DNA of 64,000 nt from an uncultured Chloroflexia bacterium (GCA_963763775.1 CAVXPZ010000001.1:608001-672000), one strand, 5' to 3'. Shown: positions 1 to 64,000, counted from the first letter of the stretch. The notes: a model not told the origin generated them from the letters alone. Numbers and translations are program-made.

Positions 1-641
1 CGCGATCGCCTACGTGGCCGGGTTCGGGGCCGTCTTCACGCTCCTCGGCATCACGGCCACGTTCGCGGCCGGGCCGCTCTACGACTACCTCGGGGCGCTT
101 CGCGTCGTCGGGTGGCGTCGTGCTCGTCGTCATGGGCCTGAGCCTCGCGGGCATCCTGCGCATCTCCGTGCTGGAACGGACCTGGCGCCCGCTCGATGCC
201 GGGGCGTCGGCCTCGCTCGCCACGGCCACCGGCTCGATGTCGCTCGCCGGCGACCCGTCCGGGCTCGGGGACCGGCTCGGCTCGCGTCTCGTCAGCCACA
301 AGGGCGGCTGGCTCGCCTCGTTCGGCCTCGGGGCGATCTTCGCGGTCGGCTGGACGCCGTGCATCGGGATCATCCTCGGCGGGATCCTGACGCTGGCCAT
401 GACGTCGGGCACGGCGCTGCAGGGCACGATCCTGCTCGTCGCCTACACGATCGGCCTCGGGATCCCGTTCCTGCTCATCGCCGCCGTGTACGACCGGGCC
501 CCATCGGTGGTCCGACCGCTCGTCCGCCACGGGCGGACCGTGTCGCTCATCGGCGGGCTCCTGGTCGCGCTCATCGGCCTCGCGATGATCTTCGACTGGC
601 TCTCGCTGCTCCCGCGGTTCTTCGACTTCTCGGGCATCTGA
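1..641 (+). CDS. ccdA: Cytochrome c biogenesis protein CcdA (5'-partial, indel near 110)
   Basis: GWTPCIGIILGGIL motif, multiple TM helices, GLGIPF motif; adjacent to a thioredoxin-like gene. Confidence 0.85.
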   Translation, partial: RSPTWPGSGPSSRSSASRPRSRPGRSTTTSGRFASSGGVVLVVMGLSLAGILRISVLERTWRPLDAGASASLATATGSMSLAGDPSGLGDRLGSRLVSHKGGWLASFGLGAIFAVGWTPCIGIILGGILTLAMTSGTALQGTILLVAYTIGLGIPFLLIAAVYDRAPSVVRPLVRHGRTVSLIGGLLVALIGLAMIFDWLSLLPRFFDFSGI

Positions 642-1385
642 TGACCGAGGAACCCGCAGGAACGTCCCGAGTTCACGCACCGGCGTGAGCGACACGGTGT
701 CGTCGGCCCGTTCAGCGGCCGGCAGCTCGTCGCGGTCTTCGTGGTCGTCGTGCTGTCCCTGATCATCCTCATCGGCATCACGACGCCCCTCGGGACGGTC
801 GGCCAGGTCCCGTTGACGGCGCCGCAGGCGACCGCGTTCGTCATCAAGCCCGCGCCGGCGATCGGCCTGCACCCAGGCGACCTCGCGCCAGAGTTCACCA
901 CGACCAACGACGACGGCTCCACGTATCAGCTGGCCGATCTCGACGGGAACCCCATCCGCCTCGCGGATCTTCGGGGCAAGGGCGTCTGGGTCAATTTCTG
1001 GACGACGTGGTGCCCGCCGTGCCAGTCCGAGGTGCCGGTCCTGCGCGAGCTGTCCGAGCGCTACAAGGATCAGGGTCTCGAGGTCGTCGGGATCAGCGTC
1101 CAGGAGACGCAGCCGTCCGACGTGCAGGCCTATGCCGACCGGTACGGGCTCGACTACACCATGGGCTTCGACGGCTCCGGCCACATCTTCGACCTGTACA
1201 AGGCCAACGCCCTGCCGACCCAGGTCTTCATCGGGCCGGACGGCGTCATCCGCGACGTGGTCATCAACCCGTTGACCGAGGCACAGGCGATCCCGCGCAT
1301 CGAGGCGATCCTGCCGGCGCCCGGAGCGAGCCACGGTCCGGCGACGAGCGGGTCCACCGCTCCGAGCGCCAGTCCCGCACCGTGA
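641..1385 (+). CDS. TlpA/ResA-family membrane-anchored thiol-disulfide oxidoreductase (probable indel near 650)
   Basis: VNFWTTWCPPC (CxxC) redoxin motif, N-terminal TM helix; ATG at 641 is out of frame with ORF 741..1385. Confidence 0.85.
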
Positions 1386-1400
1386 GACACCCCGCGGCGA

Positions 1401-1426
1401 TGTCGCGGACGCCCGGCTCGAGCGTC
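1401..1426 (+). promoter_or_regulatory. Candidate ECF42-type promoter TGTCGC-N16-CGTC
   Basis: Resembles the TGTCGA/CGTC ECF42 consensus and lies upstream of a DGPF protein gene. Confidence 0.45.
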
Positions 1427-1479
1427 GATGGGGTGAGACCGGCCACCTGGGCCGGCGACCCGAAGGAGGATCCGGAGCG

Positions 1480-1848
1480 ATGCGCTACATCCTGATGACC
1501 TACCAGGCGCCAGACCACGTCGAGGCTTGGGAGCGCGCGACACCGGCTGAACGCCAGGCCGAGATCGATCGCGTGCTGGCGTGGTTTCGCGAGCATGGCG
1601 CGGCCGGACGCATCGTCGGCGGCGAGGAGCTCGGTTGGCCGAGGCGCGCGAAGACCGTGCGCGGCTCCGGGATCACCGACGGACCCTTTCTCGAAACGAA
1701 GGAGCTCCTCGGCGGGTTCATCGTGATCGACGTCCCGGACGAGGCGACGGCGCTGGAGGTCGCGGCCGGCTGGCCGAGCCTCGCGTGGCCTGGCGACGCG
1801 GTCGAGGTCCGGCCAGTCGGCGACTCGACGGCCGAGGTCGGCGGCTGA
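1480..1848 (+). CDS. YciI/DGPF-family protein
   Basis: TDGPFLETKELLGGF signature; GGAG RBS. Confidence 0.9.
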   Translation: MRYILMTYQAPDHVEAWERATPAERQAEIDRVLAWFREHGAAGRIVGGEELGWPRRAKTVRGSGITDGPFLETKELLGGFIVIDVPDEATALEVAAGWPSLAWPGDAVEVRPVGDSTAEVGG

Positions 1849-1882
1849 ACGGCCGGATGCCTAGGTCCGCCCCTGCGCCGCG

Positions 1883-3043
1883 CTAGTCGGCTGGGCTGGG
1901 CTGCCACTCGGGCTGGAGCCGGACCTGACCGGTCAGGAGGGGCTCGTCACGACCGCTCCGGGGATCCAGGACGTGGATCTCGGGCATGCCCGGTCGCACC
2001 ACCGCATACACGATGGACCCATCTGCCCGGAATCGCGGCTGCACCGGCCGATAGCTCGGACTCTTGGAGAAGGTCAGCTGCCGCGGCACGCCGCCGACGC
2101 TCGGGATCAGCCACAGATCGGACGGCGCGGCCTCGCCCGGGCCGACCACGGCGGAGGGGTGGGTCGCGAACACGATCGACCCGCCATCCGGCGACCAATC
2201 GGCTTCGCCGGCGACGAGCGACCAGTCGGTCAGCAGACGCGGCTCGCCGCCATCGATGGCGACCGTCGAGACCGCCGCCCCGGTGACCTTGCCATCGCGA
2301 TCGACGTGGTTCTCCCAGAACACGAGCTCCCGACCGTCGGGCGACCACCGAGGGCCGAAGATCTGGTTCGCACCGGTCGTGCCATCGGCCACGCGCTCGA
2401 CGAGCGTCCGGGCCGGCCCCAGCGAGCCATCCGGTCCGAATGGCGCCACGACCAACTGCATCGAGCCGGCATACCCGGCGGCCTCCCAGGCAGGGAAGGT
2501 CGAGACGGTGTAGGCGAGCATGGTGCCGTCCGGTGACACCGCAGGATCGTCCTGCCCGAGGCACGGGATCCGGCATGCCTTGATCAACTGCGAAGGCCCG
2601 TCAAGATCGGAGACGTAGAGGTCGCGCTGATCGGTCGCGACGACCAGGCGACCGTCGGGTGTCCACGTCGCGTGTCGCATCGTCGCCGCGACGTCCGTGA
2701 ACAAGGGGCGCTCGTCGGAGCCGTCCGCTCGTGACGCCCGGACGGTCTCGCCGTCGGCGCAGCTCGGGTCCGCCCCGCAGCCGACGACAAGGATCCAGCC
2801 AGCGTCGTCCGATCGACGACCGGCCACGACGAACGCGGCCACGAGCGCGAGGAGCAGCAGGCCCGCCACGAGCGCCAACCGCACCCAGCGACGGTCGAAC
2901 CCGAGTCGACCGCGACGACGCGAGGCGATGGCCCGCGCCGCGACGGTCGCAGAGGGCGTCGGATCCACGACGCCGGCGGCGTATCGCTCGAGCTCCGCTG
3001 CCACTCGACGTTCGAAGGTCGAGAAGGTCCGATCAGTCATCAC
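1883..3043 (-). CDS. Putative anti-sigma factor: TM helix plus TolB-like (PD40) beta-propeller
   Basis: Repeated WTPDG/SPDG/WSPDG motifs after one TM helix; overlaps the 3' end of an ECF sigma gene. Confidence 0.7.
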   Translation of the reverse strand: MMTDRTFSTFERRVAAELERYAAGVVDPTPSATVAARAIASRRRGRLGFDRRWVRLALVAGLLLLALVAAFVVAGRRSDDAGWILVVGCGADPSCADGETVRASRADGSDERPLFTDVAATMRHATWTPDGRLVVATDQRDLYVSDLDGPSQLIKACRIPCLGQDDPAVSPDGTMLAYTVSTFPAWEAAGYAGSMQLVVAPFGPDGSLGPARTLVERVADGTTGANQIFGPRWSPDGRELVFWENHVDRDGKVTGAAVSTVAIDGGEPRLLTDWSLVAGEADWSPDGGSIVFATHPSAVVGPGEAAPSDLWLIPSVGGVPRQLTFSKSPSYRPVQPRFRADGSIVYAVVRPGMPEIHVLDPRSGRDEPLLTGQVRLQPEWQPSPAD

Positions 3044-3587
3044 CGAGATCCTCGCGAAGACGGGTCATGAGCCGCGACAGCCGGGTCCGGACCCCGCCAG
3101 CCGATCGCCCGGTGGCCTCGGCGATCTCGTCCGAGCCCAACCCGGCCAGGTAACGCATCGCGATGAGCGCACGGTCCTCGGGTGCCAATCGCTCGAGCGC
3201 GTCGAGCAGATCGGTCCGGTCCGCGCTCGGCGGCGTGGCGATCGGGACCCCGCCGAAGCTCTCTGGATCGATCGCCGGGACCTCGCGCACGCGGCGACGC
3301 CTTCGGGATCGCACCGCCTGACGGGCCTCGTTGCTCACGATCGAGACCAACCAGGGACGGAGCTTGTCCGGGTCCCGAAGGGCGCCGATCCGCTGCCACA
3401 CTTTGATCCACGACGTCTGGGCGGCCTCGCGAGCCAGGTCGGCATCGCCGCAGATGGCGAAGGCGACCCGGACCAGTTCCGCGTGATGGGCGTCGACGAT
3501 CAACGTGAACGCGTCGGCATCGCCCCGGCGAGCCCGGGCCACGAGGTCGGCGGCGATCGGAACGCGGACGCCCAAGCCCAACTCCAT
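3033..3587 (-). CDS. ECF RNA polymerase sigma factor
   Basis: Region 2 (DADLAREAAQTSWIKVW...LRPWLVSI) and region 4 (EIAEATGRSAGGVRTRLSR); ATG at 3587. Confidence 0.9.
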   Translation of the reverse strand: MELGLGVRVPIAADLVARARRGDADAFTLIVDAHHAELVRVAFAICGDADLAREAAQTSWIKVWQRIGALRDPDKLRPWLVSIVSNEARQAVRSRRRRRVREVPAIDPESFGGVPIATPPSADRTDLLDALERLAPEDRALIAMRYLAGLGSDEIAEATGRSAGGVRTRLSRLMTRLREDLGDD

Positions 3588-3594
3588 GCAACGT

Positions 3595-3672
3595 AGATGC
3601 CGGTCGCGGCCGTCGCGCACCATCGTGCCGCACGCGCGTCGTCGCGATGCGCTGGGCCGGCGAGCGGCATCT
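3595..3672. promoter_or_regulatory. Two divergent copies of TGCGC-N12-CGGCATCT (putative ECF promoters)
   Basis: Minus-strand copy at 3595-3619 and plus-strand copy at 3648-3672 with identical spacing. Confidence 0.6.
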
Positions 3673-3715
3673 CCTTCACGACCGTCCGGATGCGACGGAC
3701 CCGGAGGATCCATCG

Positions 3716-4657
3716 ATGGCCTCGCACACACCCGGCTTGCGCGCCCTGGCGACGTCAGTGGTCGCCGTCCTGGCGATCGCGGCCTGCTCCGCCGCGGCCG
3801 CCTCCCCGCCGACATCGGACACATCGGCCCCATCTCGACCGTCCGCGGCGGCGTCCCCGGCGTCATCGGCCCAGGTGTCGACCCTGGGTCCTGTCGCGAC
3901 CCGTTCGCCCGACCCGGGCGCCATCGTCGGCATCTTCGACATCGGTGGCCGCTCGCTCCACCTCGCCTGTGTCGGACGTGGCAGCCCCACGATCATCCTC
4001 GAGCCTGGTGACGGCGACCCGACGAGCCTGATGAGTCCGCTCCGGGACGCCCTGTCCTCGGCCTACCGTGTCTGTCTGTATGACCGTGCCGGGAAGACGG
4101 GCAGCGATCCGGCAGCGACACCTCGACCCGCCAGACAGCTCGCCGACGACCTCGGGCGTCTGCTCGACGTCGCGAAGGTGCCAGGCCCGTTCCTGCCCGT
4201 CGGGACATCGCTCGGCGGCACCGCGGCGTACCTGTTCGCGGCCACGCATCCCGACGACGTGGTCGGGTTCGTGTCGATCAACCCACCGCCGAACCCCGAA
4301 GACTGGCTGCCTGCCGTCAAGCCGCTGATCACGGATCGCGAATACGCCGACGAGGTGTCCGCCGGCGACGGCACCGGCGACGCCGAGGGCATCGACGAGC
4401 GAGGCTGGCTCGACGTCGCGACCCCGCCCGACGACATGCCCTACCTGATCCTCGACTCCGGTCCCACCCAGTGCGAGGGCGACCAGCTCTGCCTCAAGGT
4501 CTACGACGTCATCGTCGACCAGACCAAGGACATCGCCAGCCGTGGTGCGGCCGGTCGATGGATGCAGGTCGCCGGCTCACACCAACTGCAGCTGTCGAAC
4601 CCTGACGACGTCCTGCCGCTCATCCGCCAGCTCGCGGACGGTCAGATGGGCTCGTAG
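3716..4657 (+). CDS. Secreted/lipoprotein alpha/beta hydrolase
   Basis: Lipobox-like IAAC, YDRAG, GTSLGG nucleophile elbow, C-terminal His (GSHQL); GGAGGA RBS. Confidence 0.85.
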   Translation: MASHTPGLRALATSVVAVLAIAACSAAAASPPTSDTSAPSRPSAAASPASSAQVSTLGPVATRSPDPGAIVGIFDIGGRSLHLACVGRGSPTIILEPGDGDPTSLMSPLRDALSSAYRVCLYDRAGKTGSDPAATPRPARQLADDLGRLLDVAKVPGPFLPVGTSLGGTAAYLFAATHPDDVVGFVSINPPPNPEDWLPAVKPLITDREYADEVSAGDGTGDAEGIDERGWLDVATPPDDMPYLILDSGPTQCEGDQLCLKVYDVIVDQTKDIASRGAAGRWMQVAGSHQLQLSNPDDVLPLIRQLADGQMGS

Positions 4658-5508
4658 CGGAAGCGGTCGCGGTCGCGTACCAGGTGGCCGACGGGATGCG
4701 TGGCCTCGTGCGAGAGCACGATCAGCCAGCCCTCGTCGGCGGCCTGGGCGAACAACTCGCCCTTGCGCCGGACCGAGTCCAGCGGGAAATCGTCGAACGC
4801 GGTCACCCAGCGCGGGTTCGCCCCCCACGGGCGCATGAACAGGTCGCCGAAGAACGCGAGCGTCTGCGCGCCTGGACCGGTCCCGCGCACGATGACCGCC
4901 TGGTGCCCGGTGGAGTGGCCGCCCGTCGGCACGACGGACACGCCTGGCAGCAGCTCCTTCTCGCCGTCCGCCCAGCCCTGGGCGCCCCAGTCCGCGACGA
5001 GCTGCAACTCCGGCTGCACGTACGAGGCGACGAGCCGGGGGTTGTCACCGAGGGCGACCTCCCACTCGGCCTTCTGCGCGACGATCGTCGCGTGGGGGAA
5101 CGCCCGCTCGCCGTCGGCTCGCAGCAGGCCGCCGGCGTGGTCGAAGTGGAGGTGGCTCATCGCCACGACGTTGACCGACTCGGGCAGGAACCCGGCTTGC
5201 TCGAGCGCGGCGACCACCCACGGGCCTTCGTAGGTCCGCATCGCGCGAGTCTTCTCGTCGACCCGTTCGCCGATGCCCGTCTCGACGAGCACGCGCCCCG
5301 ACGGTGTCTCGATCAGCAGGCAGTTCAGCGCCTGGAGGAGCCGGCGCTTCTCGTCGACCTCGTCTGCCACGAGGCCGCCCCACAGGACCCACGGCACGGG
5401 GCCGAAGAGCGTCCCGGCGTCCGAGCGGAAGGTGCCGGCCTGGATGAGCGCGACGCGCGTGCCGCGGCCGAGCTCGTCGGACCAGTCGACCGCGTCGTTG
5501 ATGGCCAC
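4642..5508 (-). CDS. MBL-fold metallo-hydrolase (YtnP-like)
   Basis: SHLHFDHAGG, GGHSTGH, GDL and terminal His motifs. Confidence 0.88.
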   Translation of the reverse strand: MAINDAVDWSDELGRGTRVALIQAGTFRSDAGTLFGPVPWVLWGGLVADEVDEKRRLLQALNCLLIETPSGRVLVETGIGERVDEKTRAMRTYEGPWVVAALEQAGFLPESVNVVAMSHLHFDHAGGLLRADGERAFPHATIVAQKAEWEVALGDNPRLVASYVQPELQLVADWGAQGWADGEKELLPGVSVVPTGGHSTGHQAVIVRGTGPGAQTLAFFGDLFMRPWGANPRWVTAFDDFPLDSVRRKGELFAQAADEGWLIVLSHEATHPVGHLVRDRDRFRYEPI

Positions 5509-5513
5509 CCGGC

Positions 5514-6086
5514 TCAGCGCTTCGTGTAGTCCTGGTGGAAGGCGGACGCGGTCGGCTCGCTCTGGCCCTGGTACCGCGACCGGAGGTCGGGCGACCCGTA
5601 CGGGCGCTCGACCGGCGAGGACATCTTGAAGAACGAGATCTGGCCGATGCGCATCGCGTGGTAGAGGGCGATCGGGAGGTTCGCCACGTTCGACAGCTCG
5701 AGCGTCAGATTGCCCTTCCAGCCCGGGTCCACGTAGCCCGCGGTGGAGTGGATCAGCAGGCCGAGACGGCCGAGCGACGACTTCCCTTCGAGCCTCGCGA
5801 CCAGGTCGTCGGGGAGCTCGACCCACTCGAGGGTCTGTCCGAGCACGAACTCGCCCGGGTGCAGGATGAACGGCTCGTCGTCCTCGATCGTGAGGAGCTC
5901 GGTCAGGTCCGGCTGCGGAGCGCGGACGTCGATGTACGGGTAGCGGTTGTTGCGGAACACGCGGAAGCGCCGGTCCAGGTGGAGGTCGACCGACGACGGC
6001 TGCAGGTCCTCCGGGTCATACGGCCGGATGGTCACGCGCTCGGCTTCGAGCTCGGCCCGGATGTCGCGGTCCGAGAGCACGCTCAC
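5514..6086 (-). CDS. dcd: dCTP deaminase
   Basis: [38 protein letters not shown] motifs. Confidence 0.96.
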
Positions 6087-6559
6087 TTCGCGTAGCCCCC
6101 GTTGCCCTTCTCCGCGTAGAGCGTGTCCACCTCGCGCTTGAGCGCTTCGAGGTCCTCGAAGCTCTGATAGACGCTGGCGAACCGGATGTAGGCGATCTGG
6201 TCGATGGCCCGGAGCTGCTCCATCGCGAGCGCTCCGACCCTGGACGACGGCACCTCGCTCGCCCCCGAGGAGCGCAGGTCCGCCTCGATGGCGTCAGCGG
6301 CGGCCTCGGCGGCGCCCGCCGGGACCGGCCGGCGCGTCAACGCCTTGCGCAGCCCTGACGCGAGCTTGTCGCGATCGAATTCCTGGCGCGTGCCGTCGCG
6401 CTTCACGACGACCAGCCGCGCGGCCTCGACCCGCTCGTACGTGGTGAACCGCATCGAACACGCCGCGCACTCGCGCCGGCGACGGATCGTCGCGGAGTCG
6501 TCGAGATCGCGGGAGTCGACCACACGGGTCTCGCGCTCACCGCATTGGGGGCAACGCAT
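6083..6559 (-). CDS. nrdR: Transcriptional repressor NrdR
   Basis: MRCPQC...VVDSR...RRRREC..C RFTTYE zinc ribbon, ATP cone, AYIRFASVY. Confidence 0.97.
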
Positions 6560-6583
6560 CGGGCTCCTGTCGGTCCGCTGGTA

Positions 6584-6630
6584 CCACTAGCTGTTGTGGT
6601 GTGGACCGAGGATACCACTACATGGTGTGG
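6584..6630. promoter_or_regulatory. Tandem NrdR boxes
   Basis: Minus strand CCACAACAGCTAGTGG (6584-6599) and CCACACCATGTAGTGG (6615-6630), 31 bp apart, flanking a TATCCT -10 (6609-6614). Confidence 0.8.
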
Positions 6631-7161
6631 TCAGGTGTGGTCCGGGCGGGCGCTGAGACCATCCGCGAGCTTGGCCTGGCGGGCGATCGCGTCGCGGGCG
6701 TGGATGAGGTTGAGGTACCCGCGCTTGATGGATGTCTGGGCCTCGAGCTCGCGGGCGCCGCCCCGGACCGAGGTCATGATCGTCGTGCCGTGTTCGACGG
6801 TGGCCAGGGCCCGCCCGGCCCGTTCGAGGCCGGCGACGAGGTCGTCGCGGATCTCCTCGGCGGCCGACGGCCCCTTCAGCGCCCTTGCCTCGGCGAGGTA
6901 CCGGTCGACGGCGTCAGAGGTGGCGACGAGCGTATCGCCGATCGCGTCCGGCCCGAGCTCGTGATGGCGGACCTGGTCGATGCGGGCGGCGGCGCCGGCG
7001 AGCGACTCGTCGACTCGGACGCACAGGTCGCGCACCGCGGAGCGGAACCCCTCGGTCTCGCGCGTCTTGGCGACGATCCGCCCGGTCCCGCGGAAGACCA
7101 CGATGAGACCGGCCGCCAGCGCGACGAACGCCAGGATCGGCAGCAGGACGATCCAGTCCAT
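6631..7161 (-). CDS. Hypothetical membrane-anchored helical protein
   Basis: N-terminal TM helix, coherent helical ORF downstream of etfA. Confidence 0.7.
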   Translation of the reverse strand: MDWIVLLPILAFVALAAGLIVVFRGTGRIVAKTRETEGFRSAVRDLCVRVDESLAGAAARIDQVRHHELGPDAIGDTLVATSDAVDRYLAEARALKGPSAAEEIRDDLVAGLERAGRALATVEHGTTIMTSVRGGARELEAQTSIKRGYLNLIHARDAIARQAKLADGLSARPDHT

Positions 7162-7183
7162 CAGGGCCGCGATCCGTCCGGCT

Positions 7184-8170
7184 TCAGGCGGGACGCGCCC
7201 GGAGCGCCGTCAGGAGCGCCGGGCCGACCTCGAACAGATCACCGACGACGAACAGGTCGGCGAACTCGGCGATCGGCGCGTCCGCGTCGCGGTTGACCGC
7301 GATGATCGTGCCGGACGTCTGCATCCCGACCTTGTGCTGGATCGCGCCACTGATGCCGAGCGCGAGGTAGAGCTGCGGCTTGACGATCTTGCCGGTCTGG
7401 CCGATCTGCTGGGCGTACGGGATCCAGCCGGAGTCGACGGCGGCACGCGTCGCGCCGACCGCACCACCGAGCGCCTGGGCCAGGTCCTCGACCAGCTTGA
7501 AGCCGTCCGCGCCGCCCATCCCCCGGCCGCCGGACACGATGATCCGGGCGTCATCGATGGAGACCGCGGCGGCGCCTTCCTCGACCCGGTCGACGACGCG
7601 GACCGGCGCGAGGACCGGACTGTCGGCGGTCGGCGGCGCAGCGCGGCTGCCGGCCGACGCTCGTGGAGCGGCGGTCACCGCGTTCGGGCGGACCGTGATG
7701 ATGCCGCGACCGGACACGAACGCACTCTCGGTGATGAGCTTGCCACCGAACGCGCTCATCTCGACCACCGGGCCGTCTGCGGTCCAGCGGGCCGCCGTCG
7801 CATTGGCCAGGACGCCGAGACCGGTCAGCGCCGACAACGCGCCGGCGATGTCGCGACCATCGGGCGACGCGGGCAGGAGGATGGCGTCGTAGTCGGCGGC
7901 CAGCGTCGAGAGGGCGGCAGCCACCGGCGCGACGGTCTGCGCCGCGGTCGACCGGCCGTCCACCATGACCGAGTCGACGAAGGGGGCCAGCTCGCCGGCG
8001 GCGCGGTCGGCGTCGGCCGCCGACACGCCTTCGACCACCGGGATGAGGCCGTCGACCGCCGTCCCGGCCGCGTCGGCCAGGGCGCCCGCCAGGGTCGCGA
8101 CCTCGGTGGAGAGCTTGGTCAGCCGTCCGTCGGGTCCGAGCTCGCCGACGACGAGGATGCGGCCGCTCAC
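7184..8170 (-). CDS. etfA: Electron transfer flavoprotein alpha subunit
   Basis: GGRGMG, GATRAAVDSGW, QIGQTGK, GISGAIQH; GTG start overlapping the etfB stop. Confidence 0.93.
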   Translation of the reverse strand: MSGRILVVGELGPDGRLTKLSTEVATLAGALADAAGTAVDGLIPVVEGVSAADADRAAGELAPFVDSVMVDGRSTAAQTVAPVAAALSTLAADYDAILLPASPDGRDIAGALSALTGLGVLANATAARWTADGPVVEMSAFGGKLITESAFVSGRGIITVRPNAVTAAPRASAGSRAAPPTADSPVLAPVRVVDRVEEGAAAVSIDDARIIVSGGRGMGGADGFKLVEDLAQALGGAVGATRAAVDSGWIPYAQQIGQTGKIVKPQLYLALGISGAIQHKVGMQTSGTIIAVNRDADAPIAEFADLFVVGDLFEVGPALLTALRARPA

Positions 8171-8962
8171 GAGATGAGCCTCCGCTCCGCGAGGAAGTCG
8201 ACGATCTGCTGGGCCGCCACCTCGGGCGTGTCCCGGATCGACCCTCGTCGCGGCGCGAGCCTCTGGCGGCCGGGAGCCGACGACGCGCGTCGTCGCGGCC
8301 TGGCCGCCGACCGATGCCCCGTCGAGCCCGAGATCCGCGAGGGACACCGTGCGGATCTCCTTGCCGCGCGCCGCCATGATCCCCTTGAGCGACGGGTAGC
8401 GCGGCTCGCCGAGCGCCTGCGTCCCGCTGATGAGTGCCGGCATCGGCGCCTCGAGGACGTCGTAGCCGGTCGGGCTGATGCGGCGCACCCGCACGGTCCG
8501 CGCGGACATGTCGGGTTCGATCCTCGCCGCGTAGGACATGTACGGCAGTTCGCCCAGCGCGGCGATGCCCGCCGGCACGACGCCCGCCTGGCCGTCGGAT
8601 GAGTCGACGCCCGCGATCGCGATGTCGAACTCGAGGGTCCTGAGCGCCGCGGCGAGGACGCGCGTCGTCGAGACCGTGCACGAGCCTTCGAGGGCCGGGT
8701 CCGTCACGAGCACGCCGCGGGTCGCCCCCATCGCGAGGGCCTTGCGGATCGTCTCGGGAGCGCTCGCCGGCGCCATCGCGAGCACGGTCACCTCGCCCTC
8801 GCCGGCCGCCTCGACGAGTTTGAGGGCGGCCTCGAGCGCGTATTCGTCATTGCCGTTGATGACGGCAGGCACGGCAGCTCGATCGAGCCGGCCATCCGGA
8901 CCGAGCCGCTCACCCGCGGACGCGGGGTCCGGGACAGGCTTCATGAGCACGACGATGCGCAA
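8167..8962 (-). CDS. etfB: Electron transfer flavoprotein beta subunit (indel near 8240)
   Basis: KPVPD, NDEYALEAAL, ALAMGA, PRYPSLKGIMAA; a shifted frame gives the normal C-terminus IRDTPEVAAQQIVDFLAERRLIS*. Confidence 0.92.
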
Positions 8963-8986
8963 CGGGACGTGAACCTCCCCGACCGG

Positions 8987-10159
8987 TCAGCGGCCCTTGC
9001 CGAGCAGCGACCGCGCCAACACGAGACGTTGGATCTGCTGAGTCCCCTCGTACAGCTGGGTGATCTTCGCGTCGCGCATCATCCGCTCGACGGGGAACTC
9101 ATCGATATAGCCGTATCCGCCCATGACCTGGACGGCATCGGTCGTGACCCGCATCGCGGTGTCGCCGGCCACGAGTTTACACATCGCCGACCACCGGCCG
9201 GCGTCCGGGGCTCCGGCGTCGATCTCGACGCACGCCTTGTACAGGAGCTGGCGTGCCGCCTCGGTCCCGGCGTCCATGTCGGCGAGCATCGCCCCGACCA
9301 TCTGGAAGTCGCCGATGCGCTGCCCGAACTGCTTGCGCTCCTTCGCGTACGCGGTGGCCGCTTCGAGCGCGCCCTGGGCGATCCCGACGGCCTGGGCCGC
9401 GATCCCCGGCCGGCTCCGGTCGAGCGTGCGCATCGCGAGGTCGAACCCCTCGCCCTCCGCCCCGATCCGGTTCGCCGCCGGGACCCTCACGCCCTCGAAG
9501 GTGAGCTCGGCCGTGGGACTGCCCCGGAGACCCATCTTGTGTTCGAGCCGAGCGACCGCGAACCCGGCGGTCGGCACCTCGACGATGAAGCACGACATCC
9601 GCCGGTGGCGGGTGGCATCGGGGTTCGTGACCGCGAAGACCGTGACGAGATCGGCGACCGATCCCTGGCTGATGAAGCGCTTGGATCCGGTGAGCACGTA
9701 GTCGTCGCCGTCGCGCACCGCCCGCGTCCGGCCGGCCGCCGCATCGGAGCCGGCCTCGGCCTCGGTCAGGGCGAAGGCGATCAGACGTTCGCCGGTCGCC
9801 AGGCTCGGGACCCACCGGGCGTGCTGCTCCGCCGTCCCGGCCATGAGGAGCGGCAGGGCGGCCAGCTCCTGCACCGCCAGGATGAGCCCGGTCGTGGCAC
9901 AGGCGCGGCTCAACTGTTCGATGGCGAGGCAGATCGTCAGCAGGTCGGCGCCCAGCCCGCCGTGTTCGACCGGGAACGGCAGCGCGAAGATGTCGTTCGC
10001 CGCCAGCAGGTCCTTGATGTCCCACGGGAACTCGGCGGCCCGATCGACCTCGGCGGCGCGTGGGGCGACCCGCTCGTCGGCGAGGACCCGGACGGCATCG
10101 CGCATGAGGCGCTGGTCCTCGGTCAGGCGATAGGTCGGCGGCTCGGTCGGCGTGGTCAC
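8987..10159 (-). CDS. Acyl-CoA dehydrogenase
   Basis: FALTEAEAGSD, GSKRFIS, KMGLRGS, R.QFG, GGYGY, IYEGT-like LYEGT motifs. Confidence 0.95.
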   Translation of the reverse strand: MTTPTEPPTYRLTEDQRLMRDAVRVLADERVAPRAAEVDRAAEFPWDIKDLLAANDIFALPFPVEHGGLGADLLTICLAIEQLSRACATTGLILAVQELAALPLLMAGTAEQHARWVPSLATGERLIAFALTEAEAGSDAAAGRTRAVRDGDDYVLTGSKRFISQGSVADLVTVFAVTNPDATRHRRMSCFIVEVPTAGFAVARLEHKMGLRGSPTAELTFEGVRVPAANRIGAEGEGFDLAMRTLDRSRPGIAAQAVGIAQGALEAATAYAKERKQFGQRIGDFQMVGAMLADMDAGTEAARQLLYKACVEIDAGAPDAGRWSAMCKLVAGDTAMRVTTDAVQVMGGYGYIDEFPVERMMRDAKITQLYEGTQQIQRLVLARSLLGKGR

Positions 10160-10324
10160 CGGGACCATCCTATCCGGTCCTGCGAGGTGTCCGAGGCACC
10201 CGGATGGCGGAGCGGTGGCGTCCGGTGGGGTCGTGGGGCGTTGGCGGTCGGGGCGGCCCGACGTACGCTGGTGGTGCCGTCGTCGAGCGAGACGTCGGCG
10301 TGATCCAGCCGTCGCGGGGAGAGG

Positions 10325-10552
10325 GTGATGGACACGGATTCGGGATTGCTGCTGCTCGTCGGGGCCGCGGCCGTCGGCATCGTCGGGACGATCGGGATCC
10401 TTCGTCGCGAACGCCTCCAGACGGAGGCCGCGGGCCGTGAGAGCCCGTTCGCCGTCAGCACGGAGGGCATGAAGCGCTGCCCGTCGTGCGGCACGGGAAA
10501 CCTGGTCACCGACGCGACCTGCTCGACCTGCGGGAAGACCCTACCCGGCTGA
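10325..10552 (+). CDS. Small membrane protein with C-terminal zinc ribbon
   Basis: TM helix followed by CPSC...CSTC. Confidence 0.7.
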   Translation: MMDTDSGLLLLVGAAAVGIVGTIGILRRERLQTEAAGRESPFAVSTEGMKRCPSCGTGNLVTDATCSTCGKTLPG

Positions 10553-12254
10553 CGCCTCCGGCGGTCGCGCCACCGGCAGCTCCAGGGAGCTCGGGTGCTC
10601 GATGTCGTGATGGATCGTCACGTGGGCCACGCGCGCGTCCTCGCCCGACTCGAGGGCGACGACCCCGCCGCCGTGGTAGTTCTGCTGCCAGTAGATGGAG
10701 TTCGGCGCCTTGATCACGAGGCGCAGACGGCTGCCGACCGCGATCCGGTGGCAGAAGAAGCGGAACCGGTCGAAGGTGTACGGCAGGATCGCGCCCGGTT
10801 CGACGAGCCGCTCGGCCCGCAGGCCGTCGCGGTACCGGGCACGCGCGATGGTCTCCGTCAGCAGCCGGCTCGAGCCGTCGAGGGCGACCTCGGAGAGCTG
10901 CAGATGGAAGTCCGTGTCCGGCACGTCCATCGAGATCCATGCCTCGACCCTGACCTCGCCCGTCACGTCGGTGGCCGCCTCGAACGGCGCCGAGTGGTAG
11001 ACCACGCCGGCGTCGAACAGGTTGACGGCGTACCGCTGGTCCACCAGGTAGCGCTCGAACGGTTCGCGCTCGATCTCGACGACGCGGTCGTCGAGCGGGT
11101 CGTCGGTGTAGCCGTCCGGCCGGGTATCGGCCGGGGCGTCCGCGAGCGTGCCGGAGTGGAAGACCTCGTTCGCGTGGCCATCGTCGGAGGCGAGATACAA
11201 GCCGCCTGGCGTCCGTCGGGATCGCCTCCAGCGAGGCGGCGTACCGCCACTCCTCGGCGCCGGTGACGTAGTAGGCGACCCGGTCGCGCAGGAACTCGGG
11301 CTTCGGCCCGTCGCGCATCGTCCAGTCGTACCAGGCCGCGTGGAGCGCGTTCAGGTCGACCAGGCTCGCCTCGCCGAACGTCAGGCCGCCGACCTCCCGA
11401 GCCGGCGTGCGCGTCCCGGGGTGGTCCCATGGGCCGATGACCAGGTGGTGGCGGTCCCGGGCCGCGGCCGTCGCGTTCGCCATGTGCTCACGGTAGAAGT
11501 GGAGGGCGCCGGGCTGGTCGTCGTCGTAGTGGCCGGTGATCGTGAGGATGGGGATCTCGATCGCGGCGTGGTCCGACGGGCTGACCGAGATCTCGTCCCA
11601 GTAGGCGTCCTGGGTCGGGTGCGACATGTCCTCGCGGAACCTGGTGGTGACGTTGCCGACCGTCCGCTCGAGCTCGACGTATGGCCGGTGCGACAGCCGA
11701 TGCTCGCGGAACTTCTCGATCCAGAACGCCTGGTCGCCGAACAGGTTCGCGTTCGGGGTCACGCCACTGGTGAACGTCTGCCACTGCATCTCGTACGAGT
11801 ACGCGACGTTGTTCCAGAGCGGGAAGTCGACCGCGGCCGCACAGGACGCCGCCGGGACGATGGTCCGCAGGTGCGGCGGCCGCTCGCGGGCCGTCATCCA
11901 CTGGTCGAACCCGGCATAGGACCCGCCCCACATCGCCACCGACCCGTCGCACCAGGGCTGGTCCGCGAGCCACTCGACGACATCGTGGCCGTCAGGTCCC
12001 TCCCCGCGCATCGGGCGGAACGTGCCACCGGAGTTCCCGCGACCACGGCAATCCACGAGGATGAAGGGGTATCCGAGCCGGGCGAAGGCCGTCGCCCGCT
12101 CGTGGTAGGAGTCGGCGATGTACGGCGTCAGGGTGAAGACCGCGGGCTTGGGGTCGTCGCTCTTCGGCCGGTAGACCGTCGCCGCGAGCGTGATCCCGTC
12201 GCGCATCGGGATCCGGACGCCCCATTCGAACGCGATGCCGTCCGGCTCGGCCAT
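10541..12254 (-). CDS. CocE/NonD family (S15) hydrolase (indel near 11200)
   Basis: IPMRDG..L, TPY, DCRGRGNSGG, GGSYAG, IGPWDH; C-terminal domain in ORF 10541..11200. Confidence 0.9.
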
Positions 12255-14389
12255 CACATGACCGGCAGTCGTCGGTCCGCGGGGGCGGTCGCGATCCGAG
12301 CCGCCAGCAGCTCCGACACGTCCATCGTGGCGACCGCGGCACTCCCACCGTCGCTGGCGGCAGCGAGCCCGTCGCTCAGCATCACCATGCAGAACGGGCA
12401 GGCCGTCGCCACGGTCTCGGCACCGGTCTCGAGGACCTGACGGGTGCGCTCGGCGTTGATGCGCGTCCCGCGATCCTCCTCCATCCACATGCGCCCCCCG
12501 CCGGCGCCGCAACAGAACGTGTTGCGACCGGACTTCGGCATCTCGGTGACGGACACGCCCGCCGCACCGAGCACCTCGCGCGGGGCGGAGACGACGCCGT
12601 TGTAGCGCGCGAGGTAGCAGGAGTCGTGGACGGTGACGCTGCCCGGGCGATGGTCCCCGGTCGACGCGGTCGCGTCCTCGGGCAGCGTGATCAGCCGACC
12701 GGAGGAGACCAGTTCCGCGAGGAACGTCGAGTGGTGCACGACGCGGTAGTCGCCACCGAGTTGGCCGTATTCGTTGCCGAGCGAGTTGAAGCAGTGCGGA
12801 CACGCGGTGACGATCGTCCGCTCCCCCATCCGGTACCGGTCGAGGGTCTCGACGTTCCCCGCGGCGAGCATCTGGAAGACGTAGTCGTTGCCCATCCGCC
12901 GTGCCGGGTCGCCGGTGCACGACTCCTCCTGCCCGAGGATCGCGAACGGGACGCCCGCGGCGTGGAGGCACGTGGCCACCGCGCGGGCGACCTTCTGGTT
13001 ACGGGGGTCGAACGCCGCGGCGCAGCCGACCCAGTAGAGGACCTCGAGCGAGTCGAGTCGACCCGCTGCGGCAACGGCCGCGACCGTCTCGACCTCGAAC
13101 TCCAGCGGCTTCGTCCACTCGAGCCGCGCGGAGGCCGGTTGCCCCCACGGGTTGCCCTGGTTCTCCATCGCCCGGAACGCGCCGGTCAGCTCCTGCGGGA
13201 AGCGCGAATCCTCGAGGACCAGGTTCCGGCGGAGGCCGACGATCTTGTCCACGTGCTCGATCAGGACCGGGCAGGCCTCCACGCACGCCCCGCACGTGAC
13301 GCAGTCCCAGACGGCGTCGTACGGGATGGCGTTGTCGACGATCGGGGCTGCCAGCGCCTTGGCATCGGGCGTGGTGTCGTCGAGGCCGTACGTGTCGCGG
13401 ACGATCGGCGAGTTCGGGATGATGTCGATCCCGTGCTCCGCATCGATGGACATATGGCGGATGCCCATGATGAGTTCCTTGGGGTTGAGCGGTTTCCCCG
13501 TGTTCCAGGCCGGGCATGCCTCCTGGCAGCGGCCGCACTCCGTGCACGTGAACCCGTCGAGCAGGTCCTTCCAGCCCAGGTCCTGGAGGGTGCGCAGCCC
13601 GAACGAGGCGTCCTCGGCCTCCAGGTCGAGCTTGGGGAGCTCCCCGCGCGGCGCGAGCTTGCGGAACCAGATGTTCGGAAACGCGGTGGCGATGTGGAGG
13701 TGCTTGCTGAACGGCAGGTAGCAGAGGAACGCGGCGACCAGCAGGATGTGGCCCCACCACAGGATCGCGAAGCCAGCCTCAAGGACCGGCGTCGAGAGGG
13801 AGCGCAGCGGCACCGCGATGGCGTCGGCCACGAAGGCCCCCGGCACGTCCCCGTAGAGGGCCGCCTCGAACGCCTGGGCGAACAGCTCGGTCGCGACCAC
13901 GCCGCCGATCATCGAGAGGATGACCAGGGCGTCGCGGTTGTAGGTGAGGCGTTGGGGTTTCGTGATGAGGCGGCGCACGAACGCCCAGCCGATCGCGGCG
14001 AGGACGATCACCGCCACGACGTTCTGCATGGCGCTGATCAGCGTCCACAGGAGGCCGTCGAACGGGATCGACAGGACGACCTCGATCAGTCCGCCGGTGA
14101 CGATGTTCGCCGTCCCGATCGTGAGGAGGACGAAGCCCCAGAAGATCCCCGCATGCATGACCCCGGCGGCCGGGTCCTTGAACATCTTGCGCTGGACGAA
14201 CGCGTAGTTCACCAGGCCGCCGAGCCGGCGTCCGACGTCGGCGAACGGGCTCGGGCCGGCGGTCCGCGCCGCGGCGAAGACGCGGAGGTGGCGCGCCATC
14301 GCGAGGCAGAAGAACGCCGCGGCGCCCCAGAACACGGGGAACACCAGGAGGTAGGCGGGGACGTTCTCGAACGTGCCGAAGATCGTCAC
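12254..14389 (-). CDS. Membrane Fe-S oxidoreductase, FadF/HdrD-like (NarI-like membrane domain, 2x[4Fe-4S], CCG domains)
   Basis: TM region with SKHLH, CTECGRCQEACP, CVTCGACVEACP, TACPHC, HDSCY, CCGAGGG, ACPFC. Confidence 0.9.
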   Translation of the reverse strand: MTIFGTFENVPAYLLVFPVFWGAAAFFCLAMARHLRVFAAARTAGPSPFADVGRRLGGLVNYAFVQRKMFKDPAAGVMHAGIFWGFVLLTIGTANIVTGGLIEVVLSIPFDGLLWTLISAMQNVVAVIVLAAIGWAFVRRLITKPQRLTYNRDALVILSMIGGVVATELFAQAFEAALYGDVPGAFVADAIAVPLRSLSTPVLEAGFAILWWGHILLVAAFLCYLPFSKHLHIATAFPNIWFRKLAPRGELPKLDLEAEDASFGLRTLQDLGWKDLLDGFTCTECGRCQEACPAWNTGKPLNPKELIMGIRHMSIDAEHGIDIIPNSPIVRDTYGLDDTTPDAKALAAPIVDNAIPYDAVWDCVTCGACVEACPVLIEHVDKIVGLRRNLVLEDSRFPQELTGAFRAMENQGNPWGQPASARLEWTKPLEFEVETVAAVAAAGRLDSLEVLYWVGCAAAFDPRNQKVARAVATCLHAAGVPFAILGQEESCTGDPARRMGNDYVFQMLAAGNVETLDRYRMGERTIVTACPHCFNSLGNEYGQLGGDYRVVHHSTFLAELVSSGRLITLPEDATASTGDHRPGSVTVHDSCYLARYNGVVSAPREVLGAAGVSVTEMPKSGRNTFCCGAGGGRMWMEEDRGTRINAERTRQVLETGAETVATACPFCMVMLSDGLAAASDGGSAAVATMDVSELLAARIATAPADRRLPVM

Positions 14390-14393
14390 GGTC

Positions 14394-14883
14394 TCACCCG
14401 TGGTCGTGCGGACCCGCGAGGGTCTCGAGGGCGTGGTCGAGGACCGACGCGATCGCGTCGAGCGATTCGAGGGCGCCCTTCGGGCTGCCGGGGACGTTCA
14501 CGACGAGCGAGCGCCCGATGACGCCGACGACGGCCCGCGACAGGTCCGCGAGCGGGGTCGCCGCCCGCCCGGCGGCGCGCATCGCCTCGCGCGAGACCCG
14601 GGACCTGGTAGTCGATGACCGCGAGGGTCGCCTGCGGCGTCACGTCGCGCGGCGTGAGGCCGGTCCCGCCGGTCGTGACGACGAGCGGGTGACGCGCGGC
14701 GCCGGCACGGAGCGCGGCCTCGATGGCGACCTGGTCATCGGGCACGAGGATACGCTCCACGGCGTACCCGAGATCGGTCAGTCGCGCGTCCAGCGCGTCC
14801 CCGGAGGCATCCTGGCGGACCCCCGCCGCCGCGCCGTCGCTGCACGTGATGACCGCCGCCGAACGGTGCGCCGGTCCGCTCAC
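14394..14883 (-). CDS. MogA/MoaB molybdenum cofactor biosynthesis protein (indel near 14590)
   Basis: TTGGTGLTPRDVTPQA, LSR..VGV, NVPGSPKG. Confidence 0.88.
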
Positions 14884-15497
14884 CGGGCGCGCTTCTGCTT
14901 GGACCCCACCCGACCCGCCGCGCGATCCCCCGGCCTCGGCCGAGGGCGCGGCGCGGGCGCGCCACCGGGAGGACCGTCGTCGCGGCGCTCCCACGTCCCG
15001 CTCTTGCCGCCGGTCTTCGAGATGAGCCGGACCGCCCGGATCTCGACGCCGCGCTCGACCCCCTTGACCATGTCGTAGACGGTCAGCGCCGCGATCGAGG
15101 CGGCCGTCATGGCCTCCATCTCGACGCCGGTCGGCCCCGTGGTGGCGGCCTCCGCGCGGACGCGCAGCACGCCCTCGGCTCGGTCGGGGGTGATCGCCAC
15201 GACGAGATCGGTCAGCGCGAGCGGGTGGCAGAGCGGGATGAGGTCACTGGTCCGCTTCGCCCCCATCACCCCGGCGAGCTCGGCCACACCGAGGACATCG
15301 CCCTTCGGGCCGCCGCCGTCGATCACCAGGCTCATCGTCTCGGGCGAGACCGCGACAAGCGCCTCGGCGATGGCGCGTCGAGCCGTCGGCGGCTTGGCGG
15401 ACACGTCCACCATCCGCGGCCGGCCGCTGCGGTCGACGTGCGTGAGGCGGCGGCGCTCGGTGCGCGGGGCTCGGTGTCCGTCGGGTCGCGGGTCCAT
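14880..15497 (-). CDS. moaC: Cyclic pyranopterin monophosphate synthase
   Basis: MVDVSAK, LIPLCHPL, TGVEMEA, YDMVKG, KTGGKSG. Confidence 0.95.
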   Translation of the reverse strand: MDPRPDGHRAPRTERRRLTHVDRSGRPRMVDVSAKPPTARRAIAEALVAVSPETMSLVIDGGGPKGDVLGVAELAGVMGAKRTSDLIPLCHPLALTDLVVAITPDRAEGVLRVRAEAATTGPTGVEMEAMTAASIAALTVYDMVKGVERGVEIRAVRLISKTGGKSGTWERRDDGPPGGAPAPRPRPRPGDRAAGRVGSKQKRAR

Positions 15498-15508
15498 CGG
15501 TCCTCCGG

Positions 15509-16852
15509 TCAGGGTCGGTCGAGCCACCATAGCGCGACGTCGGCACCCGCGGGCAGCCCGGCGACATCCTCCGGGACGATCGCGAGCGCATCGGCGATCG
15601 CCAGCGCGGAGATCACGTGACTCCCCTGCCCTCGCGAGCCCCCGGCGAGATGCACGTGCGCCCGGCCCGCCGCGTCACGGACGACGCCGCCATCCGCGTC
15701 GCGCTCGGCGACCACGCGGATGAACGCGCGCCGCCCTTCGCTCTTCGTGACGGCTTCATCGAGGACGGCCCGGTCGGACGGCCGCAGCAGGTCGTGGCGG
15801 CCGCTGAGCGAGCGGATCGCCGGCCGCACGAAGAGCTCGAAGGTCACGGCGCTCGAGACGGGGTTCCCGGGCAGTCCGAGGATCAGCACGGGCCGGCCGC
15901 CAGTCCGCCGCGGCGCCGTCCCGAACGCGAAGGGTTTGCCGGGCTGGACCGCGACGCGCCAGAGGTCCACCGTCCCGATGGTCTCCATGGCGGTCTTGAC
16001 CACGTCGAACGGCCCGACCGAGACGCCGCCGGACACGATGATCAGGTCAGCCCCGGCGTCGAGCGCCTGCTGGAGGCGGGCGAGCACGTCGTCGAGCACG
16101 TCCCGGGCGATCCCGAGGTCGATGACGTCCGCCCCCGCGGTCGTCGCGAGCGCGCGAAGGCTCGGGCCGTTCGCGTCGGGGATGCCGGCCGCCCCGAGCG
16201 GCTCGCCGGGACGCCGGACCTCGTCGCCCGTCGCCAGGACGGCCACGCGCGGCCGGCGGTGGACGTCGATCTCGTCGACGCCGGCGCCGGCAAGCAGGGC
16301 GACCATCGCGGCGCCGATGGGCGCCCCGGGCTCCGCCAGCACCGCGTCGGCGCGGAGGTCGCTGCCCTCGGGTCGGATCGAGCCACCCGGGGGCACCGCC
16401 TCGTGCACGAGGATCGCGGCCGGCAGCGGGCCGGCGGCCTCACGCCCTCGCGGGCCGGCGGCGTCCGCGGCGTCCAGCGGCGTCGTGGCCTCGACCGGGA
16501 CGACCGCGTCGGAACCGTCCGGGACACGCGCGCCCGTCGCGATGCGGACGGCGGTCCCGGGCCGCACGGAGACATCGGGGGCGACGCCGGCGCGGACCTC
16601 GCCGACGACCGCGAGGCGTGCCGGCGCGTCCTCCGTCGCCGTCGTCGTGTCGGCCGCGACGATCGCATAGCCGTCCATCGCCGAGTTCGGCCACGGCGGG
16701 AGCGAGGTCCGCGCGACGACGGTCCGTGCGACGACTCGCCCGAGCGAATCGGTGACCAGGACACGCTCCGCCGGCAACGGGTCGGCCGCCGCCAGGACGC
16801 GGTCCCGCGCCGCCTCGACGCTGAGCATCCGACCGGCGCCAGCCGTGTTCAC
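15509..16852 (-). CDS. moeA: Molybdopterin molybdotransferase
   Basis: SAMDGYA, IATGA.VP, TGDEV, SGGVSVG, PGKP, LPGNPVS. Confidence 0.93.
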   Translation of the reverse strand: MNTAGAGRMLSVEAARDRVLAAADPLPAERVLVTDSLGRVVARTVVARTSLPPWPNSAMDGYAIVAADTTTATEDAPARLAVVGEVRAGVAPDVSVRPGTAVRIATGARVPDGSDAVVPVEATTPLDAADAAGPRGREAAGPLPAAILVHEAVPPGGSIRPEGSDLRADAVLAEPGAPIGAAMVALLAGAGVDEIDVHRRPRVAVLATGDEVRRPGEPLGAAGIPDANGPSLRALATTAGADVIDLGIARDVLDDVLARLQQALDAGADLIIVSGGVSVGPFDVVKTAMETIGTVDLWRVAVQPGKPFAFGTAPRRTGGRPVLILGLPGNPVSSAVTFELFVRPAIRSLSGRHDLLRPSDRAVLDEAVTKSEGRRAFIRVVAERDADGGVVRDAAGRAHVHLAGGSRGQGSHVISALAIADALAIVPEDVAGLPAGADVALWWLDRP

Positions 16853-17987
16853 CATCCGGCGATCCCCGACTCGGACGCGCGCGCCCGGAGCACGTCCGCG
16901 ATGGACCGGCGCATGACCATCCCGGACAGCACGCCGTCCTCCACGACCGGCAGCCCGTCGAGGCTCGACCGCGCCAGGTCGTCGATCGCGGACTGGACCG
17001 TCGTCGCCGGCCCCACGATCGGCAGGGCATTCCCGCTCGACCATCACGTCCTCGACCCGCGTCGAGGCCCACCGGTCCGGTCGGACCTTGCGCAGCTGCC
17101 GGGCGCCGATGATCCCGAGCAGCTCGGTCCCGCGCATCACCGGGAGCGCCATGGCCGCCGAGCCGCCGAGCACCTGGCTCGCGAACGTGTCGATGCTGAG
17201 GCCGGGCGAGACCGCCGCGACATCGCGGTCCATGACATCCCGGACGAACAGGCCGTCGAGGACCGCGTCGATCCCCGCGCGCCGTTCGACGCCGCGAGCC
17301 GTGGAGGTCAGGAACCACCCACCGAGGGCGATCATCAGCCCGTCGAGCGGCTCGAGCACGAAGATCCCGACCACCCCGAGGACGGCGATCACGAGCCCGA
17401 CGGACCGCCCGACGGCCGCAGCCGACCCGAGGGCCGACCGTGCGTCGCCCGACCGCGCCCAGGCGATGGCCCGTACGACCCGGCCGCCGTCCAGCGGGTA
17501 GGCCGGCAGCAGGTTCAGCAGGCCGAGGGCGACATCCAGCGTCCCGACGATGAGGGCGGTGCTGCCGACGGCGGTCGCGATCGGCGTGTCGGTGGCGTCC
17601 ACCGCAGCGGCCACGACCAGCAACGCGGCACCGATGGCCAGGCTCGCGAGCGGTCCGGCGAGCGCGGCGGCGATCTCGTCGCGTGGACGCGTCGTCTCGA
17701 GCGCGGGCGTGGCGGCCGCGCCGAGGAAGTACACGACGACCGACGGTCGTCTTCGCGCCGCGACGCCTCGCCACGAGGGCGTGCGCCACCTCGTGGACGA
17801 CGGCCGAGAGCAGGAACCCGACCGCGACCGCCACGCCGATGCCCCAACGCATGGCCGTGGAGGTCACCGGGTCCACGACGCCGACCTGGGACGCGACGGT
17901 GACCACGATGAGCGCGAGGATGATCGCCCACGAGGCATGGACGCGGATCGAGAGGCCCGCGATGCGGCCGAGCGGGAACGTGCTCAT
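16849..17987 (-). CDS. Site-2 protease (M50) with CBS domains (indels near 17030 and 17745)
   Basis: HEVAH (HExxH), AGP, NLLPAYPLDGG, VRDVM/VEDVM CBS motifs. Confidence 0.85.
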
Positions 17988-18680
17988 CCGGGCGCCGGGG
18001 CGATCGCCGCCGCGTCGGCCGCCGCGATCGGCGCCGGTGCGTCGCTCGCGGCGCGACGCGATGAACGCCACGATCACGCACAGCGCGAGGATCACGATCC
18101 CGACGACGATGGCGGTCTCCTGCCAGAACTCGAACGGGAAGAGCTGGACGAGGCGGTCCTTCGAAGGGTCGAACGTGTAGGAGCCCGCCGGGAAGAAGAG
18201 CTCGTGGAACGTCTCGAACAGGGTGTCGAAGGCGACGAGCGCCACGATCCCGAGCGCCACGACCCCCACCGCGAGCACCTTCGCGCCGCGTCGGACCGCC
18301 CGCCAGAGCCGGCCGCGATCGCGGACGCGCCAGCCCGCCACCGCGAGGACGACCAGCGAGACGGCCGCGGCGACGTACAGCGCGGCGAAGACATTCCGCA
18401 CGTCACGCATGTGCGCCCGTTCGCGCTCCTCGAGGACCGGGACGCCACCGATCTGGACGTCGAAGGCCGGCGGCCCGATCACCAGGTCGGCGAGGATGGC
18501 GTCGGTCGCGGTTCGGAGGTCCGCCGTGGCGAAGCCCGTCCACGCCTGTGCCTGGGCGCGGTCCTGCTCGAAGCCGACCCACGCCGGGCTCAGGAACGGG
18601 ATGATCGAGGCGGCGATGATCACGAGCATCGTCGCGACGCCGACCGCGACCGAGGTGGCGCGACCGCCGAGGCTACTCAC
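17984..18680 (-). CDS. TIGR01906/DUF1461-like integral membrane protein
   Basis: ERAHMRDVR, FETFHELFF, LVQLFPFEFW motifs. Confidence 0.8.
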
Positions 18681-18708
18681 CGGGTCATCGTAGCCCGAAC
18701 GGCTCGGA

Positions 18709-19098
18709 TCACTCGTCCTCGAGCGTCCTCGCCTGGTCCCACCAGCCCTCCATCGTGAGGTCGCTGGGCGGGTCGGTCCCCAGCTCGTCGGCGGCGACGC
18801 GGAGGCGGGACCGGAAGTCATCGAGCGAGAGGTCGAGGATGGCGCGCAGGCCCTCGATCCCGGCCTGGATGAACAGCTGGTGCTCGTCGGGCCCGAAGCT
18901 CGCGAGGTTGAGCATCAGGGCCTCGTCGCGCCACATCAGCACGTCGTTCGTCGTGGCCGCCAGCTGGTCCGCGAGCGTCTGGCGTCGCGTCGGCGTCTCG
19001 GAGACCTCGAGGAGCAGCCCGGTGGTGAAGATGCCCTGGTGGTCGAGGCGGGCGAGGTGGACGGGCTCGATGCGCGTCAGTTCGTCGATCGGTGGCAT
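18709..19098 (-). CDS. DUF4332-like protein
   Basis: Two HhH-like repeats (IEPVHLARLDHQGIFTT..LL; QAGIEGL), W..QAR ending. Confidence 0.7.
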   Translation of the reverse strand: MPPIDELTRIEPVHLARLDHQGIFTTGLLLEVSETPTRRQTLADQLAATTNDVLMWRDEALMLNLASFGPDEHQLFIQAGIEGLRAILDLSLDDFRSRLRVAADELGTDPPSDLTMEGWWDQARTLEDE

Positions 19099-19210
19099 GC
19101 GCGGATGATGCCATGCGCCGACCCGTGCACGCGCGACGTGCGAGACCGCCGGGAGAGGACCGACCCCGCAGCGCTCGCTGCGGGGTCGGTGGGACGTGGA
19201 GCTGGCGCGG

Positions 19211-19654
19211 TCAGCCGCCGCCCCCGCCGCCCCCGGGGTTGTCGCAGTCGACCTGGAACACCTTCGACTTCGCCTTCGTGTCCGGCTGGCCGTCCTTGCC
19301 GTACATCGTGGTCTTGTACATCCCGGTGCCGAGCTCGATCCCACGCACGATCGCGTAGCCGTCCGCGTCCGCCGGCCCGAACGGCAGCGGCGCGCTGTCG
19401 AGACCGGTCCCACTCTGCACCGAGAACACGACGGACCCCGACTGACCGGGATCGAGCCCGAAGGCCTCCAGACTGAACCCGCAGCCGACCTTCGGCTCGT
19501 TGTTCATCGTGCCTTCCGGCGATGTGGCCTCGGCGACCTTCACGGTGCCGTTGTTGCCGGCCATCGCGCCGCCGGCCGTGACGGCGAAGACCATCGTCGC
19601 GACCGCGATCGCACCAACGAGCCTCCCCGTCCTGCGTGCCGTGGTATCGAGCAT
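19211..19654 (-). CDS. Secreted hypothetical protein
   Basis: Signal peptide ending AMA, GNNGTVK...NEPKVGC...KSKVFQVDC; GGAGG RBS. Confidence 0.7.
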   Translation of the reverse strand: MLDTTARRTGRLVGAIAVATMVFAVTAGGAMAGNNGTVKVAEATSPEGTMNNEPKVGCGFSLEAFGLDPGQSGSVVFSVQSGTGLDSAPLPFGPADADGYAIVRGIELGTGMYKTTMYGKDGQPDTKAKSKVFQVDCDNPGGGGGGG

Positions 19655-19985
19655 GCTGACCTCCAACCCCCGGATGTCAGCGATGGCGCCTGCGATCATC
19701 GCGCGCTCACCATCGCTCGCCCGCCACGATGTCGGCGACGTCACCCGCCGTCGATGCGACTGTCGGGGCGTTCGGTGCCTCCGCGCACCCGACTTGGGTC
19801 CGGGCCACCCGTCCCGCGGTCGGCTCTCCGTCGAGCCCACGGCCGCGGCCTGAGGCCACTGCGGTGCAGTGACGGGCGGAACGGATGGGTAGGGCGACCC
19901 CGGACGATGGTCCGGCGGTCGGTCGGGCTGCACGCCCGGTACCGTCACACCTGGACCCCCCGCCCACCGCTATCGGAGTGTTTCC

Positions 19986-20885
19986 TTGCCCGCCCGTCGA
20001 CCCTTTGCCCTCGCGCTGACCGCTGCCGCGATCGCGCTGCTCGCCCTCGTTCCGGCGTCCGTCTCGGCCGCGAGCTCCGTCGTGGAGTGCGGCCAGCTCG
20101 CGGCGTACACCGCGCCGGATCCCCTCGGACCGACCGACGGCAGCGTCCAGCTGGGCCTCTCGGACACGTGGACCATCAACGCCGACGCGACGCTTTCCGC
20201 CGAGGCGGCCGCCGCGCTGCCGAGCGGCTCGGGCAACGGCCCCACCTGCCTGGCGATGGACCTCGACGACAGCGGCCACGTCACGGCGCTCGACTTCTCG
20301 CCGACCGGCAGCCTGAGCGGGCACGTCGCGTTCGATTCGGGCTCGGGGTACTACATCCTCGCGGGTCGGCTCATCGTCCCGACCTTCGTGACCGACGCCA
20401 ACCCGGGCCTCGCGGCCCTGTTCGTGCCGAGCTACCAGGCCGGCACGGTCCTGACGATCTCGTTCACGGTCGACACGACCAGCGGCGGCTTCACCGGCTT
20501 CGACGGGCATGCCGCGTTCTGCGGCAAGGGCAGCGTCACGTCGGGCGGCGACGGGAAGGTCGGGAAGGCCATCATCCCGGCGTCGGTGCTCGACGCCGCT
20601 GACATCAAGGCCCTCAAGGGCGCCGGCAGCCGCACGACGTGCGCCACCGTGCACTCGGTCGGGACGATCGACGCCCAGACCGGGGCACTCAACATCACGA
20701 CGAACGTGTCGATCAAGGTCGCCGCGGCCGGCGCCACGATCACGCCGCCACCGACCTACACCGACGCCGCGGCGGTCGCGCCGGCAGCGGGATCGGGCGC
20801 GCCGATCGTGGCGTGGCTGACGGTCGTCTTCTCCGTCGCCCTCGCGCTTGCCGCCCGCCACGGCCGAGCGCGGTCCAGGTCATGA
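19986..20885 (+). CDS. Secreted beta-rich protein with C-terminal anchor
   Basis: Signal peptide; TPPPTYT motif, TM helix and Arg-rich tail at the C-terminus. Confidence 0.75.
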   Translation: MPARRPFALALTAAAIALLALVPASVSAASSVVECGQLAAYTAPDPLGPTDGSVQLGLSDTWTINADATLSAEAAAALPSGSGNGPTCLAMDLDDSGHVTALDFSPTGSLSGHVAFDSGSGYYILAGRLIVPTFVTDANPGLAALFVPSYQAGTVLTISFTVDTTSGGFTGFDGHAAFCGKGSVTSGGDGKVGKAIIPASVLDAADIKALKGAGSRTTCATVHSVGTIDAQTGALNITTNVSIKVAAAGATITPPPTYTDAAAVAPAAGSGAPIVAWLTVVFSVALALAARHGRARSRS

Positions 20886-20968
20886 CCGTGACCATGGGAC
20901 CATCCCCAACGGCGTCCAGGCCCGTCATCATGGACGAGCATTCATCTCACTCGCGCTAGGAGACCGCG

Positions 20969-21151
20969 TTGACAGCCCTCTATCTCCGCGTCATGGACCT
21001 CGTCAGCCGCGCTGACGACGACGACCGCGGGCAGGGACTGGCGGAGTACGCCCTCATCCTCGCCCTGATCGCGATCGTCGCGATCATCGCCCTCATCTTC
21101 CTCGGTGGACAGGTGAGCAAGATCCTGAGCACGGTCGGCAAGTCGATCTAG
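20969..21151 (+). CDS. flp: Flp family type IV (Tad) pilin
   Basis: RG|QGLAEYALILALIAIV prepilin/Flp motif, 60 aa, AGGAG RBS. Confidence 0.93.
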   Translation: MTALYLRVMDLVSRADDDDRGQGLAEYALILALIAIVAIIALIFLGGQVSKILSTVGKSI

Positions 21152-21171
21152 GATCGGCTTCCGCCACACCG

Positions 21172-21200
21172 AACGGCCCGCCGGACCCCGGCGGGCCGTT
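21172..21200. terminator. Intrinsic terminator-like hairpin
   Basis: AACGGCCCGCCGG-acc-CCGGCGGGCCGTT perfect 13-bp stem between convergent genes. Confidence 0.8.
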
Positions 21201-21230
21201 TCGTGTCCGGCTCACGACGGCTCGAGCGCC

Positions 21231-21587
21231 CTAGCCCACGGAGTACTCGCCGTCCCAGTGCCAGACCGAGTCGGGGTCCTTCGCGTCGCCGACCACGGTC
21301 ACGTCGACGTCGAGCTTGAAGCCCTCGAGCACGCCGGTCCCGGTCCGGAACGAACACTTGGCGAGGACCGGGCCGGCCGGCTGATTCCAGTCGCAGACGC
21401 CCGTCGTGCTGCCGCCGGGAACCTCCATCGATGGATAGGCCAAGCCATCCGAGCCGTCGCCGTTCACGGTGTAGGTGATCTTCGTGCCGGAGGGGATGCG
21501 ATCGAACGTGGAGGTCGAGACCGTGCAGAGCAGGTCGTTCTCGCAGGTCTTGGTCAACCCGAAGTCCAGGGTTCCAGCCGACGTCAT
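21231..21587 (-). CDS. Hypothetical protein
   Basis: Coherent beta-rich ORF with GGAGG RBS. Confidence 0.6.
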   Translation of the reverse strand: MTSAGTLDFGLTKTCENDLLCTVSTSTFDRIPSGTKITYTVNGDGSDGLAYPSMEVPGGSTTGVCDWNQPAGPVLAKCSFRTGTGVLEGFKLDVDVTVVGDAKDPDSVWHWDGEYSVG

Positions 21588-21710
21588 GGCGTTGCCTCCC
21601 AGCGCGACCCTCGGGTTCGTCGCCGGAGCGTGGTCCGACGCGCTACCTGAACGGGACGACGAAGCGTGCCGCAGCGTCGACAGCCTACGGCCGGGCCGTT
21701 CTCCCGCCGT

Positions 21711-22154
21711 TCAGCTCTCGCCCGCCATCGGCGTCTCGAGGTCGCAGTGCACCGCATCGGGCGGTGGCGCGCCGCCATCTCCCCACGGCCCGGCGATGCA
21801 CGAGACATAGAAGGCTCGGACCGTAGCGTCGGCGAGCCGGATCACCACGATCGCGTCGCCGCCCGCCGTTCCTCGCGTGTGCAGGATGTGGCCGCCGTCG
21901 GCCGTGCGAAAGTCGGGCCGGTAGACCTCGATGGAGGACACGGGCGCGTGGCCCGGGGCGCGCTCATCGAGCGTGGCGGTCCCGAACGCCGTCAGGCCGT
22001 CGCAGAGCCAGTCGCCGACGACGGCGTCCGTGCACTGGCGGTCCCCGATGGGATACCCGTCGACGTACGACCGACCGCCGCACGCGCCGACGAGCAGCAG
22101 GGCGCCGACGAGCGACACCAGCCTCGCGATGCGGATCGACCGAACGAGCCCCAC
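21711..22154 (-). CDS. Hypothetical lipoprotein
   Basis: LLLVGAC lipobox, paired cysteines. Confidence 0.6.
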   Translation of the reverse strand: MGLVRSIRIARLVSLVGALLLVGACGGRSYVDGYPIGDRQCTDAVVGDWLCDGLTAFGTATLDERAPGHAPVSSIEVYRPDFRTADGGHILHTRGTAGGDAIVVIRLADATVRAFYVSCIAGPWGDGGAPPPDAVHCDLETPMAGES

Positions 22155-22229
22155 GCCGCGAGGCTAGCGGTTCCGTGGCTCGACGGGCGATGACCCACAA
22201 GTCATCGCCCGCTCAGCAGCTGACGCGAG

Positions 22230-22517
22230 CTAGGTGCCCCGGTAGTAGCTGTCGACCTGCTTCCGGCCGGCGAACGCGCCGACGCCCCATGTCCCGAGGT
22301 CGAGGAGGAGGGTGCAACCGAGGAAGATCCAGTCGAGCAAGCTCAGGCCGTTCAACTGGACGATCCCGTACACGAGGGTCGTCCACGGGATGAACAGGAA
22401 CCCGCCGAGGAACCAGATCGGGGAGCTGAACAGGTTGGACCAGTAGTTCTGGTCGTTCTGCCAGGCGACGAGGAGGATGAACCGGGGCAGGATCGCCCCG
22501 AAGATCGCCATCATCAT
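22230..22517 (-). CDS. Small membrane protein
   Basis: PRF..L, GFLFIPWTTLVY hydrophobic motifs. Confidence 0.7.
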   Translation of the reverse strand: MMMAIFGAILPRFILLVAWQNDQNYWSNLFSSPIWFLGGFLFIPWTTLVYGIVQLNGLSLLDWIFLGCTLLLDLGTWGVGAFAGRKQVDSYYRGT

Positions 22518-22686
22518 GAGACGCACCTCACTGAGCGACCCCGGGGTCGATGGGCTCGGCAACGGGGTGACCGTCGCCACAGTACAGCCCGCTGGCAAGC
22601 GTCCGTCGCGTTCCTTCGTCGTCGTGACGTCATGATCCGGCCCTATCGTTCGTGACGAGATGCTGCACGACCGTGAGGAAACGACC

Positions 22687-23106
22687 ATGACCACCACCGA
22701 CAAGCCCACGACGCCGACCACGAACGACGACTGGCGAGCGACGCTCACACCGATCCAGTACCGCGTGCTGCGCGAGAAGGGCACCGAACCGCCGTTCAGC
22801 GGCGAGCTCTGGGACGACCACCGCTCGGGCACGTTCCGCTGCGCCGGGTGCGGTGCCCCGCTCTTCCGCTCTGATGCCAAGTACGACTCGGGGACGGGCT
22901 GGCCGAGCTTCTTCGCGCCGGCCGACCGCGACGGGGTGCTGACCGCGACCGACCGGACCTACGGGATGACGCGGACCGAGGCGATGTGCGCCAACTGCGG
23001 CGGCCACCTCGGCCACGTCTTCGACGACGGCCCGAACCCCACGGGCCTGCGCTACTGCATCAACTCGGCGGCCCTCACGATGGAGCCCGATCCGGCGCCT
23101 GAGTGA
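22687..23106 (+). CDS. msrB: Peptide-methionine (R)-S-oxide reductase
   Basis: [31 protein letters not shown]. Confidence 0.96.
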
Positions 23107-23135
23107 CCAGCGGAGCGACAGGTCCAGCCGCTGCT

Positions 23136-24657
23136 CTACTCCGCCGGCTTGTCGCCGAAGATCGTGTAGTGCCAGCCCTTCTCGGCCTCGCCGGTGAGCT
23201 CGAGCATCACGTGCTTCACCTGCGTGTACTCCTCGAAGGAGTACGTCGACATGTCCTTGCCGGTACCTGACTGCTTGAAGCCGCCGTGGGGCATCTCGGA
23301 CGTCACCATGAGGTGGTCGTTGACCTGCACGTGTCCGAAGTTGAGCGTGCGGGCGGCCTCCATGGCCGTGAAGACGTCCCGGGTCCAGATCGAGGCCGCG
23401 AGCCCGTAGCGGGTGTCGTTCGCCATCTCGAGCGCCTCGTCGACCGTGTCGAACGGCACGACCGCCAACACTGGGCCGAACACCTCGTCCTGCACGATCT
23501 CGCTGTTCTGAGCGCAGTCCGCGAGGAGCGTCGGGCGGTAGAAGGCGCCGTCGGGCAGGCCCGGCACATCGGGCCGGAACCCGCCCGCCGCCACGCGCGC
23601 GCCGTCGGCCTTCGCCCGGTCCACGAACCCGGCCACGCGCGCGACCTGCGTCTCGGAGATGAGCGTGCCGAGGTCCGTGGACGGGTCGAACGGGTCGCCC
23701 ACGCGGACGCCGTCGAAGAGCTCCGCCGTTCGTGTGAGGAACGCGTCGTAGACGCTGCGGTGCACGTACGCGCGCGTCGCGGCCGTGCAGTCCTGGCCGC
23801 CGTTGATGAGCGCCCCGGCGGTCGCGCCGCGGGCGGCGGCCTCGATGTCGGCGTCGGCGCAGACGATGAACGGCGCCTTCCCGCCAAGCTCGAGGTGGAC
23901 GCGCTTGAGGTTCGCCGCCGCGAGCGCCTGGATCCGCTTGCCGGTCTCGGTGTCGCCGGTGAGCGAGATGAGGTCCACGTCCATGTGCGCGGCGAGCGCG
24001 GCGCCAACGACGTCGCCACGGCCCGTCACGACGTTCAAGACGCCGTCCGGGACCCCGGCTTCCTTGGCCAGCTCCGCGAGCCGCACGGTCGTGATGGGCG
24101 TCGCGGACGCGGGCTTGAGGACGATCGAGTTCCCTGCCGCCAGCGCCGGTCCGATCTTCCAGATCGCCATCCACATCGGATAGTTCCATGGGCTGACCTG
24201 GCCCACGACCCCGATCGGCTCGCGTCGCACGAAGCTCGTGTGCGAGCCCGTGTACTCGTACGCGCCTTTGCCCTCGAGATGGCGGATGCACGTCGCGAAG
24301 AACCGCAGGTTGTCCGAGGCGAAGGCGAAGTCCGATTCGCGTCGGAGCTTGTAGGACGTCCCCGTCTGGAGCGTCTCGAGGTGCGCGAGGTCGTCCGCGT
24401 CGCGGTCGAGGAGGTCGCCGAGCCGATTCATGATCGCGACGCGGTCGGGCATCGCCATCCGGTGCCAGCGGCCGTCCTTGAACGCCATCGCGGGCCGCGG
24501 CCACGGCTCTATCGACGTCCGCCTCGGTGCCGTCGGGGACGCGCCCGACGAGCTCGCGCGTCGCAGGACTCCGGACCTCGAGCCAGCGGCCGCTCGACGA
24601 CGGCGAGGACACGCCGTCGATGAACATCGGATAGTCGGTGGTGACCTCGACGGCCAT
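23136..24657 (-). CDS. NAD-dependent aldehyde dehydrogenase, aminobutyraldehyde DH-like (indel near 24490)
   Basis: PWNYP, LELGGKAP, GQDCTA, EVFGPV, EMPHGGFKQSG. Confidence 0.9.
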
Positions 24658-24710
24658 GACGATCGCCTCCGGGTGTGTCAGATGGAGCTCGCCGCGAGTC
24701 TAGCGCCGCC

Positions 24711-25886
24711 TCAGTCGCGCGAGCGTTCCCGTTCCAGCACCGCCCGCGCGAACCCGGCGAGCGCGACGTCCTCGAGCGGCGGGTTGATGAGGCCCGCGCG
24801 GGCGTCCCGGAAGGCCCGCTCGAGGCGGCCGGCGAGGAACCCGGGGCCGCCGGCGATGCGCAGGGCCTCGTCGGTCGCGTCGACCGCCGCACGCGTGCAC
24901 ACGACCTTGGCCAACGCGAGGTCATCGCCGGCACCGGTCTCGTCGTACCGGCGGGCCGCGCCGAGCAGCACGAGCCGGGCGGCCCGCAGGGTCGCGTCGA
25001 GGCGACCGAGCCGGACCTGGACGCTCGGCACGTCGGCGACCGATGTCGAGCCGTCGCCGGGCCGGCGATCGAGCGCCCACCGGGCGACGTCGGTGCGGGC
25101 GCCCTCCCCCACCCCGAGGTAGGTCGCGGCGACCGCGGCGGCGAACCAGGCGCCCGGCACCGCGCCGCGAGGATCGGGCTCGTCACTACGTCGTCGCATC
25201 ACGAGCGCCGCGGCCGGGACCCGGACGTCATCGAGGACGAGGCGGCCGGAGGCCGACCCGCGCATCCCCATCGCCTCGAAGCCCGGCAGCCGCGTGACGC
25301 CGTCGAGCGACAGATCGACGAGGAAGCTGCCGACCTCCGGGGTGGCGGAGCCCGGGTTCGTGGAGCTCGGGCGCGGCCCGTCGCCACCGTGCTCCGCGAT
25401 CCGCGCTGACACGAACGCGTATGAGAGGTTCGGCAGCCACGTCGTCCAGGTCTTCTCGCCGGTGAGCCGCCACGCATCGCCGTCGAGGCGGGCGGTCGTC
25501 CCCGGGATCGCGCCACGGGCCGGCGACCCGCCGCCCTCCTCGGTCGCCGCGTTGTTCACGAGCGCGCCGTCCTCGACGACCGCGCGGAACACCTCGGCAC
25601 GGAGCGTTTCGGGAACGGCCGGCGCATCCCGCAACGCTCCGAGCACGTGGGTCTGCATGGCGAACCCGAGCGCCGTCGCCCCATCGACGGCGCCGATCGC
25701 GGCAAGGATGTCCGCCGCGTCGACCATCGAGGCGCCCAGACCGCCGGCCGCCACCGGCACGACCGCCCGGTGCAGACCGGCCTCCACGATGGCGGCGGCC
25801 GCTCGCGGGTCGAACGTGTCCCCGAGGTCGAGCGCGCGGAGCCGCGCGACCGCGTCGGCGAGGGCCGCTTCGAGTTCGGGGCTCAT
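24711..25886 (-). CDS. Acyl-CoA dehydrogenase-family flavoprotein (DszC/YdbM-like)
   Basis: GEKTWTT, GMRGSAS, ATYLGVGEGA, LERAFRDARAG. Confidence 0.85.
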   Translation of the reverse strand: MSPELEAALADAVARLRALDLGDTFDPRAAAAIVEAGLHRAVVPVAAGGLGASMVDAADILAAIGAVDGATALGFAMQTHVLGALRDAPAVPETLRAEVFRAVVEDGALVNNAATEEGGGSPARGAIPGTTARLDGDAWRLTGEKTWTTWLPNLSYAFVSARIAEHGGDGPRPSSTNPGSATPEVGSFLVDLSLDGVTRLPGFEAMGMRGSASGRLVLDDVRVPAAALVMRRRSDEPDPRGAVPGAWFAAAVAATYLGVGEGARTDVARWALDRRPGDGSTSVADVPSVQVRLGRLDATLRAARLVLLGAARRYDETGAGDDLALAKVVCTRAAVDATDEALRIAGGPGFLAGRLERAFRDARAGLINPPLEDVALAGFARAVLERERSRD

Positions 25887-26479
25887 GACGCGCGCCCCAC
25901 GCGCATCGGTCCGACCGGCCGTCCGGCCGCCGAATCGGTGATCAGCGCGGCCATCCGCCGCTCGCGCGTCGCTGCCTGCTTGGCGCTCGTCACCCAGTGC
26001 GTGACGGTCCGCCGATATGACGGCGACCGCCGCTCCCAGTCGGCCCACGCGGCGGGCACGTCCTGCAGGGCCGCGATCTCGGCCTCGGAGAAGACGGCGG
26101 CCTCGCGCTCATACGAGTAGATCGCGGTCTTCTCCGGCGAGCGGGCGTCGAAGGCTGCGAGACCGGCCGGCCGCATCCGGCCCGCCGCCGTCAGGGCCTC
26201 GACCTTCGCCACGTTGATGGCGCTCCAGTTGCTCCCCTTGCGCCGCGGCGTGAACCGCTGCGCGTACGACATCTCGTCGAGGCTGTATCGGACCCCGTCG
26301 ATCCACCCGACGCACAGCGCCTCGTCGACCGAGGACGACCAGTCCACGCTCGGGCGGCCGGTCGCCTTGCGGTAGGCGCCGAGCCAGAGCTCGTCCGCGG
26401 TCGCATGGTTCGCGTCGAACCAGTCGCGGAGCTCCTCGGATGACGCGAAGAACCGGACATCGCGCGGCGTGAGCTTCAA
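25883..26479 (-). CDS. YdeI/OmpD-associated family protein
   Basis: EALCVGWIDG, RFTPRRKGSNWSAIN, WVTSAKQ..TRERR. Confidence 0.9.
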   Translation of the reverse strand: MKLTPRDVRFFASSEELRDWFDANHATADELWLGAYRKATGRPSVDWSSSVDEALCVGWIDGVRYSLDEMSYAQRFTPRRKGSNWSAINVAKVEALTAAGRMRPAGLAAFDARSPEKTAIYSYEREAAVFSEAEIAALQDVPAAWADWERRSPSYRRTVTHWVTSAKQAATRERRMAALITDSAAGRPVGPMRVGRAS

Positions 26480-27955
26480 CGTGGCGCCGCCTCGCGCAAC
26501 AACGCCCAGACCCGCTCGACGTGGCGCTGCTCCGTCCGCAGGTTCCCGAGCGAGACCCGGATCGTGAACTGCCCGGCGAGCCGGGTGTGCGAGAGGAAGA
26601 CCTCGCCGGTCCGGTTGACGGCGTCCATGATCGCCGCGTTCGCGTCGTCGAGGGCCTCGTCGGCGCCGGTCCAGCCGCGTGGGCGCCAGCGGAAGCAGAC
26701 GGTCGAGAACGGGACGGGCGCCAGTCGCTCCCAGTCTGGATCGGCCTCGACCTGCGCGGCGAACCACTCGGCCATCTCGAGGTGTTGCCGGATCCGCCGT
26801 CGCAGCCCCTCGAGCCCGAACCAGCGGAGCAGCATCCAGAGCTTGAGCGCCCGGAAGCGTCGGCCGAGCTGCGGTGTGTACTCGTTGTAGTCGTGGACCG
26901 GCGTGGCACGGTCCAGGGTCCGCAGGTACTCCGGCACGAGGCTGAACGCCGCCCGCAGCACGTCCATCCGCCTCGACAGCAGCAGCGAGGCGTCCATCGG
27001 CGTGAACAGCCACTTGTGCGGGTTGACGACGATCGAGTCCGCTCGCTCCCAGCCGGCGAACGGCTCGCGGCGCTCCGGGAGCAGCGCGACGGCCCCGGCA
27101 TACGCCGAATCGACGTGCAGCCAGACGCCCTCCGCCTCCGCCACAGCCGCGACGTCAGCGACCGAGTCCACCGACGTGGACGATGTCGTGCCGACCGTCG
27201 CGACGATGGCGATCGGCCGCCGGCCCGCGGTGCGGTCCTCCTCGATCGCCGCGCTGAGCGCCTCGACGCGCATCTCGAAGCGGTCGTTCGCCGGGATCCG
27301 GACGAGCGCGTCACGCCCGAGTCCCAGCGTCATGCAGGCCTTCTCGATCGAGCTGTGCGCCTCGGTGGACGCGTAGACGCGCAGGGCCGGGAGATCCGGT
27401 CGCCCGGTCAGCCCGTGCTGGGCGACGTCGAAGCCGGCGGCTTCGCGCGCCGCGGCGAGCGCGATCAGCGAGGACGTCGAGGCTGTGTCCGTGATGAGCC
27501 CGTCGAAGGTCTCCGGCAACCCGAGCGCCTGGCGCAGCCAGTCGACGACGACCTGCTCGAGCTCCGTGCCGATCGGCGAGGTCCGCCACAGCATCGGGTT
27601 CTGGCCGATCGTGGCGGTCAGCATCTCGCCGAGGATCCCGGGACTGGACGCGGTGGTCGCGAAGTACGCCATGAAGCCCGGGTGCTGCCACTGGGTCGCG
27701 TTGGGTTCGACGAGCCGCTGGTAGTCCGCCAGGATCGCCTCGAGCGCCTCCGGGTCCTCCGGCGCGCTCGTCGGGAACTGCGGTCGCAGCGACCCGGGTT
27801 CGATGGACGGGAAGACGTCGCGCGACTCGACCGTCTCGAGGTAGTCCGCCATGAGATCGGCGACGGCGTGGGCCGCGGCACGGAAGTCGTCGGGCGCCAT
27901 GTCGCCGAACTCGGGCGTGGTCGCCGGGAGCGCGGTGCGCGGCTCGCTGAGTCAT
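26476..27955 (-). CDS. PLP-dependent group II (aromatic-L-amino-acid-type) decarboxylase
   Basis: WQHPGFMAYF, AHSSIEK, GTT, WLHVDSAY, NPHKW; ATG 27955 needs an indel, otherwise start is 27900. Confidence 0.92.
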
Positions 27956-27999
27956 GCGCCCGAGTGTACCCAGCGGGCGACGCCGGCCGGGCGCGGGGG

Positions 28000-29018
28000 T
28001 CAGATGGATTCGCCGACCGTGGAGAGGATCGTGCTGACCTGGCCGCCGAGGAAGATGAGCGCGACGATCGAGACCACGAAGATCAGGAACAGGATCCCGA
28101 TCACGAGGAGGCACGCCATCGCGAGGCCACCGGAGCCTGCGCCTGCCGGTCGGACGAGCGCCGTGTTGGCAAATCGGTCGTGCAGGCCCTGTTTCGTGGA
28201 GCTCGTCGCCGTCGTGATCAGGAGCGCGATGACCCACACCAGCTGGATCAGCGAGCTGGTGCCAGCCAGGGCCGGGGCCAATGCCAGCAACCCGATCCAG
28301 ATGCCGTACCCGGCCCAGCGGCGGACCGCCTGCTCGAGCGTCAGGGACCGGCCGTCGAACGCGTTGCCGACCTGGATGTTGAAGATGCGCTGGCCCGGGC
28401 TTGCGCGCCGGCCACCGGTCCAGAAGAAGACGAAGTACACGAGGCTGAGGATGACCAGCGGCACGGTGAACGCGGCCCCGGTGACATTGGTGTAGTAGGA
28501 GGCCGACGTGCCGTCCGCGCTCTGCCGGATCGTCGTGGTCCCGGCACCGAGGAGACCGCCGATGAATCCCCCGACGATCCCGAGGATGATCAGGTCGACG
28601 ATGTACCCGACCAGGCGCGGCGCCGTCCCGGCGAAGGACAGGCCGGGCGCGCCCGGGACCTCGACGGCCTTGGGCGGGGCGGCCCAGCCCACGGCCGGTG
28701 CCGCGGGTCCGGACGGTGGCGCGCCGGCGGCGGGCGCCTGGCCTTCTGGCGCGCCCCAACCGACCGGCGCCGCGGAGATGAGCCCGGCAGCGGGCGCGGC
28801 GGCCTCGACGGCCGGCGCCGCCACGTCGGGGGTCGGCACGACCTCGGTCGGCGTCGCGTCCTGGGTCGGCGGGTGGGCGTCGGTCGGCGCATCACCGGCG
28901 CTCGGTCGGCCTCTCCGGCGTCCGCGGGCGGCTCTGCGTGCGCGCCAGGGTCGTCCGGTTTGGCGTCCCAGGGCATCGGTCGCGGCGTGGGGTCCTCGGG
29001 CGGCGTGGCGTCGCTCAT
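28000..29018 (-). CDS. RDD family membrane protein with Pro/Ala-rich N-terminus and Flp-pilin-like C-terminal tail (indel near 28915)
   Basis: RLVGYIVD, YF..FW...SPGQR, KQGLHDRFANT RDD motifs. Confidence 0.88.
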
Positions 29019-29139
29019 GCGTGCAATGTAGGCCGCCGACGCAAGGGATGTACGCCGAATCCGACGTGTCGGTCCGATGAGGGCCGGGTGTAGCCTTTGG
29101 ACGGGTCGACTCCGACCGCAGCCGCAGAGGCAACGCAGC

Positions 29140-29356
29140 ATGACCAAGACCGCGCGTCGTTCACACCATCCGAAGCGACCGACCGCCACGTCATCGCCGA
29201 CGGCATCGGGGACCGGCGGGTTCTGGCGGATGGTCGGCAACTCCGAGTCGATCAACGGGATGCCGAACGGGATCTTCGGGGTCGCGCTGGCGCGTCGCGG
29301 CCGCGCTGGTCCTCTACCCGGTGACGCGCCTGGTCCGCTCCGTCCTCAGACGCTGA
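29140..29356 (+). CDS. Possible small membrane protein (frameshifted)
   Basis: ATG at 29140; a shift near 29290 gives ...VAAALVLYPVTRLVRSVLRR*. Confidence 0.4.
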
Positions 29357-29948
29357 CGGCCGGCACGGACCGCCACATCGTCGAAACCGGCGTCTGGTCG
29401 ATCACCGACACGAACCCACCGATGCGCCGGAATCCCGCCCGCTCGTATCGATGGTCGTTCGACGGGTTCGTGGACTCGAGGTAGCAGGGCACGCCGGCCG
29501 CGTCCCATCTGGCGAGGTCGTCGGCGAGGAGTCCCAGGCCGATCCCCCGGCCGCGATGCTCGGGATGCGTCGCGAGGAGGCTGAGATACATGTGCGGTTC
29601 AGCCGGTCGAACGGTCTCGAAGCGGTCCCAGAGCTCGTAGAGGGCCGCGGCACGATCGGGCGCGAGCGACCTGTCGACAAGGGCATGCGCCTCAGCGAGC
29701 CCTTCGTCCGAGAGCTCGCTCCCGTCTGGAGGCAGCCAGACCGAGACCGCGGCCGCACCGTCGGTCATGAACAGCGTCCCATACCCGAAGGCCCCCTCGA
29801 TGAACATCCTCCAGTACGCGGCGTGATGCGCCGTGGATCCGTCGAGGCCGGCGAGGGCGACGTCCCAGACCGGGTCGTCGGCGAATGCCAGGGTGATGGT
29901 CTCGGTGACGCGGTCGAGGTCGCCGCGCGTCGCTGGGCGGGATGCCAT
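29346..29948 (-). CDS. GNAT N-acetyltransferase (puromycin acetyltransferase-like)
   Basis: AF.DDP, YLSLLATHPEHRGRGIG, YLESTNP.N..RYERAGF. Confidence 0.9.
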   Translation of the reverse strand: MASRPATRGDLDRVTETITLAFADDPVWDVALAGLDGSTAHHAAYWRMFIEGAFGYGTLFMTDGAAAVSVWLPPDGSELSDEGLAEAHALVDRSLAPDRAAALYELWDRFETVRPAEPHMYLSLLATHPEHRGRGIGLGLLADDLARWDAAGVPCYLESTNPSNDHRYERAGFRRIGGFVSVIDQTPVSTMWRSVPAVSV

Positions 29949-30230
29949 GGTGTCATGGTAGGCGACCGTCGAGACGCCCCAAAGGCGCGGTTCGTCGTCG
30001 GTTCGAGGACGGCGTGGTCAGACGAATGCCACGCCGAAGGTCATGTTCCGCAGCGTCGAGGGCGTCGCTATCCTGCGGCGATGGCCACGTCTGCGCCGCG
30101 GTTGGTGTTCAGCTTCGACACGTGCACCTCGAAGATGCCGACAGTGCACGCCGGCATATCGGTCGGGACGATGTACGAGAGGTACAGCTGACTCGATGAG
30201 CTGTCGCTGTCCCGACGCCCCCACGTGTCA

Positions 30231-30262
30231 AGGCCCCGGTCCGCATGACGCGGCCGGGGCCT
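30231..30262 (-). terminator. Hairpin downstream of tRNA
   Basis: AGGCCCCGG...CCGGGGCCT inverted repeat 16 nt past the tRNA CCA end. Confidence 0.6.
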
Positions 30263-30278
30263 CTCCACGTTCAGATAA

Positions 30279-30355
30279 TGGTCGGGGCGGCGGGATTCGA
30301 ACCCACGACCACCAGTCCCCCAGACTGGTGCGCTACCAGACTGCGCCACGCCCCG
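30279..30355 (-). tRNA. tRNA-Pro(GGG)
   Basis: CGGGGCG acceptor stem, TGGCGCAGTCTGGTAGCGCA D arm, CCAGT-CTGGGGG-ACTGG anticodon arm, GGTTCGAATCC, encoded CCA; 77 nt. Confidence 0.97.
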
Positions 30356-30470
30356 ACAGGCGACGAAGTCTAGCACCCGGGGCTCTTGAGCCCGGGCGGT
30401 CGATATCTGGGGCTACGACCTCGGGCCAGCCCTGATGCGGCGCGAGACGGCCCGGCAGTACGCTGACCGC

Positions 30471-31408
30471 ATGGCCATCGAATTGCTCCCCGTGGTCTCC
30501 GATGCCGACCTCGCGCGGATGATCGAGACGAGGAACCTGGTCGACCCGCGACCGATGACCGTCGCGGCCTTCCTGGCCGAGCGAGCGGTCGCCCTCAAGC
30601 TCGTGAACCTCAATGCGATGCGCGACGGGGCAGTCGCCGGTGCCGCGTCGCTCGGCTGGGGCACGATGAGCGCCGAGTCGAAGACGGCGTTCCTCGAGAT
30701 CTGGGTCCTCCCAGGACCACCGGCGCCGCGGCGTCGGTTCGGCCCTGTTCCGGGAGCTCGCCGACGTCGCGGCGGATGCCGGGATGACGCATCTTCGCGG
30801 AGACATCGTCGAGGGCGACGCCCCGGCTTGGCACTTCGCCGAGCAGCGCGGGTTCGAGGTGCAGAGCCGCGGCCAGCTCGGATCCCTGGCCCTGCCCGCC
30901 CCATCACGGTCCGTCGACGCCAACGCCATCGGGCATCGAGACCAGTTCGCTGGCCGACCGGCCGGACCTGGCCCACGGCGTCTACGACCTCTCGATGCGC
31001 GTCCGTCCCGAGATCCCCGCACTTGCGGCCGAGCCGATCCCATCGTTCGAGGCCTGGCGAGGTTCGACCATCGACGATCCGGGCTACCTCCCGTCCCTGT
31101 CGCCACTCGCGCTCGACGCCGACGGCGCCGTGGTCGGGTCGATGGACGTCTACGACGGCGCCGACGGCAGCGCGTTCATCGGCATGACCGCCGTCGACCC
31201 CGCGTCCCGGCGACGCGGCATCGGGCGGTATCTGAAGGAGGAGCTGACGCGTCGAGCCACGGAGGCGGGCTTCGAGCGGATCGACACGTACAACGACGGA
31301 TCGAACGACCGGATCCGAAACCTCAACATCGACCTCGGGTACGTCTACCAGCCCCCGGTGCTGATGATCAAAGGCCCGATCGACGCGGTCGGGACGCCGG
31401 AGCCTTAG
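30471..31408 (+). CDS. Tandem-domain GNAT acetyltransferase (indels near 30715 and 30960)
   Basis: MTAVDPASRRRGIG..LK and TYN...N..IR.LN.DLGY in the C-terminal domain; N-terminal GNAT split over frames. Confidence 0.8.
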
Positions 31409-31429
31409 CGCCGGGCGCCTGACCCCGGG

Positions 31430-32476
31430 TCAGCTCTCGCGGCGACCGAGCCCCGCAAGCCACGCGGAGGCGTCGGCGAGCTCGTCCTTCGATTCGCGGG
31501 CGAGCAGGTCGACCAGGCAGCGCTGCACGCTCTTGCCCTCGAACAGCGCCAGCTCGACCTGGCGGGCGATGGGCAGCTCGACACCGAGCCGGGCGGCGAG
31601 GGCCAACGCGGCCTTGACGGTGTAAGCACCCTCGGCCGTGCCCGGCATGGTGGCCTCGATCTCGGCCCACGACCGGCCTTTCGCGAGCTCTTCGCCGAGA
31701 CGGTGGTTCCGGGAGAGCTGCGACCCGCAGGTCGCGATCAGGTCGCCCATGCCGGCGAGCCCGGCGAAGGTCAGCGGATTCGCGCCCGCCGCCATCCCGA
31801 GCCGCATCATCTCCGCGAGCCCCCGGGTGAGCAGCCCGGCCTTGCCGTTGTCGCCGAACCCGAGCCCGTCCGCCGCGCCGGCCGCGATCGCGACCACGTT
31901 CTTGAGGGCGCCAGCCAGCTCCACCCCGAGGATGTCCTCGTTGACGTAGAGGCGGAACCGGCGCCGAGCGAGCCGCGCGACGATCCGCCCGGCGAGGGCG
32001 AGGTCGGACGACGCCACGACCGCCGACGTCGGCAGGTTCCGGGCGACTTCCGCCGCGAGGTTGGGGCCCGACAGGGCCGCGACCCGTGTCGCCGGCACGC
32101 CGCTCGCCTCGGCGACGACTTCGCTCATCCGCCGGAGTGAGCCCGGCTCGAGGCCCTTGACCACGGAGAGCCGGTCCGCGGATGGCGCCAGGAACGGTGC
32201 GCACGCCTCGACCGTGGCCCGGAGGTGGGCCGAGGGCGCGGCGAAGAGCACGAGATCGGTCGCGTCGCGAAGCGCCGCCGGGTCGGCGGTCGCGATCACG
32301 GTCGCGGGCAAGTCCACACCCGGGAGCCGCGGCTCGTTGCGTCCGGTCGCCGTGATCCGTGCCGCGGTCTCCGGGGAGTGGCACAGGAGCGTGACGGGCT
32401 CGACCCGGGCGACGAGCCGGGCGAGGGTGGTCCCCCAGGCGCCGGCGCCGATGACGGCGACGGCCGGACCCACCAT
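31430..32476 (-). CDS. gpsA: NAD(P)H-dependent glycerol-3-phosphate dehydrogenase
   Basis: GAGAWGT, LSGPNLA.E, GVELAGALKNV, GLAGMGDL, SRN. Confidence 0.96.
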   Translation of the reverse strand: MVGPAVAVIGAGAWGTTLARLVARVEPVTLLCHSPETAARITATGRNEPRLPGVDLPATVIATADPAALRDATDLVLFAAPSAHLRATVEACAPFLAPSADRLSVVKGLEPGSLRRMSEVVAEASGVPATRVAALSGPNLAAEVARNLPTSAVVASSDLALAGRIVARLARRRFRLYVNEDILGVELAGALKNVVAIAAGAADGLGFGDNGKAGLLTRGLAEMMRLGMAAGANPLTFAGLAGMGDLIATCGSQLSRNHRLGEELAKGRSWAEIEATMPGTAEGAYTVKAALALAARLGVELPIARQVELALFEGKSVQRCLVDLLARESKDELADASAWLAGLGRRES

Positions 32477-34167
32477 CAGTGCGGGCGGCGCGCCTTGCTC
32501 GCGCTCGCTCGGCCGGCCGGCTTGGCCCCCTTGGCGGCGCCGGACTTCGTGCCCTTCGGCACGCCCGGCTTGGCGGCCTTCGCGGCGGCCCCCGGCGATT
32601 GGCGCTTCTTGCGCGGCAGCTTCACCGACGCTCGGTCGCGGAACACGAGCTTGATCGGCGTGCCGTCGAACCCGAACGTCTCACGGAGGCGGTTCTCCAG
32701 GTACCGGCGATAGCTGAAATGCACGGCCGAGGCGTCCGAGGCGAAGAAGACGAACGTGGGCGGCGCGATCGCGGCCTGGGTCGCATAGAAGATCTTCGGC
32801 CGGCGGCCGCGGACCGGCGGCGGCGGGGTCCGTTCGGTCGCGGCATTGAGCATCCGGTTGAGCCCGCCGGTCGAGATCCGGCGACGACGCTCCGCCCAGA
32901 TGTCGACGGCCGCCTCGAGGACGCGGCCGACGCGCTGGCCGGTCTTGGCGCTGATCGAGACGATCGGGGCGAAGTCGATGAACGGGACCTCGTTGCGGAT
33001 CCATTCGACGTACTGGTCGAAGGTCCGGTCGGTCTTCTCCTCGAGCAGGTCCCACTTGTTGACCGCGATGACGAGGCCCTTGCCCTCCTCGACCGCATAC
33101 CCCGCGACGTGCGCGTCCTGGGCGGTGAGGCCCTCGACCGCGTCGATGACGAGGACGGCGACGTCCGCCCGCGACAACGCCCGGAGCGCGCGGAGGGTGG
33201 AGTACTTGTCCGCCGCGGGACCGTTCGCCACCTTGCCGCGACGGCGGATCCCGGCGGTGTCGATGAGGATGACCTCGCTGCGGCCCCACGCGAGCCGCGT
33301 ATCGATGGCGTCGCGCGTCGTCCCCGGGACCGCCGACACGATCGAGCGCTCCTCGCCGAGGAGCGCGTTCAGCAGGCTCGACTTGCCCACGTTCGGCCGG
33401 CCGATGAACGCGATGGCCGCCGGTTCGGTGTCCGCCTCCGCGGCGATGGCCGCGTCCCACTTGGCCGCCTCCGGGTCGATCTCGAGGCTCGCGTCGGCAT
33501 CGGCGTCGGTGTCGCCGTCGACGCCTCGCCGTCATCGTCGTCTTCCTCGCCGTCCTCGCCCGACGACGAACGGCTCCAACCGACCCGCCGCGACCTCGTC
33601 GGCCCACGCCTCCGCCTCGGCGTCGCGAGTCTTGCGCGCGAGCTCCTGGTCGCTCTCGGGCGGCAGCGACCACACGACCGCGTCGAGCAGGTCGGCGGTC
33701 CCGCGGCCATGCGACGCGGAGATCGCGTACGTCTCCTCCCATCCGAGCGAGTAGAACTCGGCGCCCTCGAGCTCGCGCTTCTCGTTGTCGGCCTTGTTCA
33801 CCGCGACGATCACCGGAGCCTTCGCCCGTCGCAGGATCTCGGCGGCCTCGTAGTCAGCGGGCGTCAGCCCGGCGGCGGCGTCCCCGACGAACACGATGAC
33901 GTCGGCCTCGGCGATGGCGAGCCGGGCCTGCTCCTGGACACGCGCCTCGATCGGGTCGTCCGGGTCGAGCTCGAGGCCGCCCGTGTCGACGATGACGAAG
34001 CGCCGGCCGTTCCACTCGGCATCGCCGTAGAGGCGGTCGCGGGTCGTTCGCGCCCGGTCCTCGACGATGGCCGTCCGGCCGCCGACGATCCGGTTGAAGA
34101 GCGTGCTCTTGCCGACGTTCGGCCGTCCGACGATGGCGACGACCGGGAGGCCGCTGGTCCCGCTCAC
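32476..34167 (-). CDS. der: Ribosome biogenesis GTPase Der (indels in the linker, about 33520-33570)
   Basis: Two [12 protein letters not shown]/DTxG/NKxD GTPase domains plus KH-like PPTF domain. Confidence 0.93.
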
Positions 34168-34171
34168 GGGA

Positions 34172-35149
34172 TCAGGCCGCGCCGGTCGTGATGGCCCGTG
34201 TCGGCGTAGGGAGCGATGTCGTGCGGCCGGCGGGCGTCGCGGCGTCGGCGAGCGCGGCTTCGGCAAGGGCGGCGGCGGCGGCCTGCGTGGCGCTCGTCCC
34301 GGCGCGGTCGAGGATCCAGAACGCGACGTCGCGAAGGTCCTCGATCGGCGTGGAGGTCCCACCGGTGACCCCGACGGTCCGGGCGCCGTCGAACGGCGCG
34401 AGATCGGCGAGGTCCGCGACCCCCTGGATCTGGATGGCCGGCGTGCCGACGATCTCGCAGAGCCGCGTGAGCTCCTTCGTGTTGGCACTCGACCGACCGC
34501 CGACGACGACCATGAGGTCGACCTCGCGAGCGAGCTCGACCGTGTCCTCCTGGCGGCGGATCGTCACGGGGCAGACCGTGTTGACGATCTTGAGCTCGTG
34601 CGAGCGGCTCACCATGAACGCCGCGAGCTTCTCGAACTTCCAGGGCGGCTGCGTGGACTGGCTGATCAGTGCGAGCCGCTTCCGGCGCGGGATCGCGGCG
34701 TCCCATTCCTCCTCGTCGTCGACGACGATCGCGTCGGGGGCGAACCCGAGCAGACCGACGACCTCGGGGTGGTTCGGCGTCCCGAGGAGCACGATCGTGT
34801 AGCCCTCGTCCACGAGGCGGCGCAGCTCGCGCTGCTCGGCGATGACCCAGGTGCACGTGCCGTCGATCACCTCGAGGCCGCGCGCCTCGGCGCGCTCGAG
34901 CACGTCCGGGCGGACGCCGTGGGCCCGGATCACGACGGCCGCCCCGTGGTCGACCTCGTCGAGCGTGTCGACGGTCTGGATGCCGAGCTCGCGCAGGTCG
35001 CGGACCACGCCGTCGTTATGGACGACCTGGCCGAGCGTGTGGGTCGACTTGCCGGCCGACGCGGATTCCTTGGCCTTGTCGATGGCCTCGCGCACGCCGT
35101 AGCAGAAGCCGGTGCGCTTCGCGATGCGGACGTGTTCGACGGTGCCCAT
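34172..35149 (-). CDS. ispH: 4-hydroxy-3-methylbut-2-enyl diphosphate reductase
   Basis: GFCYGV, HN, RAHG, DGTC, HPEV, TVC..T..RQ, SSANT, GGTSTP. Confidence 0.95.
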   Translation of the reverse strand: MGTVEHVRIAKRTGFCYGVREAIDKAKESASAGKSTHTLGQVVHNDGVVRDLRELGIQTVDTLDEVDHGAAVVIRAHGVRPDVLERAEARGLEVIDGTCTWVIAEQRELRRLVDEGYTIVLLGTPNHPEVVGLLGFAPDAIVVDDEEEWDAAIPRRKRLALISQSTQPPWKFEKLAAFMVSRSHELKIVNTVCPVTIRRQEDTVELAREVDLMVVVGGRSSANTKELTRLCEIVGTPAIQIQGVADLADLAPFDGARTVGVTGGTSTPIEDLRDVAFWILDRAGTSATQAAAAALAEAALADAATPAGRTTSLPTPTRAITTGAA

Positions 35150-35156
35150 GCGCCGA

Positions 35157-35918
35157 TTATCGCACGGGGTCCGGTCCCGACCCCCCGTAGACCCCTCGCT
35201 GACCGGGTGGCAGCAGCTCCGCGATGCGCCGCATGATGAGATCGGTCGCCAGGCCCTTGGCGGCCTTTCGGTCGGTGCCCGGGGGCAGCTCGTCGGCCAG
35301 ACGGAACGCGTGGCCGACCCGGACGGTCACGTGGCCACCCGGGTGCGGGAGCTTCTGTCCGCGCGGCCAGACGCCGCTGGACCCGCCGATCCCGACCGGC
35401 AGGATCGGGGCGCCGGTGCGGATCGCCAGCACCGCGACGCCGTCCCGCGCCGCTTGCAACGCTCCGTCCGGGCTCCGGGTCCCCTCGGGGAAGACGAACA
35501 GCACCTGCCCGTCGTCGAGGATGCGCTTCGCGAGCCGGAAGGCCTCGACGTCCGCCGCGCCGCGATCGACCGGATGCACGCCGCCGTGCAACGCCAGCCA
35601 GCCGACGACCGGCCAGTCGAACAGCTCCTTCTTGCCGAGCCAGTGGATCCGCCGGCCGAGCTTGGGCATGAGCCACGAGCCCAGGACCGGCGCGTCGAAG
35701 TTCGATGCGTGGTTCGCCGCGATGATCAGCGGCCCGTCCATCGGGATCTCGTCGATCGCGCCCTCGATGCGCACCCGGGTCATGCCTCGCGCGAAGATCC
35801 GTCCACCGAACGTGAGCGTGGAGATCAGGGGCGTGATCGCCGAGTCGAGGCTGCCCTGGTCGTCGCGAAGTCCGCTGTCCCGCGGCTCCCTCGGCTCGCG
35901 GTCGTCCTCGGCCGTCAT
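35157..35918 (-). CDS. plsC: 1-acyl-sn-glycerol-3-phosphate acyltransferase
   Basis: NHASNFD and FPEGTRS motifs. Confidence 0.9.
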   Translation of the reverse strand: MTAEDDREPREPRDSGLRDDQGSLDSAITPLISTLTFGGRIFARGMTRVRIEGAIDEIPMDGPLIIAANHASNFDAPVLGSWLMPKLGRRIHWLGKKELFDWPVVGWLALHGGVHPVDRGAADVEAFRLAKRILDDGQVLFVFPEGTRSPDGALQAARDGVAVLAIRTGAPILPVGIGGSSGVWPRGQKLPHPGGHVTVRVGHAFRLADELPPGTDRKAAKGLATDLIMRRIAELLPPGQRGVYGGSGPDPVR

Positions 35919-36611
35919 CGACGCGCCTCCGCGTCGCGGATCGCGCCGACGAGCGCCGCGACCGTGTCCGCGAACTCGTTGCCGTCGGTCGAGATGATCC
36001 GCGCGTCCGAGGCCGGCCGAAGAGGCGCGACCGGGCGGTTGCGGTCGAGCTCGTCGCGCCGCCGGAGCGCCACGAGGATCTCCTGCGCGGCCGGGCTCCC
36101 GGGGTCGAGGCGTCGTTCCTCGGTCCGCCGTCGCGCCCGCTCCTCGACGGAAGCGTCGAGGAAGACCTTCAGGTCCGCGTCGGGCAGCACGACCGTCCCG
36201 ATGTCGCGGCCGGCCATGATGATCGAGCCGTCGGCGGCGAGCTCGCGCTGCCGCGCGAGGAGGGCGTCCCGCAGCTCCGGCACGGCCGCCACGGCGGACA
36301 CGGCCGAAATCGACCGCGGGGCTGCGGACCTCGTCGGTGTGGTCGATGCCGTCGACGAGGACCCTCGCGAGGCGGCCGCGCTCGTCCGGCGCCAGCTCCA
36401 CCTCGGTCACGAGGGCGCTCAGCGCGACGGGGTCGTCGACTTCGACGCCGCGATGCTCCGCGAGCCACGTCACGGCGCGGTACAGGAGCCCCGTATCGCA
36501 GAACCGATAGCCGAGCTCGGCAGCCGCGGCGGCACCGACGCTGCTCTTCCCCGACGACCCGGGCCCGTCAAGGGCGACGGCCAGGCCTCGGTGCGGGGAT
36601 CGGTCGGTCAT
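35915..36611 (-). CDS. cmk: Cytidylate kinase (indel near 36305)
   Basis: DGPGSSGKSS, DTGLLYRA, GRDIGTVVLPDADLKVFL. Confidence 0.93.
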
Positions 36612-37419
36612 GTCCCGCAGGATAGTCGACGGGGGCCGCTCCCCGGCTCCGGCCGCCGCCAGCCGCCAGGCTGCGGATCTCGGGCGCTTTCAGAGCACGG
36701 ACGCCCCCACTGCGAAGCCCGTCGATGCGGACAGGCCCGATGCGCACCCGCACGAGGCGGTCGATCGGCGAACTCACCGCGCCGAACATGCGCCGAAGCT
36801 GCCGCTTCCAGCCCTGGGCGAGTGTCGCGCGATACCAGGTCAGGCCGACCGCCTCGGGTCGCAGCAGCGCCCCCAGGCGCTCGACCTCGATGCCGGTCAT
36901 CGTGCGCAGGCCGCTGAGGGTCGCCATCCCCTCCTCGAGCTCGATGCCAGCCTTGAGCCGCCGCACCTGCTCGGCGTCCAGTGGCACACGCAGGCCGATC
37001 GCGTACTCACGCTCCACGCCGTAGCGCGGATGGAGGACGCGCTCCGACCAGCCGCCGTCGTTGGTGAGCAGCAGCATCCCCTCCGAGTCCTGGTCGAGCC
37101 GGCCGACCGGGTAGAGCCGCGCGCCCTCGGGGACGAGCGCGGTGGGCAGGTAGTCGAGCACGGTCTGCTCGGCGTGTCGGTCGCTCGAGGTGGAGGTCAC
37201 TCCGGCGGGCTTGTGGAGCAGCAGGTACGCGTGCACGGAGGCGCCGCCGATGATGCGGCCGTCGACCGCCACCACCGCCCGCGACGGATCGACGGACATG
37301 CCGACCGACGCGACCTTCCCGTCGACCGTCACGCGGCCGGCAGCGATCATCGCCTCGCTGGCCCGCCTCGAGGCCACACCGGCGGCGGCCAGCACCTTCT
37401 GGAGCCGCTCCGTCGCCAT
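36568..37419 (-). CDS. rluB: RsuA/RluB-family pseudouridine synthase
   Basis: RLQKVLA..GVASRR S4 domain, VGRLDQDSEG.LLLTNDG. Confidence 0.9.
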   Translation of the reverse strand: MATERLQKVLAAAGVASRRASEAMIAAGRVTVDGKVASVGMSVDPSRAVVAVDGRIIGGASVHAYLLLHKPAGVTSTSSDRHAEQTVLDYLPTALVPEGARLYPVGRLDQDSEGMLLLTNDGGWSERVLHPRYGVEREYAIGLRVPLDAEQVRRLKAGIELEEGMATLSGLRTMTGIEVERLGALLRPEAVGLTWYRATLAQGWKRQLRRMFGAVSSPIDRLVRVRIGPVRIDGLRSGGVRALKAPEIRSLAAGGGRSRGAAPVDYPAGHDRPIPAPRPGRRP

Positions 37420-38204
37420 CAGTCGGGGCCGTCCGGGCCCGCGGCGGCGGCCGACGCGGCGTCGGCCGCGGCGGTCTCGAGCGAGTCATCGGCCCCGAGG
37501 ACGAGTTCGAGCTGGTCCGCGGGGACGTCCGGGACTTCCCCGCCCTCTTCCGCGAGACGACCGGCGACCTCGACGTCGAGCGGTGGCAGCTCCTCGAGGC
37601 TCGACAGCCCGAACCGCTCGAGGAAGTCGAAGCCTGTGCCGTACAGGAACGGGCGGCCCGGCGCGCCCGAGCGACCCAGCTCGACCACCAGCCGCCGGTG
37701 CAGGAGCGAGCGCATCGTGTAGTCCGAATCCACGCCGCGGATGCGTTCGACCCCCGCCTTGGTGATCGGCTGTCGGTACGCGACGATCGCGAGTGTCTCG
37801 AGCGACGCGGGCGAGAGCCGGACGGCGTCGGCGCCGACGTAGCGTGCGACGAGGGCGCCGCCATCGGGCGCCGTCGCCAGTTCGACGCGGTCGCCGTCGA
37901 CGAGGAGCGCGATCCCGCGGCCACGGAGCGAGACCTCGAGGTCGCCGAGCCGCGCATCGACCGTGTCGCGGTCCGTCCCGGCCAGCGCCGCGATCTCGCG
38001 ACGCGACAACGGCCGCTCCGCGACGAAGAGCAGGGCCTCGAGCGCGGCCTCGGTCAGCTCGATCGGGGGCAGCGCATCTTGGGCCGGCGCAGCGTCCGGG
38101 CCTGGGGCCGAGTCCGGCTCGCCTGCGGAACCGGATGCGTCGGCGACGTCCCCGGCCGCGATGCCGTCGACGGCTTCGACCGACTCGTCGCGCGCATCGA
38201 TCAT
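37419..38204 (-). CDS. scpB: SMC-Scp complex subunit ScpB
   Basis: LEALLF, LS.ASLETLAIVAYRQPITK, IRGVDS, PGRP.LYGT. Confidence 0.95.
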   Translation of the reverse strand: MIDARDESVEAVDGIAAGDVADASGSAGEPDSAPGPDAAPAQDALPPIELTEAALEALLFVAERPLSRREIAALAGTDRDTVDARLGDLEVSLRGRGIALLVDGDRVELATAPDGGALVARYVGADAVRLSPASLETLAIVAYRQPITKAGVERIRGVDSDYTMRSLLHRRLVVELGRSGAPGRPFLYGTGFDFLERFGLSSLEELPPLDVEVAGRLAEEGGEVPDVPADQLELVLGADDSLETAAADAASAAAAGPDGPD

Positions 38205-39079
38205 GCGAAGGACTCCAGGGACTCGTCGAGGGGCGCGGTCTCGGCATCGACCGGCAGCCCGGCCGCGGCTCGCTCCTCGGCGGTGGTCGCCCGGGCCACG
38301 ATCGGTCCCCACGGCGACGCCTGCGAGACGACGATCTCGCGGCGCTTCATGAGCTCGAGCATCGCAAGGAACGTGACCGCGATGACGACCCGGTCGCGGA
38401 CCCCGTTCAGGAGGTCCTGGAGCACGACCGTCGAGGCGCCTCGCAAGGCGGCCCGGATGATCTCGGCCCGTTCGGTCAGCGTGATCGTGCGCGCCACGAT
38501 CTCCGGTGGCGTCTCGATGGGCGGGGCGAGGATCGCCAGCCGGTCGAGCGCACGGATGAGCCGCACCGGGTCGAGCGGGGTCGGGTCCATGGGTCGCGCC
38601 CCGGCGACCGCGGCCGCGTGCGCCACGGATGGCTCGCGTCGGAACAACCCGACCCGCTCGAGGGCCGTGTCCGCGAGGCGCAGTCCGGCGTCGCGATGCG
38701 CGCGATAGAGGAGGAGCCGGGCACGAAGTTCGGCCTCGGGATCCGGCGCCTCGTCGTCGGCGCCGGACGACGCGATCGCGGGTGGCCGCGGCAGCATCGC
38801 GCGGCTCTTGATGAGGATGAGCTGTCCCGCGACCGCGACGAAGGCGCTGATGTTGCCCAGGCGGTCCGACTCCAGCGTGGCCAGCGCATCCAGGTACGCG
38901 TCCGCGAGAGCCCCGAGCGGCACCGTGAGCACGTCGAGTCGGCGAGCCTCGATCAGGGACAGCAGGAGTCCGAGCGGGCCCTCGAACTCGGCCACCTGGA
39001 CCTGGGTCGTCGCCTCGGGGCGGCGGCCCTCCGCGAACCGAACGGCGGTCTCGGGCGCCATCACCGGCACGCCGACCAT
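38201..39079 (-). CDS. scpA: Segregation/condensation protein ScpA
   Basis: FEGPLGLLL.LI, LIKSR.MLP, VTFLAMLEL. Confidence 0.94.
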   Translation of the reverse strand: MVGVPVMAPETAVRFAEGRRPEATTQVQVAEFEGPLGLLLSLIEARRLDVLTVPLGALADAYLDALATLESDRLGNISAFVAVAGQLILIKSRAMLPRPPAIASSGADDEAPDPEAELRARLLLYRAHRDAGLRLADTALERVGLFRREPSVAHAAAVAGARPMDPTPLDPVRLIRALDRLAILAPPIETPPEIVARTITLTERAEIIRAALRGASTVVLQDLLNGVRDRVVIAVTFLAMLELMKRREIVVSQASPWGPIVARATTAEERAAAGLPVDAETAPLDESLESFA

Positions 39080-39573
39080 CAGTTCGCCTCGTCCGCGAGC
39101 CGCAGGAGCTCGCCGAACTCCGGGTCGCGCGGCGCATCCTGCCAGCGGATCAACTCCACGGTCCGGGGGCTGCAGCCGGCACGCTCGGCGAGGGTGGCGG
39201 AGGTCTCCGGGTGCGTCCGGAGCCGCTCGAGGGCCACGCCGAACCCGGGAATCAGCGCACCCACACGCCAGATCCACGTCCCGAACGCCTGGCCGAGCGA
39301 GTACGCGACTCGAGGCCAGACGCCGGTGTCGCCCTTGCCCGCGTCATGCAGCAGGCCCGCGAGGAGCACGTCGGGGTCCGACACGCCCTCCGCTCGCAAC
39401 GACGTCACGACGTCGAGCCCGTGCCGTCGGTCGGCGACATGCATGCCATCGAAGACCGTCTGCTGGGCCGTGGTCGTCCAGGTCGCCAGCGCCGACCGCT
39501 CTTCGGGCGTCACGCGAGCCCGGAGATGCGCGCGGAACTGGCGCGCCTTAGACGCGAACCAGGAAGAGCGCAC
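39079..39573 (-). CDS. HD domain protein
   Basis: DRRH, AGLLHDAGK, HPE..A, ADEAN. Confidence 0.85.
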   Translation of the reverse strand: MRSSWFASKARQFRAHLRARVTPEERSALATWTTTAQQTVFDGMHVADRRHGLDVVTSLRAEGVSDPDVLLAGLLHDAGKGDTGVWPRVAYSLGQAFGTWIWRVGALIPGFGVALERLRTHPETSATLAERAGCSPRTVELIRWQDAPRDPEFGELLRLADEAN

Positions 39574-40234
39574 TGCCGGTCAGGAAGGAGTAGAACGCGT
39601 CCAGGATCGGGAGGAGGATGCGGCCCAGGATCGAGTCGCCGAGCGGGAAGAGGATCAACGCGAAGAGGATCAGGAAGCCGTACTGCTCGAGGAACGGCCT
39701 GACGCGGTACTCGGTCTGCCGATCGAGCGCGGCGAACAGCACCTTCGATCCGTCGAGCGGCGGGATCGGGATCAGGTTGAAGAGCATCAGCACGAGGTTG
39801 ATGTTCACGAACAGCGCGAGGACGTTGTACAGGATCGGGACCGAGTCGATGAGCGACGGGTTCGCGAGCATGAAGCGGAGTGGCAGCGCCGCCGCGGCGG
39901 CGAGGACCAGGTTCGAGAGCGGGCCGGCCGCCGACACGATCGCCTCGCCGCGCCGGCCGCCTTCGAGGTTCATCGGGTTGACGGGCGTGGGTTTGGCCCA
40001 CCCGAACCCGAACGCCCCGCCCGACAGCAGGAACGAGATCGCCAGGATGCTCCCGCCCGCCGGGTCGAAGTGGGCGACCGGGTTGAGGGTCAGCCGCCCG
40101 AAGAGCTTGGCCGTCCCGTCGCCGAGTCGATAGGCCGCCAGCGCGTGCGAGAACTCGTGGACCGGGAAACCCACCAGCAACATGATGGCGACGACGATGA
40201 CGATGGGCAGGAGTGCATTCGGATCCAGGTTCAC
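39548..40234 (-). CDS. Site-2 protease family (M50, YwhC-like)
   Basis: HEFSH, GRLTLNP, GWAKP.PVNP, AGPLSN, FNLIPIPPLDG. Confidence 0.93.
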   Translation of the reverse strand: MNLDPNALLPIVIVVAIMLLVGFPVHEFSHALAAYRLGDGTAKLFGRLTLNPVAHFDPAGGSILAISFLLSGGAFGFGWAKPTPVNPMNLEGGRRGEAIVSAAGPLSNLVLAAAAALPLRFMLANPSLIDSVPILYNVLALFVNINLVLMLFNLIPIPPLDGSKVLFAALDRQTEYRVRPFLEQYGFLILFALILFPLGDSILGRILLPILDAFYSFLTGSALFLVRV

Positions 40235-40270
40235 GCGTTCCTCTCGTTGGGGTCCCGCGTATGGTAGCCG

Positions 40271-41062
40271 CTAGAGTCGCCCGAGCAGGTCCGCCTTCTT
40301 GTGCTCGTACTCCTCGGCCGTGATCGCGCCGCGATCGCGCAGGTCCGCGAGGTTCGCGAGCGTCCGGGTGACCTCGTCCGGGCTCAGGTCCCGTGGCGCC
40401 GGTGCGGCCGACGTGGCCGCAGCCGCCGACGCACCGGCCGTCGGGCTCACGGTCGTCGCCGAGTCGGTCCCGCCGGCGCTCCCGGCACCGCCGAACGGGT
40501 CCGCCGCACTCGCCTTGAGCGGCGGGCTCGGCGGCCAGCTCTGGCGCTCCATGTCGACCTCGAATTCGTGCTTCGCGTCGAGCATCGCCTTCTTGAACTC
40601 GATCGGGCCGCGGATCATGCGGAACTTGTCGATCCCGATGTCGGCGGCGGTCAGCACGTCGAGGTCGCCGAAGTCGAACATCCGCCCGAAGATCGACTGC
40701 GTCAGGACGGCGTCATTGATCTTCTCGAGCGAGCTGTCGGCCGAGTGCTTGTTGAGCACGCCACCCACCTGCATCACCCGCCGGTTGGTGATGACGTACT
40801 CCTGGCTCAGGTAGTGGAGCGTCGTCCAGAGGAGCACGACCAGGCCAGCGAGGAAGATCGCCAGGACCACCCAGCCGATGACGAACCGCGCGCCGCCCGA
40901 GATCCCGTCGGTGGAGAGGCCGTTCCAGACGAACGTCAGGATGATCGCGATGACGATCGCCAGGATCGTGAATCTGGCGCCCCAAACGAACACGAACCAG
41001 TGCTGCTTCTCCCGGTGGATGATCCGTTCGCCGCTCGACAGGAGCGTGTCCGCGAAGCTCAT
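40271..41062 (-). CDS. Membrane protein with bacterial PH domain and C-terminal SHOCT
   Basis: Y.ITNRRV, GRMFDFGD; L..LRDRGAITAEEYE.KK..LL. Confidence 0.85.
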   Translation of the reverse strand: MSFADTLLSSGERIIHREKQHWFVFVWGARFTILAIVIAIILTFVWNGLSTDGISGGARFVIGWVVLAIFLAGLVVLLWTTLHYLSQEYVITNRRVMQVGGVLNKHSADSSLEKINDAVLTQSIFGRMFDFGDLDVLTAADIGIDKFRMIRGPIEFKKAMLDAKHEFEVDMERQSWPPSPPLKASAADPFGGAGSAGGTDSATTVSPTAGASAAAATSAAPAPRDLSPDEVTRTLANLADLRDRGAITAEEYEHKKADLLGRL

Positions 41063-41080
41063 CGGTGCGAGGCCTCCCCT

Positions 41081-42041
41081 TCAGGCCCTCGGATGGGCCC
41101 GACTGTAGACATCCCGGATCCGCTCACCGGTCAGGTGCGTGTAGAGCTGGGTCGTGGAGATACTCGCATGTCCGAGCAACTCCTGGACGATCCGCAGGTC
41201 GGCCCCGCCCTCGAGCAGATGGGTCGCGAACGAGTGGCGCAGGGTGTGCGGGCTGACCCGGTCGTCGAGGCCCGCGCGACCGGCCGCCCCCTTGACGGCG
41301 GCCCAGGCCTGCTGTCGCGCAAGGCGACGGCCGCGGTCGCCGAGGAAGACCGGGCCGCCACGGGTCGGCGACGACGTGGTGGAGCGCGAGCAGGCGGTCG
41401 CGAGGACCGGCCTCCCAGCGCGCCAGCCAGTCGAGCGCCACGTCGCCCACCGGCACGAGCCGCTCCTTGTCGCCCTTGCCGATGACCCGCACGAACCCGC
41501 CGTCGACCGAGAGGTCCTCCCGGTCGAGCCGCAGCGCCTCGGTGATTCGGAGCCCGGCGGCGTACAGCAGCTCGAGGAGCGCGCGGTCGCGGAGCTGGCG
41601 GTCGAGGTCCGGCGCGTCGGGGTCGTCGCCGCCGGCGGCCTCGAGCAGCCGCTCGGTCTCCTCGACGGTCAGGGTCTCCGGCAGGAGTCGCGTCTGCTTC
41701 GGCAGGTCGAGGTGGCCGGCCACGTCCGCCTCGATCAGGCCCTCGCCGTACGCGAACCGGTAGAAGCCCTTCAGCGACGCCACGCGACGGCGGAGGCTCG
41801 TCGGGGCGAGCCCGGGGTCCAGCGGCCGCCCGCGACGGGCGCGCGCGGCGAGGTACGTGGTCGCCACGTCGGGTGAGCGCGACCAGCGCGCCGCGACCCC
41901 GGGCGCCGCGGCGAAATCGAGCAGGTCCGCCCGGTACGCGACGATCGTCGCGGGTGCCAGGCCACGCTCCACCGTGAGGTAGGTCAGGTACTCGTCGATC
42001 GCCCGCTCGAGCTCGGGCGCGGGCGCCGACGTCGGAGGCAT
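41081..42041 (-). CDS. xerD: Tyrosine recombinase XerD-like (indels near 41365 and 41165)
   Basis: [52 protein letters not shown]. Confidence 0.9.
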
Positions 42042-42045
42042 GAGG

Positions 42046-43756
42046 TCAGGACGCCGTCGCGACCTCGCCGCGCCACGACTCGGCACGGTCGAGGAGCTCT
42101 CGGGCCGCGGCCAATCCGGCCGCCGTGCCGTCGCCGCTCGCGTCCGCGCTGCCCAGCATGTGGGCGAGCTCGACGATCCGGCCCTCGCGGTCGAGCCGCT
42201 CCACCTCGGTCACGGTGCGTCCGTCACGCTCACGCTTCGTGATCCGGAACTGGGCGTCGGCGTGCGCGGCGATCTGCGGCAGATGCGTGACGCACAGGAC
42301 CTGATGGCGACGAGCGAGGGTCCAGAGGCTCCGGCCGACCGGGTCGGCACTCCGGCCGCCGATGCCCGTGTCGACCTCGTCGAAGACGAGGGTCGGGGTC
42401 TCGTCGGCCTCCGCGAGGACCTGCTTGATCGCAAGTGCCACGCGGGACAATTCTCCGCCCGAGGCGATCCTCGCCAACGGCCGGCGCGGCTCGCCGGCGT
42501 TCGGGGCCAGTCGGTACACGACCTGGTCGATGCCCGACGCATCGAAGGCGACCGCGTCGCCGTCGAGCTCGATGGCCGGCTCGGTCGGGCCCGCGGGTCG
42601 CCGGCCGAGCGAGACGTCGAACACGTCAGCCGGGAACCCGAGCTCGACGAGCACCGCGCCGACCGCCGAGGCGAGGATCCCGCCCGCCCCCGCCCGTGCC
42701 GCCGAGAGGGCCGCCGCCGCACGAGCGACCGCCTCGAGGAGGCGGGCATCGTCGGCTTCCCGAGCCGCACGCTCCACGTCGACGCCGCGAAGGCGTTGGG
42801 CCTCCTCGAGCGCGCGTTCCCCGTGCGCGACGACCGCCGCCTCGTCGTCGCCATACCGCCGTTCGAGACCGAAGATCGTCCCGAGCCGCTCCTCCATCGT
42901 GGCGATGGCGGCCGGATCGTGCTCGACGGTCTCGGCGAGCGACCGCGCTTCGGCCGCCACGTCGGCGAGCTCCGCCTCCAGCCCACCCAGACGCTCGGCG
43001 AGCGGCCTCGAACCGCGGGTCCACGCGCGCGATGCCCCGCGCCTCGCGGAGGGCCACGGCGGCGCTCTCGCGGGCCCCGCCGCCTTCCGCGGTCAGCGCT
43101 TCGTGGACGGCCGCGGCGCCCCGCGCGATGGCCTCACCGTGCTGCGCGGCCGCGAGCCGTGACCGGATCTCGGCGGCCTCGCCCGGCCGGAGGCGCGCGG
43201 CCGCGATCTCGGCCGCCTCGTACTCCAGGACCTCGAGCCGACGCGCGAGCTCGCGGGGATCCACGACGAGCGCGTCCAGCGCGTCCCGATTGGCCCGCCA
43301 CGCGTCCACGGCCGACGCCATCGCGCTCCGGAGCCCTTCGTGGCCACCGAACGCGTCCAGCAGGTCCCGCTGCCAACGCCCGTCGAGGAGCCGCTGCTGA
43401 TCGTGCTGGCCGTGGACCTCGACGAGTGGCCCGACCTCCTCGCCGAGACGGGCGGCGGTGACCGCGTCGTCGTCGAGGCGCGCGGTCGACCGGCCGCTCG
43501 CCGCGACCTCGCGCACGGCGATGATCGGTTCGGGCAACCGGTCGAACAGGGCCTCGACCCGTGCGGCCTCCGCCCCGTGGCGGACCAGGGACGTGTCCGC
43601 CCGCGCGCCGGTCACGAGTCCCAGGGCGTCGATGATGAGGCTCTTCCCTGCCCCGGTCTCCCCGGTCAGGACGTTGAAGCCGGGCTCCAGCCCGAGTCGC
43701 ACCCGCTCGATGACCGCGAGATCGGTGACCGTGAGTTCGAGCAGCCGTCCGGTCAC
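42046..43756 (-). CDS. recN: DNA repair protein RecN (indel near 43000)
   Basis: LTGETGAGKS, VHGQHD, IASGGELSR, FDEVDTG, VTHLPQIAA. Confidence 0.94.
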
Positions 43757-44599
43757 GACGGGAGCAGCGCCACCTTGCGCCGCAGGAGGTCCCAGAACGG
43801 GAGGGCGCCGGCCGGCTCGATGAGGCGCAGCGGCCGTTCGACGGCGCGGACCTCGACGACGTCGCCCGACCTGGATCGGATAGTCCTCGCGGCCGTCGAT
43901 CGAGACGAGCGCCTCGTTCGCGTCCACGACGCGACAGCGGACGACCTGCTGCGGGCTGACCACGACCGAGCGGATCGCCGAGAGGTAGGCCGCGATCGGC
44001 GTCACGACGAGATTACGACTGACCGGGTCGAGGATCGGGCCCCCGGCCGAGAACGAGTACCCGGTGGATCCGGTCGGGCTGGACACGACGAGGCCGTCCG
44101 CGACGAACGTCGCGAGGTGCGTGTCGTCGATCGCGACATCGAGCCGGCAGACGCGTGCCAGCGCCCCGCGAGCGACGACGAAATCGTTGAGGGCGACGTG
44201 GCGGAGCTCGTCGATCGGCTGGCCGTCGCGGAGGATCCGCCCTTCGAGCGCCATCCGCTCGTCGATGCGGTGGTCCCCGGCCACGATGCTCGCCAGCACG
44301 GTGTCGAGGTCGCCGGCCTCCGCCTTCGAGAGGAACCCGACCTTGCCGAGGTTGATCCCCAGGATCGGCACGTCCACCTCGGCGATGGCGCGCGCGGCGC
44401 GAAGGAACGTGCCGTCGCCGCCCAGCACGACCAGCGCGTCGGACGTCGGGAGCTGTTCGAGGAGCGCGGGCAGGTCGCCGGCCTGCGCCTGCCATTGGTC
44501 GACGCCGTGGACGCGGCACCAGCCGGCGGCGCGCGCGCTGAGGTCGATCGCCGCCTCGATGGTGGGGTTGTAGGCGAAGCCGATGCGCTTGACGCTCAT
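43753..44599 (-). CDS. nadK: NAD kinase (indel near 43865)
   Basis: GGDGTFL, NLGKVGFL, ALND, DGLVVSSPTGSTGYS.SAGGP. Confidence 0.94.
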
Positions 44600-45410
44600 C
44601 CGGTGGTCACCGCAGCGATCCGGTCCGGGATCTCGGCGCAGCCGGGGCCCGGCGCCAGGTGGACGAGGAACTCGCGGTTCCCCTCCGGTCCGAGGATGGG
44701 CGAGGCGATGACGTCGCGTGTCCCGAGCCCGAGGTCCTGCGCCTGGGCGGTCACTCGCTCGAGGACCTCGCGGTGGACGCTGGGGTCGCGGACGACGCCG
44801 TGGTCGGTCCGGCCCTTGCCGGCCTCGAACTGCGGCTTCACGAGCGCCACGATCCCGCCGCACGCGGCGCCAGCGTCGACATCACCGGGCCGAGGACCTT
44901 GCTGAGCGAGATGAACGACACGTCGATGGTCACGAGGGCGACCGGCTCTGGCAGCGCCCCGGCCGTCAGCGTCCGGGCATTGGTGCGCTCCATCGAGACG
45001 ACCCGCGAGTCGCGACGGAGCGAGTCGGCCAGCTGTCCGCGTCCCACATCGAGAGCGTAGACGCGGGTCGCGCCGCGCTGCAACAGGACGTCCGTGAACC
45101 CGCCGGTCGAGGCGCCGACGTCGAGGCAGACCACACCGGCCGGGTCGATCCCGAACGCGTCGAGCGCCGCCGCCAGCTTGTGGCCGCCGCGGCTGACGTA
45201 CGGCTCGGGCACCGCGACCTCGACCGGGGTGGCGGCATCCACGAGATCGCCCGGCTTGCGATCCAGGCGGGCGCCGTCCCCCTCCCCCACTCGGACCTTC
45301 CCGGCGAGCACGAGCGCCTGGGCGCGGCTTCGCGTCTCGACCAGCCCACGGTCGACGAGCAGCTGGTCGAGCCGGATCCGCTGGACCTTCGGCGAGGATG
45401 CGGGACTCAC
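44596..45410 (-). CDS. tlyA: TlyA-family rRNA methyltransferase (indel near 44855)
   Basis: RLDQLL S4 domain, [38 protein letters not shown]. Confidence 0.94.
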
Positions 45411-45453
45411 GCCCCTATCGTGGCACAGCCCGCTGCACGCGGACTCAACAGCC

Positions 45454-46236
45454 CTACGCGCCGACGGCCACCAGCAGGAAGTCCGTGCCGAAGGCGACGA
45501 GGAGGCCGACCAGGAGCGCGACGTTGGCGGCGGTCGGCTGCGCGAACTTCCGCGACGTCGCCATCATCTCGTTGAAGACGAAGATCAGGGCGCCCGCGGC
45601 CAGCCCGAGGAAGACGATCGACAGTAACGGCGACGTGAACGAGTAGCCGATCACGCCGCCGACGAACGTCGGGCCGCCACCGATCAGCCCCAGGAGCGCC
45701 AGGAACGCCCACGTCGGCCGCGTGCCCGTCGTCAGCGGCGCCGCGATGCCGAAACCCTCGGTGGCGTTGTGCAGCGCGAACCCGATCGCGAGGATGATCG
45801 CGAACGACGTCGCTCCGGTCACCGCCGACTGCCCGATCGCGAGGCCTTCGGAGAAGTTGTGGAGCCCGAGGCCGATCGCGGTCCCGAGCGCGATGTCGTG
45901 CGCGGAGACGCCCTCGATCCGGCGGTTCCGGAATTGCCCGGTCACCCAGACCAGGGACAGGAGACCGACCGCGATGGACAGCCCGAAGGCCGTCAGGTTG
46001 ACGATGAAGTCGCTCGTCGGACCCTCGCCCGAGGTGGCCGCCTCGAGCGACGCCTCGACCGGCTCCACCGCCTGCGCGAGGATGTCCCAGATCAGGAACA
46101 GGATCACGCCGGCTGCGGCCGTCGTCAGGATGGCCTGCGTGCGGGTCGAAAGGTTCCGCAGCCGACCGACGGGCAGCCCGAGGTAGATGGTCAGACCGGC
46201 GAAGGCAGCGAGCAGTACGGTCTGTTCGAAGGTCAC
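45454..46236 (-). CDS. ZIP-family metal transporter
   Basis: [12 protein letters not shown] and [11 protein letters not shown] motifs. Confidence 0.92.
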
Positions 46237-46269
46237 GGTCTCTCCGGGGACGGTTTGGGGAACCCTCGG

Positions 46270-46298
46270 AATCTAGGACCACCGGTCCGTCGCGTCAA
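46270..46298 (-). promoter_or_regulatory. Sigma70-type promoter of the ZIP gene
   Basis: TTGACG-N17-TAGATT on the minus strand. Confidence 0.7.
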
Positions 46299-46345
46299 GG
46301 CACCTTGTCACTAGAGCGCTAGGCGCCTTGCACCTGGATCCGGGA

Positions 46346-47056
46346 CTAGGACCCTGGCCCGATCGACCAGGCGCCCGCGGCGCGGATCTCGAGCAGCGTG
46401 GTCTCGACGGGGAGCTTGACCTGGCCCTTGACGGGACCGCGCCCGTTGAAGAGCTCGACGTCGTCCTCGTCGGAGTGCGCGCGAAGGACGAACCGCGTCT
46501 TCCCGGTCGATCGCATCGCGACGGTGTCGCCGTCGGCACTCGGCGCCGCGAGGCGGACGAGCGCGTCGCCCTTGCCCTTCAGCGTGGATGTCCCATCCCA
46601 GGTGGTCGCGCCCGTGACCGGCTGGACCGCGATCGACCACGGCCCTTTCGCGTGCACCTTGAACGCCACGCTGTGGGCGTCGAGGTCGAACAGCACGACG
46701 CCCTTGTACTTGCCGTTGACCTTCGCGAGGGTGCCGGTCTCGGCTCCGGTCTCATCGAGCGCGCGGACGTCGAACACGCCGCCACCCGGATGGGAGAGCG
46801 CGGCGATCCCGACCGCGTCGTCGGGGATCTCGAAGGACACCGTCTTGTCGCCCTTGCCTTTGAGCGTGATCGGGTCGAAGAGGGTCGGCTCCCCTGCCCC
46901 GGCAAGGATCGGGGTCGGTTCGGGCGTGCTCGCGGTCCCGCTCGTCGGACCGGGCCGGGCCGACCCGGTGGCCCCCGACGGTGACGGGGTCTCGCTGCCG
47001 CAGGCGGCGACGAGGAGGACGAGGACGAGCGATCCGAGCGCGGACCATCGCTTCAT
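46346..47056 (-). CDS. Lipoprotein with two beta-sandwich repeats
   Basis: LLVAAC lipobox, Pro/Thr/Ser linker, two LKGKGD...A.G.WSI repeats. Confidence 0.8.
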   Translation of the reverse strand: MKRWSALGSLVLVLLVAACGSETPSPSGATGSARPGPTSGTASTPEPTPILAGAGEPTLFDPITLKGKGDKTVSFEIPDDAVGIAALSHPGGGVFDVRALDETGAETGTLAKVNGKYKGVVLFDLDAHSVAFKVHAKGPWSIAVQPVTGATTWDGTSTLKGKGDALVRLAAPSADGDTVAMRSTGKTRFVLRAHSDEDDVELFNGRGPVKGQVKLPVETTLLEIRAAGAWSIGPGS

Positions 47057-47148
47057 TCGCGGCACCCTACCGCCGGCGTGGCGACGATGCAGCCCTCCGA
47101 ACGGGAGTCTGTTGCCGCGAGGCACCGGGCCGCGCCCGCCGGCCGCCC

Positions 47149-49123
47149 TCAGCCGCCCGTCCCCGCCTTCGACCGACTGGGCGCCGCCTGCAGGACCTCG
47201 AGGGTGTCCCGGACCTGCCCCGCGAGGCCCGTGGCATCGAGGCGCAGCACCCGGCGGAGGTCCTTCACGGACCCGTGGTCGACGAAGCGGTCCCCGGGGA
47301 TCCCCACGATCCGGACGGCGACGTCGCGCAAGGCCGGGTCCGTCAGTCGAGCCTCCTCGATCAGGTCGAGGACGCCGCTCCCGAAGCCGCCGGTGACGAC
47401 GCTCTCCTCGAACGTCACGACGAGTCGCTTGCCGCGCGCGCCGTCGAGGATCAGCTGGCCGTCGAGCGGCTTGGCGAACCGCGCGTTGATGACGCCGATC
47501 GACCAGCCCTCGGCCGTGAGGGCGTCGGCGGCCTCCATGGCGCGCGCGACGATCGGCCCGAAGCCGACGAACAGCAGGTCGCGGCCCTCGCGGAGCACCT
47601 CGCCGCGACCGATCGGCAGGATCGCGGGCTCGACCGGGGCCAGACCGAAGCCCGCGTCGCGCGGGTAGTGGAGCGCGAACGGGTGGTCCTGGCTGAACGC
47701 GGTCCGCACGAGCGAGCGCAGCTCCTGCTCGTCGCGCGGCGAGGCGATGACGAGGTTCGGCAGCTGCCGCTGCGCCGGCAGGGTGAACATGCCCTGGTGG
47801 CTCGTGCCGTCCTCGCCGACGAGCCCGGCGCGGTCGACGGCGATGACGACCGGCTGGTCGTTCTGGCACACGTCGTGCACGGTCTGGTCGAACGCCCGCT
47901 GGAGGAACGTCGAGTACAGGGCGACCACCGGCCGCATCCCGCCGAGCGCGAGCCCGGTCGCGAGCGTCACCGCGTGCTGCTCGGCGATGCCGACATCGAA
48001 GAAGCGGTCCGGGAACTCGGCCTCGAAGCGGGACAGCCCCGTGCCGGTCGGCATGCCGGCGGTGATCCCGACGATGCGCCGATCGGTCTTCGCGAGCTCG
48101 ACCAATTCGGAGGCGAAGACGGCGGTGTAGTTCGGCTGCTTGGCGGGCGCCTCGTGGACGACCGCCGGCGGGGCGGCGTCGTCGGACATCGATTCGGTGG
48201 GGAGGAGCGGCGCCATCGGTGGCAGGGCCGCGCCATGGAAGCTCACCTGGTCGGCCTCGGCCGGGCGGAACCCCCGGCCCTTCTGCGTTCGGACGTGCAC
48301 GATCGTCGGACCCGGCAGCGCCAGCGCGCGGCCGATCGTCTCGAGGAGCGCGTGGATGTCGTGGCCCGGGACGACCCCGATGTAGGTGATCCCGAGGTCC
48401 TCGAACAGCTGGCCGGGCTGCGCGAAACGCACGACCGAGGCTCGGAGACGCCGGGACAGCTCCAGGACGTGCGGCCCGACGACGGGGATGCGCTCGACGC
48501 GTCGAGTCGTACGCGCTCTTGCCGTGCTGCCAGGCGCTCGAGAGCTTGATCTGGCTGAGGTACTTCGAGAAGGCCCCGACGGTGGGGCTGATCGACATCT
48601 CGTTGTCGTTGACCACGATGAGCATCTGGGTCTGGCGATGCCCGATGTCGTTGAGCGCCTCGAGCGACAGGCCGCTCATCAGGGCCGCGTCGCCGACCAC
48701 GACCGCGATGCGCTCCAGGCCGTGCCGGAGGTCGCGGGCTTCGGCGAGCCCCTCGGCGATCGAGAGGCCGGTGCCGGCGTGCCCGCCGTCGAAGACGTCG
48801 TGTGGCGACTCGGTCCGACGCGGGAAGCCGCCCACGCCGTCGAGCTGCCGGAGCGTGCCGAACCGTTCGAGCCGTCCGGTCAGGAGCTTGTGCGGGTACG
48901 CCTGGTGCCCGGTGTCCCACACGATCCGGTCACGGGGCGACTCGAGGAGCCGATGGAGCGCCAGCGTGAGCTCGACCACGCCGAGCGATGACCCGAGATG
49001 CCCGCCGGTGACGGCGACGGTCTCGATGATCGTCTCGCGGATCTCGAGCGCGAGCTGGGCGAGCTGGACCTCGTCGAGACCACGGAGGTCAGCGGGCCCG
49101 GTGAGGTCGGGGAGGATCGGCAC
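47149..49123 (-). CDS. dxs: 1-deoxy-D-xylulose-5-phosphate synthase (indels about 48440-48500)
   Basis: GGHLGSSLG, WDTGHQAYPHK, GDAAL, NDNEMSI, DVGIAEQHA, DRAGLVGEDG.SHQG. Confidence 0.95.
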
Positions 49124-49264
49124 GACGGCGGACTCCTTGGCGCGTGGTCGGAGCGTCGGTTGGCAGTGTAAACCTGTTCCCTGCAGGTGGCGGGTTTCCC
49201 GGCGACGGCCGGGTGCTACGTTGGGCAGGTTCGCGACTGGGACGGATTCGCTGAGGAGCACGTG

Positions 49265-50654
49265 ATGGATGGATCGGTCATCGACGAGCTGCGACGGTCG
49301 ATCCACGGCCGCGTGGTGACGCCCGCGGACGACGACTTCGATGACGTGCGGCAGACCTTCAACGCGACGGTCGCTCGCCGACCGCCGGTGATCGTGCAGG
49401 CGGCTGACGCCGACGACGTGGTCACCGCCGTGCGGGTGGCCGCCGCTGCCGGGTTGCCGATCGCCGTCCGCGGCGGCGGCCACAGCGTGGCGGGGCACGC
49501 GATCGCCGAGGACGCCGTCAACATCGATCTCCGCCGGATGCGTGGCGTGAGCGTCGATCCCGCCACGCGCCGGGCCCGCGTCCAGGGCGGCGCGCTCTGG
49601 GAGGACGTGGACCGGGCGACGATGCCGCACGACCTGGCCACCACGGGCGGCACGTTCTGGGACACCGGCGTCGGCGGGCTGACGCTCTCCGGCGGCCTCG
49701 GATACCTGATGGGTACGGCCGGGCTCACCTGCGACAACCTGATGCGGGCGACGGTCGTCACCGCGTCGGGCGAGGTCGTGGAAGCCGGTCCGGCGGGCGA
49801 TCCGGAGCTGCTGTGGGCGCTGCGCGGCGGCGGCGGCAACTTCGGGGTCGTCACCGAGTTCGAGTTCCAGCTCCACCCCATCGGGTCGTGGCAGGTGGGT
49901 CGCTACGTGGCGCCCCTGGACGGTGGGGCCGACGCCCTCGTGGCCCTCGCCGACTACGTGCGCCAGATGCCCGACGAGATCGTCATGTTCGTCGAGGGCC
50001 CGTCCGCGGCCACACCGGCACCGATCGGGGAGGATGCGACCGGTCCCTTCGACCACATCGTCTGCTCCCTGATCTTCCAGGGCACGTCGGCCGAGGCCGA
50101 GGCCGCGTTCGCGCCGCTGGCCGCGACGCCGTACTGGAGCGGCGAGGTCAAGACCGAGACCTATGAAGCCATCCAGAGCGACGGCGTCCTGCCGTTCGGC
50201 CTGCGCCACTACTGGAAGGGCTATTTCCTGCGCGATGTCGACCGGTCCGCGGCCGAGGCGATCACCGAGGCGATGCGGACGCGGCCGCAGTACCCGTCGT
50301 TCGTGCTCTTCGAGGCGATCAACGGACGAGCGCGGGTCGAACCCGAGGGTGGCGCCGCCTTCGGCCAGCGCGAGGCCCGCTGGAACGTCAGTGCCATCGC
50401 GATCTGGGAAGACCCCGCGGACGACGACGCGCACGTGGCGTGGGCGCGGCAGACCGCCGCCGCGCATCGCCCCGTCGTCCTACAGCGGCGCCGGCTACGG
50501 GAACTACGCCTCGGCCGACGAGACGGCCGAGCGGGTGCGCGCGGGGTACGGCCCTGAGCGGTTCGCGCGGCTCCAGGCGGTCAAGCGCCGCTACGACCCG
50601 GACAACCGGTTCCGGTTCAACCTCAACGTGCCGCCAGGTCCGCCAGCTTCGTGA
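49265..50654 (+). CDS. FAD-binding oxidoreductase, BBE-like (indel near 50465)
   Basis: RGGGHS, GVGGLTL.GG.G, WALRGGGGNFGVVT, Y.NY, RL..VK.RYDPDN.F. Confidence 0.92.
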
Positions 50655-51168
50655 CGGTGTTCCAGTTGCGCGAGGTCGAGGTGACGCCGAGCCGTCGTTC
50701 GATGACGTCGTTCGTGAGCCGCGAGCGGCCGGCACCGTCGCGATACCAGACGTAGAGCGCTCGCTCGCCGAGCCGGATGACGTCCGGCGCGAATCGGTCC
50801 TGGTCGATGGTGTCGAAGCGGCCTGGCGCTGGATCGCCGGACAGGAACGCCACGTGGAGCTTCGACGGCTCCGCGACCCCGTCCGGCAGCGGGTTGGCCG
50901 CGATGACGCGCCCGAGGTCCGCGCCCGTCCGGACGAGCACCGCGACGGACAGGCCGAGTCGCGCCAGGATGGCCGCCTCGATCGTCGCGGCGACCGCGTC
51001 CGGGTCATGCGGGTCGTCATCGACGGTCAGGAGCGCGTTGCCGCTCTGGAGGAGCGTCTCGACGTCGCGATAACCGGCATCGGTCAGGAGTGACCGCAGG
51101 TCGGCCATCGCGACCCGCTTGTTGCCGCCCACGTTGATGCCCCGCAGGAGCGCGACCAGGCGCGTCAC
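50623..51168 (-). CDS. DUF1697 family protein
   Basis: VALLRGINVGG, LQSGN, SRNWNTV.KL. Confidence 0.92.
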   Translation of the reverse strand: MTRLVALLRGINVGGNKRVAMADLRSLLTDAGYRDVETLLQSGNALLTVDDDPHDPDAVAATIEAAILARLGLSVAVLVRTGADLGRVIAANPLPDGVAEPSKLHVAFLSGDPAPGRFDTIDQDRFAPDVIRLGERALYVWYRDGAGRSRLTNDVIERRLGVTSTSRNWNTVTKLADLAAR

Positions 51169-51183
51169 GCGGCGAGCTCGTCG

Positions 51184-51459
51184 CTAGCCGTTGGGTTCGT
51201 CGATCGCCTCGTCGGGTGCGACCGGGCGGGTCTCGAGGGTGCCGCCGGCGCGCGACACGAGCTGCTCGAGCCGCAGTTGCGCGTCGTTCAGCAGGCGGTC
51301 GCAGCGGTCGATGAGCGCCGCGCCACGCTCGTGGAGCGTGAGGGCCTCCTCCAGCGGCTGGCCGCCGGCCTCGAGCTCCGCCACCGTCCGCTGGAGCTCC
51401 GCGAGGGCGTCATCGAAGGCGAGGTCCTCGACGCGTGGCGGCTGGGCGGCGTCGTTCAC
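51184..51459 (-). CDS. xseB: Exodeoxyribonuclease VII small subunit
   Basis: FDDALAELQ..V..LE.G..PLEEAL.L.ERG..L...C. Confidence 0.92.
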   Translation of the reverse strand: MNDAAQPPRVEDLAFDDALAELQRTVAELEAGGQPLEEALTLHERGAALIDRCDRLLNDAQLRLEQLVSRAGGTLETRPVAPDEAIDEPNG

Positions 51460-51584
51460 GAGGGCTCCTCGTCGTCATCGTCACGGGAGGCGAGCCGGCC
51501 GATCGCCGGTGCCAGCATCATACCGAGCCGCACCCCGACGACGGCGAGCACGGCCACGAGGCCGAGGAAGATCAGCAGGTCCAT
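51456..51584 (-). CDS. 42-aa single-TM protein (absent from the ORF track)
   Basis: MDLLIFLGLVAVLAVVGVRLGMMLAPAIGRLASRDDDDEEPS*; stop overlaps the xseB GTG (GTGA). Confidence 0.7.
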   Translation of the reverse strand: MDLLIFLGLVAVLAVVGVRLGMMLAPAIGRLASRDDDDEEPS

Positions 51585-51596
51585 CCGTCGCCGACC

Positions 51597-52949
51597 CTAC
51601 CCGGCCGACTCGTCCACGGTCGCGCCGATCGTGCCGGTCGCGACGCGGATGTCGACGCCGGTCCCGACCGGGGCGTCGCCGGCGGCCCGGATGATGGCCC
51701 CGTCCGGGCGGCGCCGGACGATCGCGTAGCCGCGGTCGAGGGTCGCCTGCGGACCGAGGACGGCGAGCGCCGCCGCCGACGCATCGAGCGAGGCTCGGGC
51801 CGCCGTCAGGCGACCCTGGGTGAGCCGTGGCAGGACCGAGGCGGCGCGCTCGAGGCGACCGCGATCCCGGCCGAGCCGCGCATCGAGGGCGCGTGTGGCG
51901 CGGTCGAAGAGCAGGCCGACCTGCTCTCGTGACGCCACGAGTCGATTGGCCGGGCCGACGCGCTCCAGCGCCCGTCGTTCCGCCGAGAGATCGCGGGTCG
52001 CGCTGGACAGGCGCGCCGCCGTGACGGCCGAGAGTCGCGCCCCGGCCCGGCGGAGCGCCGCCGACATCTCGGTCCGGTCGGGGACGACGATCTCGGCGGC
52101 CGCGGACGGGGTCGGCGCCCGGACGTCCGCCGCGAAGTCCGCGAGGGTCACGTCGATCTCGTGCCCGACGCCGCAGACCACGGGGATCGGGTGGCCGACG
52201 ACCGCGCGCACGACGCGCTCGTCGTTGAACGACCAGAGGTCCTCGAGCGAGCCGCCGCCTCGCGCCAGGATCGTGACCTGGGGCGCCTCGACGGCGCGGC
52301 CCGCGGCGACCAGCTCGTCCCGATGACGCTCGAGCCGGCGGAACGCGGACACGATGCTCGCCGGCGCTTCCTCGCCCTGGACCTTGGTCGGCACGAGCAG
52401 CACCCGGGCGATCGGCCAGCGGCGCGCGAGGACCGTGACGATGTCCTTCCAGACCGCCCCGGTCGGGCTGGTGATGACGGCGATCGTCCCCGGGCGGGTA
52501 GGAAGCGGGCGCTTCCGCGCCGGGTCGAAGAGGCCCTCGGCGGCAAGTCGGGCCTTCAGCTCCTCGAAGCGGAGGGCGAGGTCCCCCACCCCGGCCGGCT
52601 GGAGCGCCTCGACGTAGAGCTGCAGGGCACCCTGCGGCTCGAAGAGGTCCATCCGCCCGTGCGCGACCACACGGAGCCCGGCGCGCGCCTCGAACACCGA
52701 CCGGAGGCGGTCGTCACGGAACCACACGCACTGGAGCTGGCTGCGCTCGTCCTTGAGCGTGAAGTAGGCGTGACCGGCCGACGAGATGGTGACGCGGCCG
52801 ATCTCGCCCTCGACCCACAGGTCCGCGAGGCGCGGGTCCTCGCGGATGGCGCCCTTGATCGCCCGGGTGACCTCGGTGACGCCGAGGATCCGGACGCCGA
52901 ACGTGCCAGGCGGGGTGACGCTCGCGGGCCGGGGATCGGCGGTGTCCAC
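51597..52949 (-). CDS. xseA: Exodeoxyribonuclease VII large subunit
   Basis: WVEGEI, GHAYFTLKD, ITSPTGA, RGGGSLEDLWSFN, GHEID, PTPSAAAE. Confidence 0.96.
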   Translation of the reverse strand: MDTADPRPASVTPPGTFGVRILGVTEVTRAIKGAIREDPRLADLWVEGEIGRVTISSAGHAYFTLKDERSQLQCVWFRDDRLRSVFEARAGLRVVAHGRMDLFEPQGALQLYVEALQPAGVGDLALRFEELKARLAAEGLFDPARKRPLPTRPGTIAVITSPTGAVWKDIVTVLARRWPIARVLLVPTKVQGEEAPASIVSAFRRLERHRDELVAAGRAVEAPQVTILARGGGSLEDLWSFNDERVVRAVVGHPIPVVCGVGHEIDVTLADFAADVRAPTPSAAAEIVVPDRTEMSAALRRAGARLSAVTAARLSSATRDLSAERRALERVGPANRLVASREQVGLLFDRATRALDARLGRDRGRLERAASVLPRLTQGRLTAARASLDASAAALAVLGPQATLDRGYAIVRRRPDGAIIRAAGDAPVGTGVDIRVATGTIGATVDESAG

Positions 52950-52961
52950 GGCAGGACCGGG

Positions 52962-53519
52962 TCAGACCCGGGTCTGGTACTCGCCCGTCCGGGTGTCGAC
53001 GCGGATCGTGTCGCCGATCTCCACGAAGATCGGGACGGTCACGACGAGGCCGGTCTCGGTGGTGGCGTTCTTGCGGGCGCCCGTCTGCGTGTCGCCCGCG
53101 AACCCGGGCTCCGTGTCGGCGACGACCAGGTCCACGGTGACCGGGAGCTCCACGCCGATGGTCTCGCCCTGGTAGCTCGTCCGGTCCAGGGTCATCCCGT
53201 CCTTGAGGTAGCGGGCGGTCTCGCCGAGCTGGTCGGTCGTGAGGACGAACTGGTCGTACGTGTCGTTGTCCATGAAGTGGTAGTCGTCGCCGTCGCGGTA
53301 CAGGAACTGCACCGGGCGCTTCTCCATGGACGCGCGCGGCCACTTCGTCCCGGCCTGGAAGGAGCGCTCCACGGTCTGGCCGCGCTTGATGTTGCGCAAT
53401 GTGATGCGAACCTGCGCCGAACCGCGGCCCATCTTGATGTGGTGGTAGTCGAGGATCTGCCAGAGCTCGCCGTCGAGCTCGATGGCGACGCCCTTCTTCA
53501 GTTCACCGGTGCTGATCAT
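52962..53519 (-). CDS. efp: Elongation factor P
   Basis: KMGRGSA loop, GDT, ETG..V.VP.F...GD.IRVDTRTGEY. Confidence 0.97.
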   Translation of the reverse strand: MISTGELKKGVAIELDGELWQILDYHHIKMGRGSAQVRITLRNIKRGQTVERSFQAGTKWPRASMEKRPVQFLYRDGDDYHFMDNDTYDQFVLTTDQLGETARYLKDGMTLDRTSYQGETIGVELPVTVDLVVADTEPGFAGDTQTGARKNATTETGLVVTVPIFVEIGDTIRVDTRTGEYQTRV

Positions 53520-53631
53520 GTCGAGGTGGGCTCCTGGGGGCGACCGCGGGGCGCGCGCACGCGGGGTTCGCGGTTCGAGGGTGGTTGGCCCGTCATTCTA
53601 GCCGAGCCGGCCACCGCGTCCGCGGCGGCGT

Positions 53632-53859
53632 TCAGTCCTCACGCTGCAGCGCGTCGAGACGAGCCTGGTACTCGCTCGGGTCGATCTCACCGCGTGCGAG
53701 GCGGGCCTTGAGCTCGGCGACGGCCGGGTCCTCGCTCGGCGGAACGCTCCGGCGGATGGCCCAGACGATCACGCCGACGATGAGCACGGTCGTGACGATC
53801 GGCACCGCGAACGCGAGGACGAACATCGGGCCGAGGAACCCGAACGGGTCGAAGGACAT
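53632..53859 (-). CDS. SHOCT domain membrane protein
   Basis: TM helix then LKARLARGEIDPSEY. Confidence 0.85.
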   Translation of the reverse strand: MSFDPFGFLGPMFVLAFAVPIVTTVLIVGVIVWAIRRSVPPSEDPAVAELKARLARGEIDPSEYQARLDALQRED

Positions 53860-53946
53860 GGCCGACAGCGTAGCGGCGGCACATCTGGGCCGTCAGCTCC
53901 CGACGGCGGCGGAGTCGGACGCCGCCGTGCCGCCGCGCTGCCGAGC

Positions 53947-54004
53947 GCCGTGGCCGCCGCAGGCCGCCGCGGGTGCCCGCCGCGCCTGCCGTGGCCGCCG
54001 CAGG
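53947..54004. repeat. 17-bp direct repeat GCCGTGGCCGCCGCAGG (two copies)
   Basis: Exact copies at 53947-53963 and 53988-54004. Confidence 0.7.
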
Positions 54005-54014
54005 AATCCCACTC

Positions 54015-54164
54015 CTAGGATCCGGGCTTGGTGCCCCTCTTCCGCGAAGGTGAGCGCCTGTCACACCCTATCGGCTCGTGGTCCACGCGCACCGGAGCTC
54101 GATCGCGCGTGGACTTGAGGCGCGGCAGGCCCCACACGTGCCGATGTAGGAACCGGATTCCTAG
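54015..54164. ncRNA. Candidate structured RNA, 6S-like rod
   Basis: Nested inverted repeats: CTAGGATCCGG/CCGGATTCCTAG closing stem, GTGAGCGCCTG/CAGGCCCCACAC middle stem, GTCCACGCGC/GCGCGTGGAC apical stem. Confidence 0.5.
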
Positions 54165-54175
54165 ACGCGCGACGG

Positions 54176-55402
54176 TCAGCCCCCGACGACGATGACCTCG
54201 CGTGGGAATCGCGTGAGGCGTTCCACCCGACGGGCGGCCGCGTCCAGCAGGACAAGGTCCTCGATGCGGACGCCGGTCTCGCCGTCCAGGTAGACGCCTG
54301 GCTCCACCGAGAACACGGTCGGACTCGGCAAGGGCGCGTCCGCCGCGGCCTTGCCGAGGCTCGGGCCTTCATGCGTGGCCAGCCCGATCCCGTGGCCCGT
54401 CCCGTGCCCGAAGTGCTCGCCGTGTCCGGCCTCGGCGATCGTGGTCCGCGCCACGGCGTCCACGGCCAAGCCGCTCGGGACCGGCTCCCCGGCTGCGACG
54501 GCGCGCTCGACCGCCTCGATCGCGTTCGCCTGGGCCGCGGCCACGAGCTCGTAGATCGCCAGGTCGCGCGCCTGCGGCTCGCCGACGAACAGCGTGCGCG
54601 TCATGTCGCTGCGGTAGCCGTCGACCTGGGCCCCGAAATCGAAGAGGAGGACCGCCCGGTCGAGGACCGGCTCGTCGCGTGGAGAACCGTGCGGCAGTGC
54701 CGCCTGCGGCCCGGAGAGCACGGCGCCGACGAAGGCCACCGACTCCGCGCCACCGGTGCGGATCGCCCATTCGAGCTGGAGCGCGAGCGCGGCCTCGGTC
54801 ACGCCGGGACGGATCGACGGCAGCAGCGCGGCCAGCGCCCGGTCCGCCACCGCGCAGGCCGCGGCCACCCGCTCGAGCTCGGCCGGCTCCTTGGTCGCCC
54901 GGTCGGCCTCGACCCACCCCTCCACCGGGACGAGCTCGACGTCCGGCGCGGCGGCCTGGAGACGCGCCCACGTCGCCTGCGAGACGAACCCGGCCTCGAC
55001 CGCGACCCGTCGCGCCCCCACGGACGCGACGAGTCCGGCCCAGCGCGACGGCAGGTCGTGGTACGCCTCGAAGAGCCGGGCGTCCGGCGCCTCGCGCCGC
55101 ACCTGGATCGCGTACCGCGAGTCGGCGAGCACGACCACCTCGTCGCCGCCCACGAGGAACTGGCCCGACTGGCCGGCCACCTTCTCCTCCCCTTCGCCAA
55201 GGACCATGCCGGTCAGGTATCGCGTGTGCTCGGGTCGGACGCCGAAGTACGCGTCGACACCAGCGGCCGCGAACCGGTCGCGGAGACGTCCGAGGCGGGC
55301 CGGGCGGGCGGCGCGGTCCGCGTCGAACCAGGCGACGCGCTGGGCGGCGGTCGGCGGGGCGGCGAAGTCGGCCGGCGTCGGCCGGGCCGCTCCGTCAGCC
55401 AC
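54176..55402 (-). CDS. Xaa-Pro peptidase (M24B)
   Basis: DFGA...GYRSDMTRT, HGTGHGIGLATHE.P, SVEPGVY, GVRIED. Confidence 0.94.
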   Translation of the reverse strand: MADGAARPTPADFAAPPTAAQRVAWFDADRAARPARLGRLRDRFAAAGVDAYFGVRPEHTRYLTGMVLGEGEEKVAGQSGQFLVGGDEVVVLADSRYAIQVRREAPDARLFEAYHDLPSRWAGLVASVGARRVAVEAGFVSQATWARLQAAAPDVELVPVEGWVEADRATKEPAELERVAAACAVADRALAALLPSIRPGVTEAALALQLEWAIRTGGAESVAFVGAVLSGPQAALPHGSPRDEPVLDRAVLLFDFGAQVDGYRSDMTRTLFVGEPQARDLAIYELVAAAQANAIEAVERAVAAGEPVPSGLAVDAVARTTIAEAGHGEHFGHGTGHGIGLATHEGPSLGKAAADAPLPSPTVFSVEPGVYLDGETGVRIEDLVLLDAAARRVERLTRFPREVIVVGG

Positions 55403-56774
55403 CGGCCGGCTGGTACTTCGCGACGTTCTTGAGGTGCTGCTTGTAGGTCTTCGCGAAGGCCGTCGTGTCGGACCCGTCGTTCTTCGCGATGAAGAACAGG
55501 TACCCGTCCTTCGTATCGGGGTCCAGGGCGGCGTCGAGCGAGGGTAGCGTCGGCGTCGCCAGGGGGCCCGGGGGCAGCCCCTTGCTCGTGTAGGTGTTGT
55601 AGCCGGCGAGGTCGTCGGGCAGCGCGTCGGTGGTCAGGCCGCCCTTGATCGGTGCCCAGAACACGTAGTCCTTCCATGTCGCGAAGGGCTTGTCACGCAG
55701 CGTGAGCGTGTCGTGCAGATAGAAGATCGTGGGGTCCGACTGGAGCAGCTGCGTCGGGAAGAGCGCCGGGTCAAGGCGGTTCTGGTACACGCCGGCGATG
55801 AGCGGGCGCTCCTCGTCGAGCTTGGCCTCGCGCTCGACGATCGACGCGAGGGTCAGCACCTCGTAGAACGAGAGCCCGCGCGACTTGGGGACGTCCATCC
55901 GCTCGGGCCCGACGTTCTTCGCGAAGTTGTCGAGCATCAGGCGGACCAGCTCGTCGGCCGTCGTGTCCGGCAGGATCTTGTAGGCGGCGGGCCACAGGAA
56001 CCCTTCCAGCGTCGCGCCCTTCGGCGCGTCGGCGAGGATCTTCTTCAGCCACGGATAGTCGTTGATGAGGTCCTTCGGGGGGTTCGTGACCTCGTCGTAG
56101 AAGTCCTTGGGGTCCATGTCCAGCGGCAGTGTCTGGAGCTTGGCCGTGATCTGCTCGAGGCGCAGGCCGGTGCGGAGTCCGAGATCGACGTAGGGCACCG
56201 GGGCCGGGGCGAGCAGCGAGGTGACCATCTCGGCGGGGGTCATGTTCTTCCGAAGCAGGAAGGTGCCGGCCTGGAGCTTCCCCGTCAGGGCCTGCTCCGT
56301 GGCGATGAACACGAAGGCGCGGTCGTCGAGGAGCAGGCCCTCCTGCTCCAGGCGCGTCGCGATCGTGGAGGCGGTGTCGCCGGACTGGACGACGAATTCG
56401 ATCTGGGCCGGATCCGTCGAGGCCGGCGTCGTCATGGCCGCGCCGATGTCCGCCTCGACGACGTCCTTCACGAACGGCATGGAGAGGGCCGCGGGGTTGT
56501 CCTTGGCCCAACCCAGGACCGCGCTGTTCACGAGCGGCCGCAACGCCGTCAGCATGACCACGAGGACCAGGCCGCCGAGCACCAGGGCGAAGATCAGGAA
56601 CTTGAGGACGCCGCCGATCCCGCCACCGCCACGACCGTTCCGCCCGTTCCGACCGTCGCGCATGACCGGCTCGGAGAACGGCGGGATGACCTCCGTGGCA
56701 TACGCCTCCTCGTCGTACGGATGGGCATGCGGGGAGCGTGCGTCGCGGGGGCGTCCGCCGGAGCGGAGCGTCAT
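55395..56774 (-). CDS. mltG: Endolytic transglycosylase MltG
   Basis: TM anchor, LEGFLWP..Y, LASIVERE, IAGVY.NRL, LQSDPT, YNTY...GLPPGP. Confidence 0.94.
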   Translation of the reverse strand: MTLRSGGRPRDARSPHAHPYDEEAYATEVIPPFSEPVMRDGRNGRNGRGGGGIGGVLKFLIFALVLGGLVLVVMLTALRPLVNSAVLGWAKDNPAALSMPFVKDVVEADIGAAMTTPASTDPAQIEFVVQSGDTASTIATRLEQEGLLLDDRAFVFIATEQALTGKLQAGTFLLRKNMTPAEMVTSLLAPAPVPYVDLGLRTGLRLEQITAKLQTLPLDMDPKDFYDEVTNPPKDLINDYPWLKKILADAPKGATLEGFLWPAAYKILPDTTADELVRLMLDNFAKNVGPERMDVPKSRGLSFYEVLTLASIVEREAKLDEERPLIAGVYQNRLDPALFPTQLLQSDPTIFYLHDTLTLRDKPFATWKDYVFWAPIKGGLTTDALPDDLAGYNTYTSKGLPPGPLATPTLPSLDAALDPDTKDGYLFFIAKNDGSDTTAFAKTYKQHLKNVAKYQPAGG

Positions 56775-57268
56775 GGTCGGCTCTCCGAGGGGTCGCTGGT
56801 CGGGGTCAGGGACGATCGGGTCCCGGCGCGGGCGTCGAGCTCATCCTGGAGGATGATCGCGGCCGCCTCGCGGTCCACGCGAGCCCGATAGGCGTCACGC
56901 TGGGCTCGCGTCGGCGGTCCGCCCGACCGGCCTCGCTTCATCGGACCGAGACGGTCCTCCGCGAGGTGGCTGGTCAGTCGCTCGTCGCGAAAGGTTAGCG
57001 GCAATCGCAGATCCGCGGCGACCGCGGTCCCCCACGATCGCGTCAGCGCGGCTTGTGGGCCTTCCTCGCCCGAGACGTCGTACGGCAGCCCGACGACGAG
57101 TTCCCCGACCAGGTGTGCCTCGACGAGGGCTCGCAGGGCGGTCACGTCACCAGCGCGGTCGCGGGCGCGGCGCAGCGTGGTCAGCGGCCGCGCGGCCGCG
57201 CCGTCGCCATCCGCCACGGCGACCCCGACGCGCTTCTCGCCGAGGTCGATGCCCAGGATGCGACTCAC
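56771..57268 (-). CDS. ruvX: Holliday junction resolvase RuvX / YqgF nuclease
   Basis: LGIDLGEKRVGVA, VVGLP, DERLTS, D..AA.IILQ. Confidence 0.94.
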   Translation of the reverse strand: MSRILGIDLGEKRVGVAVADGDGAAARPLTTLRRARDRAGDVTALRALVEAHLVGELVVGLPYDVSGEEGPQAALTRSWGTAVAADLRLPLTFRDERLTSHLAEDRLGPMKRGRSGGPPTRAQRDAYRARVDREAAAIILQDELDARAGTRSSLTPTSDPSESRP

Positions 57269-59118
57269 GGCGCCGGCGACGGTGAGGCGGTCTCGATCCG
57301 GACGGCGTCGTTCACGCTGAGGTCCACGCGGCCGTCGATCGTCGGGATGGTCGACACCCAGTCCGGCCAGGCGGCGAGTTCCACGGCGCCGTAGGCCGCC
57401 AGGATCCGCTTGGCGTCGTCCAGCGTCTTGCCGAGGACCTGGTGCTTGAGCTGCGCCGGGTCGAGGATCGCGGTCTCGCGGGCCGACGCGGTCGCGGGGA
57501 AGCTGATCCGCCCGCCGGTGACCACGGCCGGGTCCACGGTCACCTCCACGGAGCCGTCCACGAGACGGTGGCCGCTGTCGATGCCCGCCTTGAGGCGTTC
57601 GGCGGCGATGGCCTTGACCGGGTCCGCGTTGACGGCCGTCGCGGTGCCGGTGGCCGTCACGCCGAGGTCGAACGATTCGATCTCCTGGTCGACGAGCGAT
57701 GCCGGGTCGACGGTGGGCGTGGACGACCCGAGGAGCCGGGTCTCCGGGAAGACCGTGGCGCCCGGCGACGCGATGCTCGGATCCTTGAGCTGTTCCACGA
57801 ACGCGGCGTCGAGCTGCGCCGTGAGCGACGTCATCGCGCCGTCGACATCCGCCTGCGTGACCTTCGGGAACTCGTCGTGCTTGCCGCCGGTGGTGGCGTC
57901 GGGGTTGTTGACGTCGAGCGAGATGGGGTCTTCGCCGCGAGGGATGACCGTGATGGTGTTCGGTTCGACGTTGCCTTCCGTCCCGGCCTTGACCGCCGTG
58001 ACCTTCACGCTCGCGGTCTTGGGGAACACCTGGAGCCCCACGATGTCGGCGCGCGGCACCGTGACCGTGGCCATCGTGCGGAACCGCGTGCCGTTCGGCG
58101 TGCTGACGATGCTGCCCCCGGGGATCGTGTTCGAGGACGTGAAGTCCTTGTTGCGGAACCGGACGATGCCGGTGGCCTTGGCCTGCTCCACGCGCTTGCC
58201 GGTCGCCGGGAACGTCCCGCTGGTGGCGACGTCGACCGTCACCGTCTCGGCGGGCACGACCGGCGGGTCGCTGGTGGCATCGGGCGCGGTGGCACCAGGA
58301 TCGGCCTCGATCGTCATCGCGACGGGGCCGAGCGACTGCTCCTTCGGCGTCACGACGATCGTCGCGGATGGCAGGAACAGGTACGCGCCGACGCCAGCCA
58401 CGAGGATCACGAGCGCCAGCGCCCCGAGGGCCACCGCGAGCGGCGTGCGGCTCCGGCTCCCGGACGATGGGCGGGCCGCATCCCTTCCGGGTCGGCCGGC
58501 GAGCCGCGGTTCGGTCGGACCGCTCACGGTCGAGGTCACCGGGACCGGGTCCGGGTCCGGACGGACCGGCGGCGTGGCCGCGATCGCCGCGGCGGCGGTC
58601 GCAAGCTCGGCCGTCTCCATCTCATCGAGCGTGGCCTGCTGCGGTGGCCGTGCGGCCTTCGACGCGCGACGCTTGGTGCCGGACGCGGGGACGCGGGCGG
58701 CCTCCCCGCTGGTTGGCTCGGTCGGCTCCGCGGACGTCGCGGATCCGGCGGTCGCCGCCGCTCCGGCCGCGCCCGTCGCGAGCCCGGCCGCGGCGACGCC
58801 GGCCGCACCGCCGGTCCCGTCGCCGCGGGGCGGCTTGGGCGCCTCCTCGGACGCCTCGTATTCCGCGATCGTGCTGAAGACGGGGAGCCCGGCCGAGGCC
58901 GCGAGCGCCCGGGTCGCCGCGTCCCCGGCGACGACCGAGAGACGCTTCTCGTGGGTGAGGGCGTCGCGGGAGAGCAGCCGGAAGTTGATCCGCGACGTCG
59001 CGACGCGCGACCCGTACGGCAGGACCACGGCGACGCGCCGCCCCTCGGCCGCGCGGATGCGCGCCGCCGCCGAGGTGATCTCGTCGTCGATATCGAGGTA
59101 GATGATCCCGCCGGCCAC
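57265..59118 (-). CDS. Bitopic membrane protein with an extracellular domain resembling those annotated 'baseplate J/gp47 family'
   Basis: N-terminal IYLDIDDEITS alpha/beta domain, Ala/Pro linker, TM helix, then P.ATI.VTP, A.G.V.F.N, IP.G..V, V.A...G..GNV, N..ATTGG. Confidence 0.7.
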   Translation of the reverse strand: MAGGIIYLDIDDEITSAAARIRAAEGRRVAVVLPYGSRVATSRINFRLLSRDALTHEKRLSVVAGDAATRALAASAGLPVFSTIAEYEASEEAPKPPRGDGTGGAAGVAAAGLATGAAGAAATAGSATSAEPTEPTSGEAARVPASGTKRRASKAARPPQQATLDEMETAELATAAAAIAATPPVRPDPDPVPVTSTVSGPTEPRLAGRPGRDAARPSSGSRSRTPLAVALGALALVILVAGVGAYLFLPSATIVVTPKEQSLGPVAMTIEADPGATAPDATSDPPVVPAETVTVDVATSGTFPATGKRVEQAKATGIVRFRNKDFTSSNTIPGGSIVSTPNGTRFRTMATVTVPRADIVGLQVFPKTASVKVTAVKAGTEGNVEPNTITVIPRGEDPISLDVNNPDATTGGKHDEFPKVTQADVDGAMTSLTAQLDAAFVEQLKDPSIASPGATVFPETRLLGSSTPTVDPASLVDQEIESFDLGVTATGTATAVNADPVKAIAAERLKAGIDSGHRLVDGSVEVTVDPAVVTGGRISFPATASARETAILDPAQLKHQVLGKTLDDAKRILAAYGAVELAAWPDWVSTIPTIDGRVDLSVNDAVRIETASPSPAP

Positions 59119-59120
59119 GT

Positions 59121-60383
59121 TCAGACCTTCATCGCGCGCAGGACCCGCCGCAGGGCAGCGTCGAGCGGATCCTCGGTCGTCTGCAATTCGATCGCCTGGT
59201 ACGCGAGGCCGAGCGGCGTGACGTCCTGCTGGTCGACCAGCAGGTCGGTGGAGTCGGAGATCGTCTCGATCTGATCTGGAGCCATCACCGTGACCTCGGG
59301 TGGTCGGGCGAACGGCAGGCTCTTGAAGAATGCCTCAGATGCCAGCGCCGTGCGGATCTCGGGCAGGCGCGACCCGCCGCCGCACAGGTAGATCCGACCC
59401 GGGAGGAGCTCCCCGCCGGACAGCTCCTCCATCACGAGCTCGACGCCCGCGGCCCAGACGCGGACGTCGTCGCCCACGATCTCGGCGACGTTGTCGCGGT
59501 CGTCGACGGGCAGGCCCCGGGCGTAGTCCACCTTCACGGCCTCGGCACGCGGGAACGGCAGGTCGAGGCGGTCCGCGAGACTCTTCGTGAACGCGCGGCC
59601 GCCGAGCGCGAACATCCGGGTGCCCTCGATGCCGCCCTGGCGGACCAGCGCCACGTCCGTGGTCCCGCCGCCGACGTCGATGAAGAGCGCGCCGGACTGG
59701 CGGATCTGGTCGCTGCCGAGGACCCGCGCGACCGCGTACGGCTCGGCCACGATCTCGAGGAGCTCCAGGTCCAGCTGGCTTGCGACGCTCTGGAGCGCGC
59801 CGAGATGGACGAGCGGAGCGAACGCGTTGAAGATCCCGATCTTCACGTGCCGACCCTGGAACCCGACCGGGTTGGTCAGCGCGTAGCCGTCGATCGAGGC
59901 GCCCGTGATGGCCGCGTGGACCAGCCGGACGTCCACGTGGGGCAGCCCGGTCTCCCAGATGATCGCGCGCTCGGCCTCGTGGAGCGCCTCGCGCTGGACC
60001 ACGTCGATGAGCTTCTGGAGCTCGTTCTCGGTGATCGGCTGGTCGGGTTTCTTGCGCTCCTGGGAGTGGGTGGTGGTGAAGCCCTTCACGAGCTCGCCGG
60101 CGATCCCGATCACGACCTGCGTGGGACGGAACCCGGCCATCTCCTCGGCTTCCTGGAGCGCGACGGCGCAGTTGTCGACCACCGCGGCGATGTCGGCGAC
60201 CGTGCCCGACTGCATGTGCGACAGCCCCTGGCGCTTGCGGCCGACACCACGCACGGTGCCGTGCCCCGCGGCGTCGATGTCGAAGACGAGGGCCTTGGCG
60301 AACTCCGTGCCGACGTCGAGCGCCGTGCACGCGGCAAGGCTCTCCCCCTCGTCGCGTTGCCAGATCCGGCGCCAGAAGGCCAT
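59121..60383 (-). CDS. FtsA-like actin-fold ATPase
   Basis: ALDVGTEFAK, EPYA, IDVGGGTTD, GG..FT, LCGGGSRL; ATG overlaps the alaS stop. Confidence 0.85.
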   Translation of the reverse strand: MAFWRRIWQRDEGESLAACTALDVGTEFAKALVFDIDAAGHGTVRGVGRKRQGLSHMQSGTVADIAAVVDNCAVALQEAEEMAGFRPTQVVIGIAGELVKGFTTTHSQERKKPDQPITENELQKLIDVVQREALHEAERAIIWETGLPHVDVRLVHAAITGASIDGYALTNPVGFQGRHVKIGIFNAFAPLVHLGALQSVASQLDLELLEIVAEPYAVARVLGSDQIRQSGALFIDVGGGTTDVALVRQGGIEGTRMFALGGRAFTKSLADRLDLPFPRAEAVKVDYARGLPVDDRDNVAEIVGDDVRVWAAGVELVMEELSGGELLPGRIYLCGGGSRLPEIRTALASEAFFKSLPFARPPEVTVMAPDQIETISDSTDLLVDQQDVTPLGLAYQAIELQTTEDPLDAALRRVLRAMKV

Positions 60384-63134
60384 CAGGCCGCCGTTTCGAT
60401 GGCGGCCCGGATCGCGGCGAGGGCGGCAGGCAGGCCTTCGCGACGAGTGCCCTTGCCCTGCGCCATCTCGGGGCGGCCGCCGCCCCGGCCGTCGATGGCG
60501 GTCATCGCCGCGTTCACGAGCGCCCCGGCCGAGATGCCGCGGGTCGTCAGGTCCGGCGACACCGTCACGAAGAGCTGCGGCTCTTCCGCGTCGAGCGCCA
60601 AGGCGACCACCCCCGATCCCAACGCGGCGCTGACCGCGCGGGCCGCCCCTTTGAGCGCTTCCATCGAGTCGTATGGGGCGGCACCCGCGACGAGCCGGAC
60701 GCCGGGCGCCACGTCCGCGGCCGCGGCGAGGAGCTGCTCGGGCGTGGCGACCCCGCCCGCGCCGCCGGCCTTCAGGCGTCGCCTCGTCTCGCGCAGCTCG
60801 TCCTGGAGCGCGGCGACCCGTTCCGGGACGGCCTCGAGCGTCTGGGCGCCGAGCGCCTCGGCGGCTCGCTCCAGGACGTCGACCCGTTGCCGGCCCAGCG
60901 CGTCCGCGGCAGCGCCGGTGACGGCCTCGATCCGGCGCATGCCGGTGCCGATGCTGCGCTCGCCGGTGATCGTGAAGCCGCCGATCTGGCCGCTGGCGCG
61001 GCAATGCGTCCCGCCGCACAGCTCGAACGAGTAGTCCTGGACACGGATCGTCCGCACGGTCTCCCCGTACTTCTCGTCGAAGAAGGCGTCGGCGCCGCCC
61101 TCGATCGCCTCGGCCATGCTCATGAACGCGATCGAGACGGGCCGGTCCTCGCGGATGATGCGGCGGACCTCGTCCTCGATCGCGCGCTTCTCGTCGTCGG
61201 TGAGGGCGCGGTCCAACGGGAAGTCGAAGCGGAGGTAGTCCGGCGTGACGAGCGAGCCGGCCTGGCGAGCCTTCTCGCCCACCACGTTCCGCAGAGCCCG
61301 ATGCAGCAGGTGCGTGCCCGTGTGGTTGCGCATCGTGTGCGCGCGGCGCTCGGCGTCCACGACCGCCTCGACCGTCTCGCCGACACGGAGGCGACCCCGG
61401 AGCGTCCCGCGCTGGACGAACAGGCCCGCAAGCGGCTTCTGCGTGTCCTCGACGTCGAACAGGACGCTCCCGCCGCCGGGCTCGCGCAATGTCCCGCGGT
61501 CGCCGATCTGCCCGCCGCCCTCGCCGTAGAACGGCGTCCGGTCGAGGACGACCTCCGCCTCGCCGTGCCCGGTGAGCTCGTCGTACTCCATGCCGTCGCG
61601 GATGATCGCCACGACCCGGGCGTCGGACGCGGTCGTCTCGTAGCCCAGGAACGCCGTATCGCCCGTGCGGGCCTGGATGGCCTGGTACAGCGAGATGAGC
61701 TCTGCGTGCTTGGCGAGCTCGGCCTTCTTGCCGGAGCGGGAGCGCTGGCGTTGTTCGGCCAGGGCCGCGTCGAACCCGTCGCGGTCGACCCCGACGCCGT
61801 ATTCGGCAGCGAGCTCGATGGTCAGGTCGATCGGGAACCCGAACGTGTCGTGGAGCCTGAAGGCGACGGCACCGGGCAGTTTCGGCGCATCCGGCCGGGA
61901 GCGCCTCGGGCCGACGGCCGATGACCCGCTCCGACGTCGCCAGGCCGGCGAGCGCCTCCTCCAGGAGCCGCGTCCCCGCATCGAGCGTGCGGCCGAACTG
62001 CGCCTCCTCGCGGGCGATGGCGGCAAGGACCTCCTCGCGACGCTCGACGAGATGCGGATAGGCCTCGGCCATGATCGCGATGACGACTTCCGCGAGGTCC
62101 GCGAGGAACGGCTCGCGGCGCCCGAGGAGCCGGCCGTGCCGCACCGCGCGACGGACGATCCGGCGCAGGACGTACCCCCGCCCTTCGTTGGAGGGCAGCA
62201 CGCCGTCGGCGATGAGGAACGTGACCGCGCGCGAGTGGTCGGCGATCACCTGGTAGCTGAACCGCTCCGCCTCGAAATCGCCCGGGTCGTGACCGAGGAG
62301 CGCGCGGAGGCGGTCGTGGATCGGCGTGAAGAGGTCCGTGTCGAAGTTCGACGGGACCTGCTGGAGCACGCTCGCCAGCCGCTCGAGGCTCATCCCCGTG
62401 TCGATGCTCTTGAACGGCAGCGGGTGGCGCCCGTCGGCCCGCTGGTCGAACTCCATGAACACGAGGTTCCAGATCTCGAGCCAGCGCGGACAGTTCTCCG
62501 AGTGGTCCGGGACGCACTCCGGCCCCTCGGAGAGGTGCGCGCCGCGGTCGAAGTGGATCTCGCTGCACGGCCCGCACGGGCCGGTGTCGGCCATCCGCCA
62601 GAAGTTGTTGTCGTCGCCCGCGTCGACATCGCCCCAGCGCGCCATCCGGTCCGGCGGCAGGCCGATCTCGTCGCGCCAGACCGCCCAGGCGACGTCGTCG
62701 TCGGTGTACGTGGTGGCGGCAAGCCGCTCTTCGGGGATGCCCAGGTCCTTGGTCAGGAAGTCCCACGCGAAATGGATCGCCTCGCGCTTGAAGTAGTCGC
62801 CGAAGCTCCAGTTGCCGAGCATCTCGAAGAACGTGTTGTGGCGCGTGGTCCGGCCGACCTCCTCGAAGTCGTTGTGCTTGCCGGCGACTCGCAGGACCCG
62901 CTGGTAGTCCACCGCCCGGGTATACGAGCGCGTCTCCGACCCGGTCAGGACCTCCTTGAACTGGACCATCCCGGAGTTCGTGAAGAGCAGCGTCTGGTCG
63001 CCGGCCGGGACGAGGCTGGCGCTCGCGACGTGGGCGTGGCCGCGCTCCTCGAAGAACTCGACGAAACGGCGGCGGATCTCGGCGGCGGACCGGGACGTGA
63101 TCCGGGGGTCGTGCTGGGCGGTCGGGGACGGCAT
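60383..63134 (-). CDS. alaS: Alanine--tRNA ligase (indel near 61890)
   Basis: LLFTNSGMVQFK, FFEMLGNWSFGDYFK, GPCGPCSEI, NHTGTHLLH, ELCGGTH, GGGRPEMAQG. Confidence 0.97.
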
Positions 63135-63194
63135 CGCGCGCAATGGTACCGAACGGGCGACCGGCCACGGCCACGATGGGGCAGTCGGGGCGAT

Positions 63195-63393
63195 CTAGTC
63201 GGGCGTCGCGACGTCCTTCGGCTTGACGACGGGGGCGTCGGGCACGGACCGGGGCCGACGGGCGGCCGGCCGGCACGGTGGCGGCGGCGCGACCACATGG
63301 ACGACCCGGCGAGCACCGCGCCCACGAGGGCGCCGATGGTCAGTCCGCGCAGGAACGTGGCGGCTGGTCGCGAGCTTCGTCGTCCGCGCTCAC
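63195..63393 (-). CDS. Small hypothetical membrane protein (frameshifted, boundaries uncertain)
   Basis: FLRGLTIGALVGAVLAGS hydrophobic segment. Confidence 0.4.
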
Positions 63394-63674
63394 GACCACG
63401 GTTCTCCGACGGCCCGAGCACCGAGACGACGCTGACGACGAGCGATGCCGATCCAGGCCACGACCGATCGCCGCGACCAGGCGGAAGTCGCCGATCGGAG
63501 CCGATCGTCAGCCCGAGGCGGTCGCCCAGCGTGTCACCGGCCCACGCCCCGAGGATGGCCGCGGCGACGATGAGCGGCAGCCGCCCGCCGCCCGTCCCGC
63601 GGATCACCAGCCAGAGGGCGGCGTTCGCGACCCCCACCAGGATCCGCCAGCACCAGCGCCGGCCCGACACTCAC
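63390..63674 (-). CDS. Small multi-TM hypothetical protein (frameshifted)
   Basis: [31 protein letters not shown]; start overlaps the mnmA stop. Confidence 0.55.
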
Positions 63675-64000
63675 GCCGACGCCGCGAGGGCCGGGTCGCG
63701 GGCGATCCGGCCGCCACCGAGCACCTGGTCGCCGTCGTAGAGGACCGCCGCCTGGCCCGGCGCCACGGCCCACACCGGCGCGTCCGTGGTGACCGTCCAT
63801 CGCGATGGTCACCGGCGGCCGGTCCACGGTGGCCGGGACCGGGATCGCCGCGGTGGCGGATCCGGACCCGGCGCGGAACGTCGCGGCCGCGGGCGCATCG
63901 CCCGCGACGAACGACGCGCGTTCGAGCTCGACGGTGTGCGTCTCGAGGTCCTCCCGGCGGCCGAGCTGGATGGTGTTCGTCAGCGGGTCGATCCGACTGA
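63671..64000 (-). CDS. mnmA: tRNA 2-thiouridylase MnmA, C-terminal part (frameshifted, runs off the window)
   Basis: [11 protein letters not shown]...RIRH...[23 protein letters not shown]; mnmA upstream of alaS is a familiar order. Confidence 0.85.

Follow-up and report, generated by a model that had tools for sequence, protein, structure and literature searches.

The gene under study encodes an RDD-family membrane protein and lies, together with an orphan Flp prepilin gene, in the window, i.e., the whole stretch of 64,000 nucleotides that was analysed. The host is an uncultured soil Chloroflexota bacterium (G000), whose genome of 3.3 Mb is assembled in four contigs with 71% G+C. The RDD gene is flanked by an acetyltransferase gene on one side and by a PLP-dependent decarboxylase gene on the other (Table 1), and a promoter and terminator scan of the interval between the RDD gene and the decarboxylase found none. 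Among the 20 ORFs scanned with Pfam around the RDD gene and the orphan Flp gene (positions 8987–35149), none was a tad gene; the main tad locus lies on contig C3, where three further Flp genes accompany tadB and tadC, and the prepilin peptidase gene is located on contig C4.

Table 1. Features of the RDD gene, its C-terminal extension, and associated genes, with positions counted from the first letter of the window.
Feature	Position	Strand	Basis or remark
Orphan Flp prepilin, 60 aa	20969..21151	+	TTG start; GQGLAEY processing motif; counterpart codons 21089–21148
PLP-dependent decarboxylase	26476..27900	-	PF00282; 99 bases downstream of the RDD gene, same strand
RDD-family gene as called (P0001), 279 aa	28000..28839	-	GTG start 28839; frame carrying the tail
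Probable true N-terminal Pro-rich cytoplasmic region	28840..29018	-	tblastn of orthologue N-termini
RDD domain, four modelled membrane helices	28165..28632	-	Pfam, residues 168–323 of the 377-aa frame; AF2; K+R counts
C-terminal module, 52 aa as in profile A3	28003..28158	-	Alignment A3; hhalign; AF2 continuous helix 237–278
Module part: Gly/Ser linker		-	
Module part: Cys	28111..28113	-	
Module part: TM helix	28048..28131	-	
Module part: Flp-like tail	28003..28047	-	
Last 20 codons and stop, 18/20 residues as in the Flp C-terminus	28000..28062	-	Codon comparison

The first-pass annotation had let the gene begin at the ATG at 29018, and this start had to be given up: its frame differs from that of the tail, and the 1019 bases concerned are not a multiple of three. 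In tblastn with the orthologue P0003, residues 1–18 matched the frame of the ATG and residues 34–136 matched the frame of the tail. Because the nearest full-length orthologue is thus split over two frames, a one-base frame break is present in the assembled gene at about 28890–28960. The public gene call (P0001) starts at the downstream GTG. On the minus strand, the ORF ends in ALIFLGGQVSTILSTVGESI followed by a stop codon (28000–28002), or, in another excerpt of the same end, GAGSGGLAMACLLVIGILFLIFVVSIVALIFLGGQVSTILSTVGESI.

The RDD domain directly precedes the extension and scored 58.1 bits in Pfam (PF06271, cut-off 24.1), with a match to profile positions 2–137 of 137. Its signature residues are in place, with R75 conserved in at least 90% of 42 sequences and D82 and D221 invariant. 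The usual RDD architecture, in which the protein ends shortly after the HD motif, is seen in untailed relatives, where only 13–14 residues follow this motif, as opposed to 56–62 residues in the tailed forms. As had been read from the window alone, the tail is preceded by the linker GAGSGG and the prepilin motif G-x4-EY is absent from it.

The Flp prepilin of the window (20969–21151, plus strand) ends in ALIFLGGQVSKILSTVGKSI. The description of the RDD tail as a near-copy of this C-terminus was borne out over the last 20 codons, where the two agree in 18 of 20 residues and 49 of 60 bases. Different codons are used for seven of the 18 shared residues (e.g., Ser by TCC in the RDD gene and by AGC in the Flp gene), and the stop codons are unlike (TGA in the RDD gene, TAG in the Flp gene). 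A match of this kind is far beyond chance: within its own genome, a loose motif and the module profile retrieved as tail-like sequences only the RDD gene and the four Flp genes, the latter being found by the module profile at E-values of 1e-11 to 6e-6. A recent duplication had been doubted on the codon differences of this one pair, and the same holds more widely, as in all 13 genomes checked the tail and the nearest own Flp were 2–8 synonymous codon differences apart. Recent gene conversion is thus not what maintains the likeness.

In an alignment of 28 orthologues, the extension opens with a linker rich in Gly and Ser, followed by an invariant Cys, about 22 helical residues, and the tail, with the consensus ...IVALIFLGxQVSxILSxVGxSI. 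Aligned with a Flp profile in hhalign, the extension reached a probability of 98.8% (E-value 1.4e-16) over 33 columns at 73% identity, spanning about residue 8 of the mature pilin to the pilin end, with the cleavage site lying outside. The earlier claim of likeness continuing up the TM helix consequently stands for about 12 further residues and fails beyond them, since the 33 columns stop short of the cleavage-site region. No likeness to Flp is seen in the N-terminal two-thirds of the module helix; the same region is the most conserved part of Flp itself (pN of the Flp TM helix 0.023). Homology to the mature helix and C-terminus of Flp/Fap pilins is hence limited to the distal part of the helix and the tail, in which the conserved positions are the same as in Flp. 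These alignments show descent of the last 31–33 module residues from a mature Flp (Tad, type IVc) pilin. The Pfam model Flp_Fap (PF04964) gave no match to the RDD protein at E-values up to 1, and the Flp of the window itself scored just 21.1 bits for this model, below the cut-off of 32.2. Searches of solved structures and NCBIfam returned no match for the RDD protein or the module.

Orthologous RDD proteins carry the tail in genus g1 and in four more genera of the same Limnocylindria family. In a six-frame search of 41 relatives, RDD matches reached the tail end in most genomes of the genus, and the Flp-like tail was read in 16 of 25 genus-g1 genomes (the full-length matches in G007 and G022 are outside this count). 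The remaining 58 tail-like frames of the fetched regions all belonged to ordinary prepilins carrying GQGLAEYALILALIA. Across a class sample of 251 genomes, an extended RDD protein, i.e., a match running to query position 196 or beyond, was detected in 24, all belonging to family f1 (15 in g1, including the genome under study, 6 of 8 in g3, and one each in g11, g19, and g23). An additional extended match, in family f4, was set aside, as it contains a stop codon. RDD matches elsewhere in f1 and in families f3–f5 end at about position 170. The class tallies include the unpublished genomes G102, G156, and G263, and the Flp-presence tally given below additionally includes the unpublished G122, G126, G131, G139, G145, G182, G189, and G274; none of these carries the module, and they affect only the f3 and f4 counts of untailed RDD proteins and of Flp presence.

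Two larger protein collections were searched. In a set of 5.8 billion proteins, 45 of 48 tail-region matches with lengths of 207–660 residues were RDD proteins (the source label of one match reads ‘Candidatus Limnocylindrales’), and the other three were rejected as carriers because they are over-called frames containing a whole prepilin. Leaderless carriers among longer proteins were likewise rejected: all 15 long matches inspected, drawn from the best 120 of 305 matches beyond which weaker carriers are possible, were over-called ORFs with a complete prepilin. The search for non-pilin carriers suggested by the first-pass annotation was productive with the 52-residue module profile, which retrieved 496 proteins at an E-value of 0.001 or below from 1.84 billion representatives. 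In the best 150 of these 496, most of the first approximately 110 match all 52 positions at their extreme C-terminus, and Flp pilins enter from an E-value of about 5e-8, matching only positions 20–52. From the matches listed, 82 with at least 150 residues and a near-complete module were taken, and 80 of these 82 contain an RDD domain (one of the 80, P0210, has an AcrB-like N-terminal fragment and looks chimeric). The remaining two are P0198, in which a Pro-rich head is joined straight to the module without a membrane core, and P0227, a TM2-domain protein with the module. Among the short library matches, 19 were read: 14 are contig-edge fragments of RDD or TM2 genes, three are Flp pilins or fragments thereof, one is Pro-rich and lacks the Cys, and one is chimera-like.

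An artefact has to be weighed here, whether through misassembly, through an ORF call that reads on into a pilin gene, or through duplication in the very recent past, as over-called ORFs running into complete prepilins are common in databases (3 of 48 tail-region matches and 15 of 15 long matches inspected) and the assembly contains at least one frame break, in the same RDD gene. We give this explanation a negligible chance, given that the RDD tail lacks both a leader and the EY motif, that the same in-frame junction recurs in dozens of independent assemblies and in 80 cluster representatives, and that the tail is synonymously diverged from Flp in every genome checked. The fusion is real, old, and conserved across assemblies.

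The module was also found on a second scaffold. The TM2 domain (PF05154) was detected in P0227 and, among precomputed annotations, in P0313–P0338, and the C-termini of these proteins end in the module. A search with P0227 yielded 50 relatives; of the 38 that were read, many end in ...AIGCLW-helix-LIFLGGQVSxILSxVGxS[IV], and in a few the tail has decayed or is followed by another domain. In more distant groups, TM2 proteins end right after the TM2 domain. In species-representative genomes, nine of the best 80 TM2 loci match to query residue 86 or beyond, all of them in Chloroflexota MAGs; the tail of one (L131) is close to Flp, the others range from intermediate to clearly decayed, and in one of the nine, TPR repeats follow the module. 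The TM2 and RDD modules align in hhalign over 44 gap-free columns, including the Cys, at 59% identity and a probability of 99.0%, which is longer than the alignment of either with Flp (31 columns for TM2 and 33 for RDD). The portable unit comprises about 44 residues, i.e., the invariant Cys, one TM helix, and a Flp-like tail of 13–15 residues. In five genomes with TM2 carriers, RDD matches were untailed in three, and an RDD match was not found in two. No TM2 gene was found in the genome under study (assembly 87% complete), and in the class sample a P0227 relative was present in one genome only (G267), with a decayed tail. The module is thus portable, occurring at the end of TM2-domain proteins in other Chloroflexota in which the RDD proteins have no tail. 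The option least favoured in the first-pass annotation, namely a portable tag common to several membrane proteins, was therefore right in part, in that TM2-domain proteins carry the module.

Such portability would also be expected of a shared recognition tag, where an enzyme or sorting step acting on the Flp C-terminus, e.g., serine glycosylation, would act on the carriers as well and binding to pilins would not be required. In other pili, C-terminal serines are known to receive pilin-specific O-glycosylation, and the same serines and the same glycine recur as conserved positions in Flp and in the RDD and TM2 modules. The existence of carriers with a domain after the tail or with a decayed tail speaks against this reading, which we hold to be decidedly unlikely. 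The few TM2 proteins with a domain after the module further indicate that a free pilin-like C-terminus is not always needed.

The structure of the RDD protein was modelled with AF2 from a 42-row alignment (mean pLDDT 83.1, pTM 0.69). In the model, the RDD domain has four membrane helices; an outer beta-hairpin spans residues 102–117 and one continuous helix spans residues 237–278, and there are three short strands at residues 67–69, 156–159, and 226–231, which probably pair on one face. The N-terminal side, loop 2, and the post-HD segment of the RDD domain form the cytoplasmic face of the model. Mean counts of Lys and Arg per sequence were 4.1 in loop 2, 2.9 in the post-HD segment, 0.6 in loop 1, and 0.05 in the tail. 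As the AF2 model and this charge distribution agree, the HD segment is predicted to be cytoplasmic and the tail to be outside (N-in, C-out), like an unprocessed prepilin in the membrane. The predicted orientation of the HD segment agrees with a remark in one published account, according to which RDD has an intramembrane site facing the cytoplasm (PMC12419801). A complex prediction for RDD residues 60–279 (42 rows) with the Flp prepilin (30 rows), run without controls, returned a score of 0.00 and is evidence for neither side.

The module has the size and the predicted topology of a pilin, and the genome encodes a prepilin peptidase, so that the carrier may be considered a giant prepilin in which the peptidase cuts at the small residue five before the Cys (G-x4-C) and frees a Cys5 minor pilin of 40–42 residues. 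A Gly stands exactly five before the Cys in G000 and in about half of the class-A sequences (defined below), in register with the G-x4-E of Flp. Read by eye, GSGG-LAMA-C is suggestive of a decayed GQG-LAEY; this candidate counts as a minor alternative, as the Flp profile alignment stops about 20 residues short of it. What stands in the place of a prepilin leader and a G-x4-E-Y motif is ...GSGG-LAMA-C-LL... with about 236 residues ahead of it. Several observations make such processing very unlikely: the residue at position -1 is not conserved across the family and is often Ser, Thr, Ala, Val, or Arg; Glu5 and Tyr6 are missing; the alignment with the Flp profile does not extend to the G-x4-C region; and the contig-edge RDD and TM2 fragments among the 19 short library matches read were not accompanied by any stand-alone gene for a Cys5 pilin.

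Three classes of RDD paralogues were distinguished, all of which share the extra helix and the Cys. The Flp-like tail defines class A; in class B, the tail is equally long and has lost the motif (e.g., ...ALVALGPELEELIREMENTI), and in class C it is longer and unrelated. Tandem arrays in the order C-B-A occur in several genomes. The decarboxylase is a conserved neighbour: of 30 class-A loci fetched from genera g1 and g3, 21 contain a decarboxylase match on the flank of the tailed gene. A maximum-likelihood tree was calculated from the RDD domain alone (50 rows, one of which, L020, is poorly filled and has a very long branch). In this tree, the untailed proteins lie on one side of a branch with support 100/94, and class B (89/63) and class C (97/100) form one group each, nested among class-A rows. 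The simplest reading is one gain of the Flp-like extension in the ancestor of several genera of the family, followed by duplication and by decay of the Flp likeness in the additional copies. In G021, G095, and G124, only classes B and C were seen, so that the Flp-like tail is dispensable.

Rates of change were compared between regions. The pN of the tail was 0.35 and that of the RDD domain 0.43, compared to 0.19 in the Flp tail; the tail thus appears to change no faster than the RDD domain, with its conservation somewhat inflated by sequence sets that were picked by tail likeness. The pN/pS values (0.8–0.9 in all regions of the RDD gene and 0.07–0.71 in Flp) are uninformative because synonymous sites are constrained (GC3 of about 0.9) and divergence is deep.

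The co-occurrence of the tail with Flp discriminates nothing since Flp is nearly universal in the class, being present in 207 of 251 class genomes, 71 of 73 f1 genomes, and 24 of 24 genomes with an extended RDD protein. The idea raised earlier that the tail might track the Flp of its own genome received weak support: in 24 genomes, the tail shared on average 13.33 of 20 residues with its own Flp versus 12.69 with others, a small signal whose value was reached in about 12 of 20,000 random reassignments by a statistic that ignores kinship. It is driven by few genomes, chiefly G109, where the tail and Flp both read ...TLLS..., and tail identity to the own Flp ranged from 7 to 19 of 20. Much of the likeness between tail and Flp is explained by a shared ancestral consensus while Flp barely changes.

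These results bear on plain exaptation, in which a pilin-derived helix was captured once and now only serves as an additional membrane helix that helps the RDD or TM2 core to pack or oligomerise, with no link to the Tad system and a likeness to Flp that reflects slow change while Flp stood still. We regard this as a real, if tentative, possibility and as the chief alternative to the reading preferred below. It is in line with the RDD gene being unlinked to tad genes, with the weak tracking and the variable identity (7–19 of 20) to the own Flp, with the drift of classes B and C, which are all that some genomes keep, with the high confidence at which the module helix is modelled as part of the fold, and with the further domain that follows the module in some TM2 proteins. 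On the other hand, an external tail that stays Flp-like on two unrelated scaffolds, that is at least as conserved as the RDD domain, and that is retained in its Flp-like form by one paralogue where several are present would be less readily accounted for by packing.

The reading we prefer, at a probability of roughly 40%, is that the module acts as an uncleaved, membrane-tethered pilin look-alike engaging Flp or the Tad machine. The module would not be cut off and would stay attached, as a tethered look-alike of a pilin, to a small membrane scaffold of the RDD or TM2 kind whose head, Pro-rich or of the zinc-ribbon type, is cytoplasmic. Through it, the scaffold would bind whatever recognises the outer-leaflet part and the external end of membrane-resident Flp, with the Tad platform or further Flp subunits as the proposed partners. 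In this way the carrier may monitor or buffer the pool of pilins; alternatively, it may occupy the pilus base as a non-extractable subunit.

Several known systems share traits with the module. Non-pilin proteins with class III signal peptides, such as the sugar-binding proteins of the archaeal bindosome, also reuse a pilin-derived hydrophobic segment on proteins other than pilins; theirs is N-terminal, cleaved by the peptidase, and keeps the motif, whereas the module stands at the C-terminus behind a polytopic domain and is without the motif. The C-terminal sorting signals LPXTG, PEP-CTERM, and GlyGly-CTERM carry a basic cytoplasmic cluster at their end and run out-to-in. The module resembles them as a portable C-terminal TM unit on unrelated proteins of one lineage, but the combination of motif, TM helix, and basic C-terminal cluster was not found in it, as it ends in ...VGxS[IV], has practically no Lys or Arg after the helix, and is predicted to run in-to-out. 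Intramembrane sensing of the pilin pool has reportedly been described for PilA and PilS of Pseudomonas. In Caulobacter, membrane-resident PilA is sensed by PleC through its TM helix (PMC7196804), and this precedent makes a helix-to-helix reading of the membrane pilin plausible. Contact between a helix and a membrane-resident pilin would be common to PleC/PilS sensing and to the role proposed here; the sensors are histidine kinases without a pilin-like segment, whereas the carrier bears such a segment and has no known signalling domain.

The closest comparison is with Flp/Fap pilins themselves, e.g., PilA of Caulobacter crescentus, which, according to a cryo-EM study, is an all-helical pilin whose polar C-terminal end forms the surface of the Tad filament (PMC10710030). 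The last 31–33 residues of the module are homologous to these pilins; both consist of a single continuous helix with a hydrophobic membrane part followed by a short polar end, and both are predicted to span the membrane once as N-in, C-out (for the module, from the model and the positive-inside counts). The conserved part of the module corresponds to the polar end that forms the pilus surface in Caulobacter (PMC10710030). Unlike these pilins, the module has neither a short leader nor G-x4-EY, its gene lies outside the tad locus, the N-terminal half of its helix is unrelated in sequence and 2–4 residues longer, and an invariant Cys stands where Glu5 would be. Being attached to a multi-pass protein, it would not be extractable as a free subunit. 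A functional parallel among RDD proteins is SppI (YteJ) of Bacillus subtilis, the C-terminal domain of which inhibits the membrane protease SppA (PMC7568657). SppI likewise combines an RDD membrane core with a C-terminal extension, and this extension acts on another membrane complex (PMC7568657); it is not pilin-like and its partner is encoded adjacently (sppA-sppI operon), while no partner gene lies near the carrier described here.

The RDD, TM2, and Flp parts are each known, and their combination is undescribed in the literature searched. The first-pass annotation knew of no RDD-pilin fusion, and none was found in this literature, subscription journals and supplements being outside its scope; the same literature yielded no TM2-pilin fusion either, and among the papers listed for pilin-like C-terminal fusions with Flp none dealt with such a fusion, judged by title and start of abstract. 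Since the module gives no Pfam or NCBIfam match, such fusions are invisible in current annotation.

Tad/Flp pili are widespread organelles of adhesion and surface sensing, and little is understood of how membrane pilins are counted, held, and passed to the machine, particularly in bacteria that lack an outer membrane. The module represents a natural ‘pilin on a leash’, and a pilin-derived end-piece offers a first functional handle on two large families of unknown function (RDD and TM2). Even if it were only a structural helix, it would still be a clean example of a piece of a pilin gene captured and shuffled between membrane protein families. In the furthest-reaching version of the proposed role, which we consider rather doubtful, the module would be a mobile ‘tethered pilin’ cassette by which RDD scaffolds in some Chloroflexota and TM2 scaffolds in others are connected to the Tad pilus base or to the pool of pilins in the membrane. 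If true, monoderm-type bacteria would have, at the foot of the pilus, a non-extractable subunit serving to anchor or terminate the filament or to report its state to the cytoplasm, and this would be a part of type IV pilus machines not previously described.

In four genomes (G024, G180, G161, and G220; loci L124-L127), three RDD paralogues lie in tandem in the order class C (longer, unrelated tail), class B (tail of the same length, motif lost), and class A (Flp-like tail), and these clusters adjoin the same PLP-dependent decarboxylase as the RDD gene of the window. Genome G021 has retained classes C and B beside the decarboxylase; a class A RDD gene was not found at this locus. The tails of the carriers are acidic or neutral (K+R 0.24 and D+E 1.3 per 13 residues in the RDD tails), whereas lysine is frequent in the Flp tails (K+R 0.59, D+E 0.36), and this charge difference is consistent.

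The pilin-like module also occurs in other protein contexts. In some TM2-domain proteins (the one encoded at locus L133, 2782-3888 (+), and proteins P0326, P0329, and P0331), the module is internal rather than terminal: TPR repeats or a further domain come after it and, according to the predicted topology, would be placed outside the cell membrane. Library matches P0198 and P0224 carry a proline-rich head directly on the module, i.e., they have neither an RDD nor a TM2 core, and may be deletion derivatives or mis-assemblies. In P0210, an AcrB-like N-terminal fragment is joined to an RDD protein.

Some of the reading frames listed in the table are suspect. The mismatch in frame between the N-terminus and the rest of the RDD gene points to a one-base indel that either stems from faulty sequencing or truly breaks the gene; with the GTG at 28839 as start, the RDD domain and the module would still be translated. 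The start of the EngA/Der-like ORF falls within the Pfam GTPase profile. Another frame break may interrupt this gene, and that would agree with an indel-prone assembly of 87% completeness. The M50/MoeA frame is probably over-long or composed of two genes, and not a fusion.

Coordinates of the reading frames discussed (window positions)
Feature	Position	Strand	Description
741-aa frame	15509-17734	-	partial M50 peptidase match (residues 13-117), complete MoeA
299-aa protein	19986-20885	+	signal-like N-terminus, hydrophobic C-terminal anchor; no Pfam match
Orphan Flp	20969-21151	+	begins 84 bases downstream of the 299-aa protein gene
5' part of RDD gene	28850-29020	-	probable ATG start (29018), Pro-rich N-terminus; out of frame with remainder of gene
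EngA/Der-like ORF	32476-33390	-	single GTPase domain and KH-like domain only

No tad genes were found near the orphan Flp gene. In related genomes, the frames 5' of Flp genes are frequently open, resulting in over-called proteins in databases. Four library matches (P0046, P0077, P0085, and P0151) are HisKA_3 histidine-kinase frames that continue into a complete Flp prepilin, and these look like over-called or frame-shifted products.

Beside the main Flp type, two more types were observed in most genomes (loci L022, L025, L027, L030, L034, L036, L038, L043, L045-L047, and L050, among others). One is characterized by ...SQ[IV]SDKLS[VI][IV]G... and is commonly extended to a longer terminus, ...LNSVAP; the other, more distant type reads GQGLVEYGLILAL...IDAATGG. 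Together with the main type, they constitute a conserved three-type pilin repertoire.
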